A stretch of DNA of 64,000 bases from Longimicrobiales bacterium. Lineage in GTDB: Bacteria > Gemmatimonadota > Gemmatimonadetes > Longimicrobiales > Gaopeijiaceae. Where the stretch lies: positions 928,001-992,000 of the forward strand of contig OZ241892.1 in NCBI GenBank assembly GCA_965203485.1, written 5' to 3'. The notes beneath the pieces were generated by a model, which saw nothing but the letters and a program-made list of their open reading frames with translations, was not told the origin of the DNA and made no database searches. Below, one piece after another: positions 1 to 64,000 of the stretch. Each line of letters begins with the position of its first letter. Positions within the stretch are counted from its first letter, which is position 1. A program made the position numbers and the translations under genes.

Positions 1-1045
1 CGGCGCCCTCGAGGAAGCGGAGCTGATGGCCGGAGCAAGCGTGGACCGCGTCTACGTGGGCGTCTCTGGCGACCACGTGGACGCTCATCGTTCGGTCGGC
101 GTGGTCGCCGTCTCCGCCAAGGAGATCGTGCTTCGCGACGTCGATCGCGTGCACGAGGTGGCGCGAGCGGTGCCGATGACCCGCGACCGGGAGCTGCTGC
201 ACGCCATTCCCCAGGACTACGCAGTGGACCGGCAGCGCGGCGTCACCGATCCCGTCGGCATGTCCGGCACGCGCCTCGAGACGGACCTCTGCCTCGTCAC
301 CGCTTCGGCCAGCGTCGTCGAGAACATCACGCGGGCGGTCGAGAAGGCGGGCTACCGGGTGCAGGACCACATCCTGGAGCCGCTGGCGTCGGCCCGCGCC
401 GTCCTCGCCGAGGACGAGAAGGAACTCGGCGTGGCCATGATCGACCTGGGCGACGCCGCGACCGGCTTCACCGTCTACTTCGAGGGCAAGATACGCGACC
501 TGCGCGTGCTCCCGGTGGGCGGGGCGACCCTGACCAGCGATCTCATTCGCGGCCTGTCGATCCCGTTCGCCGAAGCGAAGCGCGTCAAGGAAATGCACGG
601 CGCTGCCCTGTGCGAGGTCGTGGACCCGGTCGAGACGATCGAGTTGCCCGGTGCGAACGGAGACCGGCGCGCCGTGTCCCGGCGCTCGGTCGCCGAGATC
701 ATGCAGGAACGGATCGAGAACGTCTTCCAGCACCTGCGCCAGCGCATCCAGGGCCTCCATCCCGAAGTCTGCCTGAGCGCCGGCATCGTCATCGTGGGCA
801 AGGGAGCGGCGATTCCGGGAATCACCGACTTGGCCCGCAAGCGCTTGGCGTCGCCGGCCCGCGTCGGGACCGCCCGGGAGGGTCTGTCGGGGCTGGTGGA
901 CGCTGTAGCCAAGCCCGACTTCGCGGCCGCCGCCGGACTCGCGCTGCTCGGCGCGGACTACTTCATGGAAACCGGAGAGGGAGCGTCGACGGCCGCGTCG
1001 GGAGTCGCCACCCGCGTGGCCGCCTGGCTCAAGGAGTTCTTCTGA
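1..1045 (+). CDS. ftsA: Cell division protein FtsA (5' end outside the window)
   Basis: FtsA motifs (HAIPQDYAVD..V.DPVGMSG.RLE, LEPLASARAVL..DEKELGV..IDLG, WLKEFF C-terminal helix); directly upstream of ftsZ. Confidence 0.96.
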   Translation, partial: GALEEAELMAGASVDRVYVGVSGDHVDAHRSVGVVAVSAKEIVLRDVDRVHEVARAVPMTRDRELLHAIPQDYAVDRQRGVTDPVGMSGTRLETDLCLVTASASVVENITRAVEKAGYRVQDHILEPLASARAVLAEDEKELGVAMIDLGDAATGFTVYFEGKIRDLRVLPVGGATLTSDLIRGLSIPFAEAKRVKEMHGAALCEVVDPVETIELPGANGDRRAVSRRSVAEIMQERIENVFQHLRQRIQGLHPEVCLSAGIVIVGKGAAIPGITDLARKRLASPARVGTAREGLSGLVDAVAKPDFAAAAGLALLGADYFMETGEGASTAASGVATRVAAWLKEFF

Positions 1046-1101
1046 TGCAGCGGAGCCGTTCACGGAACCGGGACGGAAAGTCCCACAAAGGAGAAGAGCA
1101 G

Positions 1102-2571
1102 ATGATCTTCGAACTGGACGAAGCGCCCCGCACAAGCGCGCTGATGCGCGTCATCGGCGTGGGCGGAGCCGGCGGCAACGCCGTCAACCGAATGATCGAC
1201 GAGGACTTGGAGGGCGTCGAGTTCATATCGGCGAACACGGACGCCCAGGCCCTGAGCCAGTCCAAGGCGTCGAAGCGCATCCAGCTCGGCAAGCGGCTGA
1301 CGCGCGGCCTCGGGGCAGGGGCCCGGCCGGGCGTCGGACGCCAAGCCATCGCCGAGGACGCGGACGAGGTGCGCGGAATCCTCGACGGCTCCGACCTCGT
1401 GTTCATCGCCGCCGGCATGGGGGGCGGCACCGGGACGGGCGCCGCGCCGGTAATCGGCGAGATGGCGCGCGAACTCGGCGCGCTGGCCGTGGCCGTTGTG
1501 ACGCGTCCGTTCTCCTTCGAGGGGAAGAAGCGCATGCGGCAGGCCGAGCAAGGGCTCGCGGAACTGGCCCGCGCGGTCGATACTATGATCGTCGTGCCCA
1601 ACGACCGGCTGCTGGCGGTCACGGGCAAGGGCATGTCGTTCGGTGACGCGCTCAAGAAGGCCGACGAAGTGCTGCTTCACGCCACGCAAGGCATCAGCGA
1701 CCTCATCCGCGTGAGCGGCGACGTGAACGTGGACTTCGCGGACGTGCGCACGGTCATGTCGTCCTGCGGGGCGGCTCTGATGGGCACGGGCACCGGGAAA
1801 GGGGAGGCGAGGGCGGTCAAGGCCGCGCAGGACGCCGTGACGTCGCCCTTGTTGGACAACGTCTCGATCCTGGGAGCGAAGGGAGTGCTGATCAACATCA
1901 CCGGCGGCTCCGACCTGGCCATCGGCGAGGTCACCGAGATCTCGACGATGATCCAGGAGGCGGCGGGCGAGGAGGCGGAGATCATCTTCGGCGCGGTCCA
2001 GGACTCGGCGATGGAAGGCGAAGTCAGGGTGACGCTCATCGCAACCGGCTTCGAGGCCGAGGCCGAGCCGGGACTGGATGTCGCGCCGGCCGCCGTTCCC
2101 GAGCCCGGCCGCCGGTTCGGCCAGCCGGGGGGCCCCGTCGCCGAGCGCCGCCGGCCGTTCGGCCACTCCGGCGCGCAGGACGGCCCCCGGTTGCCGCTCG
2201 GCGGCGCCGCAGGCGCGACGGGCATCGGCCGGGCGGCGCCGGAGTCCTCGCGGCAACCGGCCTTGGGCCGTCCCGGCGGCCTGGCCGACCGCTCGAGCTT
2301 CGGCCCGGCCGGCGGCGCAGGCGGCCGTCCGGGCCTCGGCCAACTGGCGGCCCAGGCAGTCCCGGCGGGCGCCCAGGGCCGGTTTCTGCCGGGCGGCTCG
2401 GCCGGCGAGAACGGCCGGGCGGTCCGGAGCGAGGCGAACGGCGCGGGAGCCGCGCTCCGCGTCGGGCACGACCCGGCAACCGCCTCGGACTCCTCGTCGT
2501 ACGCCCGCCCGGCGATCTCGCCCGTCCTGGACCTCGAACTGCCCACGTTCATCAAGAGGATCAGCGTCTGA
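1102..2571 (+). CDS. ftsZ: Cell division protein FtsZ with a long C-terminal linker
   Basis: VIGVGGAGGNAVN and GMGGGTGTG tubulin signature, NVDFADV, C-terminal DLELPTFIKR; SD aaggagaag before ATG 1102. Confidence 0.98.
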   Translation: MIFELDEAPRTSALMRVIGVGGAGGNAVNRMIDEDLEGVEFISANTDAQALSQSKASKRIQLGKRLTRGLGAGARPGVGRQAIAEDADEVRGILDGSDLVFIAAGMGGGTGTGAAPVIGEMARELGALAVAVVTRPFSFEGKKRMRQAEQGLAELARAVDTMIVVPNDRLLAVTGKGMSFGDALKKADEVLLHATQGISDLIRVSGDVNVDFADVRTVMSSCGAALMGTGTGKGEARAVKAAQDAVTSPLLDNVSILGAKGVLINITGGSDLAIGEVTEISTMIQEAAGEEAEIIFGAVQDSAMEGEVRVTLIATGFEAEAEPGLDVAPAAVPEPGRRFGQPGGPVAERRRPFGHSGAQDGPRLPLGGAAGATGIGRAAPESSRQPALGRPGGLADRSSFGPAGGAGGRPGLGQLAAQAVPAGAQGRFLPGGSAGENGRAVRSEANGAGAALRVGHDPATASDSSSYARPAISPVLDLELPTFIKRISV

Positions 2572-2600
2572 ACGTCCCCGGAAGCCGCCCCTCGGTCCCG

Positions 2601-3941
2601 TTGCCGTCCAGGCGTCCGCCGCCGTCCATGGACCAGCGCCCGAGCGTCCCCGCGCACCGGCGCGCCGCCTTTGGACGCGCGCTCGCCGGGCTTCTCGTCG
2701 CGGCCGCCGGGGCTCTCTCGTGCGGCGAGTCCGTTCCCTTCGCGGGCGAGCTGCCCCTCGTGGAGGCCCGCCCGCCGGAACGCGTGGACGCTCGCTCGCT
2801 CGCGGCGGGTTCGACGTTGGGCGCCCTGTTGGAGACGGCGGGCCTCCAACGCCGGGACCACGACAACGTCCTGCTGGCATTTTCCGAGTTTGCGGACCCG
2901 CGCAGACTGCGGCCCGGCGTTGCCGTGCGCGTCCTTTGGCGGGGCGTGCCCGAGACGCTGGCCGGCGTGGACGTGGCGGTTGACCGCGACCGCACCGTGG
3001 TGCTTCGGCGCGACGGGCCCGCTTGGTCGGCTCTCGAAGCGGTCGCGCCCGTCTTCACCGACACCTTGTCCGCGACGGGCGTCATCGAGACCATGCTCTG
3101 GTCGGCGGTCGTGGAGCTGGACGCGCTGGCCGGGATGCCCCGGTCGGACCGGGAGCGGATTCTCCACGGGCTCGACCAGGTGTTTCAGTGGCAGGTGGAC
3201 TTCTCGCGCCAGATCCGCGTCGGCGACTCGTTTCGCTTCGTGCTGGAGCGGCAGGTGCGCGAAGACGGCAGCATGCGTTCCGGACGGCTGCTGGCCGCGG
3301 AGCTGGTCAACGAGGGGCGCGCGCACCACGCCGTCTGGTTCGATCCCAACGGAGACGGCGACGGCACGTGGTACGACATGGAGGGCCGCTCCGTGCGCCG
3401 GGCCTTTCTTCGCAAGCCGCTGGACTTCAGGCGCATCTCTTCGCGCTTTTCGCCGTCCCGGCGGCATCCCGTGCTCGGCACGTGGCGCGCGCACCGAGGC
3501 GTCGACTACGCGGCCGACGCGGGCACGCCCGTCATGACGACCGGCGCCGGCGTCGTCGTCCGCCGCGGCTGGAGCGACACGTACGGCCGGGTTCTCGACG
3601 TCCGCCACCCCAACGGGTTTCTCACGCGCTACGCGCACCTGCGCAGCTTCAGGCGCGGTCTCGCGGTCGGCTCGCGGGTAACGCAAGGCCAGGTCGTCGG
3701 CTACGTCGGCATGTCCGGCCTGGCGACCGGCCCGCATCTGCACTACGAGATGCATGCGGCCGGCCGGCCGGTGGACCCGCTGGCGATCGAACTGCCCGCC
3801 GGCGACCCCGTCCCCAGCGAGAACCGGGCGCAGTGGGAGCGCGAGAGCGGCGCGCGCCTTGCGATGCTGTTCGGGTTGCCCGGCCCGGAAGCGTGGACCG
3901 CCGGGCGCACCGGCGCCGGGGCGGACGGCCCCGGATCCTGA
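2601..3941 (+). CDS. M23 family peptidoglycan DD-endopeptidase (MepM-like); start could be ATG 2628
   Basis: HRGVDYAA, YAHL and TGPHLHYE zinc motifs; N-terminal hydrophobic segment ending ALSC. Confidence 0.92.
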   Translation: MPSRRPPPSMDQRPSVPAHRRAAFGRALAGLLVAAAGALSCGESVPFAGELPLVEARPPERVDARSLAAGSTLGALLETAGLQRRDHDNVLLAFSEFADPRRLRPGVAVRVLWRGVPETLAGVDVAVDRDRTVVLRRDGPAWSALEAVAPVFTDTLSATGVIETMLWSAVVELDALAGMPRSDRERILHGLDQVFQWQVDFSRQIRVGDSFRFVLERQVREDGSMRSGRLLAAELVNEGRAHHAVWFDPNGDGDGTWYDMEGRSVRRAFLRKPLDFRRISSRFSPSRRHPVLGTWRAHRGVDYAADAGTPVMTTGAGVVVRRGWSDTYGRVLDVRHPNGFLTRYAHLRSFRRGLAVGSRVTQGQVVGYVGMSGLATGPHLHYEMHAAGRPVDPLAIELPAGDPVPSENRAQWERESGARLAMLFGLPGPEAWTAGRTGAGADGPGS

Positions 3942-3972
3942 CGGCGGGGATCCGCGGGTTGCGGCTTCCGCG

Positions 3973-6123
3973 GTGACGGTCGCCCTGGTCGTCCTGGCCC
4001 TCGCCGCCGGCCTCGCCGTCTGGGTGTACTTCCGCTTGGAGTTCGCCTCGCCCGGACGGCCGTTTCTCCTGGCCGCCCGGCTGGCCGCGCTGGCGGGGCT
4101 GGCCGCGATCCTCTGGAATCCCGACGTGGCGGACTGGAGCGAGCGCGGCCGGCCGCCTCGCTACGTGCTGCTCGACGCCAGTCTCTCGATGACGGCCACG
4201 GGACGCGACGGCGCCGCGCTTTGGGACGGCGCAGCGGCGCGAGCCGAGGCGTTGGCGGCGGAGGGCGCGCGGGTCTTGCTGGCCGGCACGGGCGGCGCTG
4301 GCGGCGACTCGCTTCGCTCGGTGTCCCCGGACGCCACGGAGTCGCGCTTGTCGGCGGCGTTCTCGGTGGCCGCCGAGGCGGGCGCCGGCGAGGTCGTGCT
4401 GCTGACGGACCGCCGCGTGCAGGATCCGGTCGCCCTCGCCGCCGCGGCGCGCAGGCTGGGCGTGGGACTGTCGGTGGACACCGCCTGGGCGCCGGACGCG
4501 GCCGCGCCGAACCTGGGCGTGTCGCGATTGCTCGTGCCGCCGGCGTCGGGCAGTTCGTCGCCGCTGGCCGGCCGGGTGGGCGTGGAAGGGGACTGGGGCG
4601 CGGACTCGGTCTCCGTGCTGGTGTCGGTCGACGGCGTCGTCCGCGAAGTTCTCCGGCTGGGCGGCTTCCCCGGCTGGGGCGCCCGCGTCGCCGACTTCGT
4701 CGTCGCCCCGCCGATCGCTCCGGGCCCCCGGCGCGTCTCGGCCACCATCGTTCGCGGGGACGGCGCGGGTCCGGTCCCGGCCTCGCCCGGCGCCGGACCT
4801 GCCCCGGCCGAGTTCGCGGACGCCTTCCCGCTGGACGACGAGCGCGTGGCGATCGTGCGCATCGACTCCGACGAGACCGGCGTTCTCCTGGTCGCGCTGG
4901 CGCCCGATTGGGAAGCCCGCTTCCTGTTGCCGGTTCTCGAGCAGGCGACAGGGCTTCCGGTCCGGGGATACCTGCGCACGGGCCCGGACCGCTTTCATCC
5001 GATGGTCTCTCCGACGGCCGCCGCCGCCGAAGAGGAAGTTGGCGCCGCGGCGCTGGCGGACATGGTTCGGCAGGCGCGCCTGGTCGTCGCGCTGGGCGCC
5101 CGCGCGTCCGGCCCCGACGCGGTGGGCGACGCGATCGCCGGCGCAGACCGAAAGATCGTCTTCGCCGCCGATGCCGCCGCCGCCGGGTTGGCGAACGCGA
5201 CCCGCCCCCTCCGGGGCGAGTGGTACGCGGAGGCGGCTTCGCCCTCTCCCTTGGCGGGCGACTTGGCGGGCGTGTCTTGGCGCGGACTGCCGCCGCTCGC
5301 GAGGCTGCTGCCGGCCGGACAAGGACCGCGGCGCGCGGCGCTGGCCGCGCGGCGGAACGGCGGCGCCGAAGCGCATGCCGCCGTCGTGCTGGACGAGACC
5401 GGCGAGCGGCGCGTGGCCACAGCCCTTGCCGGCGGCTTCTGGCGCTGGGCGGCGCGAGGAGGCCGTCCTCGCGAAGCGTACCGCCGGTTGTGGGCCGCGG
5501 TCGGGGGCTGGACGATGGCCGGCGGTCCGCCGCCGCCCGCCTCCGGCACTCGCCCTGCGGACGACGTCGCGGAGCGGGGCGCGCCGGTGCGCTGGCTCAC
5601 GGCCGGCGAGGCGGGCGACTCGCTTCGCCTGACCATCGCGCGCAACTCCGGCCCGCGCGCCGCCGCCGCGCCGCCGCCCGCCGCCCGCGACGCCGGACCC
5701 GCCGCCGAACCGCAAGCGTCCTCTGCCGCCGCCCCGGCTCGAGCCGAGTCGCCGCCGGTTGCGCCCGTCCCCGCCGCCGCACCGCCGCCGCCTCCCTTCG
5801 CCGCCGCCGCCCCAGCGCTCGACACGGCGCTCGCGCTCCCGGTTCCCGGCGCCGCCTTCGCCACGCCGAGCCTGCCGCCCGGCACGTACCGGTACCGCGC
5901 CTCGTCCTCCTCCGGCACGACCGAGGGAACCTTCGAGGTCGCGGCCTTCACCGCGGAGATGCTGCGACCCGCCGTCGCGCCGTCCGTGCTCTCGGCGCCC
6001 TCCGCGGACGGCGGCGCCGGACGTTCCCGCCGCCCGCTTCGGACTTCGTCGCTTCCCTATCTTCTGGTCCTCGCGGCCCTCTGCGCCGAGTGGGTCGGAC
6101 GGAGGCGCGCCGGGCTGCGGTAG
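3973..6123 (+). CDS. Membrane-anchored hypothetical protein with a vWA-like LLDASLSM motif
   Basis: Two N-terminal TM segments, DxSxSM motif, C-terminal TM ending EWVGRRRAGLR; GTG start chosen after the M23 stop. Confidence 0.7.
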   Translation: MTVALVVLALAAGLAVWVYFRLEFASPGRPFLLAARLAALAGLAAILWNPDVADWSERGRPPRYVLLDASLSMTATGRDGAALWDGAAARAEALAAEGARVLLAGTGGAGGDSLRSVSPDATESRLSAAFSVAAEAGAGEVVLLTDRRVQDPVALAAAARRLGVGLSVDTAWAPDAAAPNLGVSRLLVPPASGSSSPLAGRVGVEGDWGADSVSVLVSVDGVVREVLRLGGFPGWGARVADFVVAPPIAPGPRRVSATIVRGDGAGPVPASPGAGPAPAEFADAFPLDDERVAIVRIDSDETGVLLVALAPDWEARFLLPVLEQATGLPVRGYLRTGPDRFHPMVSPTAAAAEEEVGAAALADMVRQARLVVALGARASGPDAVGDAIAGADRKIVFAADAAAAGLANATRPLRGEWYAEAASPSPLAGDLAGVSWRGLPPLARLLPAGQGPRRAALAARRNGGAEAHAAVVLDETGERRVATALAGGFWRWAARGGRPREAYRRLWAAVGGWTMAGGPPPPASGTRPADDVAERGAPVRWLTAGEAGDSLRLTIARNSGPRAAAAPPPAARDAGPAAEPQASSAAAPARAESPPVAPVPAAAPPPPPFAAAAPALDTALALPVPGAAFATPSLPPGTYRYRASSSSGTTEGTFEVAAFTAEMLRPAVAPSVLSAPSADGGAGRSRRPLRTSSLPYLLVLAALCAEWVGRRRAGLR

Positions 6124-6180
6124 GACGCCGCCGCGCCGCCGCCGCGGTCCCGACGCACTCCCGCCGAGGCATCCGTCCCC

Positions 6181-7077
6181 ATGCGCGCCCTTCGCAGCGA
6201 GAAGAACGGCCGCCAGCGGTTGCGCCGCTTGCTGGCGAAGGCGCTGGCGCCCGTCTTTCGGCGCGCCGACGAAGCCGGCCTGGACGAAGTCGAGGAGCGG
6301 CTGATCATGGCCGACTTCGGGGCCGAGGCCGCCGCTCGGTGCATCGCCGCGGCGGAGGCCGGCGCCAAGAGGGGCGCGGGCGTGGCCGAGTCCGTGGGTC
6401 GCGAGATCCGAGCCGTCCTGGGCGACGGCCCGCGACGGGAACTGGCGGTCGCCCCGCAACCCCCGTCCGTCTACCTCTTGGCGGGCGTCAACGGGGCGGG
6501 CAAGACGACGACGGCCGGCAAGCTCGCGGGCCGCTTGGCAACCGGGGGCCGCGCCGTCGTCCTTGCGGCGGCCGACACCTATCGCGCGGGCGCGGTCGAG
6601 CAGCTGCGGCGGTGGGCGGAGCGCGCGGGCGCGGACTTCGTGCGCGGCCAGCCGGGCGGCGACCCCGCCGCGGTCGCCTTCGACGCGGTAGCGGCGGCCA
6701 AGGCCCGCGCCGCCGACGTGGTGCTCTTGGACACGGCCGGCCGCCTCCACACCGACGACGGCCTTATGGCGGAACTCGCCAAGATCGCGCGAGTCGCGGG
6801 AAGGCAGAGCGCCGGCGCTCCGCACGAGACGCTCCTCGTCCTGGACGCGGCATCCGGGCAGAACAGCTTGGCCCAGGCCCGGGCCTTCTCGCGGGCGGCG
6901 CCGGTCAGCGGCGTGGTCCTGGCGAAGATGGACTCGACCGCGCGCGGGGGCATCGTCGTCGCCCTGAAGCAGGAGCTGGGACTGGACGTCCGCTTCGTCG
7001 GCGTCGGCGAGGCCATCGGCGACCTGGAGCACTTCAACCCCGATTCCTTCGTGCACGGCGTGCTCGCGGCCTCGTGA
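6181..7077 (+). CDS. ftsY: SRP receptor FtsY
   Basis: GVNGAGKTTT, DTYRAGA.EQL, DTAGR, KMDSTARGG, GVGE motifs. Confidence 0.96.
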   Translation: MRALRSEKNGRQRLRRLLAKALAPVFRRADEAGLDEVEERLIMADFGAEAAARCIAAAEAGAKRGAGVAESVGREIRAVLGDGPRRELAVAPQPPSVYLLAGVNGAGKTTTAGKLAGRLATGGRAVVLAAADTYRAGAVEQLRRWAERAGADFVRGQPGGDPAAVAFDAVAAAKARAADVVLLDTAGRLHTDDGLMAELAKIARVAGRQSAGAPHETLLVLDAASGQNSLAQARAFSRAAPVSGVVLAKMDSTARGGIVVALKQELGLDVRFVGVGEAIGDLEHFNPDSFVHGVLAAS

Positions 7078-9182
7078 GCGACTCGCCGCCCGCGGCCGGC
7101 CCGCCCCCCCTCGGCCCGCTCGACAAGCCCGTCGCGTTCCTCAAGGGCGTGGGGCCGCGCTGGGCGGAGCTGCTCGGACGCATGGGCATCCTGTCGGCCC
7201 GCGATCTCCTCTACCACACGCCGCGAGCCTACGACGACGCCTCGACCGTCACGCCGGCCGCCCTCGCCGCCGTCGGCGCCGACGTCGCCGTCCTCGGCAC
7301 GGTTCGCGACACCGGCGTCGTCCCCACGCGATCCGGCCTCAAGATCGCGCAGGCCGTCGTCGAGGACGACAGCGGCGCCGTCACGTGCTCGTGGCCCGGA
7401 CAGCCCTGGGTGCTCCGCCAGCTCAAGCGGGGCGACCGAATCCTCGTGCGCGGCCCGGTGAAGTTCTTCCACGGCCGCCAGATCCAGCCGCGGGAATACG
7501 CCGTGCTCGCCCGAAGCGGCGCCGGCGACCGCGAGGGCAGGGTCTTCGTGGTCTACCCCGCGTCCGAAGACGTGCCCCAGTGGTTCCTTCGCCGCGTCGT
7601 CGCGCGCAATCTCGACTGGCTCGTCCAGCAGGCGCGCGAGGAGGAGTTTCTCGACGCGGACGCCCGCGACGCCCTCGGCCTTGTGGCGTCGGCGGACGCC
7701 CTCGAGGCCCTCCATCGCCCCCGCGCCCTGGAAGACGCGTCCCCCGCCGGTCCCGCCTGCCGCCGTCTCGCCTTCGACGAGTTCTTCTTCCTTCAGCTCC
7801 TCCAGGCGCGCGCGCGGCATGCGGCCACGCGGTCCCGGCCCGGCATCGCCTTCCGCCGAACCGACGCGCTCGTCGAACCGCTCTACCGGTCGCTTTCCTT
7901 CAAGCTCACGGGCGCCCAGGTGCGCGTCCTGCGCGAGATCATGGCCGACATGACGTCGCCCAGGCGAATGAACCGAATGCTCCAGGGCGACGTCGGCTCG
8001 GGCAAGACCGTCGTGGCCCTCTTCGCCATGCTCGTCGCCGTGGAGGCGGGCTGGCAGGCCGCGCTCATGGCCCCCACCGAGATCCTCGCGGAGCAGCATG
8101 CCCGCAGCATCGCCGGCATGACCGAACGCCTCCCGGTGGAGCTGGCCGTCCTCACCGGCTCGGCCGCCGGCCGCCGCCGGGAGGAGCTGCGCGCCCGCGT
8201 CGCGTCGGGCGGCGCGCAACTGGTCGTGGGCACACACGCGCTCATCCAGGAAGGCGTCGAGTTCGGTCGGCTCGGCCTCGTGGTCGTGGACGAACAGCAC
8301 CGCTTCGGGGTTCGCCAGCGCAGGGCCCTGGCCCGCCGCGACCCGTGGCCCGACATGCTGGTCATGTCGGCCACGCCGATTCCCCGATCGCTGTCCATGG
8401 CCCTCTACGGCGACGTGGACATGAGCGTGATCGACGAGCTGCCCGCCGGCCGCCGGCCCGTCGCCACCCGGCTCGCGCGTCCCTCGGAGCGCGGCGACGT
8501 CATGGCCGAGGTCGGACGCGCGGTGGACGCCGGCGGCCAAGCGTACCTGGTGTATCCGGCGATCGAGGAATCCGAGGCGGGCGATCTTCGGTCGGCCGAG
8601 GCCGAGTTCGAGCGGCTGAAGGAGGGCGACTTGGCGGGCCGCAGGCTGGCGCTCCTCCACGGACGCGTTCCCGGTCCGGAGAAGGACGAAGTCATGCGCG
8701 GCTTCCTGGCGGGCCGCATCGACGTGCTCGTCGCCACCACGGTGGTGGAAGTCGGCATCGACGTGCCCGCCGCGACCATCATGGTGGTCGAGAACGCCGA
8801 GCGCTTCGGCCTCTCTCAGCTCCACCAGCTGCGTGGAAGAGTGGGGCGGGGGAGCCGTCCGGGCACGTGCGTTCTGATCTCCGAGGCGGCCGACGCACGC
8901 TTGGCCGTGCTGGCGCGCACCAACGACGGCTTCGAAGTTGCCGCCGAAGACCTCCGCCTCCGCGGCCAAGGCGACCTCTTCGGCGCCGAGCAGCACGGCC
9001 ACGGCGCCAAGTTCAAGTTTGCCAGGCTCTTCGAGGATCGCGACCTTCTCCAGCTCGCCCACGAGCGCGCCCGCGGCATCGTGGACGCGGACCCCTCGCT
9101 GTCGCGGCCGCGCCACGAAGCCCTTCGCACCGGTCTGCAGCGCCGCTTTCGCGAGAAGGCCGAGCTGTTCGGCGTGGGGTGA
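7074..9182 (+). CDS. recG: ATP-dependent DNA helicase RecG
   Basis: LQGDVGSGKT, MAPTEILAEQH, DEQHRFGV, MSATPIPR, QLRGRVGRG; GTG overlaps the ftsY stop (GTGA). Confidence 0.97.
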   Translation: MSDSPPAAGPPPLGPLDKPVAFLKGVGPRWAELLGRMGILSARDLLYHTPRAYDDASTVTPAALAAVGADVAVLGTVRDTGVVPTRSGLKIAQAVVEDDSGAVTCSWPGQPWVLRQLKRGDRILVRGPVKFFHGRQIQPREYAVLARSGAGDREGRVFVVYPASEDVPQWFLRRVVARNLDWLVQQAREEEFLDADARDALGLVASADALEALHRPRALEDASPAGPACRRLAFDEFFFLQLLQARARHAATRSRPGIAFRRTDALVEPLYRSLSFKLTGAQVRVLREIMADMTSPRRMNRMLQGDVGSGKTVVALFAMLVAVEAGWQAALMAPTEILAEQHARSIAGMTERLPVELAVLTGSAAGRRREELRARVASGGAQLVVGTHALIQEGVEFGRLGLVVVDEQHRFGVRQRRALARRDPWPDMLVMSATPIPRSLSMALYGDVDMSVIDELPAGRRPVATRLARPSERGDVMAEVGRAVDAGGQAYLVYPAIEESEAGDLRSAEAEFERLKEGDLAGRRLALLHGRVPGPEKDEVMRGFLAGRIDVLVATTVVEVGIDVPAATIMVVENAERFGLSQLHQLRGRVGRGSRPGTCVLISEAADARLAVLARTNDGFEVAAEDLRLRGQGDLFGAEQHGHGAKFKFARLFEDRDLLQLAHERARGIVDADPSLSRPRHEALRTGLQRRFREKAELFGVG

Positions 9183-9266
9183 CCGTCCCGGACGCCCGCC
9201 GTCCGCCGCCCGCGTCCGGCCCCGTTGCTGGCCCGCCGGCGTTTCGCCGCATTATCGTTTCGGCGC

Positions 9267-10640
9267 ATGACTCCTCCTTCCGACTCGAGCGGTTCCCGGC
9301 CGGACCCCGGCTCGTCCGCCGCCCGGCGCCCCGGCGAACCTCCGGCCCCCGCCGCGCGCCTCGTCAAGGACCTCGCCTCGGCGGAGAACGGCTTGGCGGC
9401 CGTTTCCGGCTGGGTCGAGACCGTGCGCGCCCACAAGAACGTGACGTTCGTGGTCCTGCGCGACGGCACGGGGATCATGCAGGCCGTGGTCGGCCGCCGC
9501 GACGTCCCGCCCGAGACGTGGGAGCGCGCGGCCGCGCTCGCCCAAGAGACCTGCGTGACCCTGGCCGGAACGATCCGAGCCGATCCTCGTTCGCCCGGCG
9601 GCTTCGAGATGGGCGTGTCGGCGGTCGAGGTGATCGGCGAGAGCGAAGAGTATCCCCTGCAGCCCAAGGAGCACGGCGTCGAGTTTCTGCTCGACCATCG
9701 CCACCTCTGGCTGCGGTCCAGCCGGCAGCGGGCCGGACTGCGGATTCGGGCCGAAGTCGAGCAGGCGATTCACGACTTCCTGTACCAGCGCGACTTCGTC
9801 CGGGTGGACACGCCCGTCCTCACGGGCGCCATCGGCGAGTCCGCCGGCGCCCTCTTCGAGACGGACTACTTCGGACGGCCCGCGTTCCTTGCCCAGACGG
9901 GACAGCTGTACGTCGAGACCGCTTGTCCGGCGTTCCGGAAGGTCTATTGCTTCGGCCCCACCTTTCGCGCGGAAAAGTCCAAGACCCGCCGCCACTTGAC
10001 CGAGTTCTGGATGGTGGAGCCCGAAGTCGCCTTCGCCGACTCGAACGACAACATGGTCCTCCAGGAGGAGTTCGTCGCCCACTTCGTCCGGCGCGTCCTG
10101 GACCGGTGCGCGGACGAGCTGGCCGTGCTGGAGCGCGACACGGCTCCCCTGGAAGCCGTCGTTCCCCCGTTTCCGCGCATCAGCTACGACGAAGCCGTGG
10201 AGCGGCTCGCCGCCGAGGGACATGCCTTCGAATGGGGCGCCGACCTGGGCGCGCCCGAGGAGGCCCGAATCTCGGGCTGGTTCGACAAGCCGGTCTTCGT
10301 CCACGACTACCCCAAGGCCGCCAAGGCGTTCTACATGAAGGAGAATCCCGCGGACCCGCGCAAGGCGCTGTGCAACGACCTGCTCGCTCCGGACGGCTTC
10401 GGCGAAATCGTCGGCGGCAGCCAGCGCGAGGACGACCACGACCGCCTCTTGGCCCGCATTCGCGAAGAGGGGCTTCCCGAGGAGGCGTACGGCTGGTACC
10501 TCGACATCCGCAAGTTCGGCGCCTTCCCGCACTCCGGCTTCGGACTCGGACTCGAACGCGCGGTGGCGTGGATCGCGGGCCGCCGCCACATCCGCGAGGT
10601 GGTTCCGTACCCGAGGATGATCAACCGGCTGGCGCCGTGA
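9267..10640 (+). CDS. asnS: Asparagine--tRNA ligase
   Basis: LRDGTG OB fold, EYPLQPKEHG, FGPTFRAEKSKTRRHLTEFWM, PHSGFGLGLER; start could be 9225. Confidence 0.95.
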   Translation: MTPPSDSSGSRPDPGSSAARRPGEPPAPAARLVKDLASAENGLAAVSGWVETVRAHKNVTFVVLRDGTGIMQAVVGRRDVPPETWERAAALAQETCVTLAGTIRADPRSPGGFEMGVSAVEVIGESEEYPLQPKEHGVEFLLDHRHLWLRSSRQRAGLRIRAEVEQAIHDFLYQRDFVRVDTPVLTGAIGESAGALFETDYFGRPAFLAQTGQLYVETACPAFRKVYCFGPTFRAEKSKTRRHLTEFWMVEPEVAFADSNDNMVLQEEFVAHFVRRVLDRCADELAVLERDTAPLEAVVPPFPRISYDEAVERLAAEGHAFEWGADLGAPEEARISGWFDKPVFVHDYPKAAKAFYMKENPADPRKALCNDLLAPDGFGEIVGGSQREDDHDRLLARIREEGLPEEAYGWYLDIRKFGAFPHSGFGLGLERAVAWIAGRRHIREVVPYPRMINRLAP

Positions 10641-10650
10641 CGCGCTAGCC

Positions 10651-11697
10651 GTGGCGACGCTCGTCCTCGACTTGATGGACAGCCGGCCCCTCCTGGCGTT
10701 TCCGGGATGGGCCCGCGAGGCGATCCTCGGCGCCGTCCCGCGCGGCTGGTCCACCGCCGTGCTCGACGTGCCGGCGAACGCGTCGGGCGACGGCGTGCAG
10801 CGATTTCCGCCGGAGTTGCTGGACGAGGCCGCGGACGCCCGCGTCTACGTCGGCTACGGCGTCTCGCCCGAGTTCCTGAGGGTTGCGCCGCGCCTCGAGT
10901 GGGTGCACTCGGGCGCGGCGGGCGTGGCGTCTTCGCTCGGCCCCGAAATGCTCTCCCGGCCCGTCCATTTCACCAACTCGGCCGGAATCCACGGACCGCC
11001 GGTCGCGGAGACGGCGGTGGCCGCGATGCTCTACTTCGCCCGCGGCCTCGACTTGGCGGTGCGCGCGCAGCGCGAAGGACGGTGGGGAGGCGACGACTTC
11101 TGGGGGGACGATTCGCCTGTCGCGGAGCTGAGCGCGTCGGTCGTCGGAGTGGTCGGCTACGGGGGGATCGGCCGCGGCGTGGCCGAGCGGGCCCTGGCGA
11201 TGGGCAGCCGGGTCCTGGCCTTGCGCAGGCGCGCCGCGAGGGCGGAGCCGCCCGTCCGTCCGGAAGAGGGACGCCTCGAGGTCTGCTCCGGCGACGCGGC
11301 CCTGGCCCGCATCGCGGCCGAGTCAGACTACCTGGTGCTCGCGGCTCCGGAGACGCCGCAGACCCGCGGGCTGGTCGGACGCAGAATGCTCGCCTCGATG
11401 AAGGCGCGGGCCGTGCTGGTGAACGTGGCGCGCGGCGGCCTCGTGGACGAGGAAGCGTTGCTGGCCGCCCTGAACTCCGGCCGCCTCCGCGGAGCCGCGC
11501 TCGACGTGTTTCGCGAGGAGCCGTTGCCGCCCGGCCATCCGTTCTTCGCGCACCCGCGGGTGCTCGTCACGCCGCACGTCTCGGCGGCGACCCGCAACTA
11601 CTGGAAGCGCCAAGTGGCCCTGGTCGCCGACAACATCCGGAGATTCGCGCGGGGCGAGCCGCTCCGCAACGTCGTGGACAAGCAGGCGGGGTACTGA
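10651..11697 (+). CDS. D-2-hydroxyacid dehydrogenase (NAD-binding)
   Basis: GVVGYGGIG Rossmann motif, LVNVARGG.VDE, GAALDVF..EPL, TPH. Confidence 0.93.
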   Translation: MATLVLDLMDSRPLLAFPGWAREAILGAVPRGWSTAVLDVPANASGDGVQRFPPELLDEAADARVYVGYGVSPEFLRVAPRLEWVHSGAAGVASSLGPEMLSRPVHFTNSAGIHGPPVAETAVAAMLYFARGLDLAVRAQREGRWGGDDFWGDDSPVAELSASVVGVVGYGGIGRGVAERALAMGSRVLALRRRAARAEPPVRPEEGRLEVCSGDAALARIAAESDYLVLAAPETPQTRGLVGRRMLASMKARAVLVNVARGGLVDEEALLAALNSGRLRGAALDVFREEPLPPGHPFFAHPRVLVTPHVSAATRNYWKRQVALVADNIRRFARGEPLRNVVDKQAGY

Positions 11698-11718
11698 TCT
11701 TCCGGCCCGCCGACTAGA

Positions 11719-12384
11719 CTAGCGTCCGCTTCGGCCCCCGGCGGCCTCCTCCGCCTTCACCTCGTCCCACAGGTGGTCCAGATGCTCCAGGCTCGTCCCC
11801 GGCATCGCGACGCCCCTCTCCAGGGCCAGCTCCCGCACCCGCCCAAGCCGCCGCTCGAACTTGTCGGTCGCCCGATTCAGCGCCGCCCGCGGCTCCACGC
11901 CCGCGGCCCTGGCCAAGTTGACCGCCGCGAACAGAAGGTCGCCCACCTCGTCGCGCAGCAAGTCGCCGGCGCCCGAGCCGGCCGGGCCGTCCGCGCCCGG
12001 CTCCGCCGCGAGGAGAAGCTCCGCCACTTCGTCCGCTTCCTCGCGCACGCAAGCGATCGGGCCCCGAACATCGGGCCAGTCGAACCCCAACGCGCCCGCC
12101 TGGTCCTGGGCGTGGAGGGCTCGGTCCAGCGCGGAGCCCGTCGGCCCGCCGCCCGCCGAGGCCGCTTTCCGCGCCCGAGCAAGCGCATCGGACCCCGTGG
12201 GCGCGGCCTGCGCTCCGCCCGCTGTGCGGGGCTTGCCGTCTCCGTCGATGCTGGTTCCCCCCTTGGGGCCAAGAAGCCGCGCGGCCGGCCCGCGTCGGTC
12301 GGCGTTCTCGCGGTGTGGACGGCTCCAGCGGCCCAGGCGTCTCCCGCCTCGCGACCCGCTCCGCCGCTCCGGGCCGCGCAGCAC
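11719..12384 (-). CDS. MazG-family nucleoside triphosphate pyrophosphohydrolase; only the C-terminal MazG domain is recognisable and the start is uncertain
   Basis: GFDWPD..EEADEV..DEVGDLLFAAVNLAR....P..AL..A..KFERR..LEHLDHLWDEVK matches the second MazG domain. Confidence 0.75.
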   Translation of the reverse strand: MLRGPERRSGSRGGRRLGRWSRPHRENADRRGPAARLLGPKGGTSIDGDGKPRTAGGAQAAPTGSDALARARKAASAGGGPTGSALDRALHAQDQAGALGFDWPDVRGPIACVREEADEVAELLLAAEPGADGPAGSGAGDLLRDEVGDLLFAAVNLARAAGVEPRAALNRATDKFERRLGRVRELALERGVAMPGTSLEHLDHLWDEVKAEEAAGGRSGR

Positions 12385-12469
12385 GCCTCGCCGCCGCGCT
12401 CCTCCCGCGCGCCGCATCGTACGCGCGCGGACGCGCCTCGTCCAGCTCCTCCCGCGCGGCCGCTCCACC

Positions 12470-13663
12470 TTGCTTGACCACCGGCGTCGCGGCGCCCCGC
12501 CGCGGGGCAAGGAGAGCCCCGCGCAAGGAACGCGCCCCCCCGCCGACGCGCGCGCGTGGCTCGAAGTCGACGCGGGCGCGTTGCGCCGCAACCTCCGGCG
12601 AATCCGCGACGCGGCCTCCCCGGGCGCCAGGCTGATCCCCATGGTCAAGTCGGACGCCTACGGAACGGGAGCGCTGCCCGCCGTCGAGGCGTTGCGCGCC
12701 GCCGGTCCGTGGGGATTCGGCGTGGCCACCGTCGAAGAGGGAAGGGAACTTCGTCGCGCAGGCGTGCGCGAGCCCGTCATGATCTTCTGTCCGGTACCGC
12801 CGCGAGCGCTGGCGGCCGCGCTCGACGCCGATCTCGTTCCTTGCGTCTCGGACTTGCCGGGGCTCGCGGCGCTCGAGGAACTCGCGCCCGCGTCCGCCCG
12901 TCCCGCCGCCTTTCAGATCGAGGTGGACACCGGCATGGGCCGGGCCGGCTTCTTTCTGCACGAGCGCTCCGGCTGGTGGGACGCCGTCGCGGCGGCGGCG
13001 CAGTCGGGCCTCCGCTTGGCCGGCGTGTTCACGCACCTGCACTCCGCCGACGCGCCCGACTTGGCCGGCGCCCGACGCCAGCTGGAGCGGTTCGACGAGT
13101 TCGTCGCCTGGATGCGCCGAGCCGGCGGCCTGGGCGCGGACGACGATCTGCTCGTCCACTGCTCCAACAGCGCGGGCGCCCTGCGCCTTCGCTCTCGCAC
13201 CGAGAACGCCGTGCGCCCCGGCGTCTTCCTCTACGGAGGACGCGCGTTCGACGCGCCGGTTCGCCCGGAGCCCGTGGTGGCTCTGCGCGCGCGCGTCGTC
13301 CTTGCGCGCGACGTGCCCGCCGGCACGACGCTGGGCTACGGCGCCACGTACCGCGCCGCGCGATCCGAACGCTGGGCCACCGTGGCCCTCGGCTACGGAG
13401 ACGGTCTGCGGCGCGGCCTGGGGAACAAGGGCGCGGCCCTGGTCGCGGGCCGCCGGGCGCCGATCGTCGGGCGCGTCTCCATGAACGCAACCGTCGTTCG
13501 CGCGCCTCCGGCGACCGTCCCCGGCGATGTCGTTACCTTTCTGGGACGAGACGCCGGGTCGGAGATCGGCCTGGACCGCTTCGCGGAGGCCGCAGGCACG
13601 ATCAGCTACGAGATTCTGACCGGCCTTTCGCCCCGGTTGCCCAGAGTCCGGCTGGAATCCTGA
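12470..13663 (+). CDS. alr: Alanine racemase (start approximate)
   Basis: AWLEVD..AL..N, VKSDAYG PLP lysine, VDTGMGRAG, GYGATY, GYGDG, GTISYEILTGL. Confidence 0.93.
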   Translation: MLDHRRRGAPPRGKESPAQGTRPPADARAWLEVDAGALRRNLRRIRDAASPGARLIPMVKSDAYGTGALPAVEALRAAGPWGFGVATVEEGRELRRAGVREPVMIFCPVPPRALAAALDADLVPCVSDLPGLAALEELAPASARPAAFQIEVDTGMGRAGFFLHERSGWWDAVAAAAQSGLRLAGVFTHLHSADAPDLAGARRQLERFDEFVAWMRRAGGLGADDDLLVHCSNSAGALRLRSRTENAVRPGVFLYGGRAFDAPVRPEPVVALRARVVLARDVPAGTTLGYGATYRAARSERWATVALGYGDGLRRGLGNKGAALVAGRRAPIVGRVSMNATVVRAPPATVPGDVVTFLGRDAGSEIGLDRFAEAAGTISYEILTGLSPRLPRVRLES

Positions 13664-14076
13664 TGGCTCACCCCCCCAAGTCGCTGGCCCAAGCCGCCAC
13701 CGCCGCGCTTCTCCATGCGCACGCTCCCTATTCCCGCTTCCGGGTCGGCGCCGCGCTGGAGACCGAGTCGGGCGAGCGCTTCGCGGGATGCAACGTCGAG
13801 AACTCGTCCTACGGCCTCACCCTGTGCGCCGAGCGTTCGGCGGTGGCGAACGCGGTCGCCGCCGGCCATCGCCGCTTCCGCCGCATCGTCGTCGCCACCG
13901 AGCGCGAGCGTCCCGTGCCTCCCTGCGGCGCCTGCCGGCAGTTCCTGGCCGAGTTCGGACTCGATCTGGAGGTCTTCGGCGTCGCCGGGCGCGAGACCAA
14001 GCGGTGGTCCCTGCGGCGCCTGCTTCCGGATTCCTTTGAACTCCCGCCGCCTTCCGGCGGCGGCGAAGCCGCATGA
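13663..14076 (+). CDS. cdd: Cytidine deaminase
   Basis: APYSRFRVGAAL, GCNVEN, CAER, PCGACRQ. Confidence 0.96.
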   Translation: MAHPPKSLAQAATAALLHAHAPYSRFRVGAALETESGERFAGCNVENSSYGLTLCAERSAVANAVAAGHRRFRRIVVATERERPVPPCGACRQFLAEFGLDLEVFGVAGRETKRWSLRRLLPDSFELPPPSGGGEAA

Positions 14077-15458
14077 CCCCGCGCGCTGCGCGTTTCCGGC
14101 GCCCGTCCGCGCCGGCCGGCCGCCGGGCCGCCGAAGCGAGTTCCCCCAAGCGCAGATGGGCGGCCCTCCTTCCGTTGGTGGCCGGCGTTCTGCCCCTCGC
14201 CTGCCAAGAGCAGCTTCCGACCTCGGCCCGCGAGGACCTCGTGCCGGCCGGCATCCTCGTCGAAGTCACGCTGCCTTTCGACCAGTTCGCTTCCAACCTG
14301 CGCGTCTACGGCGGGTTCGGACGCGCGTCGGAGAGCCGCGGGGCATTCCTGGCCCACGAGTTCGGCACGACCGCCGCCGGCCCAGCTCGGCCGTCCCTGG
14401 CCGCCAAGACGCTGGTTCGCTTCGGGACCTATCCGTCGTCCGCGTCCGTGCGCGACACGGCCGGCACGCTCCGGACGGACTCTGCGATCGCGTTCGTCTC
14501 CGGACGCATCGCGGCGGTCTTCGACGCGCCGGGCACCGTCGCCGCCGGCCCGGTGGAGGTGGTCGCACACGAGATCGCGGAAGCCTGGGACGGAACAAGC
14601 GCCACGTGGAGCCATGCCGTGGACACCTTGAACGGGAGGGTCCCCTGGTCCGAAACCGGGGGAGGGCCGCCGCGGGAGGTCGCCCGCGCCGCGTGGGACC
14701 CGGCGGGAGGCGACACCCTCTTCCTGCAGGTCGATTCGGCGAGCGTGCACGCGTGGGCCGACACGGCGTCGGGCGTGCACGGCGTCCGCCTGGAGACCTC
14801 CACGCGGGGCGCCCGCGTCGAGCTGCGCTCGGCGTTCCTGTCCCTGCGAGCGCTCCCCAGCATCAATCCGGACACGATGCTGGACCTCGCCGTGCCGGTG
14901 CGGCGCAGGACGTTCGTGTACGATCCGTCCCCGCCTCCGCCCGCCCCCGGCGAGGCGAGGGTCGGCGGCGTCCCGGCTTGGCGGAGCGTCCTGGACCTGG
15001 ACGTGCCGGACCGGCTCGACGGTCCGCCCTACCTTTGCGCGGCCGTGCAGTGTCCCGTGCGCCTCGACGACAGCCGCGTCTCCTACGCGGCTCTGCAACT
15101 CGTGTCGCGCGCCCCTCCTTCCGCGTTCGCGCCCTCCGACTCGCTGGCCGTCGAAGTGCGCCCCGTCCTTGCCCCCGACTTCCTGCCCAAGTCGCCCTTG
15201 GGGGCGCCGGCCACGGGCCTCGCCGGGGCGCCCCTCGCGGCCCAGTGGTTCGCGCCTCCCGCCGGCAAGGTGGTCGAGGTCCCGATCACGGCGCTCGTGC
15301 GCGACCTGCTTCGGTCCGCCGAAACGGACGGCGCCGTCTCCAGCACGATCGCCCTTCTCGCGCCGCTGTCGCTGGCGTACGTCTCCTTCGAGGGCGCCGA
15401 TCCAGAGCGCGCCCCGCGCTTGCGACTGATACTCAGCTTCTCGGAGGCCGGCCGGTGA
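14073..15458 (+). CDS. Hypothetical lipoprotein
   Basis: Lipobox-like VLPLAC after a hydrophobic stretch; overlaps the cdd stop (ATGA) and the next start. Confidence 0.7.
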   Translation: MTPRAARFRRPSAPAGRRAAEASSPKRRWAALLPLVAGVLPLACQEQLPTSAREDLVPAGILVEVTLPFDQFASNLRVYGGFGRASESRGAFLAHEFGTTAAGPARPSLAAKTLVRFGTYPSSASVRDTAGTLRTDSAIAFVSGRIAAVFDAPGTVAAGPVEVVAHEIAEAWDGTSATWSHAVDTLNGRVPWSETGGGPPREVARAAWDPAGGDTLFLQVDSASVHAWADTASGVHGVRLETSTRGARVELRSAFLSLRALPSINPDTMLDLAVPVRRRTFVYDPSPPPPAPGEARVGGVPAWRSVLDLDVPDRLDGPPYLCAAVQCPVRLDDSRVSYAALQLVSRAPPSAFAPSDSLAVEVRPVLAPDFLPKSPLGAPATGLAGAPLAAQWFAPPAGKVVEVPITALVRDLLRSAETDGAVSSTIALLAPLSLAYVSFEGADPERAPRLRLILSFSEAGR

Positions 15459-16651
15459 GGCGCCGGCGGGACCGGGCGAGGCTTGGCGCGCGCGCCGTCT
15501 TGGCCGCCGCCTCCGCGGCGCTCGCGCCCGGTCTCCCCGGCGCGGCCGAGGCGCAGTCGCTCATGGGAGTTCGAGGCCTGGGCGTTCTCGGAGGGGCGGC
15601 CGGCGGACGCGCCGCGGCCGTCGGCAACCTGGGGATCGGCCTGGCCGGGGTGGAGGTCTCGGCCTCCGACCCGACGGCGGGCAAGGACCTGGGCGTGCCC
15701 ACGATCAGCCTGACGATGCAGCCCACCTGGGGCGAGTTCGAACTCGGCGCCGAGCGCGGCGACGTGCGCACCACCCGTTTTCCGCTGGTCGGCATCGTGT
15801 TTCCGCTGCTGGGCGTCCGGGGCGCCGTGACGGCGGCGATTTCGGGCCGCATGGACCAGCGGTGGTCGGGCGAAGTTCCCCGGACCGTGGACTTGGGCGA
15901 GGGCGGCGTGCCGGTGTCGGACCGCTTCCAGGCGGACGGTGGGATTTCGGTCGTGCGCGCAGGCTGGGTGCAGCGCATACGCGGGACGTTCGCCGCGGGC
16001 GTTTCGGTGGGCGCGTATCTGGGCCGCCTGGACCAGACGTTCGACCGCGCCCTGGACACGCTTACCCTCGGCGGCGTCCAGAGCTTTGTTCAGGAAGGCG
16101 CGTGGCGGTACAGCGGCGCCACCGTGACCGTCGGCGCGAGCGCGTCGCCCCACCGGCTGATCCACTTGGCCGGCGCCGTCGAGTGGTCCGGCAAGCTGAC
16201 CGAGTCGCCCAGCGACGACGGCGAACCGCGTACCTATGCCATCCCGCTTCGCGTGCTCGCGGGCGCCACCGGGAGGCTCACGTCGAGGCTCGCCCTCAAC
16301 GCGTCGCTTGCGTTTCAGGACTGGTCGGCCGCGTCGGGCTTCGCCCCGGGCACGACCTCGGGCAGCAAGTTCAGCTACGGAGCGGGCGTGGAAGCGACGC
16401 TCGCGCAGGGCGAGAGCCGAAGCGTGCCGTTGCGCGCCGGGTTCCGCCGGGTGGCCCAGCCGTTCCGGTTCGAGTCCGCGGACCCCGAAGAGACCATTTG
16501 GTCGGTCGGACTGGGCCTCAACCTCGTCGAGACCGAAGGCCGCCGCCGCGGGTGGGTGGACATCGGCGCCGAGCGGGGCAGGCGGGCCAGCGCTCCCCTG
16601 GTCGAGCAGTACTGGCGGGCCACGGTGTCGTTGGGCATCTCGCAGTTCTGA
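15455..16651 (+). CDS. Putative outer-membrane beta-barrel protein
   Basis: Signal peptide ending AEA-Q, alternating beta-strand pattern, C-terminal Phe (SLGISQF). Confidence 0.7.
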   Translation: MRRRRDRARLGARAVLAAASAALAPGLPGAAEAQSLMGVRGLGVLGGAAGGRAAAVGNLGIGLAGVEVSASDPTAGKDLGVPTISLTMQPTWGEFELGAERGDVRTTRFPLVGIVFPLLGVRGAVTAAISGRMDQRWSGEVPRTVDLGEGGVPVSDRFQADGGISVVRAGWVQRIRGTFAAGVSVGAYLGRLDQTFDRALDTLTLGGVQSFVQEGAWRYSGATVTVGASASPHRLIHLAGAVEWSGKLTESPSDDGEPRTYAIPLRVLAGATGRLTSRLALNASLAFQDWSAASGFAPGTTSGSKFSYGAGVEATLAQGESRSVPLRAGFRRVAQPFRFESADPEETIWSVGLGLNLVETEGRRRGWVDIGAERGRRASAPLVEQYWRATVSLGISQF

Positions 16652-16665
16652 AGGAGAACCGCGTC

Positions 16666-18021
16666 GTGCGCGTCCACTACAAGACCTTCGGTTGCAAGGC
16701 CAACCAGTACGACACCGAGCGCATGCGGCAGGCGCTGCAGCGCGCGGGCGCGAAGAGCGGGCCGGCCGCGCTGGAGTCGGCCGACGTGTGCGTGGTCAAC
16801 ACGTGCACAGTCACCAACCGGGCCGACGCCGGCGCCCGCCGCTTCGTTCGCCGCGCCGCCCGCCGCAACCCGGACGCCGTCGTGCTGGTGGCCGGATGCT
16901 CGGCCGCCCTGCGCGGCGGCGAGTACGCGGCGATGGACGAGGTGGCCGGCGTTGTCCCGGGACACGATCCCGCCGACGTGCTGGCGACGCTGCGGGCGGC
17001 CCTCGCCGACGCCGAGGCGGACGACGCCCTCGGCGCCGCCGAAGCCGCCCCGGCGCCGCGCGGACGCTCGCTGGCCCAGCTCGGAAGCCGCCTGCCCCTC
17101 GACCGCGCGCATGTCGAGCCGGTGGGCGCCGCCGTCCTCCTCCGTCGCGCCGGCGCCACGCGCGGATGGCTGAAGGTGCAGGACGGTTGCGACCGCAAAT
17201 GCGCGTTCTGCGCCACGCGCCTAGCCCGCGGCCGCAGCCGCAGCCGCCCGCCGGACGAAGTCGTCGCCGAAGCCCAGGCCCTGGCCCGCGTCCACCCCGA
17301 GCTGGTCGTGACGGGCGTCCACATCGGCCACTACGGGCGCGACCTGGCGCCGCGCGAGTCGCTCACGGCCCTCGTGCGCCGCCTGCTCGACCGCGTGCCC
17401 GGGGTCCGCTTCCGGCTCGGCAGCATCGAAGCCACCGAGGTGGACGACGGCCTGATCCAGCTTCTCGCGAACTCGGACGGACGGCTGGCGCCGCACGTGC
17501 ACATGCCCATGCAGAGCGGCGCCGACCCCGTGCTCCGCCGCATGAGGCGCTGGCACACCCGCGAGCAGTACCGCCGCCGCGCCCACCAAATCGCCGAAGC
17601 GGCCGCCCCCGTCGGACTGGGCGCAGACGTCATCGCGGGCTTTCCCGGCGAGTCCGCGTCCGACCACGACGCCACGATCGCGCTGGTTGAGGAACTCCCG
17701 CTCACCTACCTCCACGTGTTCCCGTACTCGGTGCGCGACGGAACCGCCGCCGCCTCCTTGCCGGGGCGCGTCCCCGAGCGCGTGGCGCGCGAGCGCGGAG
17801 CGGAGTTGCGGGAAGCCGCCGCCGCCAAGGGCCGCCGGTACGCGGAGCAGCGCGGAGGCGGCCCGGCCGAAGTCGTCCTGGAGGGCAGGAGCGGCGCCGC
17901 GCTCACGGGCGACTACCTGCGCGTCGCGGTGGTCCCGCCCGCCCAGCCCGACCCGAGCGTCCTGCACCGGGGCCGCCTGACGCCCGACGGAGCCGGCGTC
18001 GTCCTGGGCGCGGCCGCGTGA
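16666..18021 (+). CDS. mtaB: tRNA methylthiotransferase MtaB-like (MiaB/RimO radical SAM family)
   Basis: TFGCKANQYD, NTCTVT..AD, LKVQDGCDRKCAFC (CxxxCxxC), HVFPYS.R.GT; SD aaggag. Confidence 0.88.
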   Translation: MRVHYKTFGCKANQYDTERMRQALQRAGAKSGPAALESADVCVVNTCTVTNRADAGARRFVRRAARRNPDAVVLVAGCSAALRGGEYAAMDEVAGVVPGHDPADVLATLRAALADAEADDALGAAEAAPAPRGRSLAQLGSRLPLDRAHVEPVGAAVLLRRAGATRGWLKVQDGCDRKCAFCATRLARGRSRSRPPDEVVAEAQALARVHPELVVTGVHIGHYGRDLAPRESLTALVRRLLDRVPGVRFRLGSIEATEVDDGLIQLLANSDGRLAPHVHMPMQSGADPVLRRMRRWHTREQYRRRAHQIAEAAAPVGLGADVIAGFPGESASDHDATIALVEELPLTYLHVFPYSVRDGTAAASLPGRVPERVARERGAELREAAAAKGRRYAEQRGGGPAEVVLEGRSGAALTGDYLRVAVVPPAQPDPSVLHRGRLTPDGAGVVLGAAA

Positions 18022-19424
18022 GCGCCGCCGCCCGCCCCTCCGTGCCGCGCCTCGGGACGCCCGCCTCGCCTTGCGGCGGCCGGGCCTACGTGGAGACCTA
18101 CGGTTGCCAGATGAACGCCGCCGACGGAGAGCTCATGGAGGGCGTGCTGGAGGCGAGCGGCTACCGGATCGCATCCACGCCCGAAGACGCCGACGTCATC
18201 CTGGTCAACACCTGCGCCATCCGCGAGCACGCCGAGCAGCGGGTGCTGGGCCGGGTCGGCCAGCTCGCCGCCTTCAAGCGCGGCCGCCCCGGCGTGGTCC
18301 TGGGCGTCGTCGGCTGCATGGCCCAGCGCATGGGCGCAGGCCTGCTGGACAGGGCTCCGCAAGTGGACCTCGTGGTGGGGCCGGACGGGTACCGCGGCCT
18401 GGGCGAGCTGATTCGGCGGGTCAATCCGTCGCGGCGCTCCCCGCCCCGGTCCGGCGGCCGCGGCCGCCGCCGGCTCTCCGTCGTCGACCTGTCCCGCGAG
18501 GAGAACTACCGCGGCTTGGAGCAGCGACGCCGGTCGCGCGTCTCCGCTTGGGTGCCCGTCCAGCGCGGCTGCGACCACCGATGCACCTTCTGCATCGTCC
18601 CCTACGTCCGCGGCCCGGAAAAGAACCGCGACCCGAGCGACGTGCTGGCCGAGGTGCGCGCGCTGGCGGAGCAGGGCGTTACCGAAGTCACCCTGCTGGG
18701 CCAGACGGTCAACTCCTACTCGAGCGAAGGCTGGACCTTCGCCCGCCTGCTTCGCGAGACCGCCCGCGTGCCCGGCGTCCGCCGGGTCCGCTTCACGTCC
18801 CCCCATCCCAACGACGTCACGCCGGACCTGGTCGAAGTGATGGCCTCCGAGGCCGCCGTCTGCGAGCAGCTTCACTTGCCGGTCCAGTCGGGCAGCGACC
18901 GCACGCTCAAGCGCATGCTGCGCCGCTACACCGCCGCGTCCTTCCTCGAGAAGGTGGAGATGGTGCGCGACGCGGTGCCCGGCGTCGCTCTCTCGACGGA
19001 CGTGATCGCCGCGTTTCCGGGCGAGACCGAGGACGAGTTCCGGGAGACGCTCGACCTGCTCGCGCACGTCCGCTTCGACGACGCCTTCACCTACCGCTAC
19101 AGTCCCCGCGACGGGACGCCGGCCACCCGTCTCCCCGCGGACCAGTTCGTGCCGGACGACGTGGCCCAGGACCGCTTGGAGCGGCTGATCGCCCTCGCGC
19201 GCGGGATCCAGGCCGAGATCAACCGCGCCGAAGTGGGCCGTACCGAGGAGCTGCTCGTCGAGCGCGCGGGTCGGCGCGGCGGCACCGTGCTGGGACGCAC
19301 GCGACGCTTCAAGGCGGCCGTGCTGCCCGGCTCCGACGACCAAGTGGGCCGCTACGTGACGGCGCGCCTGACCCGCACGACCGGCGCCACCTTCGTGGCC
19401 GAGCCGCTCTCCTCCCCCGCATGA
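18018..19424 (+). CDS. miaB: tRNA i6A37 methylthiotransferase MiaB
   Basis: ETYGCQMN..D, NTCAIREHAE, GCDHRCTFCIVPYVRG, LLGQTVNSY, RFTSPHP, TRAM domain. Confidence 0.95.
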   Translation: MSAAARPSVPRLGTPASPCGGRAYVETYGCQMNAADGELMEGVLEASGYRIASTPEDADVILVNTCAIREHAEQRVLGRVGQLAAFKRGRPGVVLGVVGCMAQRMGAGLLDRAPQVDLVVGPDGYRGLGELIRRVNPSRRSPPRSGGRGRRRLSVVDLSREENYRGLEQRRRSRVSAWVPVQRGCDHRCTFCIVPYVRGPEKNRDPSDVLAEVRALAEQGVTEVTLLGQTVNSYSSEGWTFARLLRETARVPGVRRVRFTSPHPNDVTPDLVEVMASEAAVCEQLHLPVQSGSDRTLKRMLRRYTAASFLEKVEMVRDAVPGVALSTDVIAAFPGETEDEFRETLDLLAHVRFDDAFTYRYSPRDGTPATRLPADQFVPDDVAQDRLERLIALARGIQAEINRAEVGRTEELLVERAGRRGGTVLGRTRRFKAAVLPGSDDQVGRYVTARLTRTTGATFVAEPLSSPA

Positions 19425-19681
19425 GCCGCGTCGTCCGCTTGGCCGCCTTGGCCGCGGTCGCGGCGCTCGGCGTCGGCTTCGCCAAGGCGAACGCGGCGAG
19501 ACGCGTCGCGATCGACTTGGGGCTGTTCGCGCTCCACGACGTTCCCGTCACCTTCGTGGCCTTCGGCGGGGTGGTCGTCGGCATGGGCGTGATGCTGGCC
19601 GCGGGTCTCGCCTCCGACCTCAAGGTGCGACGGCTTCTCCGGGCGCAGGAGCCCGACGAAGGAGGGCCGCGCTTGGAGTGA
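19421..19681 (+). CDS. Small two-TM membrane protein, LapA-like
   Basis: 86 aa; TM, N..V.IDL loop, TM, basic tail; overlaps the miaB stop and the comEC start. Confidence 0.65.
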   Translation: MSRVVRLAALAAVAALGVGFAKANAARRVAIDLGLFALHDVPVTFVAFGGVVVGMGVMLAAGLASDLKVRRLLRAQEPDEGGPRLE

Positions 19682-22053
19682 GGGGGTGGCCCCCGGTGCT
19701 CGTGATTGCCGTGGGCTTCGCCGCGGGAGCGGCTGCCGGCACGGCCCCCGGTTCCGGTGGAATCGCCTTCGCCGCCTTCTTGGCCGCGGCGCCCATCCTG
19801 CTATTGCGCGGCCCCCGGTCCCGCGCCGCCGTCGTCTGGCTGTGCGCGGCCGCCGGCTTCGCTTCGGCGCTCGCGGCCCGGCGGTCGAAGGACCGGTGCA
19901 CCGAGGGTCTCGCGGACGGCGCCCCGGCGGTCGTCTCGGGATACTTCGTGCAGGCCAGCGCGCGCGCGTCCACGTTCCGGACCGTGGCCGGTCCCGGCAG
20001 CCGCTGCGGCGCCACGGTCAGCGTCTTCGCGCGCGACGGCGCTCCCCCCGAGGCGCGCTTCGTTGCGGTCGAGGGCCGCTGGGTGCGGGCCGCGCGTCCC
20101 GACGGCTCCGAGTCGCTCTACCTCGGCGCGTCGTCCGTCCGGCTCTCGGAAGGCCGCGTGCCGCTCGCCCACCGGATCAGGACCGCCGTCCGCGAGCGCG
20201 CCGCCGAGGCCGTCCGGCGGCGACTGGGCGCCCAGGCGGGAGTGGCGTCCGCGCTGGTTCTGGCCGAGCGCGAGGGCATCGCGCCCGAGCTCCGCGACGC
20301 CTTCGCCCGTTCGGGCAGCGCCCACCTGCTTTCCATATCGGGCTTCCACGTCGGAGTGATCGTCGGCCTTCTGGGAGCCGTCGCCGCCTTGGCGGGCGCG
20401 TCTCCGCGGGGCCGGGCCGCATGGGTCGCCGTCGGCGTCTGGGCCTACGTGCTCGCCATCGGCGCGCCCACGTCCGCAACCCGCGCCGCGTGGATGGCCA
20501 CGGCCTTCGTCGCCGGCCGCCTCCGCCGGGCTCCGGCCCGCGCCCTCGGCGCCCTCGGCTTCTCGATGCTCATGCTCGTCCTCGCCGATCCCGCGGTCGC
20601 CGCCGGGGCCGGGTTCCAGCTCACCGTCGCGGGCACCGCCGGCATTCTCGTCCTGGCCAAGTGGATCCTCGGCCGCTGGCCCGCCCACCGCGGCCGCGGC
20701 TGGATCGCGCCGCCCGTCGCCGCCGGCCTGGGCGCCTCGCTGTTCACGGCCCCCGTGCTCGCTTGGCACTTCGGCGAGGTGCCGCTCCTGTCGCTTCCGT
20801 CGTCCATTCTGCTCACGCCGCTGGTCGCCGCGGCCGTCCCCGGCATCCTCCTGACCATCGTGCTGGACGTCCTGCGGCTGCCGGGCGCGGCGCTCGCGGG
20901 TTCGGGCGCGGAAGGTCTCCTGCACGCGGTGACCGCGACCGCGCGCGTCTTGGGATCGGTCCCCGGCTCGGTCGTCCTGGCAACCCCCAGCGAGGCCGCG
21001 CTGCTGGCCGTAGGCGCGGCGCTTCCGCTGCTGCTGGGGGGCGCCTCTTCGTGGCGGGTTCGCCCGTTGTTCCGAGCCGGAGCCGCCGCGACCAGCGCCT
21101 GCGTCGTCCTGTGGCTCGGCCAAGCCGCTCTTTCCCTGGCCGGGCGCGGTCGGCTCGAGGTCGTGGCCATCGACGTCGGGCAGGGCGACGCCATCGCCGT
21201 CCGCACTCCCGCCGGCCGCTGGCTCCTCGTGGACGCAGGCCCGCGCTTCTCCGATTCCGACGCCGGTCTTACCCGCGTGGTCCCGTACCTGCGCGGCCGC
21301 GGCGTCCGTCGGCTCGAAGCCGTCGTGCTGACCCATCCCGACGAGGATCACGCGGGCGGCCTCGCGTCGGTCCTCCGCCATCTTCCGGCCGCGGTGGTCC
21401 TGGGGCCGGGCTTCGGCGGCGGCCAGTCCGGTCACATGGCGGGCCTCCAGGAGGCGCGCGACGCCGGCATCCCCTGGCGGCGCGCGGCCGCCGGCGACGC
21501 CTGGACCATCGACGGCGTGTCGTTCCAGGTGCTGAGCCCCGATCCGCCTGCCGAGTCCGGTCGCGAAGCCGTGCCGTCTCCCGGCTCCCGGACGTCTCCT
21601 GGGTCCCGAGCGGCCCCTGAAGCCCGGCCGCCCCCCGGCGCGCGGACGTCCCCGGAGCCCCGGCGCCGCGCCGAGGCCCGCCCGGAATCCCCCAACGACT
21701 GGTCCGTCGTGCTGCGCGTCTCCTACGGGGAGTTCGACGCCCTGCTGATGGGAGACGCCGACGCGCGAATCGAAGAGCGCCTGACCCGCCGGGGCGAAGC
21801 CGGCCCGGCCGAACTCCTCAAGGTCGGCCACCACGGCAGCCGCACCTCGACCTCCGAGTCCTTTCTCCTCGCCGTGCGCCCCGCCTACGCTCTCGTCTCG
21901 GCGGGCAAGCGCAACCGCTACGGCCACCCCGCCCCCGAGGTCCTGGCCCGCCTCGGCCGCTCCGGCGCGCGCGTTCTCCGCACCGATCTCCACGGCACCG
22001 CGTCCGTCGTCGCCCGCCCCGACGGCTCCGCAAGCGTCCGCACCCAGCGCTGA
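19678..22053 (+). CDS. comEC: DNA uptake channel ComEC/Rec2
   Basis: AHLLSISGFHVG, GFQL, DVGQGD, THPDEDHAGG, KVGHHGS, NRYGHP. Confidence 0.95.
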   Translation: MRGWPPVLVIAVGFAAGAAAGTAPGSGGIAFAAFLAAAPILLLRGPRSRAAVVWLCAAAGFASALAARRSKDRCTEGLADGAPAVVSGYFVQASARASTFRTVAGPGSRCGATVSVFARDGAPPEARFVAVEGRWVRAARPDGSESLYLGASSVRLSEGRVPLAHRIRTAVRERAAEAVRRRLGAQAGVASALVLAEREGIAPELRDAFARSGSAHLLSISGFHVGVIVGLLGAVAALAGASPRGRAAWVAVGVWAYVLAIGAPTSATRAAWMATAFVAGRLRRAPARALGALGFSMLMLVLADPAVAAGAGFQLTVAGTAGILVLAKWILGRWPAHRGRGWIAPPVAAGLGASLFTAPVLAWHFGEVPLLSLPSSILLTPLVAAAVPGILLTIVLDVLRLPGAALAGSGAEGLLHAVTATARVLGSVPGSVVLATPSEAALLAVGAALPLLLGGASSWRVRPLFRAGAAATSACVVLWLGQAALSLAGRGRLEVVAIDVGQGDAIAVRTPAGRWLLVDAGPRFSDSDAGLTRVVPYLRGRGVRRLEAVVLTHPDEDHAGGLASVLRHLPAAVVLGPGFGGGQSGHMAGLQEARDAGIPWRRAAAGDAWTIDGVSFQVLSPDPPAESGREAVPSPGSRTSPGSRAAPEARPPPGARTSPEPRRRAEARPESPNDWSVVLRVSYGEFDALLMGDADARIEERLTRRGEAGPAELLKVGHHGSRTSTSESFLLAVRPAYALVSAGKRNRYGHPAPEVLARLGRSGARVLRTDLHGTASVVARPDGSASVRTQR
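21574..21681 (+). repeat. Six degenerate in-frame 18-bp tandem repeats inside comEC
   Basis: Encodes PSPGSR TSPGSR AAPEAR PPPGAR TSPEPR RRAEAR. Confidence 0.7.
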
Positions 22054-22246
22054 GCCGCCGCTCGCTCGCCGCCGCGCCGCCGCACCGCAACCGCGCCGCC
22101 GCGGGGGGACGGGACGTGGCGGCAGGACTCCGCGAGCGCCTGCGAGCTGGTTGACTTGGAGCGCCTGCCGGAGTACGCTTTGGCGGGCCGGGAACCGGCC
22201 GTAGCCGGGGCCGAGCCCCCCGGGCGCCTCCGCGGCACCTTCGAAC

Positions 22247-23272
22247 ATGCGCGCCAAAGTCGTCACGATCGACCGCCACATCATCGACCAGGAGCGGAAG
22301 CACCCGGGAGCGTCGGGCCGCTTCTCGGCGCTCCTGTACGACATCGCGCTGGCCGCCAAGATCATCTCGCGCGAGGTCAACAAGGCCGGTCTCGTCGACG
22401 TCCTCGGCAAGACCGGGGCCGTCAACGTGCAGGGCGAGCACGTCCAGAAGCTCGACGACTTCGCCCAGGAGGTCATCGTCAAGGCGATGGACCACGCGGG
22501 CCACCTCTGCTGCATGGTCTCGGAGGAGTGCGACGGCATCATCCCCATCCCGGCCAAGTTCGACACCGGCAACTACGTCCTTATGTTCGACCCGCTCGAC
22601 GGCTCGTCCAACATCGGCGTCAACGTGTCGATCGGCACCATCTTCTCGGTCCACCACAGGATCTCGCCGGGCCGGGGCCCCGGACGCCTGGAAGATTGCC
22701 TGCAACCCGGCTCCAAGCAGGTCGCCGCAGGCTACGTCGTCTACGGATCCTCCACCATGCTCGTCTACACGACCGGGCTGGACCGGGGCGTCCACGGCTT
22801 CACGCTCGACCCCTCCATCGGCGAGTTCCTGCTCAGCCACCCGAACATCCGCCTGCCGGAACCGCCCGCCCGCATCTACTCGGTCAACGAGGCGTACTAC
22901 CCCCGCTGGGCGCGGGGCCAGCGCCGCCTGGTCGATCACTTCCGGAGCATGAACGGCGAGAGCGGCGGCGCGAAGGGAGGCTGGAAGTCCCGCTACATCG
23001 GCTCGTTGGTGTCGGACTTCCACCGCACGCTCCTCGCGGGAGGCCTCTTCATGTACCCCGTCGAGTCGCGGGCGCCGCGCGGCAAGCTCCGCATTCTCTA
23101 CGAGGCCGCCCCGCTCGCGCTGGTCTGCGAAGCGGCGGGCGGCCGGGCCTCCGACGGAGCCCGCGACATCCTCGACATCGTGCCGTCCGGCCTCCACGAC
23201 CGCACTCCGCTCTTCCTCGGGTCTCGCCATTTCGTCGACCTGGCCGAGAAGTACGTCGGAGAAGAAGCCTGA
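22247..23272 (+). CDS. fbp: Class 1 fructose-1,6-bisphosphatase
   Basis: [51 protein letters not shown]. Confidence 0.97.
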
Positions 23273-23403
23273 CCAGCAAATCGACGCGCCGGAAGGCCGC
23301 GCGGAGGTCGGATTCATGAACACGACGGTTTCTTGACCACCCGCCCGGAGGCGGGCCAGGACGCATTTCGTTGATGGGCAAGGACTTGCCTACCGCGAAG
23401 GCG

Positions 23404-23419
23404 TGGCGCCGATCTTGCA
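23404..23419 (+). promoter_or_regulatory. Sigma54 (-24/-12) promoter for lipoprotein A
   Basis: TGGCGCCGATCTTGCA fits TGGC-N7-TTGC; the same element lies before paralog B. Confidence 0.75.
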
Positions 23420-23552
23420 ACACACGCTCGCACACGCTATGCTTATTGCGTCGCGACGGCTTCGGCCCGAGCGTCGCGAAAGCCCAAACGGACATTGCTC
23501 CGGGAGGCGGTCGGCCCGGAGTTGCATCCCTCAAAAGCCAACGGGGAGAAGC

Positions 23553-26500
23553 ATGAACAGAGTGAAGCAGATGGCGGGGGCGCTGATGTTGCTGGTGCCG
23601 CTGGCGGCGTGCGACGAGGGCACGCCTCCTCCGCCGACGGGCTCGATCGAGGGCACGGTGTCGATCGAGGGCACGGGAGCGGACGGCGTGACGGTGACGT
23701 TGAGCAACGGCACGACGGCGACGACGGCCGGTGGCGGGGCGTACCGTTTCGCGGGCGTCGAGGGCGGGTCGTACACGGTGACGATCAGCGGGTATCCGTC
23801 GGACGCGAGCTTCGACGCGACGCAGGCGTCGGCGGTGATCGCGACGGCGAACCAGGTGGTTCGGCTGAACTTCACGGGTTCGTACATCCGGACGTCGAGC
23901 ATTTTGGGCGACGTGACGGTGGAGGGCGTGGGGCAGGCCGGGGTGACGGTGACGCTGTCGGGGATGTCGGACGGGACGACGCGGACGAGCGCGGAGGGGT
24001 CGTACGCGTTCACGGGTTTGCGGGCCGGGACGTACACGGTGGAGGTGTCGGGGTTCGACAGCGACGCGTACAGCTTTTCGAACACGAGCGAGAGCGCGAC
24101 GGTGGGCGTGGGCGCGTCGGCGGAGGTGGACTTCGCGGGCACGCACATCCGGACGGCGAGCATTCGCGGGACGGTGACGGTGGCCGGCGAGGGGCTCGAG
24201 GGCGTTCTGGTGAGCTTGAGCGGCGTGTCGGAGGCGACGAGGACGACGGACGGCGCGGGCTCGTACGAGTTCACGGGCTTGCAGGCGGGGTCGTACACGG
24301 TGGCGATCTCGGGGTTCGACGCGGAGCAGTACGGGTTCAGCGTGACGACGCGCAACGAGGACTTGAGCGTGGGCGAGAGGGCGAACCTGAACTTCGAGGG
24401 CACGGCGTTGCGGACGGCCAGCGTGACGGGCCGCCTGTTCATCGACGAGGTGACGAATAACAACGAGATGGACGAAGGCGAGGCCCCTCTCGAGGTCGCG
24501 GGCGTGAAGGTGGTGCTGGTTGGTCCTTTGGTGGGCGATGCCGACACGACGACGACGGACGCGAAGGGGACGTACGGGTTCGACTCGTTGGTCATGGGCA
24601 ACTACCGGGTGAGAATCGACCAAGCGGACACGACGGCGAAGTTGCCGGCGTATGTGGCCTACGGGGGCCCGGCGGACGGCTACCTGGTGAGCGTGGAGAC
24701 GGGGTCGAGCGCGAAGACGCAGGACTTCCCGTACGACATCACGAGGCAGACGGTGAAGGTGAAGGCGATGTTCGCGGCGGACACGACGGCGGCGGGGATG
24801 GGCGGTCCTGCGGCGGGCGTGACGATCGACCTGCACGCGACGTCCGGTGAGGCCCAGGCGGGCGACTCAGGCGCCCTGGGCCGGAAGAAGACGGACTCGA
24901 CGGGCTACGTGACGTTCATGTTCGACCGCGACGACGACAAGGGACCGGGCGGCGGGCTGGTGTACGCGCGGGCCACGGCGCCTGCGGGCACGGCGCTGGA
25001 AGGCGCCGTGACGATTCCGATCGAATACGAGCCGATGAACCACGAAGCGGCGGCGAGCTCGATGTTCATGGTGCTGAGCACGCGGGCGATTCTGGAGTTC
25101 TCGGTGGTGAACCGGAGCAACGACGGCGAGAGCGGCGGCGACCCGATGGCGGGTTGGACGGTGCACGTTTGGAACGACTCGGCGTCGGCTTCGCTGAAGG
25201 ACACTGCGACGGCGGCGCCGGACACCACGCTGGCGTCGGCGGCGAAGACGGGCAAGGTCGCGGTGACGTACAATGGGGTGGAGCGCGATCAGAAGTACTA
25301 CATCCGCCTGCCGGGCGGCACGCCCGAGGTGTCGGGCGAGAGCCAGGACACGTCGGTCACCAAGGGCGAGGAGTTCAAGCTGACGGTGATGGCGGGCGCC
25401 GGCGGCAAGGCGATGACGATGGCGCTCGACGCGGACAGCAAGACGGCCGCGACGCCGTTCCTGGTGTACGAGCACACCGGGCTGGCGCTTCCGGCGGCGA
25501 AGATGGACTTGGGGGAGGTCGCGGTGACGTTCACCACGCAGACGCTCGTCGTCGGAGTCCACCACGAGCGCGACGACATCGAGGGCTTCACCAACATCGA
25601 TCCCGGCGACACCCGGCCCAGCCGGGCCGACGACGGCGACGCGGACAACGACATCGACTCCGACATCGTGATCTCGCTGGCCGTGCCCGACAGCCTGCGC
25701 GGCTACCCCGTTCCGCTCAAGGACGAGAACGGCCAGGACATCGACTACGACAGGAATCCGAAGACCAACGTCTACGCCGACTACGGCCGCGACGACGGCT
25801 TGGTCCGGTACGAGGGACTGCCGTCGGACGTGAACCTCATCGTCGAGGCCGAGTTCTTGAACACCAAGATCGGCATCTCGCCCGAACGCCTCAACGTGTT
25901 CGGAAAGGACGTGGACACCGAGAAGACGGCGACCACGGGGGCCTTCGGCGGCGCGGGCGGCCTCATGCCGGTCGTCCAGTTCTGCCCGCAAAAGTTCGAG
26001 CCGGGCGCGCCGGAATCCCTGTGCTCCACGTTCGCCTACAAGTTCAAGAGCGGCGTCATCGACGTGTTGGCCCATTCGAAGACCTACACGGAGAGCGACA
26101 GCGTTCCCGCCGCAGGCATCGCGGTCAAGGTCCGGCGGATCAAGGGCTTGGGCGCCACGTCTCCGAAGCCGGACACCACGGGTGCGAGCGGCGCCGCCGA
26201 GTTCCTCAACTTGGTGGACGGCACGTACGTGGTGACGGCGACGCCGGACGAGGCCGGCAACTGGGACTTCGACTGGGGGCCGGACACGGTGGTCGTTCTC
26301 GGCGGCACGCACGCCGAAGTCACCAACCTCAACACGGCGAGCGACCCGTTGCATGTGGTTGCCACGTACCAGAAGACGAAGATTCAGGGCACGGTGGTGA
26401 ACGACTACGACGCGGATGGCGTCGCGGACGACGAAGAGACTCGGGCCGGCTTGGAGGTCTCCGCGCAACGCAAGAGCGGGACGAGGTACTCGACGGTCGC

Positions 26501-27173
26501 GACGACGGAGACCGACGCGGGCGGGGAATACGAGTTCAAAAGCCTTCCGGAGGGGACGTATCGCGTTGTGGGCGCGGAGGCGGACGGCTATCGCCTGTGC
26601 TCGAGGCATGCAACAGGCCCGGACGCCGCGGGCAAGTGCAGCACGTCCGGCACGTCCCCGGCCCTGGCGAGGTCGGTGGACGTCACGACGACGGCGGTGG
26701 CGGCGAACCGGACTTACGAGCGCGACGCGACGTTGCCGTATTGGGACCCTTGGGCCTACCAGGTCGCGAGCCAGGGCGACGACACGGACTTCGTGGTGCT
26801 GTTCAAGAACAGCCGCCTGACCGGGAACGCGATCTTCATCGACACCAACCCGACGCCTCACGACACGAGCTACGCAGGCCACGAGGTGCGCGCGTACCTG
26901 TGCAGCGCGTGGACGGGCGCTAACACCGTGGGCAACAGGTGCACTAGGTTCCCGAACAACGGCCGGCCGGACGAAACGACGACGACGGACTCGGAGGGGG
27001 ATTGGGAGATGACCGGGTTGCAGGAAGGCGTCTACCGCGTTTCGGTCGACGTTCCGCAGGGCTATACGTCGGTCCCCGCGACGCTCGAGACGTCAGAACC
27101 CGCCGACGGTCGCCCGGCGATGAGAGGCGACGGAGCCCGGACGCGGAACCTGAACTTCGTGGTGTCCAACTAG
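23553..27173 (+). CDS. Large surface lipoprotein A (1206 aa) with carboxypeptidase-regulatory/Cna-B/SdrD-B-like repeats
   Basis: SD ggggag; lipobox VPLAAC; ~87-aa repeats (I.G.V...G.G..GV.V.L..T...G.Y.F.GL..G.Y.V); DxxxNNxxDxGE and DYDADG Ca-loop-like motifs. Confidence 0.88.
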   Translation: MNRVKQMAGALMLLVPLAACDEGTPPPPTGSIEGTVSIEGTGADGVTVTLSNGTTATTAGGGAYRFAGVEGGSYTVTISGYPSDASFDATQASAVIATANQVVRLNFTGSYIRTSSILGDVTVEGVGQAGVTVTLSGMSDGTTRTSAEGSYAFTGLRAGTYTVEVSGFDSDAYSFSNTSESATVGVGASAEVDFAGTHIRTASIRGTVTVAGEGLEGVLVSLSGVSEATRTTDGAGSYEFTGLQAGSYTVAISGFDAEQYGFSVTTRNEDLSVGERANLNFEGTALRTASVTGRLFIDEVTNNNEMDEGEAPLEVAGVKVVLVGPLVGDADTTTTDAKGTYGFDSLVMGNYRVRIDQADTTAKLPAYVAYGGPADGYLVSVETGSSAKTQDFPYDITRQTVKVKAMFAADTTAAGMGGPAAGVTIDLHATSGEAQAGDSGALGRKKTDSTGYVTFMFDRDDDKGPGGGLVYARATAPAGTALEGAVTIPIEYEPMNHEAAASSMFMVLSTRAILEFSVVNRSNDGESGGDPMAGWTVHVWNDSASASLKDTATAAPDTTLASAAKTGKVAVTYNGVERDQKYYIRLPGGTPEVSGESQDTSVTKGEEFKLTVMAGAGGKAMTMALDADSKTAATPFLVYEHTGLALPAAKMDLGEVAVTFTTQTLVVGVHHERDDIEGFTNIDPGDTRPSRADDGDADNDIDSDIVISLAVPDSLRGYPVPLKDENGQDIDYDRNPKTNVYADYGRDDGLVRYEGLPSDVNLIVEAEFLNTKIGISPERLNVFGKDVDTEKTATTGAFGGAGGLMPVVQFCPQKFEPGAPESLCSTFAYKFKSGVIDVLAHSKTYTESDSVPAAGIAVKVRRIKGLGATSPKPDTTGASGAAEFLNLVDGTYVVTATPDEAGNWDFDWGPDTVVVLGGTHAEVTNLNTASDPLHVVATYQKTKIQGTVVNDYDADGVADDEETRAGLEVSAQRKSGTRYSTVATTETDAGGEYEFKSLPEGTYRVVGAEADGYRLCSRHATGPDAAGKCSTSGTSPALARSVDVTTTAVAANRTYERDATLPYWDPWAYQVASQGDDTDFVVLFKNSRLTGNAIFIDTNPTPHDTSYAGHEVRAYLCSAWTGANTVGNRCTRFPNNGRPDETTTTDSEGDWEMTGLQEGVYRVSVDVPQGYTSVPATLETSEPADGRPAMRGDGARTRNLNFVVSN

Positions 27174-27187
27174 GCAGTCGAGGAAGG

Positions 27188-27233
27188 GCCGGCGCCGGCC
27201 CCTCGGGAAATTCGCCGAGGGGTCGGCGTCGGC
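27188..27233 (+). terminator. GC-rich hairpin after lipoprotein A (no U-tract)
   Basis: gccggcgccggcccctcgg-gaaattcg-ccgaggggtcggcgtcggc. Confidence 0.6.
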
Positions 27234-27389
27234 AAGCTGGACCCCGGGGCGCCGCCGGGCCGGAGAGCGACTCGATTCGAGGAAAGGGACGAAAATTGCA
27301 ATGCACACGAGTCTTTCCGGCACTATGAAGAATCCGCGATTTGGCTTCGATCTTGTTTGCCAGAAACGATTTAGCGTTCTTGGCAGTTG

Positions 27390-27405
27390 TGGCGCCGATC
27401 TTGCT
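27390..27405 (+). promoter_or_regulatory. Sigma54 (-24/-12) promoter for lipoprotein B
   Basis: TGGCGCCGATCTTGCT; 15/16 identical to 23404-23419 within otherwise unlike upstream DNA. Confidence 0.75.
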
Positions 27406-27516
27406 GGAAATAGCGGGGCAGTACCGGAAAACCGGTTTCAACGAGTTGCTGGGGCCGATCGGGCGCACCGCCCGGCGGAACCCAGGCGACGAACCTCCAT
27501 TCCAACGGGGAGAAGC

Positions 27517-30500
27517 ATGAACAGAGTGAAGCAGATGGCGGGGGCGCTGATGTTGCTGGTGCCGCTGGCGGCGTGCGACGAGGGCACGCCTCCTCCGCCG
27601 ACGGGCTCGATCGAGGGCACGGTGTCGATCGAGGGCACGGGAGCGGACGGCGTGACGGTGACGTTGAGCAACGGCACGACGGCGACGACGGCCGGTGGCG
27701 GGGCGTACCGTTTCACGGGCGTCGAGGGCGGGTCGTACACGGTGACGATCAGCGGGTATCCGTCGGACGCGAGCTTCGACGCGACGCAGGCGTCGGCGGT
27801 GATCGCGACGGCGAACCAGGTGGTTCGGCTGAACTTCACGGGTTCGTACATCCGGACGTCGAGCATTTTGGGCGACGTGACGGTGGAGGGCGTGGGGCAG
27901 GCCGGGGTGACGGTGACGCTGTCGGGGATGTCGGACGGGACGACGCGGACGAGCGCGGAGGGGTCGTACGCGTTCACGGGTTTGCGGGCCGGGACGTACA
28001 CGGTGGAGGTGTCGGGGTTCGACAGCGACGCGTACAGCTTTTCGAACACGAGCGAGAGCGCGACGGTGGGCGTGGGCGCGTCGGCGGAGGTGGACTTCGC
28101 GGGCACGCACATCCGGACGGCGAGCATTCGCGGGACGGTGACGGTGGCCGGCGAGGGGCTCGAGGGCGTTCTGGTGAGCTTGAGCGGCGTGTCGGAGGCG
28201 ACGAGGACGACGGACGGCGCGGGCTCGTACGAGTTCACGGGCTTGCAGGCGGGGTCGTACACGGTGGCGATCTCGGGGTTCGACGCGGAGCAGTACGGGT
28301 TCAGCGTGACGACGCGCAACGAGGACTTGAGCGTGGGCGAGAGGGCGAACCTGAACTTCGAGGGCACGGCGTTGCGGACGGCGAGCGTGACGGGCCGCCT
28401 GTTCATCGACGAGGTGAATAGCAACAACAAGATGGATGTCGGCGAGGACCCTCTTGAGGTCGCGGGCGTGAAGGTGGTGCTGGTTGGTCCTTTGGTGGGC
28501 GATGCCGACACGACGACGACGGACGCGAAGGGGATGTACGGGTTCGACTCGTTGCTGATGGGCAGCTACCGCGTGTATGTCGACGTGGCGGCTACGGCGA
28601 AGGACACGACGGTTAAGTTGCCGGCGCATGTGGCTTACGGCGGCGAGAGCAGCTACACACACCGGCTGGCGTCGGGCACGAGTTCGGCGACGCAGGACTT
28701 CGCGTACGACATCACGAGGCAGACGGTGAAGGTGAAGGCGATGTTCGCGGCGGACACGACGGCGGCGGGGATGGGTGGTCCTGCGGCGGGCGTGACGATC
28801 GACCTGCACGCGACGTCCGGTGAGGCCCAGGCGGGCGACTCAGGCGCCCTGGGCCGGAAGAAGACGGACTCGACGGGCTACGTGACGTTCATGTTCGACC
28901 GCGACGACGACAAGGGACCGGGCGGCGGGCTGGTGTACGCGCGGGCCACGGCGCCTGCGGGCACGGCGCTGAAAGGCGCCGTGACGATTCCGATCGAATA
29001 CGAGCCGATGAACCACGAAGCGGCGGCGAGCTCGATGTTCATGGTGCTGAGCACGCGGGCGATTCTGGAGTTCTCGGTGGTGAACCGGAGCAACGACGGC
29101 GAGGGCGGCGGCGACCCGATGGTGGGTTGGACGGTGCACGTTTGGAACGACTCGACGTCGGCTTCGCTGAAGGACACTGCGAAGGCGGCGCCGTCGGACA
29201 CGCTGGCGTCGGCGGCGAAGACGGGCAAGGTCGCGGTGACGTACAATGGGGTGGATCGCGGCCAGAAGTACTACATCCGCCTGCCGGGCGGCACGCCCGA
29301 GGTGTCGGGCGAGAGCCAGGACACGTCGGTCACCAAGGGCGAGGAGTTCAAGCTGACGGTGATGGCGGGCGCCGGCGGCAAGGCGATGACGATGGCGCTC
29401 GACGCGGACAGCAAGACGGCCGCGACGCCGTTCCTGGTGTACGAGCACACCGGGCTGGCGCTTCCGACGGCGAAGATGGACTTGGGGGAGGTCGCGGTGA
29501 CGTTCACCACGCAGACCCTCGTCGTCGGCGTCCACCAGGAGCGCGACAACGTCCCGGGCTTCACCAACATCGCTCCGGGCGATGTCCGGCCCGTAGCCAA
29601 CGATACCCCCGCGGACATCGTGATCTCGCTGGCCGTGCCCGACAGCAGGGGCTACCCGACGGCGATCTTGGACGACGAGGGCCAGGAGATGAACTACGAC
29701 AGGATGCCGGGGGCCGGCACGGGCCTGGTGAGATATCCGAGTCTGGATTCGGAACTCAAGTTGATCGTCGAGGCCGACGCCAGTAATAACAAGAAAATCG
29801 TCACGCCCGACCGTCTCAATGTCTTCGGAGAAGATGTCGACACCGACGCGCACGGAACGACGGGGGCCTTCGGCGAGGCCGGCGGGCTCATGCCTGTCGT
29901 GCACTTCTGCCCGGAGACGACGACCGACGGACCGGCGTACAAGGACGATTGCTCCACGTTCGGCTACAAATTCACGGATGGCTCGATCAGCCGGACTATC
30001 ACTTCCGCCAGTTACGCGGGCGGTGACAGCGTGCCTGCTGCAGGGGTTATAGTTGCCGTCAAGGCGATCGACGGCATCGATGCCCGCTCTCCGAGACCGA
30101 AGAAAGCGAGTGCGGCCGGCGTAGCCTCCTTCGCGGATTTGGTGGACGGCACGTATGAGATTACGGTGATGCCGGACAGCACCGGCAACTGGGATTTCCC
30201 TTCAACGATGCGTCCAGACACATTGGTGCTTCTCGGCGGCTCAGCCGCTGGAGAGCGCTCCTACAGCAACAGCAACGCGAAGCGTATCATCGCCACGTAC
30301 CAGAAGACGAAGATTCAGGGCACGGTGGTGAACGACTACGACGCGGATGGCGTCGCGGACGACGAAGAGACTCGGGCTGGCTTGGCGGTCTCCGCGCAGC
30401 GCAAGAGCGGGACGAAGTACTCGACGGTCGCGACGACGATGACCGACACGGACGGGGAATACGAGTTCGAAAACCTTCCGGAAGGGACGTATCGCGTTGC

Positions 30501-31092
30501 GGGCGCCGAGGCAGACGGCTATCGCCTGTGCTCGAGGCATACAACAGGCACGAACGCCGCAGGCGTTTGCAGCACGTCCAGTAAACCGGCGCCATCGGTG
30601 GACGTCACGACGACGGCGGTGGCGGCGAACCGGACTTACGAGCGCGACGCGACGTTGCCGTATTGGGACCCTTGGGCCTACCAGGTCGCGAGCCAGGGCG
30701 ACGACACGGACTTCGTGGTGCTGTTCAAGAACAGCCGCCTGACCGGGAACGCGATCTTCATCGACACCAACCCGACGCCTCACGACACGAGCTACGCAGG
30801 CCACACGGTGCGCGCGTACCTGTGCAGCGCGTGGACGGGCGGTAACGCCATGGGCAACAGGTGCACTAGGTTCCCGAACAACGGCCGGCCGGACAAAACG
30901 ACGACGACGGACTCGGAGGGGGATTGGTCGATCACCGGGTTGCAGGAAGGCATCTACCGCGTTTCGGTCGACGTTCCGCAGGGCTACACGTCGGCCCCCG
31001 TGACGCTCGAGACGTCGGAACCCCCCAATCGTCCTGCGATGAGGGGCGACGGAGCCCGGACTCGGAACCTGAACTTCATCGTGTCCAACTAG
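27517..31092 (+). CDS. Large surface lipoprotein B (1191 aa), tandem paralog of A
   Basis: Same leader ccaacggggagaagcATG, lipobox and repeat architecture; first ~900 bp almost identical to A. Confidence 0.88.
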   Translation: MNRVKQMAGALMLLVPLAACDEGTPPPPTGSIEGTVSIEGTGADGVTVTLSNGTTATTAGGGAYRFTGVEGGSYTVTISGYPSDASFDATQASAVIATANQVVRLNFTGSYIRTSSILGDVTVEGVGQAGVTVTLSGMSDGTTRTSAEGSYAFTGLRAGTYTVEVSGFDSDAYSFSNTSESATVGVGASAEVDFAGTHIRTASIRGTVTVAGEGLEGVLVSLSGVSEATRTTDGAGSYEFTGLQAGSYTVAISGFDAEQYGFSVTTRNEDLSVGERANLNFEGTALRTASVTGRLFIDEVNSNNKMDVGEDPLEVAGVKVVLVGPLVGDADTTTTDAKGMYGFDSLLMGSYRVYVDVAATAKDTTVKLPAHVAYGGESSYTHRLASGTSSATQDFAYDITRQTVKVKAMFAADTTAAGMGGPAAGVTIDLHATSGEAQAGDSGALGRKKTDSTGYVTFMFDRDDDKGPGGGLVYARATAPAGTALKGAVTIPIEYEPMNHEAAASSMFMVLSTRAILEFSVVNRSNDGEGGGDPMVGWTVHVWNDSTSASLKDTAKAAPSDTLASAAKTGKVAVTYNGVDRGQKYYIRLPGGTPEVSGESQDTSVTKGEEFKLTVMAGAGGKAMTMALDADSKTAATPFLVYEHTGLALPTAKMDLGEVAVTFTTQTLVVGVHQERDNVPGFTNIAPGDVRPVANDTPADIVISLAVPDSRGYPTAILDDEGQEMNYDRMPGAGTGLVRYPSLDSELKLIVEADASNNKKIVTPDRLNVFGEDVDTDAHGTTGAFGEAGGLMPVVHFCPETTTDGPAYKDDCSTFGYKFTDGSISRTITSASYAGGDSVPAAGVIVAVKAIDGIDARSPRPKKASAAGVASFADLVDGTYEITVMPDSTGNWDFPSTMRPDTLVLLGGSAAGERSYSNSNAKRIIATYQKTKIQGTVVNDYDADGVADDEETRAGLAVSAQRKSGTKYSTVATTMTDTDGEYEFENLPEGTYRVAGAEADGYRLCSRHTTGTNAAGVCSTSSKPAPSVDVTTTAVAANRTYERDATLPYWDPWAYQVASQGDDTDFVVLFKNSRLTGNAIFIDTNPTPHDTSYAGHTVRAYLCSAWTGGNAMGNRCTRFPNNGRPDKTTTTDSEGDWSITGLQEGIYRVSVDVPQGYTSAPVTLETSEPPNRPAMRGDGARTRNLNFIVSN

Positions 31093-31111
31093 GCAGTTGA
31101 GGAAGGACGCC

Positions 31112-31207
31112 ACCGGCCCCTCGGCAGTTCGCCGAGGGGCCGGTCGGCGGAAGCAGGAAGGGCCTGTCCCCGCCCGGTCCGCCGGACGGGGACAGGCCCT
31201 CTTCTTT
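31112..31207 (+). terminator. Two consecutive hairpins; the second is an intrinsic terminator candidate
   Basis: accggcccctcggc-agttc-gccgaggggccggt, then agggcctgtccccg...cggggacaggccct followed by cttcttt. Confidence 0.7.
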
Positions 31208-31717
31208 GGGAATTCCGGCCCGGCCGATCAATCCAAGTCCGCACCGCCGCCGTAGCCGCCCACACGAGGAGCCGGCGGACTGCACCGGACCGCCCGCGCC
31301 ACGGTCTATCCCGTCCCACACGCCGAGCGGAGCGCCGTCCGTAGGAAGCCCTGCTGTGCCGCCGCCGGATCCGCGCCATACAGGTACAGCACCTTGGCGG
31401 AGCGCTCGCCGTCCGTGGGAAGCCCTGCTGTACCCAGGGTCCATCCCCGCCCAGGAAGCCCCAGCCGTCCCGTCAAAGCCCCCAGCGCGGGCCCCTCAGC
31501 TAAAGTTCCGTCTATTCCCGCCTACGGCTTGCTGGCCCCGTTGTCTTGTCCATTCCGCGTCCAGCGTGCTCGACCACCTTCTCGGTCGCAAGACAACCGC
31601 GCCGGACTTTCGAGCGAGACCGGAGGCCGATATACCGCTCAGCCGCACCGTCGCAGGCGCGCGATCCCAGACCAGCGCCGCGCGAGCGGCGTTTGGCCGG
31701 GAAGCCCAGGCGCCCGC

Positions 31718-31950
31718 TCAGCCGCAGTTGCGCAGGAGTTCCTCCCCGTTTCGCGAGACCCCGACGCGACCCGCGACCACGCGCAACCGCCTCGAGTCTG
31801 CCACTGGCTCGATTCGACGCGACCGGCAACGCGGCCACGCGCCTCGGAGGCTTGCCGCAGCTCCGCCGCGCCGCCGCGATCGCGCACAGATTCGCGTACA
31901 CCGCCATTCGATGTGCCATTTGCCGGTCGACGCCCGACCGGAGCTCCAGC
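31718..31950 (-). pseudogene. Internally deleted Rpn remnant (fifth copy)
   Basis: [30 protein letters not shown] joined out of frame to [24 protein letters not shown] stop; more diverged than the four full-length copies. Confidence 0.85.
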
Positions 31951-31955
31951 GCGCG

Positions 31956-32016
31956 CCGTCTCGTCTTGGTCGTCGCGCGGCCGACCAAGCGTCGCCTTAT
32001 TGGACGCGAGCGGCGG
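31956..32016. repeat. Left copy of a 61-bp direct repeat (degenerate purF 3' end plus downstream DNA)
   Basis: Ungapped match to 36540-36600: 25/25 identical block, 16-nt diverged block, then 18/20. Confidence 0.85.
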
Positions 32017-32092
32017 GCTGCCGTCCATGAGGGGCGCCGTGAGAACCGCGCGCCACGCGAGCAGCATTGGGCCGGGAGGCCCAGGCGTCCGC

Positions 32093-33055
32093 TCAGCCGC
32101 AGTTGCGCAGGAGTTCTTCCCCGTTTCGCGAGACCCCGACGCGGGCCGCGACCACGCGGAGCCGCCTCGAGTCCGCCACTGGCTCGATTCGACGCGCGAA
32201 CTCTCCCGCCACTTCGGCGCCGAACAGTCCTTCGACCACGCACCGCAACGCCTCCTTCAGCTCGGACACGGTCTGAGCCCGGCCTTGCTCCAAGCCCTGT
32301 TCCAAGCCCTGCTCCAAGCCCTGCTCCCGGCCCTCGGCCAGCCACTGCTCCGTCCAGCCCTTCATCGTCTCGTCGAGCATCGATTCGTCTTTCAGCAAGA
32401 TGGTCAGTTCCGCGGCCTTGACGCCGTGCTTGGCCAGCAACGCGCCGATCCAGCGCCGGAACGCGTCGCGCAACGGGTCGTGCCCGCCGTCCGGGAACGC
32501 GCGCGCCAGCGCCGCGAGCTCCGTCTTCAACGCGTCGGCTGTACGCGCCAGCGCCTGCGCCGGTTCACGACCAGCTGAAGCGTACTCCGGCTGGCGCGCC
32601 AGGTCAACCAGCTCGTAGGGAACCATGGGGTCCCGCCGCCATGTCCCGTCCCAGCGCGGCAACCCGGCCCTCGGGGCCGTCCAAGGCCGCGCGCCGTTGT
32701 AGACGACGACCGGCAACGCGGCCACGCGCCTCGGCGGCTTGCCCCAGCTCCGCCGCGCCGCCTCGATCGCGCACAGATTCGCGTACACCGCCATTCGATG
32801 CGCCATTTGCCGGTCGACGCCCGACTGGAACTCCAGGCACGCGAGCACGGTCGCCTGCGGGTCGCCCTTCACGCCGGCCCGCCAGATGCGGTCGGCGCGA
32901 CGCCTCAAGGCGGCGGATTCGGAGAACGAGTCGGGCGCCCGCTCGAGACGCGAGAGGTCCAGACCCGCCGCGTGCTTCGGCAGGAAGCACTCGAGCAGGC
33001 TGCGCACCATGCGCGGGCTCGTGAAGAGCTGCTTGAAGTGCTGGTCGTGGTCCAC
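32093..33055 (-). CDS. Rpn family recombination-promoting nuclease/putative transposase (YhgA-like), copy 4, 320 aa
   Basis: HD..FK.LF, ADRIW, LEFQS, MAHRM..Y, PVVVYNG.RPW, C-terminal EQG repeats. Confidence 0.9.
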   Translation of the reverse strand: MDHDQHFKQLFTSPRMVRSLLECFLPKHAAGLDLSRLERAPDSFSESAALRRRADRIWRAGVKGDPQATVLACLEFQSGVDRQMAHRMAVYANLCAIEAARRSWGKPPRRVAALPVVVYNGARPWTAPRAGLPRWDGTWRRDPMVPYELVDLARQPEYASAGREPAQALARTADALKTELAALARAFPDGGHDPLRDAFRRWIGALLAKHGVKAAELTILLKDESMLDETMKGWTEQWLAEGREQGLEQGLEQGLEQGRAQTVSELKEALRCVVEGLFGAEVAGEFARRIEPVADSRRLRVVAARVGVSRNGEELLRNCG

Positions 33056-33219
33056 GGCCGAACGATGGCGCGCGGGCCGGGACCGAGGAATGGGCGAACG
33101 GGACAGCCTCCCTCGCGGCGGCCGCGGAGCGCAATCGGCGGCACGGGGCCATCGCCCGCCACGCGCGCGAGGAAGCCGGCGACGACGCCAGCTGGACCTC
33201 CGGCGGCCGGCCGTACCGG

Positions 33220-34197
33220 TCAGCCGCAGTTGCGCAGGAGTTCCTCCCCGTTTCGCGAGGCCCCGACGCGGGCCGCGACGACGCGGAGCCGCCTCGAGTC
33301 CGCCACTGGCTCGATTCGACGCGCGAACTCTCCCGCCACTTCGGCGCCGAACAGTCCTTCGACCACGCACCGCAACGCCTCCTTCAGCTCGGACACGGTC
33401 TGCGCCCGGCCTCGTTCCAAGCCTTGCTCCAAGCCCTGTTCCAAGCCTTGCTCCCGGCCCTCGGCCAGCCACTGCTCCGTCCAGCCCTTCATCGTCTCGT
33501 CGAGCATCGATTCGTCTTTCAGCAAGATGGTCAGTTCCGCGGCCTTGACGCCGTGCTTGGCCAGCAACGCGCCGATCCAGCGCCGGAACGCGTCGCGCAA
33601 CGGGTCGTGCCCGCCGTCCGGGAACGCGCGCGCCAGCGCCGCGAGCTCCGTCTTCAACGCGTCGGCTGTACGCGCCCGCGCGAAGCGCGCCAGCGCCTGC
33701 GCCGGCTCACGACCAGCTGGAGCGTACTCCGGCTGGCGCGCCAGGTCAACCAGCTCGTAGGCAACCATGGGGTCCCGCCGCCATGTCCCGTCCCAGCGCG
33801 GCAACCCGGTCCTCGGGGCCGTCCAAGGCCGCGCGCCGTTGTAGACCACGACCGGCAACGCGGCCACGCGCCTCGGCGGCTTGCCCCAGCTCCGCCGCGC
33901 CGCCTCGATCGCGCACAGATTCGCGTACACCGCCATTCGATGCGCCATTTGCCGGTCGACGCCCGACTGGAACTCCAGGCACGCGAGCACGGTCGCCTGC
34001 GGGTCGCCCTTCACGCCGGCCCGCCAGATGCGGTCGGCGCGACGCCTCAAGGCGGCGGACTCGGAGAACGAGTCGGGCGCCCGCTCGAGACGCGAGAGGT
34101 CCAGACCCGCCGCGTGCTTCGGCAGGAAGCACTCGAGCAGGCTGCGCACCATGCGCGGGCTCGTGAAGAGCTGCTTGAAGTGTTGGTCGTGGTCCAC
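33220..34197 (-). CDS. Rpn family nuclease, copy 3, 325 aa
   Basis: Same motifs; complete central segment; 4 E-x-G-x units. Confidence 0.9.
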   Translation of the reverse strand: MDHDQHFKQLFTSPRMVRSLLECFLPKHAAGLDLSRLERAPDSFSESAALRRRADRIWRAGVKGDPQATVLACLEFQSGVDRQMAHRMAVYANLCAIEAARRSWGKPPRRVAALPVVVYNGARPWTAPRTGLPRWDGTWRRDPMVAYELVDLARQPEYAPAGREPAQALARFARARTADALKTELAALARAFPDGGHDPLRDAFRRWIGALLAKHGVKAAELTILLKDESMLDETMKGWTEQWLAEGREQGLEQGLEQGLERGRAQTVSELKEALRCVVEGLFGAEVAGEFARRIEPVADSRRLRVVAARVGASRNGEELLRNCG

Positions 34198-34359
34198 GGC
34201 CGAACGATGGCGCGCGGGCCGGGACCGAGGAATGGACGAACGGGACGGCCTCCGTCGCGGCGGCCGCGGAGCGCAATCGGCGGCACGGGGCCATCGCCCG
34301 CCACACGCGAGGAAGCCGGCGACGACGCCAGCTGGACCTCCGGCGGCCGGCCGTACCGC

Positions 34360-35372
34360 TCAGCCGCAGTTGCGCAGGAGTTCCTCCCCGTTTCGCGAGG
34401 CCCCGACGCGGGCCGCGACGACGCGGAGCCGCCTCGAGTCCGCCACTGGCTCGATTCGACGCGCGAACTCTCCCGCCACTTCGGCGCCGAACAGTCCTTC
34501 GACCACGCACCGCAACGCCTCCTTCAGCTCGGACACGGTCTGCACCCGGCCTTGCTCCAAGCCACGCTCCAAGCCTTGTTCGCGGCCCTGTTCCAAGCCC
34601 TGTTCCAAGCCCTGCTCCAAGCCCTGCTCCCGGCCCTCGGCCAGCCACTGCTCCGTCCAGCCCTTCATCGTCTCGTCGAGCATCGATTCGTCTTTCAGCA
34701 AGATGGTCAGTTCCGCGGCCTTGATGCCGTGCTTGGCCAGCAACGCGCCGATCCAGCGCCGGAACGCGTCGCGCAACGGGTCGTGTCCGCCGTCCGGGAA
34801 CGCGCGCGCCAGCGCCGCGAGCTCCGTCTCAACGCGTCGGCTGTACGCGCCCGCGCGAAGCGCGCCAGCGCCTGCGCCGACTCACGACCAGCTGGAGCGT
34901 ACTCCGGCTGGCGCGCCAGGTCAACCAGCTCGTAGGCAACCATGGGGTCCCGCCGCCATGTCCCGTCCCAGCGCGGCAACCCGGTCCTCGGGGCCGTCCA
35001 AGGCCGCGCGCCGTTGTAGACCACGACCGGCAACGCGGCCACGCGCCTCGGCGGCTTGCCCCAGCTCCGCCGCGCCGCCTCGATCGCGCACAGATTCGCG
35101 TACACCGCCATTCGATGCGCCATTTGCCGGTCGACGCCCGACTGGAACTCCAGGCACGCGAGCACGGTCGCCTGCGGGTCGCCCTTCACGCCGGCCCGCC
35201 AGATGCGGTCGGCGCGACGCCTCAAGGCGGCGGACTCGGAGAACGAGTCGGGCGCCCGCTCGAGACGCGAGAGGTCCAGACCCGCCGCGTGCTTCGGCAG
35301 GAAGCACTCGAGCAGGCTGCGCACCATGCGCGGGCTCGTGAAGAGCTGCTTGAAGTGTTGGTCGTGGTCCAC
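34360..35372 (-). pseudogene. Rpn family nuclease, copy 2, frameshifted by a 1-nt deletion near 34829; C-terminal frame intact
   Basis: ccgtctcaacg here versus ccgtcttcaacg in copies 3 and 4; 1013 nt versus 1014 expected; could be a sequencing error. Confidence 0.8.
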
Positions 35373-35536
35373 GGCCGAACGATGGCGCGCGGGCCGGGAC
35401 CGAGGAATGGACGAACGGGACAGCCTCCCTCGCGGCGGCCGCGGAGCGCAATCGGCGGCACGGGGCCATCGCCCGCCACGCGCGCGAGGAAGCCGGCGAC
35501 GACGCCAGCTGGACCTCCGGCGGCCGGCCGTACCGC

Positions 35537-36481
35537 TCAGCCGCAGTTGCGCAGGAGTTCCTCCCCGTTTCGCGAGGCCCCGACGCGGGCCGCGACGACG
35601 CGGAGCCGCCTCGAGTCCGCCACTGGCTCGATTCGACGCGCGAACTCTCCCGCCACTTCGGCGCCGAACAGTCCTTCGACCACGCACCGCAACGCCTCCT
35701 TCAGCTCGGACACGGTCTGCGCCCGGCCTCGTTCCAAGCCTTGCTCCAAGCCCTGTTCGCGGCCCTGTTCCAAGCCCTGTTCCAAGCCCTGTTCCCGGCC
35801 CTCGGCCAGCCACTGCTCCGTCCAGCCCTTCATCGTCTCGTCGAGCATCGATTCGTCTTTCAGCAAGATGGTCAGTTCCGCGGCCTTGACGCCGTGCTTG
35901 GCCAGCAACGCGCCGATCCAGCGCCGGAACGCGTCGCGCAACGGGTCGTGCCCGCCGTCCGGGAACGCGCGCGCCAGCGCCTGCGCCGGCTCACGACCAG
36001 CTGGAGCGTACTCCGGCTGGCGCGCCAGGTCAACCAGCTCGTAGGCAACCATGGGGTCCCGCCGCCATGTCCCGTCCCAGCGCGGCAACCCGGTCCTCGG
36101 GGCCGTCCAAGGCCGCGCGCCGTTGTAGACGACGACCGGCAACGCGGCCACGCGCCTCGGCGGCTTGCCCCAGCTCCGCCGCGCCGCCTCGATCGCGCAC
36201 AGATTCGCGTACACCGCCATTCGATGCGCCATTTGCCGGTCGACGCCCGACTGGAACTCCAGGCACGCGAGCACCGTCGCCTGCGGGTCGCCCTTCACGC
36301 CGGCCCGCCAAATGCGGTCGGCGCGACGCCTCAAGGCGGCGGACTCGGAGAACGAGTCGGGCGCCCGCTCGAGACGCGAGAGGTCCAGACCCGCCGCGTG
36401 CTTCGGCAGGAAGCACTCGAGCAGGCTGCGCACCATGCGCGGGCTCGTGAAGAGCTGCTTGAAGTGCTGGTCGTGGTCCAC
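35537..36481 (-). CDS. Rpn family nuclease, copy 1, 314 aa
   Basis: Same motifs; 19-aa in-frame central deletion; 6 E-x-G-x units. Confidence 0.9.
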
Positions 36482-36539
36482 GGCCGAACGATGGCGCGCG
36501 GGCCGGGACCGAGGAATGGACGAACGGGACAGCCTCCCA

Positions 36540-36600
36540 CCGTCTCGTCTTGGTCGTCGCGCGGTCGGCCGGACCCCGCTTCATTGGGCGCGAGCGGCGG
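36540..36600. repeat. Right copy of the 61-bp direct repeat, including the purF stop codon
   Basis: Matches 31956-32016 at offset 4584. Confidence 0.85.
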
Positions 36601-37987
36601 CCTCGCTGTCCGTCAATGGCGAAGCGTAGTCGCCGGAGAAGCACGCATCGCAGAAGGGCGCCCCTTCCGAGACGGCGGCGGTCATGCCTTCCAGCGACAG
36701 GTAGCCGAGGGAGTCCACGCCCAGTTCTTGGGCGGTGTCGGCCACCGAGAGGCGCGAGCCGATCAGTTCTTCGCGCGAGGGCATGTCTATGCCGTAGAAG
36801 CACGGAAAGCGCACGGGCGGGCTGGCGATGCGCAGGTGAACTTCGCGGGCGCCCGCGTGCTGAATGAACTTGACCAAGCTGCGCGAAGTGGTGCCGCGCA
36901 CGAGCGAGTCGTCGACAACGACCACTCGCTGGCCCTCCAAGACCTCCCGGACCGGATTGTACTTGACGCGCGCGCCGAAGTCGCGGTCGGCCTGGGAGGC
37001 GCGGATGAACGTGCGGCCCACGTAGTGGTTGCGCAACAGGCCGAGTTCGTAGCGGATGCCGCTGTGTTCGCTGAAGCCGAGACCGGCCGAGTTGGCGCTG
37101 TCCGGGACGCTGATCACGCAGTCGGCGTCCACGGGATGCTCTCGCGCAAGCTGTCGGCCGAACGCGCGCCGGGCGCGGTCCACGCCGATGCCCCAGATGC
37201 GCGAATCGGGACGCGCGAAGTAGACGAGTTCGAAGATGCAGGGCGCGGGCTTGCTCGTGTGCAGGCCGGGCAGGCTCTCGACCTCTTCGCCTCTCACGCG
37301 CACGAGCTCTCCGGCCGCCACGTCGCGCACGAGTTCCGCGCCCATGATGTCCAAGGCGCAGGTCTCGCTTGCAAAGACGTGCCCGCCTTGCAGCTTGCCC
37401 AGCACCAGGGGGCGAAAACCGCGTGGGTCGCGCACCGCGAACATGGTGTCGCCGACGGTGACGACCAGCGAGTAGGCGCCTTCGAGGAAGCTCAGGGCGT
37501 CGCGGATCTGGGAGTCGACGGCCGTGTGCCGGGAACGGGCGATCAGGTGGACGATCACTTCGGAGTCCGAGGAGCTCTGGAAGATCGCGCCCTCGGCCAC
37601 CAGTCGGCGCTTGAGGGCCCCCGCGTTCGTGAGGTTGCCGTTGTGCGCGATCGCGAGGTCGCCCTCCGCGTAGCGGACGAGGATCGGTTGCGCATTGGCG
37701 CGTTGGCCGTCGCCGGCGGTCGAGTACCGCACGTGTCCGATGGCCGTGCGGCCCTCGAGGGACGCGATGCGCTCGGCGCCGAAGACGTCCGACACTAGGC
37801 CGAGTTCCTTGTGGAGCCTCGCGTGCCCGTCACGGATCGCGCAAATCCCGGCCGCCTCCTGGCCCCGGTGCTGGAGCGCGTAGAGGCCGAGGAACGCCAG
37901 CTCGGAGGCGTTGTCCATGCCGCTGACGCCCACGATGCCGCATTCCTCGCGGGGGCGGTCGTCCATCACGCGGAACTCGGTCTTCAT
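36581..37987 (-). CDS. purF: Amidophosphoribosyltransferase
   Basis: REECGIVG propeptide/Cys, [35 protein letters not shown]. Confidence 0.97.
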
Positions 37988-40900
37988 GCCTTCGCTTCGC
38001 CTCGGTCCATGGCACGGGGGATGGCCTCGAAATACTCGCGAGCCAAGCGAGCGAGCGGCAAGCGGAGCGTCGAGGCGGGCGTCTCGATCCGAAGCAATCC
38101 GCCGCCGACCGAGCCGACGACGGCCGCCGGAACGCCGTGCGCGTGCGCGGTCTTCGCCACCTCCGGCAAGACGGCGGGCCGGCAGCTCGCGACGACGCGC
38201 CCGTGATCTTCGCCGAACAGCAGGGCCGCGCAGGGAAGGTCCGAAGACGGCAGGCGGACCGAGGCGCCGATGGGGTCGTCCGCGGCGCCGGGCCGCAGGC
38301 AGCTCTCGGCCAGCGTCGCGGCAAGGCCGCCCGTCGAGATGTCGTGGGCCGAGCTGAGGAGGCGCCGCCGGTTCATGGCGAGCACGGCCCGTTGCAGCGC
38401 CCGCTCGGCGGGCAGGTCCACGGCCGGAGGCTCGCCTTCGACCACGCCGTGCACGCGATGCAGATACTCGGAGCCGCCTAGTTCGCCCTTGGCGCCGCCG
38501 AGCAGCACGATCCGGTCGCCTTCGTTGCGGAAGAAGGAGCGCAGGACGGCGTCCAAGTCCTCGACCACGCCGACCATGCCCACCACGGGCGTCGGATGGA
38601 CCGGCCGGCCGTCCGTCTCGTTGTAGAACGATACGTTGCCCCCCGTGACCGGCGTCTCGAAGAACGCGCACGCGTCGCGAAGGCCGAGAACCGCCTCGCG
38701 GAACTGCCAGTACACTCCTGGCTTGAGGGGGTTGCCGAAGTTGAGGTTGTTGGTGATGGCCAAGGGGAGCGCGCCCGCGCAGGCCAAGTTGCGCGCCGCC
38801 TCCGCGACCGCTCCCATGGCGCCCGACCTGGGGTTGAGCCACGTGAAGCGTCCGTTGCAGTCCACCGTGGCCGCGACGCCCCGGTTCGTGCCCGGAATGC
38901 GCACGACGCCGGCGTCGCCCCCCGGCCGCTCGGCCGTCGCCGCCCTCACGGTGCTGTCGTACTGCTCGTAGACCCAGCGCTTCGAGGCCACGTTCGGCGA
39001 GGACAGCACGCTCCAGAAGGCGTCTTCGAGGCTCGAGCTCGGGGCGGCCGCGTAGCCGGACACGTCGGCCGTTCGGCGCGCCCGCGCTTCCGGCGCTTCC
39101 TTGCCTTCGCGTTCGTAGGCCGGGCATCCCTCCGTGAGCGGCCGCACGGGAACGTCGGCCACGACTCGGCCGCCTTCCACCACGCGAAACGTTCCGGAGC
39201 CCGTGACCCGTCCGACGACCGCGGCCTCGAGTTCCCATTTCTCGAGAACGGCGCGCACGGCGTCCTCCGAACCCGCGCGGGCGACCACGAGCATCCGCTC
39301 CTGCGATTCCGACAGCAGGATCTCGTACGGCGTCATCCCCGGCTCCCGGACCGGCACGGCCGACACGTCGATCTCCACGCCGTTGCCCGCCCGCCCGGCC
39401 ATCTCGGCGCCGCTCGACGTGAGGCCCGCTGCGCCCATGTCCTGGATGCCCACGATGTGGCCGCTGGCGATCAGCTCCAGCGACGCCTCCAGCAGGAGCT
39501 TCTCGGTGAAGGGGTCGCCCACCTGCACTTGCGGCCGGCTCGCCTCCTCCTGGTCCGCGGAGAGCTCCCCGGACGCGAACGTGGCGCCGTGGATGCCGTC
39601 TCGCCCGGTCCTCGCCCCCACGGCCATCAGCGTGTTGCCCACGCCCTCGGCCGTCCCGCGTATCAGGTCGTCGCGCTTCAGGAGGCCCAGGCACATGGCG
39701 TTGACGACCGGGTTGTCGGCGTAGCCCGAATCGAAGTGGACCTCGCCGCCGATGCAGGGGACGCCGACGCAGTTGCCGTAGTCGCCGATGCCCTTGACCA
39801 CGCCGGCGAACAAGTAGCGGGAGCGCGCCGAGTCCAGATCGCCGAAGCGCAACGAATTCAGGGTGGCCACCGGGCGGGCACCCATCGTGAAGATGTCGCG
39901 CAGGATGCCGCCGACGCCGGTCGCGGCGCCCTGGTACGGCTCCACAGCGGAGGGGTGGTTGTGCGATTCGATCTTGAAGGCCAGCGCGAAGCCGCCGCCC
40001 ACGTCGACGACGCCGGCGTTCTCGCCCGGTCCTTGAACGACCCAGGGCGCGCTCGTCGGCAGGAGGCGAAGCAGGCGCTTGGAGTTCTTGTAGCCGCAGT
40101 GCTCCGACCACATGGCCGAAAAGACGCCGAGCTCGGTGAAGGTCGGCTCCCGGCCCAGAATCCGCTTGACCTGCCGGTACTCGTCGGCGGGAAGGCCGTG
40201 CTCGGAGGCGAGTTCCGGCGTCACCTCGGGGTCGCCGGGGCGGGGCGCCGGTTCGGTTGCCGGGTCCGTGGCGCCGCCGCGAGCGGACGAAGCGGCTGGA
40301 GGGCCGGTTCCGGCCTCGGCCAGCGCGACGGCGGCCCTCGCGCGTCCGGGGTCGCGTGCGCGCGGGCCGTTGAGACGTTCGGTGGGCGCGGCATGTCGCC
40401 CGCCGTGCCGCCGTCCTCCGCGCTCGACCATCGAGGCGAAGAAGGGCAGGCCGTCCGTGGTGCCCAAGACGGTCTCGACGGCGCGGTCGGGGTGGGGCAT
40501 CATGCCGAGCACGTTGCCTCGTTCGTTGACGATGCCGGCGATCTGGTTCAGCGAGCCGTTGGGATTGCCGCGCTCGTCGGCCGATCCGGAGGCGTCGCAG
40601 TAGCGGAACACCACTCGGCCGCCGTCCTCGAGCGCCGCCAGGGTCTCGGCGTCCGCATAGTACGCGCCGTCGGCGTGGGCGAGGGGCATGCGGAGAACCG
40701 GACGGCGGCGCTCGGCTTCGGTCGCGGGGCCGCGGGCGGCGGAGGCACGGTCGCGTGGCTCGCGCGCGGCGTCGGCGCGAGTCTCCGCGTACGCCGACGT
40801 GAACGGCGTGTCGGTCCGCTCGACGCGCAGGTGGCAGTCGTGGGACTGGAAGCGGAGCGATCGGTTGCGCAGCAGGGCCCCCGGCAACAGGCCCGCTTCG

Positions 40901-41175
40901 CACAGCGCCTGGAAGCCGTTGCAGATGCCTGCGACTAGTCCGCCGCCGCGCGCGAACGCGGCCACGGCTTCCATTACTGGGCTGAAGCGCGCGATGGCGC
41001 CCGGCCGCAGATAGTCGCCGTGGGCGAATCCGCCCGGAACGATCACCACGTCGGCGTCCTCCAGCGACGTGTTTCGATGCCACACGAGCCGGGCCGTCCC
41101 GCCCGCCCGCTCCACCGCTCGGACGCAGTCCTGGTCGCAGTTGGAGCCGGGGAACGTGACGACGGCCGCCTTCAC
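37984..41175 (-). CDS. purL: FGAM synthase as one ORF: N-terminal PurQ glutaminase, linker, small-type PurL
   Basis: FPGSNCD, GICNGFQ, GMMPHP (PurQ) followed in frame by [28 protein letters not shown] (PurL); no stop between them. Confidence 0.92.
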
Positions 41176-41447
41176 CGGGCTTCCTTGGCAATCGCTCCGG
41201 CGGCGTCGCGAATCTCGAAGTTCTCGGTCACCGGATTGGCGAGCAGCTTGCGGCACATTGCGCGGACTTGATCGCGCGCGGCTGCGGCGGACGGCGCGCG
41301 CACGTCCAGAAAGATCGCCTTTCCGGAGCGGACTTCTTCGACGGCGTCGTAGCCGAGAGCCGCCAGCGCCTGCTGGATCGCCTTGCCCTGCGGGTCCAGG
41401 AGTCCAGCCCTGGGCGCGACGACGACTTCGAGTCTGTATCGATTCAA
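41172..41447 (-). CDS. purS: FGAM synthase subunit PurS
   Basis: [31 protein letters not shown] start. Confidence 0.93.
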
Positions 41448-41530
41448 CGGGGCGTCCCTGCTTTCATGGGGCTGTGGCCCGGCGACGTGGCCCGCGGCCT
41501 TGGGTTGCGGTTCGCGGGAGCCGTCGCGCT

Positions 41531-42469
41531 CTACGTGTTGTCGCGGCCCGCTCGGCGAGGCTCTCCGCCCGGCGCCAGGCCGTCGTAGTCCACTTCGCGC
41601 TCCTGCAAGGGCTCGCCGTCTTCGTCGATGAGCGGATCTCGGTCGGGCAGGCGATCGAGGAGCCCCAGGAACGCGGAGCGCATCAGCGCCCAGAGCGTGT
41701 AGGCGGCGGTCCCCGGATAGAACACGTAGCGCGGCGCCGCCAGTGCGAGCACGGCGGTCGCCGCCATGAGAGCCGCGCTCGCTCGCCCGCGGGACGTGCG
41801 CAGGTTGACGCGCGGCACCATGGCGTACGGCACGTGGCTCAGCATCAAGATCGAGAGCAGCACCATCGAGATCGCCACGATCTGCGTCCACGGTAGCGCC
41901 ACGAGGTGGTCCTGGTAGAACGCAGTCTGCGAAAAGGGATAGTGCGTGGCCAGCACGATCGCCGCCGCCGGCGACGGCAGTCCGTGAAAACGGCGGCCTG
42001 CTTCGCCGCCCGTCTCGACCGTGAACCGCGCCAAGCGTCCGACGACCGCGGTCAGGTAGACGAAGCCGATCACCCATCCCCAGTCCGACTCGCCGAAGTG
42101 CAGCCGAATCATCAGCGCCGCCGGAGCCACGCCGAAGGAGACCGCGTCGGTCAGCGAGTCCAGTTGCGCGCCGAAGGCCGAGCCCGTGCGCGTGAACCGG
42201 GCGATCCTCCCGTCCAGGAGGTCGAGCGTCGCCGCCACGACGACGAACCATCCGGCCAGGGCGAACTCGTCGCGCATCGCCGCCACGATCGCGTACAGAC
42301 CGAAGAACAGATTCCCGACCGTGAACGCCGACGGCAGGATGACGATGCCGCGACGGAGCGTGCCGCGCGCGGGCATGCGGCCGGAAACGCCGTCCGGGCG
42401 GTTCTGCCGGCTTCCGTCGGGGCGGCGGGTCCAGGCGCCGGGGCTCTCGTCGCCGTGGTGGGCGCTCAC
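41531..42469 (-). CDS. pssA: CDP-diacylglycerol--serine O-phosphatidyltransferase
   Basis: LPSAFTVGNLFFG, DGRIAR..S.FG.QLDSL.D..SFGVAP, RLARF, F.GLPSP. Confidence 0.92.
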   Translation of the reverse strand: MSAHHGDESPGAWTRRPDGSRQNRPDGVSGRMPARGTLRRGIVILPSAFTVGNLFFGLYAIVAAMRDEFALAGWFVVVAATLDLLDGRIARFTRTGSAFGAQLDSLTDAVSFGVAPAALMIRLHFGESDWGWVIGFVYLTAVVGRLARFTVETGGEAGRRFHGLPSPAAAIVLATHYPFSQTAFYQDHLVALPWTQIVAISMVLLSILMLSHVPYAMVPRVNLRTSRGRASAALMAATAVLALAAPRYVFYPGTAAYTLWALMRSAFLGLLDRLPDRDPLIDEDGEPLQEREVDYDGLAPGGEPRRAGRDNT

Positions 42470-43308
42470 GAGGCGTCGGCGCGGGGCGCGGCCGCGTCGC
42501 TAGCCGCCATGCCCGTCTCGCCGTGTGCTTCTTCGCCCGCCGCGTTGGCGGTGTCGCTGGCGCCCGTCGCGATTGCCTTGCCCCGGGGCCGTCCATCCGC
42601 CGCGTCGTCGTCGCCGCCGGTCCGTGCCACGACAGTCTCGCCGCCCCGCACGCGGTCGCCGGGCCGCGCGCCGGCCGGCCAATCTCGCGGAAGGAAGAGT
42701 TCCACTCGCGATCCGAAGCGGATCAGCCCAATGCGCTCGCCATGGGCCAAGCGGTCTCCCGCTCGGGGATAGGTGGCGATGCGGCGCGCGGCCCAGCCGG
42801 CGACTTGGCGCACGACGACCGGGCCGCGGTCGGTGACGACGCCGAGGGACGCCCGCTCGTTGCGGACGCCCGCCTCCTTGCGCCATGCAGCCATGTAGCC
42901 GCCCCTCTCGTACTCGTACCATTGCACGCTCCCGGCGAGCGGCGCGCGCTGCACGTGTACGTCGAAGATGCTGAGGAAGATCGCGATCCGCGTGGCCTCG
43001 CCGTCCATGAACGCGGCAATCCCCGCGTCGGAGGCTTCCACCGTCTCCACGCTCACGACTCGGCCGTCCGCCGGCGAGACGACCGCCGAGGCGTCCGCCG
43101 GGGGCCGTCTCCCGGGATCGCGGAAAAAGTACGCGACGAACAGAACGGCCGCCCCAGCCAGCAAGGGAGCGGCGAGCCTGCCGCCCCCGCCGCCCGTTGC
43201 GGCCCAAGCCGCCGAGACGGCGAGGAGGGACAGCGCCGCCGAGACGAACGGGACGCCTTCGCGAGCCAGACCGAGCGTCCGGCGCGCGCGGCCCGGACCG
43301 GGGCTCAC
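42466..43308 (-). CDS. psd: Phosphatidylserine decarboxylase
   Basis: FFRDP.R, SPADGRV, IFLSIFDVHVQR, IRFGSRV cleavage motif. Confidence 0.92.
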   Translation of the reverse strand: MSPGPGRARRTLGLAREGVPFVSAALSLLAVSAAWAATGGGGGRLAAPLLAGAAVLFVAYFFRDPGRRPPADASAVVSPADGRVVSVETVEASDAGIAAFMDGEATRIAIFLSIFDVHVQRAPLAGSVQWYEYERGGYMAAWRKEAGVRNERASLGVVTDRGPVVVRQVAGWAARRIATYPRAGDRLAHGERIGLIRFGSRVELFLPRDWPAGARPGDRVRGGETVVARTGGDDDAADGRPRGKAIATGASDTANAAGEEAHGETGMAASDAAAPRADAS

Positions 43309-44225
43309 GCGTCGAACTCCGGCGGCTCGAACTCCTCGAGCTCCGATCCGGTCAGCTTGCGGAACAGGCGCAGGTAGCGCTCCGACGCGGCCTCGGTCAC
43401 GGCCTTCGGCAGCGGCGGCGGAGGCGGGCGCCGGTTCCATCCGGGGACGGCGCTCAAATAGTCGCGGATGGGTTGCTTGTCCATGGACGGCTGGGACCCG
43501 CCGGGCGTGAAGCCGCGCGCGGGCCAGAAGCGCGACGAGTCGGGCGTCAGCGCTTCGTCGATCAGGAGCGCTTGCCCGCCCGGCGCCGCGCCGAACTCGA
43601 ACTTGGTGTCGGCCAGCACGAGTCCCCGCTCGCGCGCGGCGCCCGCCGCGCACGCGAAGATCGCCAGCGAGCGGCGGCGAAGCTCCTCCGCGAGATCGCG
43701 GCCCAGAATCGACGCGGCCCTGCCGAACGTGATGTTCTCGTCGTGCCCTTGTTGCGCCTTGGTGGCCGGCGAGAACACCGGCGGATCGAGAGCGGCCCCT
43801 TCAACTAGCCCGGACGGCGCCGGCTCGCCCGCCAGCGTCCCGGACTCGCGGTACTCCTTCCAGGCGGAGCCGGCGAGGAAGCCGCGCACCACGCACTCGA
43901 CGGGCGCGGGCCCGGTCTCGCGCACCAGGCTGGCGCGCCCCTCCCACCGGTCGGTGCATCGCGCAAGAACGGGGACGGCGCGGCAGATCGCCTCCGTGCT
44001 CACGGCGACGAGGTGGTGCGGCTCCCGGGCGAGGCGCCCGCCCAGCCACCACGCCGTCAGCTGGGTCAGCACCCGGCCTTTGTGCGGCACGGCCTCGTCC
44101 ATGACCACGTCGAAGGCGCTCACGCGGTCCGTGGCGAGCAGGAGCAGTCGTCCGCCGGGCGCGCGGTAGACGTCGCGCACCTTGCCGCGTCGCAGCAGCG
44201 GCAACGGCAGATCGCTCCGCAGCAC
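43305..44225 (-). CDS. purC: SAICAR synthase
   Basis: GKVRDVY, TDRVSAFD, ECVVRG, ADTKFEFG, TPDSSRFW, DKQ. Confidence 0.96.
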   Translation of the reverse strand: MLRSDLPLPLLRRGKVRDVYRAPGGRLLLLATDRVSAFDVVMDEAVPHKGRVLTQLTAWWLGGRLAREPHHLVAVSTEAICRAVPVLARCTDRWEGRASLVRETGPAPVECVVRGFLAGSAWKEYRESGTLAGEPAPSGLVEGAALDPPVFSPATKAQQGHDENITFGRAASILGRDLAEELRRRSLAIFACAAGAARERGLVLADTKFEFGAAPGGQALLIDEALTPDSSRFWPARGFTPGGSQPSMDKQPIRDYLSAVPGWNRRPPPPPLPKAVTEAASERYLRLFRKLTGSELEEFEPPEFDA

Positions 44226-44237
44226 CGGGCGTGCTCG

Positions 44238-45698
44238 TCAGACCCGGACGTCGTCGTCGCCGATTCGCCGCTCGTCGGAGCGGACGGCGCGGAGGCGCTC
44301 CAGCTCCGGGCGGGCGTGCTCGTCGAGGAACGCGTCCACTTGGCGGGGCGCGCGTCCGACGAGCCGGTCCGGCCGGGCCATCTCGCGCATCTCGTCCGCG
44401 CTCGTTCCCAACGCCTCGTCGCCGGCGATGCGCTCGACCAGCTCGGGATCCTTCCCCTCGGTGGCGCGGCGGGCCGCCTCGAGCGCGTGCACTCGCATCC
44501 GCTCGTGCAGCTCCTGGCGGTCGCCTCCGGCCGCGGACGCTTTCAGAAGCGCCGCCTCGAGCGCCATGAACGGCAAGTGGGCGGCCAAGTTCGCGTCCAC
44601 GACCCGCGAGTTCACGCGCAGGCCTCCGGCCACGTTCGCCGCCAGCAGCAAGACGGCGTCCGTGGACATGTACGCGTCCGGCACGGCCAGCCGCTTGTTG
44701 GCGGAATCGTCGAGCGTCCGTTCGAGCCATTGCGTCGCCGCCGTGTGGGCGGGATCGGAGGCCAGTACCACCACGTGGCGAGCGAGCGCGCATATCCGCT
44801 CCGACCGCATCGGGTTGCGCTTGTACGGCATCGCCGACGACCCCACCTGTTCCTCCTCGAACGGCTCCTCCACTTCGCGCAGATGAGCCAGCAGGCGGAC
44901 GTCGTGGGCCATCTTCGACGCCGAAGCCGCCACGCCCGCCAAGCACGACAACATGGCGTAGTCCACCTTGCGCGGGTACGTCTGCCCGGAGACGGGGTAG
45001 GCCGACTCGAAGCCCAGGCGGCGGCACACGGCGGCTTCCATCGCGGCCACCTTGGCGTGGTCGCCGCCGCAGAGCTGGAGGAACGACGCCTGCGTGCCGG
45101 TCGTGCCGCGAAGGCCGCGCAGCCGCAACGACCGCAGCCGGTGCTCGATCTCCTCGACGTCCAGGAGGAGGTCCTGCATCCAGAGGGTGACGCGCTTGCC
45201 CACGGTCGTGGGCTGGGCGGGCTGGAAGTGCGTGTAGGCGAGCGCCGGGGTGGCCCGGTGGGCCTCCGCGATGCGGGCCAGCGCTTCGAGGGCGTCCGCC
45301 GCCCGGTCGCGGACCAGCCGCATGGCGGCGCGATGCTGGACGATGTCGGTGTTGTCGGTCACGAAGGCGCTCGTGGCGCCCAAGTGGAGGAAGGGACGGG
45401 CGGCCGGAGCCGCGTCGCCGAACGCATGCACATGCGCCATCACGTCGTGGCGGAAGCGGCGCTCGTACCCGGCGACGGCGGCGAGGTCGATGTCGTCCAG
45501 GGTCGCGCGCATCTCCTCCAGCGCCTGGGCGGGGATGCCGATTCCGGCTTCTCTCTGCGCCTCGGCGAGGGCCAGCCAGAGACGCCGCCACGTCCCGAAG
45601 CGAAACGCGGGCGCGAAGACGCGCTCCATCCGGCGCGACGCGTAGCGGGCCGCCAGCGGATGGCGGTAGCGGTCCGCGGCGCCGCGCCCTAGGTCCAC
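44238..45698 (-). CDS. purB: Adenylosuccinate lyase (start approximate)
   Basis: HDVMAHV, HLGATS, THFQPAQ, GSSAMPYKRNPMRSE. Confidence 0.95.
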   Translation of the reverse strand: MDLGRGAADRYRHPLAARYASRRMERVFAPAFRFGTWRRLWLALAEAQREAGIGIPAQALEEMRATLDDIDLAAVAGYERRFRHDVMAHVHAFGDAAPAARPFLHLGATSAFVTDNTDIVQHRAAMRLVRDRAADALEALARIAEAHRATPALAYTHFQPAQPTTVGKRVTLWMQDLLLDVEEIEHRLRSLRLRGLRGTTGTQASFLQLCGGDHAKVAAMEAAVCRRLGFESAYPVSGQTYPRKVDYAMLSCLAGVAASASKMAHDVRLLAHLREVEEPFEEEQVGSSAMPYKRNPMRSERICALARHVVVLASDPAHTAATQWLERTLDDSANKRLAVPDAYMSTDAVLLLAANVAGGLRVNSRVVDANLAAHLPFMALEAALLKASAAGGDRQELHERMRVHALEAARRATEGKDPELVERIAGDEALGTSADEMREMARPDRLVGRAPRQVDAFLDEHARPELERLRAVRSDERRIGDDDVRV

Positions 45699-47197
45699 TC
45701 GAGCCGTCCGGTGCGGACGGTGCGGCCGTCCCGTTCGAAGACGAGCACGAAGGGCCGCTGGCGCCGCTGTGCGCGCCGAAGTTCCCGGGCCGCGTCGTCG
45801 GCCGTGCGCAGGCGCCGGTTGTTGACGGCCAGAAGCACGTCTCCCGCCGCCAGCCCCGTGACCTGCGAGAGCGTTCCCGAGATTGTGACGACGAGCGCGC
45901 CGTAGGACGCCGCGAGCCGGCGCTCGGCGCGGATGGCGGGCGTGACCGTGACCACTTCCAAGTCGTCCAGAAGTTCGATCCTCGCGGCAGTGGACGACGG
46001 CACGCCGACCGCCGCGATCCCGACGGAACCCGCCCCCTCGAGCACGAGCGTCGTCCGGTCGCCCGCCCTCAGGTCGAGCATCGCCGCGGCGAAGTCCAGC
46101 GGCGTGGCCATCCGCTTGCCCGCCGCTTCCAGCAACCTCGTCCCGGCTCGGATGCCCGCCGCGGCGGCAGGGGAACCCGGCGCCACGCGCGCCACCCGCA
46201 CGCCTCGCGAGCGTCCGAAGCCGTCGGCCTCGACCGCGTCCACCTCCAGTCCCGTCCAAGCGCGCCGAACCCGGCCGTGCTGGATCAGGTCCCCGGCCAC
46301 CCGCAGCGCGCGGTCGATGGGGATGGCGAAACCGAGTCCCTCGCTGCCGCCCGACCGCGAGAGGATCGACGTGTTGACGCCCACGACCTCGCCCAGCGCG
46401 TTGACGAGCGGGCCGCCCGAGTTGCCGGGGTTGATCGAAGCGTCCGTTTGGATCATGCCCAGGTACACTCCCTCGTCGCCTCCGGACACGATGTGCCGGC
46501 CGACGGCGCTCACGACCCCGGCCGTCACCGACGGTTCGGGATTGGACAGCAGGCCGCCGAAGGGGTTTCCGATGGCGACCGTCCACTCGCCGATGAGGAG
46601 CCCGTCGGCCGTTCCCAGCGGCGCCACGGGCAGGCGGCGCGCGCCTTCCAGCTCGAGCACGGCCACGTCGGTCCGCGGATCGGCTCCCGCCAAGCGCGCT
46701 TCGAAGTCGCGGCCGTCCGGCAACGTCACGAGAATCTGCGCGGCGTTCTCCACGACGTGGTGGTTCGTGAGCACCGTTCCGTCCGCGTTCACCACGAACC
46801 CGGAGCCTAGGCCGCGCGTTTCTCGAAACGGCAGAAAGTAGTCCTCGAAGAAGCTGGCGCGCCTCACCCGCTCCCGGCGCAGCACCGACACGGCGACGAC
46901 GGCGGGCGCCACGCGGCGGGCGGCGCGGACGATCGCCGTCGAGCGGCTCTCGGCGACCGCGTCCGGCCGCGCCCGGGCGGACTGGGCCGCCGCTGGGGCT
47001 TCGCGGGCCGCCGCGCCGGCCGCGAAGACCGTGGTCGCGAGCATGGCTCTGCGGGCTCCGCGGCCAACCCGCCCGGTGCGCGCCAAGTCCGCCCCTCGCG
47101 CGCCGGCCAGCGACCGGAAGCCGGCTCTCGTCGCCTCGGCGTCGCCGGGACGGTCGCCGCCGCGCGAATCGGCGTCGCGGCCGTGGAGCCCGGTCAT
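45689..47197 (-). CDS. HtrA/DegP-family serine protease with PDZ domains (start could be 47045)
   Basis: GLGSGF, TNHHVV, DVAVL, QTDASINPGNSGGPL, GLGFAIP. Confidence 0.93.
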   Translation of the reverse strand: MTGLHGRDADSRGGDRPGDAEATRAGFRSLAGARGADLARTGRVGRGARRAMLATTVFAAGAAAREAPAAAQSARARPDAVAESRSTAIVRAARRVAPAVVAVSVLRRERVRRASFFEDYFLPFRETRGLGSGFVVNADGTVLTNHHVVENAAQILVTLPDGRDFEARLAGADPRTDVAVLELEGARRLPVAPLGTADGLLIGEWTVAIGNPFGGLLSNPEPSVTAGVVSAVGRHIVSGGDEGVYLGMIQTDASINPGNSGGPLVNALGEVVGVNTSILSRSGGSEGLGFAIPIDRALRVAGDLIQHGRVRRAWTGLEVDAVEADGFGRSRGVRVARVAPGSPAAAAGIRAGTRLLEAAGKRMATPLDFAAAMLDLRAGDRTTLVLEGAGSVGIAAVGVPSSTAARIELLDDLEVVTVTPAIRAERRLAASYGALVVTISGTLSQVTGLAAGDVLLAVNNRRLRTADDAARELRRAQRRQRPFVLVFERDGRTVRTGRLEWT

Positions 47198-48108
47198 GCG
47201 TCCTCTCCGCGTTCGATGCCGGGACAGCGGGCGTCGCGCGAATCCGGGTCGCCCTGCCGCGCGGTCCGGTTCGGCGCCCGCTGCGCACCGTTCGAATAGG
47301 CCACGTGGGCGAGGCACAAGCCCTGGGGCGGCGCCGGAGGCGAGGTGGCGAGGCTCGGCTCTCCCTGCAGCAAGCCCGCCACGTCGCTCGCTGGTCGCGC
47401 ACCGAGGCCGATTCCAGCCATCGTCCCCACCAAGTACCGCACCATCCGGTGCAGGAACCGGTTCGCGGTGATCTCGAAGACGGCGCCGAAGGGACCCGCA
47501 TCTCCGGCGTCCCGCGCCGCTTCCGCGGAGCCCGTCGCCTGCCGCCATCCCAGGGCTTCCCATTCGCGCCAGCGTGCCCGCTCCACGTTGCAGACGTAGC
47601 CGCGCTCGGGCTGGCCCGTCTTTGCGAAGGCCCGAAAGTCGTGCTCGCCGGGCAGGACGGAGGCCGCCTCGCGGGCGCGGTCCAAGTCCATCGCCCTGCC
47701 CAGCGGCCAGCACCAGCGCCGGCGGAAGGGCGACGCGGACGCCGGCGCCAGTCCGACCCGGTAGACGTACGTCCGCGAGGACGCGTCGCGTCGCGGATCG
47801 AAGCGGTTGGGCGCGACCTCGGCGCGTTCGACCCAGATCGCGTCGGGCAACAGCGCGTTGAGCGACCGGGCCAGGGCGCTTCCCGTCCAAGACGCCGGAA
47901 GGTCCAGGGCCGCGACCTGTCCGCACGCGTGCACGCCGGCGTCGGTGCGCCCCGCCCCCAGGACGCGACGCTCCCCGCCCGCCAGCCTCGTTGCCGCGCG
48001 CTCGAGTTCGCCTTGGACCGTGAGGCCCTCGGCCTGGGCCTGCCACCCGCGGAAGGCCGCGCCGTCGTAGTGGAGCGTCAGCTTGAAGCGCGCGTTCCGT
48101 TCGCTCAT
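47194..48108 (-). CDS. truA: tRNA pseudouridine(38-40) synthase TruA
   Basis: YDGAAFRGWQ.Q, AGRTDAGVHA.GQ, GEHDF..F, FLHRMVR, APPQGLCL. Confidence 0.95.
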   Translation of the reverse strand: MSERNARFKLTLHYDGAAFRGWQAQAEGLTVQGELERAATRLAGGERRVLGAGRTDAGVHACGQVAALDLPASWTGSALARSLNALLPDAIWVERAEVAPNRFDPRRDASSRTYVYRVGLAPASASPFRRRWCWPLGRAMDLDRAREAASVLPGEHDFRAFAKTGQPERGYVCNVERARWREWEALGWRQATGSAEAARDAGDAGPFGAVFEITANRFLHRMVRYLVGTMAGIGLGARPASDVAGLLQGEPSLATSPPAPPQGLCLAHVAYSNGAQRAPNRTARQGDPDSRDARCPGIERGEDA

Positions 48109-48332
48109 TGTCCCCGCCAAGGTTCTGCCGCCGAGACCGCTTGCGGCGGCGCCTCGTCGGCTTCCCAGCGCCAAGGCGAAGCTAGCCGTCGAGCCGAGGC
48201 CAGTCAAAAAGGCGCCGCCGCCAGCGACCAGCGCCCGCCCGCCGCCCCCGCAAGCCGGGGCTCCGGACTCGGAGCGCCGTTGCCCGGCGGCCGGCGAAGT
48301 GCAAGTATTAGATCCCTCCGAACCGACGAGCC

Positions 48333-49409
48333 ATGGCCTCCGAATCCACTCCAGGCGCCGCACTCGCGGGCTCGATCGCGAAGATTGTCTCTGGCCGGGA
48401 CCTCTCGGTCGACGAAGCCAGGGCCGCCTTCCGCCCGGTGATGGCCGGAGATGCGCCGCCGGTACTCGTCGCCGCGCTCCTGACGGCCCTTCGGACGAAG
48501 GGGCCGGCCGCGGCCGAGGTCGCGGGCGGCGTGGAGGCGCTCGCCGAGGCGATGGTGCCGGTCCCCGCGCCTCGTCCCGAGGACTTGCTCGACACGTGCG
48601 GAACCGGCGGCGGTACGGTCGCCACCTTCAACGTGTCGACCGCGGCGGCGATCGTGGCCGCGGCCGGCGGGGCGCGCGTCGCCAAGCACGGCAACCGCTC
48701 GTTCTCGTCGCAGTGCGGCAGCGCGGACGTCGTGGAGGCGCTGGGAGTCCGGATCGACCTCGCGCCGGCGCAGATGGCGCAGATCCTGGCCGAGACCGGC
48801 GTGACGTTCATGTTTGCGCCGCTTCTGCACCCCGCCATGCGCCACGTCGCGCCGGTCCGGCGGGAACTGGGGTTCCACACGATCATGAACCTGCTGGGGC
48901 CGCTTGCCAACCCGGCCGGGGCGCGGCGGCAGGTGGTGGGCGTCGCCGATTCCGGCCACCTGGACTTGATCGCCGGAAGCTTGGCCGAGCTGGATCGCCG
49001 GCGGGCGCTGGTCGTGCACGGCGCGCCGGGCATGGACGAGGTGAGCCCGTGCGGTCCGACGCGGGTGGCGGAGGTGCGCGGCGGGCGCGTGTCGTCCTAC
49101 GAGGTCGAACCGGCGGAGATGGGTGTCGCGGCCGTGCCGCCCGGCCAGCTGGCGGGGGGAACGCCCGCCCGCAACGCCAGCATCGTTCGCGCCGTGCTGC
49201 AGGGGCGGGAACGGGGGGCGCCGCGCTCGGCGGTCCTCGTCAATGCGGCTGCGGCGCTCGTCGCCGCCGACCGGGCGGAATCGTTGCGCGAGGGCGTGGA
49301 CCAAGCGGCCCGGGCGATCGATTCCGGCGGGGCCGCGGCGACGCTGGACGCCTTGATCCGCGCCGCTCCGCAAGCCGCGGCCCGCGCAGGGCGTCCCGGC
49401 AGAGCTTGA
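48333..49409 (+). CDS. trpD: Anthranilate phosphoribosyltransferase
   Basis: DTCGTGG, FNVST, AKHGNRS.SS..GSAD, LGPLANP. Confidence 0.96.
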   Translation: MASESTPGAALAGSIAKIVSGRDLSVDEARAAFRPVMAGDAPPVLVAALLTALRTKGPAAAEVAGGVEALAEAMVPVPAPRPEDLLDTCGTGGGTVATFNVSTAAAIVAAAGGARVAKHGNRSFSSQCGSADVVEALGVRIDLAPAQMAQILAETGVTFMFAPLLHPAMRHVAPVRRELGFHTIMNLLGPLANPAGARRQVVGVADSGHLDLIAGSLAELDRRRALVVHGAPGMDEVSPCGPTRVAEVRGGRVSSYEVEPAEMGVAAVPPGQLAGGTPARNASIVRAVLQGRERGAPRSAVLVNAAAALVAADRAESLREGVDQAARAIDSGGAAATLDALIRAAPQAAARAGRPGRA

Positions 49410-49445
49410 ACTGGCGGGCGGGCCGGACTCCTGTCGGCCCCGGGG

Positions 49446-49643
49446 TCAGTGAACGGTCTTGGGCGATGCCCGAGCCGCGCGGAAATCTCCCGGCTCGAGC
49501 AGCTTCGCGCCGTTCCCGTCGACGGGTGCGCCGCGCTTCGCTTCCGAAGGCGCCGCCGCGGTCGCCGCCCTGGCCGGCCGCCTGGTCACGATCACCCGAG
49601 TCGCTCCGCCCGACACCCGCCCCACCGCGAACATCATCTTCAT
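49446..49643 (-). CDS. Possible 65-aa protein downstream of lexA
   Basis: SD-like ggaga 6 nt before ATG; fills the lexA-trpD gap; no recognisable family. Confidence 0.35.
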   Translation of the reverse strand: MKMMFAVGRVSGGATRVIVTRRPARAATAAAPSEAKRGAPVDGNGAKLLEPGDFRAARASPKTVH

Positions 49644-49719
49644 GCAGCGTCTCCGTTGGTTGGCGCTTCCCGGCTCTCTTCCGTACACCGAGCGGAGCGC
49701 GAAAGTTCCGGCGCGGTTC

Positions 49720-50325
49720 TCAATACGTCCTGATCAGTCCCACGACGACCCCCTGGACGGTCACGTTGGCCGCCGGCTCGACGATCGGCGCCATGCCCGG
49801 GTTGGCGGGCTGGAGGCGAACGCGCCCCCCGGGCTCGCGGTAGAGCTTCTTGACCGTCGCCGAGTCGCCGCCCACGAGCGCCACCACGACCTCGCCGTCC
49901 CGCGCCGTCGGGCGCGAATGGACCACGACGTAGTCTCCGTCGCGAATCTGCTCGTCGATCATCGAGTCTCCGGCCACGCGGAGCACGTAGTGGTCGCGTT
50001 GCCCGCGAACCATCGCCGGAGGCACCGGCAGGCTCTCCTGCGTCTCGACGGCCTCGATCGGCTGTCCAGCCGCCACGGTCCCGAGGAGGGGCAACGGAAT
50101 GGCGGGTTCCTCGTCGTGCAGTGGAAACTCCACGGAGCGGCTCTCCCTGTATCTTCTTCGGATGTACCCCTTGCGCTCCAGGTTCGAGAGGTGCTCGTGG
50201 ACCGTCGCCAGCGACGTGTACCCGAACTCCCGGCGGATTTCGTCGAAGCTGGGAGCGTAGCCGCAGTGCGCGATGAACGCCCGCAGGAAGTCGAGGATTT
50301 CCTTTTGCCGCTTCGTGAGAGCCAT
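49720..50325 (-). CDS. lexA: SOS repressor LexA
   Basis: LTKRQ.EIL, PS..EI, VHEHL..LE.KGYI, VAAG cleavage site, GDSM, TVKK; SD aaaggaga. Confidence 0.97.
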   Translation of the reverse strand: MALTKRQKEILDFLRAFIAHCGYAPSFDEIRREFGYTSLATVHEHLSNLERKGYIRRRYRESRSVEFPLHDEEPAIPLPLLGTVAAGQPIEAVETQESLPVPPAMVRGQRDHYVLRVAGDSMIDEQIRDGDYVVVHSRPTARDGEVVVALVGGDSATVKKLYREPGGRVRLQPANPGMAPIVEPAANVTVQGVVVGLIRTY

Positions 50326-50427
50326 GGGGTCTTCTCCTTTGCGCGTGAATGGTTGCGCCGCCGTATCGGCCGGCCGCCCCCGAGACGCGGGCGGCCCCTC
50401 GGACGGCGCGCCTCGGCCTGCGCCAGT

Positions 50428-50470
50428 CCGAACGGTACCCGAAGTTAACCGAAAACAAACCGAATGGCAA
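50428..50470 (-). promoter_or_regulatory. lexA sigma70-type promoter overlaid by four TTCGG direct repeats (candidate LexA operator)
   Basis: Minus strand TTGCCA (50470-50465)-N17-TAACTT (50447-50442); plus-strand CCGAA at 50428, 50439, 50449, 50460. Confidence 0.7.
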
Positions 50471-51276
50471 GCGAGCGGGCCGGCCGCGGCGTCCTGAGCC
50501 GCGTCGCCGCGTCGAAGGCGGTCGAGGTGGCTTCGTTGCGGGCGCGGCGCAGGGAGGTGGTCCATGCCGCCCGCGACGCCCGCCCGGCGCGGGCGGTGCT
50601 CGACGGGCTTCGCGACCGAGCGGGGCTTGGAGTGTTCGCGGAGGTCAAGCGGCGGTCGCCCGTCGCCGGCGAGATCAGGCCGGACCTGGACGCGGGAGTG
50701 TTGGCCGCCGACTACGAAGCGGGCGGCGCCGCGGCGGTCAGCGTGCTCACGGACGGCCCTTGGTTCGGCGGGTCGCTGTCCGACCTCCGCGCTGCGGCCG
50801 CCGCCACGGCGCTCCCCGTTCTCCGCAAGGACTTCGTCGTGGACCCGGTGCAAGTCCCCGAATCGCGCGCCGCGGGCGCCGACCTCGTGCTGCTGATTGC
50901 CCGGTTGCTCGACCCCGTCCTGCTCGCCGACTTGCGCGCCGCCGTGCACGACCTGGGGATGACCGCGCTCGTCGAGGTGCACGACGAGCGCGAGGCGGAG
51001 GACGCGCTGCAAGCCGAAGCCGCGCTCGTGGGCGTCAACAACCGCGACTTGGCGACGTTCTCCACGGACTTGGCCGTGACCGAGCGCTTGGCGCCGTTCG
51101 TGCCCCCGGACGTGATGCTGGTGTCCGAGAGCGGGATCGCGGACGCGTCCGCCGCTCGGCGCGCCGCGGCGGCGGGGGCGGACGCGATCCTCGTGGGCGA
51201 GGCCCTGGTGCGCGCCGGGAACCCCCGGGCGGGCGTCCGGGAGCTGGCGGCGGTCCGCAGGGCGGGACGGGCGTGA
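50464..51276 (+). CDS. trpC: Indole-3-glycerol phosphate synthase
   Basis: [39 protein letters not shown]. Confidence 0.96.
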
Positions 51277-51995
51277 CGGGCGTGCGGGCCAAGCTGTGCG
51301 GCGTGACCGGCGTGGCGGGCGCTCGGGCGGTGGCGGCTTCGGGCGCCGACTTCATCGGCGTGGTCCTTTCGCCGGGCTTCATGCGGAGCGTGCCGACAAG
51401 CCGCGCGCGCGAGCTGTACCGGGAGTTTCAGGGTGCGCGCGTGGGCGTCTTCGTGAACGAGGACGCGCGGACTGCGGCTCGAACGGCGGCGGACCTGCGT
51501 CTGGACGTCGTGCAGCTCCACGGGCGGGAATCGCCGGAGGAGGCGGCGCGGATCGGCGAGGCGGGCCCTTGGAGGACATGGAAGTGCGTTCGGGTGCGGC
51601 CGGGCGAGTCCTTGGCGTTGCTGGCCGAACGCGTGAGGAGGTACCGCGGAGCGGTGGACGGCGTGCTCGCGGACGCCTGGGACGGCCGAGCGCCCGGCGG
51701 CGCCGGACGCCGCTTCGCGTGGGCCGGGGTCGGCGACGTGGTGCGCGAAGCGGCGGGCGACGCGTGGTTCGTCGCGGCGGGGGGGCTGGCGCCGCGGAAC
51801 GTGGCCGCCGCCGTCGAGGCGCTGGCGCCCGACGTGGTGGACGCGAGTTCCGGCGTCGAGTCCGCTCCCGGCGTGAAGGACGCCGCCAGGGCGCGCGCGT
51901 TCGTGGCCGCGGCCCGCGCCGCCGCCCGCGGGACCCTTCAGAGCGCGACTTCCTCGCGCCGCCCTCGCGGCTCCGGCGTCGAGCCCCGCCCGTGA
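51273..51995 (+). CDS. trpF: Phosphoribosylanthranilate isomerase
   Basis: KLCG, VGVFVN, VQLHG.E, AGGL...[15 protein letters not shown]. Confidence 0.94.
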
Positions 51996-53179
51996 CGCTC
52001 GTCGCGGGAGAGGATCGCGGCCCCGGCCGCTTCGGCCGCTACGGCGGCCGCTACGTGCCCGAAACACTTGTTCCAGCCCTGGACGAACTCTCGTCAGCGT
52101 GGGCCGAGGCCGCGGCCGATCCGCGCTTCGCCGCCGCCGTGGACCGGCTGGCGGCCGAGTACGTGGGCCGCCCGACGCCGCTCTACCGGGCGCGCCGCCT
52201 CGAGGCGGAGTGCGGCGCGCCGCCCGTCTATCTCAAGCGCGAGGACCTCAATCACACCGGAGCCCACAAGATCAACAACACGCTCGGCCAGGCCATGCTG
52301 GCGCACCGAATGGGCAAGCCCAGGATCATCGCCGAGACCGGCGCGGGGCAGCACGGCGTGGCGACGGCGACGGCGTGCGCGCTCTTCGACCTCGAGTGCG
52401 TCGTCTACATGGGCGTCGCGGACATCGAGCGCCAAGCGCTCAACGTGCGGCGCATGGGTCTCCTGGGGGCCGAGGTGCGACCGGTGGACTCGGGGGCGGG
52501 CACGCTCAAGGACGCAACCAACGAAGCCTTGCGCGACTGGGCGGCGAACGCGCGCAGTACGCACTACGTCGTGGGCTCCGTCGTGGGGCCGCACCCGTTT
52601 CCGGCGATCGTGCGCGACCTCCAGGCGGTGATCGGACGAGAGACCCGCCGCCAGTTCCTCGAAGCCGAGGGACGCCTGCCGGCGACGGTCGTGGCGTGCG
52701 TGGGCGGCGGATCGAACGCAATGGGCATCTTTCACGCCTTCCTGGACGACGGCGGCGTCGCGCTGATCGGCGTGGAGGCCGCGGGCGAGGGCTTGGGCAC
52801 CGGCCGCTCGTCCGCGTCGCTCGCCGAGGGCCGGCCGGGCGTGCTGCACGGCTCGCTCAGCTATCTGCTGCAGGACGACGGCGGCCAAGTGCTCCCTGCG
52901 CATTCGACGGCGGCCGGCCTCGACTATCCCGGCGTGGGCCCCGAGCACGCCCATCTCAAGGACGCGGGACGGGCCTGCTATGCGAGCGTGGACGACGCCG
53001 GGGCGGCGGCTGCGTTTCGGCTTCTGGCGCGCCTCGAAGGGATCATTCCGGCGCTCGAGTCGGCGCACGCGCTGGCGTACGTGCTGGACGCCGGCCGGCG
53101 CGGAGCGCTGGCGGGCCCGGTGGCGGTTTGCCTGAGCGGGCGCGGCGACAAGGACGCGGCGCGCGACGATGGCGAGTGA
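51992..53179 (+). CDS. trpB: Tryptophan synthase beta chain
   Basis: [62 protein letters not shown]. Confidence 0.97.
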
Positions 53180-54077
53180 GCCGTACGCGGCCCGCCCGCC
53201 CTGCGGCGCCGTCGGTTCGCCCGGCGGCCCGTCCGCCCCGCGCGGCAGGCGGACGCCCCGCCCGCCCCAAGCGCCCGGGGCCATCGGCCGTCGCTTCGCG
53301 GCGTTGGCGAAGGACGACCGGGCGGGCTTCGTCCCCTACGTGACGGCGGGCTTCCCCTCGCTCGCCCACACGGCGGAGCTGCTGGCCGGACTGGCCGGCG
53401 CCGGCGCGGACGTGATCGAGCTCGGCGTCCCGTTCAGCGACCCCGTGGCCGACGGCCCGACGATTCAGCGATCCTGCCAGCGGTCGCTCGAAGCCGGCAC
53501 GACGCTGGACGACGTACTGGAGGTCCTCGCGGGCTTCAGGCGCTCGAGCGACGTCCCCGTCGTCGTCTTCTCGTACCTGAACCCGCTGCGGGCCCGCGGG
53601 ATCGAGACGTTCCTCCGCGACGCCCGCGACGCGGGCGCCGACGGGCTGCTCGTCACCGACTTGCCGGTGGGCGCCGACCCTGCGCTGGAGGCCCGCCTCT
53701 CCGAGTCTCCGCTCGACTTGGTCCGGCTGGCGGCCCCCACGACCCCCCGCGGCCGACTCCGCGAGATCGCCCGCGCCACGCAAGGCTTCCTCTATTACGT
53801 CGCGCGTGCGGGCGTCACGGGCGCCCGCGCCGAGCTGCGCCGCGATCTGGCCGAAGACGTGGGCGTCGCGCGGGAGCTCTCGGCGCATCCCGTCGCGGTC
53901 GGGTTCGGCATTTCGTCGCCCGCCCACGCCGGGGCCGTCGCCGCCGCCGCCGAGGCGGCGGTCGTGGGCAGCGCGCTCTTGGACCGGCTGCAAGCCGGCG
54001 GCGTGGAGGCGGCCGTCAGCTTCGCCCACGAGCTGCGCCGCGCGCTGGACGCCGCGAGGCGGGCGCCGGGGCCTTGA
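53169..54077 (+). CDS. trpA: Tryptophan synthase alpha chain
   Basis: [38 protein letters not shown]. Confidence 0.96.
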
Positions 54078-55722
54078 CGTTGGCGACGGCCAAGCGCTCG
54101 TCGAGGCCGGCGTCCGGTGCGGCGAACACCGTCTCCACGCGTTCTGGCGCGACGAGGCCGGGCGGGGCGCCGCGCGGCTTCCTTACCCACTTGCGGCGGG
54201 TCCAGTCGACGGGCACGTGGCTGGAACCGCGAGCACGGGAGTGGTTCGCGGCCAGCACGGCCGCCTGTTCCAGATCGGCGGCGGGCGGGCGTTCGGGGCG
54301 GTTCCAGCAAAGGACGACGTGGGCGCCGGCCGCGTGGCGGGCGTGCAGCCATATGTCGTTGGGGCGGGCATGGCGGAAGGTGAGCTGGTCGTTCTCTCTC
54401 GCGCCGCGCCCGACGCGGATCTCCAGCCCCCCGGAGCTGCGGTAGGTGCGGTAGGGCGGGGCCGCGGCGGGCGGGCCCGGGCGACGGCTCGCGCGCCCCG
54501 CGTCCGCAAGTTGGTCGGCCGGCATCTCGCCGTTCGCGTTGCGGCGCTGCATCTCCTCGGCCCGTTTCAGCGCGTGGCGGGTGGCGCGAAGATCGGCGGC
54601 CAGCCCCGGCAACGCGCGCTCCATCCGCGCCGCGCGTCGGAAGAGCGCGTTGGCGTGGTCCTGCGGCCGGGCGCCGGGAGGGAGGGGGATGGTTCGCGGC
54701 CGCCCGTCGAAGCCGGCCAGCGTCGCCGCGGTGGCATTCGGCGAAATCGCGCGAAGCGACGAGAGAATCAAGGTCGCGTCGTCGCGCATCGCCCCCGCTT
54801 CGGCGGCTTTCGCGATCTCGCCGCGGAGACGGTCGGCCTTGCGGCCCAACCGCCCGATCTCGGCCTCGAGCAGCTGGGCGGCGCGGACTCTCGGTCCGGC
54901 GTCCCCGGGTCCCGCTCGCGCGGCTTCTCGCATCCCGTCGAGCAAGCTGGGCGCCGGCGCCGCGGCCATGCCCGAGAGGGGCCAGGGGTACGGCTGCGGG
55001 CCGCCCGCGAGCTGAAGGACGTGCGGCGCGGACGACGAGCCTTCCGCCAGCGTGGCCCAACGAGCAAAGCCCTCGTCCGCCGTAGGCGCATCCGCGAGAT
55101 GACCGGCGTTGACGCTCGACGCGTAGGCCACGCGGGCCAGCAGTCGTCCGTGAGTCCTGCCGTTGTCCGCGTCGGCGCCGCGTCTCGGATCGTTGCGACG
55201 CAACCCGCCGCTGCTCGGCCCGTTCGCCCGCCTTCCCACCAGGCGCTTCCACTCCTCGGTATCGGGCTTGATCCGTCGTCCTCCTCCGCCGGGCGTCCAC
55301 CGCGCTCCGATCCGATGGGTCGCGGCTCGCGTTGCGACCAGCCGTTGTCGCACCACCAGCTCCGGCCCCTCCGCCAGGAGCACGTTCCAGCGGTTCGTCG
55401 CGAAGTCCGCGACCAGTGCCGGAGCCGGCCCGGCCCCGCGCAACCGCCTGAACCGGAGCACCAGCGCGCGCTCGTCGAAGGGAGCTTCGATTCCCGCCAG
55501 CACGGCGGCCGGCGAGTTCGTCCCGTCCGGCGGCTCCGTTGCTGGTTCGACCAGCACGAACCCGCGACCGGGCCTCATGTCGGCCACCAGGACGACCTCC
55601 CGGAAGCACACGGACGCCTGCCTCGTCTCGCGTCGCAGCGTCACGGCGCGCAGACGTTGTCCCGCCAAGCGTTGCGCGAGTTCGCCCGCGACCGCTCGCG
55701 CGAGGCACGCGTCCCAGATCAC
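54016..55722 (-). CDS. NFACT/Rqc2 (RqcH/FbpA-like) RNA-binding protein
   Basis: N-terminal WD motif, DERAL, C-terminal VGRGAREND.LT..A..NDIWLHA...GAHV, VDWT.RK.VRKP.G..PG.V. Confidence 0.85.
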   Translation of the reverse strand: MIWDACLARAVAGELAQRLAGQRLRAVTLRRETRQASVCFREVVLVADMRPGRGFVLVEPATEPPDGTNSPAAVLAGIEAPFDERALVLRFRRLRGAGPAPALVADFATNRWNVLLAEGPELVVRQRLVATRAATHRIGARWTPGGGGRRIKPDTEEWKRLVGRRANGPSSGGLRRNDPRRGADADNGRTHGRLLARVAYASSVNAGHLADAPTADEGFARWATLAEGSSSAPHVLQLAGGPQPYPWPLSGMAAAPAPSLLDGMREAARAGPGDAGPRVRAAQLLEAEIGRLGRKADRLRGEIAKAAEAGAMRDDATLILSSLRAISPNATAATLAGFDGRPRTIPLPPGARPQDHANALFRRAARMERALPGLAADLRATRHALKRAEEMQRRNANGEMPADQLADAGRASRRPGPPAAAPPYRTYRSSGGLEIRVGRGARENDQLTFRHARPNDIWLHARHAAGAHVVLCWNRPERPPAADLEQAAVLAANHSRARGSSHVPVDWTRRKWVRKPRGAPPGLVAPERVETVFAAPDAGLDERLAVANVKAPAPASRRPARGAARGRS

Positions 55723-56010
55723 TTCGGCGTCTCCCGTTCCGGTTCTCCGGCGGCGTCCGGCCGTGCCGGCCCCGGTCCGCCCATCTCCGGCTTCGGCCAC
55801 GCGCCCGACCCGCCGAAGTTAGCGTTGACGACGGGTGCGCGCGGCGGCGCACGCGGCGCCGTGCAGGCCGGTACGCGCGGCAGGTGGTGGGCGTCCGGCG
55901 CGCCCGGCGCCCCTGGACCGCGGCGCGGCCGACACTTTTCTCCAGCCGATGCGGTCGCCGACCCGCAGCTCGCGTCGGCTGGACGCCTACCCGCAATCCG
56001 CCTGGAAGCC

Positions 56011-56619
56011 GTGAACAAGCCCCCGCGCTCGAACAAGGCCGGCAGCTCCGGAGCGTTCCATCCGGTCGTCGCCGCGGCGGCCCGGGGACGTCTTCCCGCC
56101 TGGGCCGAGGCGAGCGCCGCGCGCCGGTTGCACATGGAGCGCGTCGCGAACCTCCTGGAGCGCTGGGCGGAAGACTTCGGCGTGGCCGGCCGCCGGCTCG
56201 AATGGCGGGCTGCGGGATTCCTCCACGACGCGTTGCGCGACGCCCCTCCTTCGGCGCTGGCGGCGCGCCTGCCCGGGCTTGCGCGCTTGCCCGGCCCCAC
56301 TCGGCACGGCCCGGCCGCGGCCCTGCTGCTCCGGCGCGACGGCGTGCGCGACGCCGAGCTGCTGCACGCGGTCCGCTGGCACACGCTGGGCTCGCGCAAG
56401 TTCGGCCTCTTGGGCAAGGCCCTCTACGCCGCGGACTTCGTCGAGCCGGGCCGGCCCGAGCGCCGGTGCTGGCGCGACGGCCTGCGGGAGCGCGCGCCGC
56501 GCCATGTCGACCAAGTGCTTGCGGAAATCGCCGCCAGCCGGATCGATTACCTTTTGCGCATGGAGCGGCCCGTGCATCCTCGAACCGTCAGGTTCTGGAA
56601 CTCCCTTGTCGCGACGTAG
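56011..56619 (+). CDS. HD-domain hydrolase (YqeK-like)
   Basis: R..H..RVA, AGFLHD, HGPAAA, AVRWHTLG, LYAADFVEPGR. Confidence 0.82.
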   Translation: MNKPPRSNKAGSSGAFHPVVAAAARGRLPAWAEASAARRLHMERVANLLERWAEDFGVAGRRLEWRAAGFLHDALRDAPPSALAARLPGLARLPGPTRHGPAAALLLRRDGVRDAELLHAVRWHTLGSRKFGLLGKALYAADFVEPGRPERRCWRDGLRERAPRHVDQVLAEIAASRIDYLLRMERPVHPRTVRFWNSLVAT

Positions 56620-56647
56620 GTCCGCGCGCCGGCCGGCCAAGAACGGA

Positions 56648-57109
56648 TTGGCCAAGAACGGGCTGGCCATCGTCGTCGCGGCGGTCGCCGTCGCCCTGGT
56701 GGTTTCCGCAGTGGGACAGTGGATTCCCGACGACAGGAACGAGGACGTCGCGCGCTCGCCTGGGCGCGTGACCGTCGACGTCCGCAACGCCGGGGGCATC
56801 GAGGGCATGGCCCGCAGCGCCACAGACCGCCTTCGCAACGCCGGATTCGACGTCGTGCACGTCGGCAACGCCGCCGCGTTCGACCAAGACTCGTCCTTGG
56901 TGATCGACCGCGTGGGCGACTTGCGCACCGCTTCCGAGGTCGCCGAGGTGCTGGGCATTCGCCGCGTTGCCAGCGAGCCCAATCCGAAACTGTTCGTGGA
57001 CGTGACCGTACGGCTCGGAGCGGACTGGCGGGCCCCGCCGCCCGGCGCAGGGGAATCGGGGGACGGAGGCTTCCTCGGATGGTTGCGGGGCTTGGTGCGC
57101 GCCAGATGA
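56648..57109 (+). CDS. LytR C-terminal domain protein, membrane anchored
   Basis: TM followed by V.V.NAGG..GMA....LR..GF.V..VGNA and DVTV.LG.D. Confidence 0.82.
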   Translation: MAKNGLAIVVAAVAVALVVSAVGQWIPDDRNEDVARSPGRVTVDVRNAGGIEGMARSATDRLRNAGFDVVHVGNAAAFDQDSSLVIDRVGDLRTASEVAEVLGIRRVASEPNPKLFVDVTVRLGADWRAPPPGAGESGDGGFLGWLRGLVRAR

Positions 57110-57167
57110 GGCCGCCGCATGGCCGCGGCGGCGTTGCGGCCGCCGGAGCTTGAGAGAGAGGGCGACG

Positions 57168-57932
57168 ATGGCGCGGAAGAGGCGCGGGCAGGCGGGCGGA
57201 CTGGGCCGTCGCCGGCCGCCGGCGGAAGACGGCCCCGGGCCGGCGAAGAAGGGGAACGGCGCGGGGCGCGGGCTCCTGCAGTTCTTGATCCTCGTCGTGA
57301 AGGTCTTGCTGCTCGTGATCGTCATTCGCACCTTCGGGATCGCGACGTTCGTCATCACGTCGGGCTCCATGGAGGAGACGTTGCTCGAAGGCGACTTCGT
57401 GGTCGTCAACCGCGCCGCCATCGGCCCGCGCATCCCGTTCACGAACTGGCGGCTTCCAGGGTACTCGGAGCCCCGTCGCGGCGACATCCTCGTGTTCGAT
57501 CCGCCTCACGACGACGTCACCGTGGTGAAGCGGCTCGTCGGGATGCCCGGCGACACGCTGGAGATGCGCGCTCGCGCGCTCTACGTGAACGGCCGGACCG
57601 CCGACGAGCCTTACGTCGTCCACGCGAACGAAGCCGATCAGCACTCGGAGGACATGCGCTGGCAACTCGACCACCTGGTCGGAGACCCTCGTCCCGGATA
57701 CCGGCCCACGCGCGACAACTGGGGGCCGATCGCCGTGCCCGAGGGCCGCTACTTCATGCTCGGCGACAACCGCGACACGAGCCTGGACTCGCGCTACTGG
57801 GGCTTCTTGGAACGCTGGCGCCTGGAGGGACGCGCGCTGGCGATCTACTATTCGTACGACCGCCGGTCGTACAGGTCCTTCCCCTGGATCAGAGAGATCC
57901 GCGCGAGCCGCATCGGGACGCTGGTTCGCTGA
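57168..57932 (+). CDS. lepB: Signal peptidase I
   Basis: SGSMEETL..GD, VKRLVGMPGD, LGDNRD.S.DSRYWG. Confidence 0.95.
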   Translation: MARKRRGQAGGLGRRRPPAEDGPGPAKKGNGAGRGLLQFLILVVKVLLLVIVIRTFGIATFVITSGSMEETLLEGDFVVVNRAAIGPRIPFTNWRLPGYSEPRRGDILVFDPPHDDVTVVKRLVGMPGDTLEMRARALYVNGRTADEPYVVHANEADQHSEDMRWQLDHLVGDPRPGYRPTRDNWGPIAVPEGRYFMLGDNRDTSLDSRYWGFLERWRLEGRALAIYYSYDRRSYRSFPWIREIRASRIGTLVR

Positions 57933-59112
57933 CCGCCCGCCCCCCGGGCGCGCCGGCCGCATCCGGTCCCTGCGCCGTTCCCGGCCCTCCCTTGCGACCA
58001 CGGGCCGCGGCCCGCAGCTGGCCGCACGCGGCGTCGATGTCGCGGCCCCGAGGCTGGCGCACGGCGGCTGCCACTCCGCGGGCCCGCAACGCGTCGCGAA
58101 ATGCCCTCGTTCGCGCGGGCCGGCTCGGGCGCCAGTCCACGTATGGGATCGGATTGAAGGGGATGAGGTTGACGAATGCGTCGGCCCGCAGCGCCAGCTT
58201 CGCGAGCTCCTCCGCCAGCCCGGTCTCGTCGTTCACGCCCCGGATCATCGTGTACTCGAACGTGATTCGGCGCCCGCCCTTGCGGTTGAAGACGTCCAGC
58301 GCCTCCATCAAGTCGTCCAGCGGCCACCGCTTCTCGATCGGCACGAGTTCCGCCCGCAGGCTGGACACGGGCGCGTGCAGGGACACCGCCAAGCGGAACT
58401 GCTCTTCGCGCTGGGCGAGCGCCAGAATTCCCGGCACCACGCCAACGGTCGAGACGGTGATTCGCCGCGCCCCGATCCCGTAGCCGGCGTTCAGGATCGC
58501 AAGCGCCGGGAACACGGCGGCCCGGTTGGCCATGGGTTCGCCCATTCCCATGAACACCACGTTGGTGACGCTCCCGAGCCCCGACGCGCGCGCCCAGCGC
58601 GCCGCCGCTCTGTACTGTCCCGCGATCTCGCCCGCCGAGAGATGGCGCCCGAACCCCGACCAGCCCGTCGCGCAGAACTTGCACGCCAGGGCGCAGCCCG
58701 CCTGCGACGAGACGCACAGCGTGAGCCTGCGCCCGTCCGGAATCAGCACGCTCTCCACCACGTCGCCGCACGTGAGCCTCCAGAGGTGCTTGGCCGTGCC
58801 GTCCGCCGACTTGGCCGTTCTGTCCCGCGCCGGCTCGTCGAGCCGAAACGCTTCGGCGAGCGCGTCCCTTTCGCGAGCGGGCAGGTTCGTCATGCCGCCC
58901 ACGTCCGTTGCGGCGCACCCGAACACCCATTCGGCCACTTGGCGGGCACGGTAGGCGGGCTGGCCCCGGGCTCGGAAGTGCCGCGCGAGCGCTTCGTGGA
59001 GCCGCGAGGGCGGCAGGCCCAGCAGGTTCGGGCGGGCGCTCGCCGCGTTCGTCGGGCGTCCCTCTTCGGCGCCGGCCGCGCGGCAGCGATTTGCTTGGTA
59101 GCCGGATTCCAC
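57889..59112 (-). CDS. rlmN: 23S rRNA/tRNA m2A methyltransferase RlmN (start uncertain)
   Basis: CVSSQAGCALACKFCATG, MGMGEP, SLHAP, NLIPFNP, RGRDIDAACGQL. Confidence 0.95.
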   Translation of the reverse strand: MESGYQANRCRAAGAEEGRPTNAASARPNLLGLPPSRLHEALARHFRARGQPAYRARQVAEWVFGCAATDVGGMTNLPARERDALAEAFRLDEPARDRTAKSADGTAKHLWRLTCGDVVESVLIPDGRRLTLCVSSQAGCALACKFCATGWSGFGRHLSAGEIAGQYRAAARWARASGLGSVTNVVFMGMGEPMANRAAVFPALAILNAGYGIGARRITVSTVGVVPGILALAQREEQFRLAVSLHAPVSSLRAELVPIEKRWPLDDLMEALDVFNRKGGRRITFEYTMIRGVNDETGLAEELAKLALRADAFVNLIPFNPIPYVDWRPSRPARTRAFRDALRARGVAAAVRQPRGRDIDAACGQLRAAARGRKGGPGTAQGPDAAGAPGGRAVSEPASRCGSRGSL

Positions 59113-59281
59113 GAGCGGCGCAGGTCCTCGGTTCGGGGGGAATGCCGGTTGAACGGCGCGCCAACGGTACCTTAAGCTTATCGCCTTGTCGCGGGCGCTC
59201 GGCCCGCGCCTGGCGCGGCGGACGCCGCCGCATCGAATCGTCTTGGACGTCCGCGGAGATCCGCCGGGGAGCTTGCCGCAC

Positions 59282-61081
59282 TTGAATTCGGTCGCGAAGA
59301 GCCGCACGGGCATGCGCTCATGCGCGGTGGGACTGGTTCGCGCCGGCCAGGCCGGCACCCGCTTGGAGCTGGCCGGATGGGTGCATCGCCGCCGCGACTT
59401 GGGGGGCATCGTCTTCCTGGACGTCCGGGACCGCTCGGGCCTGCTTCAGGCCTCGGTCGGGCCGGACTGGTCGTCGCCGTCCGCCGTGGAGGCGGCGGGC
59501 GGGCTCCGCGCCGAGGACGTCGTTTGGATGCGGGGCGAGGTCGCCGCCCGCCCCGAGGCCGCGCGCAACCCCGAGATGGCCACCGGCGACGTCGAGCTGC
59601 GCGTGGTCGACCTCCGCCTGCTCAACCGGGCGCGCACGCCGGCAATTCCCGTGCGCCGCGCGCCGGGCGAGGAGCTCCCCTCCGAGGATCTGCGCCTGCG
59701 CCACCGCGTGCTCGACCTGCGCCGCCCCGGACTCCAGGAAGGCCTCGCCCTTCGGCACCACCTCCTGCTTGCGGCGCGCAACTACTTCGACTCGCAGGGC
59801 TTCCTGGAGATCGAGACGCCGATGCTGACGCGCCCCACGCCCGAGGGCGCGCGCGACTTTCTCGTGCCGAGCCGCGTCCACCCGGGCGAGTGCTTCGCGT
59901 TGCCGCAGAGTCCGCAGCTCTACAAGCAGCTGCTCATGGCCGCCGGCTTCGACCGCTACGTGCAGGTGGCCCGCTGCTTTCGCGACGAGGACCTGCGCGC
60001 CGACCGCCAGCCCGAGTTCACGCAGATCGACGTGGAGGCGTCCTTCGTGGAGCCCGCCGACATCTACCGCTGGTGCGAGGAGCTCATGTCGGCCTTGGCG
60101 CCCCTGGCGGGCATCGACGCGCCCGCCCCGTTCGCGCGCATCTCCCACGGCGACGCCATGGAGCGCTACGGAACCGACCGGCCGGACCTGCGCTGGGACT
60201 TGCGGATTCGCGACGCGACGGCGGCGCTCGGCGGGCTCGAGGCGCGCATCCTGCGCGCGGCGGTGGAGCAGGGCGGGAGGATTCGCGCGCTGGCGGTGGA
60301 CGGGGGCGCGGCCTTGTCGCGCAAGCAGATCGAGGCCGTGGAGGCCGAGGCGAAGGCGGCGGGCGCGCCCGGGCTGCTCTGGGCGAAGCGGGGCGACGGC
60401 GGGGCGACGGGCCCGCTGGCCCGCTTCTTCGAGGACGGGACGAGCGAGCGACTGGGCCTGGCGGCGGGCGGCTTGGCGCTGGTGGCCGCGGGCCCCGACG
60501 CCACGACGTCTCCGGCGCTGGCGGCGGCCCGAGCGGCCGTTGCCGCCGCGCTCTCCCTTCCGCGGCGCACCGACCACGCCTGGGCCTGGATCGTCGGGTT
60601 CCCGGTGTTCGAGCAGGCTTCCGCAGGCGGGCGCGCGCTTGCGGCCGGACACCACCCCTTCGTGCGGCCGCTGGACGAGGACCTCGGCCTGCTCGATTCG
60701 GATCCCCTGTCCGTGCGCGGCCTGGCCTACGACCTCGTCTACAACGGAACGGAGCTGGGCTCGGGCAGCATCAGGAACCACGACGCGGGCCTGCAGGTCC
60801 GCATCTTGGAGCTGCTGGGTCTGGAGCCCGCCGAGGTCGAGGCCAAGTTCGGCTTTCTGCTGGAGGCGTTGCGGTCCGGCGCTCCTCCGCACGGCGGAAT
60901 TGCGCTTGGGGCGGACCGGATGGCGGCGTGCTTCTCGGGCGCGGCCAGCCTGCGCGACGTGATCGCCTTCCCCAAGACGACGGCCGCGAGGGCGCTTCTC
61001 GAGTCGGCTCCCGCGCCCGTGGACGGGGGCGACTTGACGGAGCTGGGGTTGCGTCCTGCGGAGGACGGCGGGGCCGCATGA
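59282..61081 (+). CDS. aspS: Aspartate--tRNA ligase (start 59282 or 59312)
   Basis: GWVHRRRDLGG, TPEGARDFLVP, LPQSPQLYKQ, FRDEDLRADRQPEFTQ, PPHGGIALG, DVIAFPKT. Confidence 0.96.
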   Translation: MNSVAKSRTGMRSCAVGLVRAGQAGTRLELAGWVHRRRDLGGIVFLDVRDRSGLLQASVGPDWSSPSAVEAAGGLRAEDVVWMRGEVAARPEAARNPEMATGDVELRVVDLRLLNRARTPAIPVRRAPGEELPSEDLRLRHRVLDLRRPGLQEGLALRHHLLLAARNYFDSQGFLEIETPMLTRPTPEGARDFLVPSRVHPGECFALPQSPQLYKQLLMAAGFDRYVQVARCFRDEDLRADRQPEFTQIDVEASFVEPADIYRWCEELMSALAPLAGIDAPAPFARISHGDAMERYGTDRPDLRWDLRIRDATAALGGLEARILRAAVEQGGRIRALAVDGGAALSRKQIEAVEAEAKAAGAPGLLWAKRGDGGATGPLARFFEDGTSERLGLAAGGLALVAAGPDATTSPALAAARAAVAAALSLPRRTDHAWAWIVGFPVFEQASAGGRALAAGHHPFVRPLDEDLGLLDSDPLSVRGLAYDLVYNGTELGSGSIRNHDAGLQVRILELLGLEPAEVEAKFGFLLEALRSGAPPHGGIALGADRMAACFSGAASLRDVIAFPKTTAARALLESAPAPVDGGDLTELGLRPAEDGGAA

Positions 61082-61154
61082 CGCTTGGCCGGCGAAGCGG
61101 CGCGTCCGGCACCGCCGCCGCCCGGAGCCGGCAGGCGGCGCCCGGTCGTCCCGC

Positions 61155-62156
61155 ATGACCGCCAAGGACCTGGTCGAGCACCGCATCGGCGCGGAGGGCG
61201 CCGACCAGCTGCTCCTCGCGGGCGTGGCCGACGCCAACTTGCGCGAGCTGGCGTCCGTCTTCGGCGTCAGGGTCGTCCTGCGCCAGGACGGCGTCGTGCT
61301 GGCGGGACAGCCGGGACCGGTGGCCCGCGCGGCGCGGGTGGCCGCCCACATGATCGAGCTCGCTCGTCTCGGCAAGCCGTTCGCGACCGCCGACGTGGCC
61401 CGGTTCGCGACTGCGCTGGCCGCCGAGCCGGGACCGGCGGCCCGGGCCGACGAGGACAGGTTGCGGATCGCGGTGCCCGGCTCGGGGCGCGTCGTCGCGC
61501 CGCGCTCCGACGGCCAGCGCGCCTACCTTCGCGCGATGGACGCGTCGGACGTGGTCGTCGGCATCGGCCCGGCCGGCACGGGCAAGACCTACCTGGCCGT
61601 CGCCCGGGCCGTCAGCGACCTGTTCCGCAAGCGCGTGCGCCGCATAGTCCTCGCGCGCCCGGCGGTCGAGGCCGGCGAGAATCTCGGCTTCCTGCCCGGC
61701 GACCTGCAAGAGAAGGTCGATCCCTATCTGCGCCCGCTCTACGACGCCCTCGAGGACATGATGTCGCCCGCGAGGATTCGGCGCGGAATATCGGACCGCG
61801 TCATCGAGGTCGCCCCGCTCGCGTACATGCGCGGCAGGACGCTGTCGGGCGCTTTCGTCATCCTGGACGAAGCGCAGAACGCGACCGCGGCTCAGATGAA
61901 GATGTTCCTGACCCGCCTGGGTCCCGATTCGCGCGTCGTCGTGACCGGCGACAAGACGCAGATCGATCTCCCCTCCACCCAGCTCTCCGGACTCCTCCAG
62001 ATAGAGAAGATCCTCGGTGGCGTGAAGGGCATCGAGTTCGTCTATCTCGACGCGGGCGACGTGGCCCGGCACCACTTGGTGAGCAGAATCGTCAAGGCGT
62101 ACGACGCCATGGACCGGACCGGAGCCGCCCCGGCGAACGAGCCCGCGGACGCATGA
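61155..62156 (+). CDS. phoH: PhoH family ATPase
   Basis: GPAGTGKTYLA, RPAVEAGENLGFLPG, YMRGRT, LDEAQN, TGDKTQIDL. Confidence 0.94.
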   Translation: MTAKDLVEHRIGAEGADQLLLAGVADANLRELASVFGVRVVLRQDGVVLAGQPGPVARAARVAAHMIELARLGKPFATADVARFATALAAEPGPAARADEDRLRIAVPGSGRVVAPRSDGQRAYLRAMDASDVVVGIGPAGTGKTYLAVARAVSDLFRKRVRRIVLARPAVEAGENLGFLPGDLQEKVDPYLRPLYDALEDMMSPARIRRGISDRVIEVAPLAYMRGRTLSGAFVILDEAQNATAAQMKMFLTRLGPDSRVVVTGDKTQIDLPSTQLSGLLQIEKILGGVKGIEFVYLDAGDVARHHLVSRIVKAYDAMDRTGAAPANEPADA

Positions 62157-62298
62157 CGGGCGCGGAGGCGAGGAACGCCTGGACCGCCCCCCCGGCGGGA
62201 CCGCGCCGGGGCCACGGGCTCGGATTCGCTCGTGACCGGGACTCGCGGCGGCGGGACGTGCCCGGCCGGCCGTGCCGGGCCGCGGGCGAGTTCCGCTC

Positions 62299-64000
62299 GT
62301 GATCGGCGCTCTCGACGGGGCGCCTGGCCGGCCGTGGCCGGACGGGGCCGTGCACCACGGCGCGCGCGCGCTGGCGCTGCTGGGACTCGCGGCGGCGATC
62401 GCGGCCTTGTTCCCGCCGGAGGCGAGGCACATGGCGGGCCGGTACGAAGCGGGCACCGCCAGCGACCGCGACATCTTGGCCGAGATCGCCTTCTCCGTTC
62501 CCAAGGACCCCGCCGTCCTGCAGGCCGAGCGCGAGGCCGCCGCCGCCGCTGTGATTCCGACGTTCGTCCGCCGGGACGAGGCCGCGGACTCCGCGCTGAC
62601 GGCTCTGGCCCGGTTCTTCGCGGCGGTCGATTCGGCCGCGGCCGACGCGGGGACGGCCGGCATCGGCTCCGTGCTGGCGCGCTCGGGCATCGCCGAGGCG
62701 GGGGCGGCGCACGTGCAGGTCCTCGCGGCGCCGGGAGCCCTGCGGCGCCTTCACGGAGATGCCGCGGAGGCGTTCCGCTCCCTGCTCCCGCGCGGCGTGA
62801 CCAGCCCGCGGGCGGCGTCGGTCGTGTCCGCCGACTCGGTCCGGGTCGTGCGCGGAGGCGACGCCTCCGTGATTCCGCGCGAGTCGATCCTGTCGGCCCG
62901 CGAGTTCTTCGACCGGGCCGTCGCGGAGCGCCCGCCGGGGCCCGAGGCCGATCTGCTGCGCATGATCCTCGCGCATCGCCTGCAGCCCAGTCTGGTCGTC
63001 GACGCGGCCCGCACCGGACGAGAGCGGGACGCGGCCCGGCGGGCGGTGAGCCCGACGCTCGCCGAGGTGGTCGAGGGCGAAGCGGTCGTGCGAGCCTACC
63101 AGCGCATAGGGCGGGCGGAGCTGCAGAGGCTGGCGGCGTACGGCGACGCGTTGCGCCAAGCCGGCTCGAGCGCGGCCGGATCCAGGCTGGGCAGCCTGCT
63201 CGGCGGCACGATCCTCAACGCCCTGTTGCTGGGAGCGTTCGGGCTCGTGACGCTGTACTTCAGGCCCGCCGTCTACCACTCGTTCAGAGCGCTGATGACC
63301 GTGGCCGGGATCTTCGCCGTCTACTTCCTGGCCGCGTTCGTGATCGACCAGCAAGGTCTGCCGCCGTCCGCGTTGCCGGTCGTGTTCGTGGCCATCTCGT
63401 TGGCGGCGCTGTGGGACGGCCGCATGGCCGCGCTGGCGGCCTTCGTGCTCGCGTCGCTTACCGCGCTTCAGGCGCCGTTCGCGGAGACGCACGCGTTCGC
63501 GGTCGTCGCGATCGGCGGCGCGGCGGCGTCGCTGACGGTCAGAACGTTCCGCCGGCTCTCGCAGGTCTGGCTGTACATCGCCCTGATCTCGGCGGCCTGC
63601 GCGGCCGCCATCCTCGGGTTGCGGTTGCGGGGCGCCGAGTTCGCCTGGGGCGCCTACCTCGCGGGCGCGCTCGGAAGCGCGATGATCGGCGCGATCCTCT
63701 CCGTCGGCTTTCTCCCGGTGTTCGAGTGGCTGACCGGGATCACGACGGACCCGACGCTCATAGGCTGGGCCGACCCGAACCGGCCGCTCATGCGCCGCCT
63801 TGCCGAACGCGCGCCCGGCACCTTCGCCCACTCGATGCAGGTGGCCGCCTTGGCCGAGGCGGGCGCCGGCGCGGTCGGGGCTCGCGAGCTGCTCTGCCGG
63901 GCCGGCGCGTACTACCACGACGTGGGCAAGCTCGTCCACCCCGAGCACTTCATCGAGAACCAGCAGGGCGCCAATCCCCACGACGCCATGGACCCGTCCG
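62299..64000 (+). CDS. 7TM-HD phosphohydrolase (HDIG; PgpH/YqfF-like), runs off the window end
   Basis: Translated by hand: TM, extracellular domain, multiple TMs, then APGTFAHS..YYHDVGK..FIENQ..NPHD; typical position after phoH. Confidence 0.85.
   Translation, partial: MIGALDGAPGRPWPDGAVHHGARALALLGLAAAIAALFPPEARHMAGRYEAGTASDRDILAEIAFSVPKDPAVLQAEREAAAAAVIPTFVRRDEAADSALTALARFFAAVDSAAADAGTAGIGSVLARSGIAEAGAAHVQVLAAPGALRRLHGDAAEAFRSLLPRGVTSPRAASVVSADSVRVVRGGDASVIPRESILSAREFFDRAVAERPPGPEADLLRMILAHRLQPSLVVDAARTGRERDAARRAVSPTLAEVVEGEAVVRAYQRIGRAELQRLAAYGDALRQAGSSAAGSRLGSLLGGTILNALLLGAFGLVTLYFRPAVYHSFRALMTVAGIFAVYFLAAFVIDQQGLPPSALPVVFVAISLAALWDGRMAALAAFVLASLTALQAPFAETHAFAVVAIGGAAASLTVRTFRRLSQVWLYIALISAACAAAILGLRLRGAEFAWGAYLAGALGSAMIGAILSVGFLPVFEWLTGITTDPTLIGWADPNRPLMRRLAERAPGTFAHSMQVAALAEAGAGAVGARELLCRAGAYYHDVGKLVHPEHFIENQQGANPHDAMDPS

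What the first reader, a model, noticed from the sequence alone, without database searches (positions are those of the whole stretch)
31718..36538. Tandem array of four near-identical Rpn nuclease genes plus a remnant, diversified by repeat-mediated indels
Seen: four head-to-tail copies whose N-terminal PD-(D/E)XK domains are almost invariant, with length variation confined to two zones (a central segment and a 12-bp repeat tract). SNPs are shared in a non-nested way: copies 1+4 versus 2+3 at gtagacgacg/gtagaccacg and aagtgctgg/aagtgttgg, but copies 1+3 share a terminal ERGR unit. Known: Rpn/YhgA proteins are nucleases, and enterobacterial members have been described as anti-phage toxins carrying an intragenic C-terminal antitoxin. 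Inference: this is an expanding and contracting defence locus in which unequal crossover reshuffles a constant nuclease onto variable tails. I do not know of such a near-identical tandem array being described, but cannot check that here.
Basis: partly seen in the sequence, partly recalled or inferred. Interest (0 to 1): 0.85.

Follow-up and report, generated by a model that had tools for sequence, protein, structure and literature searches.

The report
Tandem array of Rpn toxin-antitoxin genes
Four back-to-back, nearly identical copies of a DNA-cutting gene that probably carries its own antidote inside it are real, but such arrays are already described and common, so this is a good example rather than a new system.

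Summary
The array is real: four 97.8-98.9% identical rpn copies plus remnants sit behind purF. Contig depth in three runs of one sample, probably the source, fits four copies. All five RpnA catalytic residues are kept. Codon Met231 lies in the least structured window of the gene, while the full-length start is buried, as expected for an intragenic antitoxin, though its Shine-Dalgarno site is weak. It is not new. Zhong 2023 describes rpn tandem arrays and repeat-number specificity, and 12 of 75 related loci hold two or more rpn domains. One side result: outside this window, 0 of 22 co-resident near-identical pairs share tail length, versus 113 of 209 pairs on different contigs. That fits Koonin's idea of non-cross-reacting copies, but fast slippage is not excluded. 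The scan noted duplicated rpn genes before on other DNA, but no look-alike of this sequence.

The parts
36540..36603 (-). 3' end of purF plus about 42 bp downstream (block X); left boundary of the older duplication unit
   Evidence: Repeat family D12, 83% identical to 31956-32019; alignment; purF identity
36482..36538 (-). 57-bp upstream segment carried by all four copies; partly conserved in front of genus orthologues, so a probable weak promoter/start region
   Evidence: blastn and alignment; no Shine-Dalgarno; start window strongly folded, -21.8 kcal/mol; promoter role inferred
35537..36481 (-). rpn copy 1, 314 aa; 57-bp in-frame deletion between two 13-bp direct repeats (c3 codons 168-186); 6 repeat units (35794-35723); tail ATG at 35848
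   Evidence: model pLDDT 82.1, pTM 0.63
35428..35536 (-). about 103-bp spacer, present three times (also about 34255-34359 and 33111-33218), only between copies
   Evidence: no other long match in the genome or in six loci of relatives
34360..35372 (-). rpn copy 2, frameshifted by a 1-bp loss at about 34829 (221-aa truncated product); tail frame intact (ATG 34683, 107 aa, 7 repeat units at 34629-34546)
   Evidence: 3 of its 4 private coding changes outside the tract are non-synonymous
33220..34197 (-). rpn copy 3, 325 aa, the only copy with the ancestral central helix and an open frame; D4/D55/E75/Q77/R87; 4 repeat units (33453-33406); tail ATG (Met231) at 33507
   Evidence: model pLDDT 85.4, pTM 0.70
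32093..33055 (-). rpn copy 4, 320 aa; 15-bp in-frame deletion in the same central helix; 4 repeat units (about 32326-32279); tail ATG at 32380; most diverged copy
32020..32092 (-). downstream block Y, repeated in degenerate form (86% over 43 bp) after the remnant
31956..32045 (-). degenerate second copy of the purF 3' end block (X')
31718..31949 (-). rpn remnant: codons about 74-117 fused to the last 34 codons; two internal deletions; no start, lacks D4 and D55
   Evidence: tblastn 89% and 91% identity
31633..31657 (-). possible further relic of an rpn 3' end with the first bases of the spacer
   Evidence: repeat family D8; short local alignment; weak
22090..22212 (+). inverted relic of the same rpn subfamily (codons about 130-170) between comEC and fbp
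   Evidence: tblastn E 2e-7, blastn about 80% over 102-110 bp

Best explanation
This is a recent, lineage-specific tandem amplification of one Rpn toxin-antitoxin gene, now in birth-and-death turnover. SHOWN: an rpn gene absent from this interval in two congeners sits behind purF in four copies. An older duplication also copied the purF 3' end and has decayed to a remnant. The copies have exchanged sequence and changed the number of 12-bp repeats, and three of four have picked up lesions in one 57-bp stretch. INFERRED, from E. coli Rpn biology and sequence signals: each unit makes a little full-length PD-(D/E)XK DNase (GTG start, no Shine-Dalgarno, folded start) and more of a 95-107-aa tail from Met231 (very open start). 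The tail pairs with the full-length protein through the glycine-rich repeat helix and blocks it. Release of the nuclease under phage infection or stress would kill or stall the cell. Because neutralisation in E. coli needs matching repeat number, the 4-, 6- and 7-unit copies would be separate specificity classes. Copy 2 can now supply only antitoxin. Duplication is most likely RecA-type unequal exchange or conversion, and the indels come from slippage at short direct repeats.
For: PF04754 57-61 bits, cut-off 21. RpnA D11/D63/E82/Q84/R94 align to D4/D55/E75/Q77/R87 (residues shown essential in PMC5350276 passages). Nuclease core codons 1-125: 5 synonymous and 0 non-synonymous differences, P 0.001-0.005; outside the tract 10:7, P 0.006-0.04. 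Met231 window -4.8 kcal/mol vs median -15.7 for 932 internal ATGs, 0.2% as open. It lies in the most open stretch of the gene and is more open than all 23 unambiguous gene starts, whereas the full-length start (-21.8) is more folded than all 23. A rare AAA codon (3.3% of Lys codons) lies 4 codons upstream. Met231 is nearly invariant in alignment A2. Predicted complex of c3 with its own tail scores 0.69 against best control 0.02. That mark was reached by 116 of 157 solved and 2 of 215 mismatched pairs; runs agree in at least 97% of contacts and partner pLDDT is at least 86. Interface: repeat helix in register plus residues 3, 78, 172-181. It may pass by likeness to the solved RpnA-S dimer. Synteny; recA and mutS present; 13-bp repeat flanks the c1 deletion.
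Against: No expression, toxicity or phage data; no RNA holder was listed. The internal Shine-Dalgarno is weak (-4.9 kcal/mol; 35% of 1570 internal ATGs are as strong) and weaker than at all 62 motif-matched relatives' starts (-6.4 to -15.8). TIGR01784 cut-off is not reached (26-30 vs 52 bits) and the tail hits no Pfam family. No defence genes nearby. Three of four copies are damaged, and c3 and c4 share a repeat count. The genome holds many other tandem repeats, so amplification needs no special selection.
Confidence: 0.65

Rival explanations
1. Neutral amplification and decay: the array is a by-product of a duplication-prone genome. The copies are barely expressed, have no current defence role, and repeat counts drift by slippage alone.
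For: Many tandem repeats and paralog pairs genome-wide, including the adjacent SdrD-like pair (82% aa identity). Three of four copies are lesioned, with several relics. Buried full-length start. Housekeeping neighbourhood. Co-resident pairs at 88-93% identity match in tail length in 9 of 78 cases, so 0 of 22 at 97% or more has a chance of about 0.07 (my arithmetic).
Against: Synonymous bias in the nuclease core; intact catalytic set; strongly open internal start; all four tail frames are intact. The synonymous bias could predate duplication if alleles were imported by recombination.
Confidence: 0.2
2. Selfish, addiction-stabilised array or antitoxin dosage: extra copies persist because losing one unmasks a toxin of unique repeat length, or because detoxified copies supply extra antitoxin. 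Phage defence would be secondary.
For: Three different lesions fall within one 57-bp stretch between nuclease core and tail, all sparing the tail frame. The deleted helix 172-181 is part of the predicted tail contact. A sister-species orthologue lacks the same zone. Truncated tail-retaining copies flank intact genes in L046, L042 and L061. Co-resident near-identical copies differ in repeat count.
Against: Short direct repeats explain the c1 and c4 deletions without selection. By the E. coli rule the c1 and c2 tails would not neutralise c3. Arrays are patchy and often decayed, which does not look like strong addiction.
Confidence: 0.12
3. Assembly artefact: strain variants of a single gene stitched in tandem.
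For: No listed contig piece spans the array; X4 depths do not fit a constant multiplicity; the contigs carry the majority base at the c2 frameshift site.
Against: Depth over the unit is about 3-4 times the flanks and matches the expected k-mer multiplicity in three runs; the inter-copy spacer, which cannot exist with one copy, is present at about 2.3 times.
Confidence: 0.03

Closest known systems
Rpn (YhgA-like, PF04754) toxin-antitoxin genes RpnL/RpnS of E. coli (Zhong et al. 2023, PMC10400941; parts 1-4 of 5 read, supplement searched for three words)
   Same: PD-(D/E)XK core with the same five catalytic residues; probable internal start; hypervariable 4-residue repeats in a long tail helix; no transposon ends
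   Different: Only 19% identical to RpnA; tail 95-107 aa vs 49 aa; weak Shine-Dalgarno but very open internal start; not in a defence island; function untested
rpn tandem repeat array of Parabacteroides sp. Marseille (Zhong et al. 2023, Fig. S1B; legend read, figure not seen)
   Same: Head-to-tail direct duplications of an rpn region
   Different: Copy identity and repeat counts of that array are not given in the legend; here three copies carry lesions clustered in one helix
Stand-alone second antitoxin genes rpnCSs / rpnESs (ypaA) (Zhong et al. 2023)
   Same: Copy 2 and, in relatives, truncated copies keep only an intact tail frame
   Different: Here it arises by frameshift of a whole duplicate, and its repeat count (7) matches no intact copy
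Unnamed rpn arrays in other genomes (L034, L061, L066, L109)
   Same: 3-5 tandem copies at 94-100% identity that differ in repeat count, some broken
   Different: Different subfamilies (about 30-37% aa identity to this one where measured) and different neighbourhoods

Membership tests
Rpn / YhgA-like (PF04754) | Transposase_31 profile above curated cut-off | tested here: met
   57.3-60.6 bits vs 21 for all four N-domains
Rpn / YhgA-like (TIGR01784) | NCBIfam subfamily score above 52.1 bits | tested here: not met
   25.7-29.6 bits for c1, c3, c4; divergent subfamily
Rpn / YhgA-like | Catalytic D11, D63, E82, Q84, R94 | tested here: met
   D4, D55, E75, Q77, R87; no amino-acid change among copies in codons 1-125
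Rpn / YhgA-like | PD-(D/E)XK fold | tested here: inconclusive
   Best nuclease match NucS 2vld Z 6.9, rmsd 3.0, 102 aligned; 1y88 Z 6.4, rmsd 3.5, 110 aligned; all below Z 8; Foldseek nothing at E<=0.001
RpnL/RpnS toxin-antitoxin | Variable 4-residue repeats 8-20 residues after the internal Met, in a long helix | tested here: met
   Tract starts 18 codons after Met231; 4-7 units; helix 229-283 in the model
RpnL/RpnS toxin-antitoxin | Internal start with ribosome-binding site | tested here: inconclusive
   Conserved Met and exceptionally open structure, but Shine-Dalgarno -4.9, weaker than at all 62 relatives' starts measured
RpnL/RpnS toxin-antitoxin | Tail binds the full-length protein | tested here: inconclusive
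   Prediction 0.69 vs best control 0.02 (mark reached by 116 of 157 solved, 2 of 215 mismatched pairs); a model only, possibly by likeness to the solved RpnA-S dimer
RpnL/RpnS toxin-antitoxin | Toxicity, DNase activity, neutralisation, phage protection | not testable with these tools
   needs bench work
Defence island | Clustering with other defence genes | tested here: not met
   11 of 12 neighbouring proteins gave no PADLOC hit; ComEC hit only through its metallo-beta-lactamase domain
Insertion sequence or att-site cassette array | Terminal inverted repeats, target duplication, or a repeated recombination site between units | tested here: not met
   No terminal inverted repeats among the 25 longest of 72 pairs listed; the purF 3' block recurs once, degenerate, not between each unit; no recombinase family among the neighbours scanned

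The most novel reading that the evidence does not exclude
Repeat number works as an address code under selection. After an rpn gene duplicates, copies persist only if they change their 4-residue repeat count, or alter the second antitoxin-contact helix as c4 and c1 did, so that each toxin answers to its own antitoxin. Arrays like this would be caught-in-the-act generators of non-cross-reacting toxin-antitoxin pairs on an identical nuclease. The 0 of 22 versus 113 of 209 contrast would be genomic evidence for Koonin's 2023 suggestion; I found no such count in print.
Probability: 0.3. Interest if true: 0.55.

Novelty: new member of a known kind. Interest (0 to 1): 0.3.

Why it matters
As a locus it is ordinary. 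Its value is as a natural test set: four copies with a near-identical nuclease and 4, 4, 6 and 7 repeats, two differing in a predicted second contact helix. That makes the open question of why Rpn repeats vary (Zhong 2023; Koonin 2023) directly testable by a small cross-neutralisation matrix. It also suggests that an intragenic antitoxin start can be kept by open RNA structure after the Shine-Dalgarno site weakens.

Tried and rejected
Misassembly: rejected by depth versus k-mer multiplicity. Copy-2 frameshift as sequencing error: not settled. The contigs show the majority base, but contigs drop minority variants; five neighbouring genes align to congeners in a single frame over the stretches held, and c2's private changes lean non-synonymous. 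Att-site cassette array on the purF 3' end (lead from earlier notes): only one degenerate extra copy, rejected. Structured RNA, sigma-70 promoter or terminator in the array: none found (Rfam only a chance hit; 0 sites). Loss of mismatch repair as the cause: mutS is present. Sequence search of solved structures: nothing useful. PADLOC on the Rpn proteins: only a weak repeat-driven hit. No RNA holder listed, which says nothing on expression. A literature search pairing a guessed host habitat with Rpn gave 0 papers; habitat and taxon were not determined. The first protein search suggested a genus-only expansion (0 of 58 other genomes); the profile search corrected this (13 of 151 genomes, 4 of 81 genera). 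The Fisher P of 1.8e-7 is not used, because pairs are not independent and gene conversion can make paralogs look younger than their tracts. The c4 tract line was mis-anchored by my script; its 4 units are read and the equal 95-aa tail.
Full report
Observation. The stretch holds four head-to-tail units on the minus strand directly behind purF. In transcription order: c1 36481-35537, c2 35372-34360, c3 34197-33220, c4 33055-32093, then a remnant at 31949-31718. Units are 97.8-98.9% identical with 34 substitution columns. Three incompatible partitions among four sequences point to exchange between copies, though each rests on one or two sites and the tract sites could recur by slippage. Repeat counts are 6, 7, 4, 4.

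Is it real? The window lies in a single 3.56-Mb contig. Four public runs from two samples of one study hold the stretch as contigs. Using per-contig depth divided by the 31-mer multiplicity that the four-copy assembly predicts, sample S1 gives near-constant values: X3 595-600 against flanks 539-600, X1 117-120 against 94-129, X2 35-36 against 27-43. S1 is probably the source, so this tests the assembly, not replication. X4 shows raised depth but ratios of 141-454 against flanks of 86-185, which may be a strain mixture. No piece spans the array, and contigs cannot show read-level variation or settle the c2 base.

Family. All four N-domains pass PF04754 (57-61 bits, cut-off 21) but the three tested miss TIGR01784 (26-30 vs 52). 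E. coli RpnA D11, D63, E82, Q84 and R94, shown essential in PMC5350276 (passages), align to D4, D55, E75, Q77 and R87. The c3 model is confident (pLDDT 85.4, pTM 0.70); fold matches to nucleases are only middling (NucS Z 6.9, rmsd 3.0, 102 aligned; nothing by Foldseek). Differences among copies are synonymous-biased: 5:0 in codons 1-125 and 10:7 outside the tract (P 0.001-0.005 and 0.006-0.04 for synonymous fractions of 0.27-0.35).

Intragenic antitoxin. Met231 is nearly invariant in the family alignment and the tract begins 18 codons later. Against it: the Shine-Dalgarno pairing is -4.9 kcal/mol, matched by 35% of 1570 internal ATGs, and weaker than all 60 motif-matched starts and 2 more (-6.4 to -15.8). 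For it: the 50-nt window folds at -4.8 against a median of -15.7 for 932 internal ATGs (0.2% as open). It is in the most open stretch of the gene and more open than all 23 unambiguous gene starts, while the full-length GTG start has no Shine-Dalgarno and folds at -21.8. 39% of those 23 starts have weaker pairing than Met231. A predicted complex of c3 with residues 231-325 scored 0.69 against a best control of 0.02 (mark reached by 116 of 157 solved and 2 of 215 mismatched pairs; runs agree in at least 97% of contacts; partner pLDDT at least 86). The interface is the repeat helix in register plus residues 3, 78 and 172-181. The pass may reflect likeness to the solved RpnA-S dimer and shows no binding.

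History. Both other genomes of the genus have one SdrD-like gene and no rpn between purF and fbp, so the array and the second surface gene are gains in this lineage, or were lost twice. A degenerate copy of the purF 3' end precedes the remnant and a degenerate copy of the c4 downstream block follows it, so an older unit was duplicated and then eroded. A further inverted relic lies at 22090-22212. The 103-bp spacer occurs only between copies and has no other long match in the genome; its origin is unexplained. Orthologues show that the long central helix is ancestral, so c1 and c4 are deletions; their Y119-to-Met distances (93, 107; c3 112) fall below all 36 homologues that my pattern could measure (113-148). 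All three lesions lie in one 57-bp stretch. A 13-bp direct repeat, the only one of 10 bp or more within 130 bp outside the tract, explains c1's. recA and mutS are present, and the genome has many tandem repeats. Neighbours are housekeeping or surface genes with no defence signal.

What is known. Zhong et al. 2023 (PMC10400941; parts 1-4 of 5 read; supplement text searched; figures and datasets not seen) state that rpn arrays arise by tandem direct duplication, show one in Fig. S1B, and show that a one-repeat mismatch abolishes neutralisation. Koonin's commentary (PMC10400984, whole text) notes that repeat variation would prevent inhibition in trans among multiple copies. Arrays are common: 12 of 75 loci hold two or more Rpn N-domains. 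Of the 10 of these 12 that I aligned, 9 have copies at least 93% identical. PF04754 occurs in 13 of 151 genomes of the family, often in many copies, with tandem sets in G080 and G125.

Side test. From 164 loci in ten related genomes I extracted 150 genes and kept 123 as intact, dropping one more with an internal deletion; the 10 weakest G125 hits had no locus. Among co-resident pairs of at least 97% amino-acid identity, 0 of 22 share tail length (15 in the family, 7 in arrays of other taxa; truncated or broken copies left out). At 93-97% it is 3 of 60, and at 88-93% 9 of 82. Among members of nine 90% clusters on different contigs (lengths 300-430 aa, one frameshifted member dropped) 113 of 209 share it, and 0 of 4 same-contig pairs do. 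In this window 1 of 3 intact pairs (c3/c4) shares it. The contrast is large, but pairs are not independent, several control clusters have short tracts, conversion can make paralogs look young, and complete randomisation at about 11% matching would give 0 of 22 about 7% of the time. It is a lead, not a result. Five paper searches listed no study that counts this; unseen datasets of Zhong et al. could bear on it.

Verdict. A real, recent, partly decaying tandem array of a divergent Rpn gene that most likely works as an RpnL/RpnS toxin-antitoxin module (0.65). Anti-phage function is inferred from E. coli only. New member of a known kind; interest 0.3.

Noticed in passing
window 23403-27173 and 27301-31092 (+): Tandem pair of large SdrD_B / carboxypeptidase-regulatory-domain surface protein genes, 82% identical as proteins; congeners have one copy, and in G002 it carries extra internal repeats.
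   Followed up: partly
G000:C1:2327277-2333030: About six tandem units of about 926 bp at 91-95% identity with long G/C homopolymer runs, between two genes that look HPr-kinase-like (label recalled, not scanned); possibly a peptide-precursor array.
   Followed up: no
G000:C1:711672-749230: 14.4-kb near-tandem duplication at 99.8% identity, 23 kb apart; the genome also has about ten dispersed giant repeat-protein loci sharing 7-18 kb blocks.
   Followed up: no
G000:C1:2780508-2790324: About nine 1053-bp units at 95-99% identity, apparently within one giant repeat gene.
   Followed up: no
G001, G080, G125, G151, G172: Large dispersed rpn families (11-40 profile matches per genome) at 90-99% identity, often hundreds of kb to megabases apart, implying recent intragenomic spread by something other than tandem duplication, although Rpn is argued not to be a transposase.
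   Followed up: partly
G080:C1:2825459-2828711: One full-length rpn match followed by three tandem matches that lack the first 80 profile positions, resembling a row of stand-alone antitoxin donors.
   Followed up: no
L056:6647-9273: Tandem unit made of an rpn gene plus a separate tail-only match, duplicated twice.
   Followed up: no
window 37984-41256 (-): purQ- and purL-type domains lie in one open frame, and in stop-to-stop terms that frame is unusually long.
   Followed up: no
window 31109-31200 and 31333-31451: Two strong GC hairpins after the second surface gene and a 45-bp direct repeat pair in the intergenic gap.
   Followed up: no
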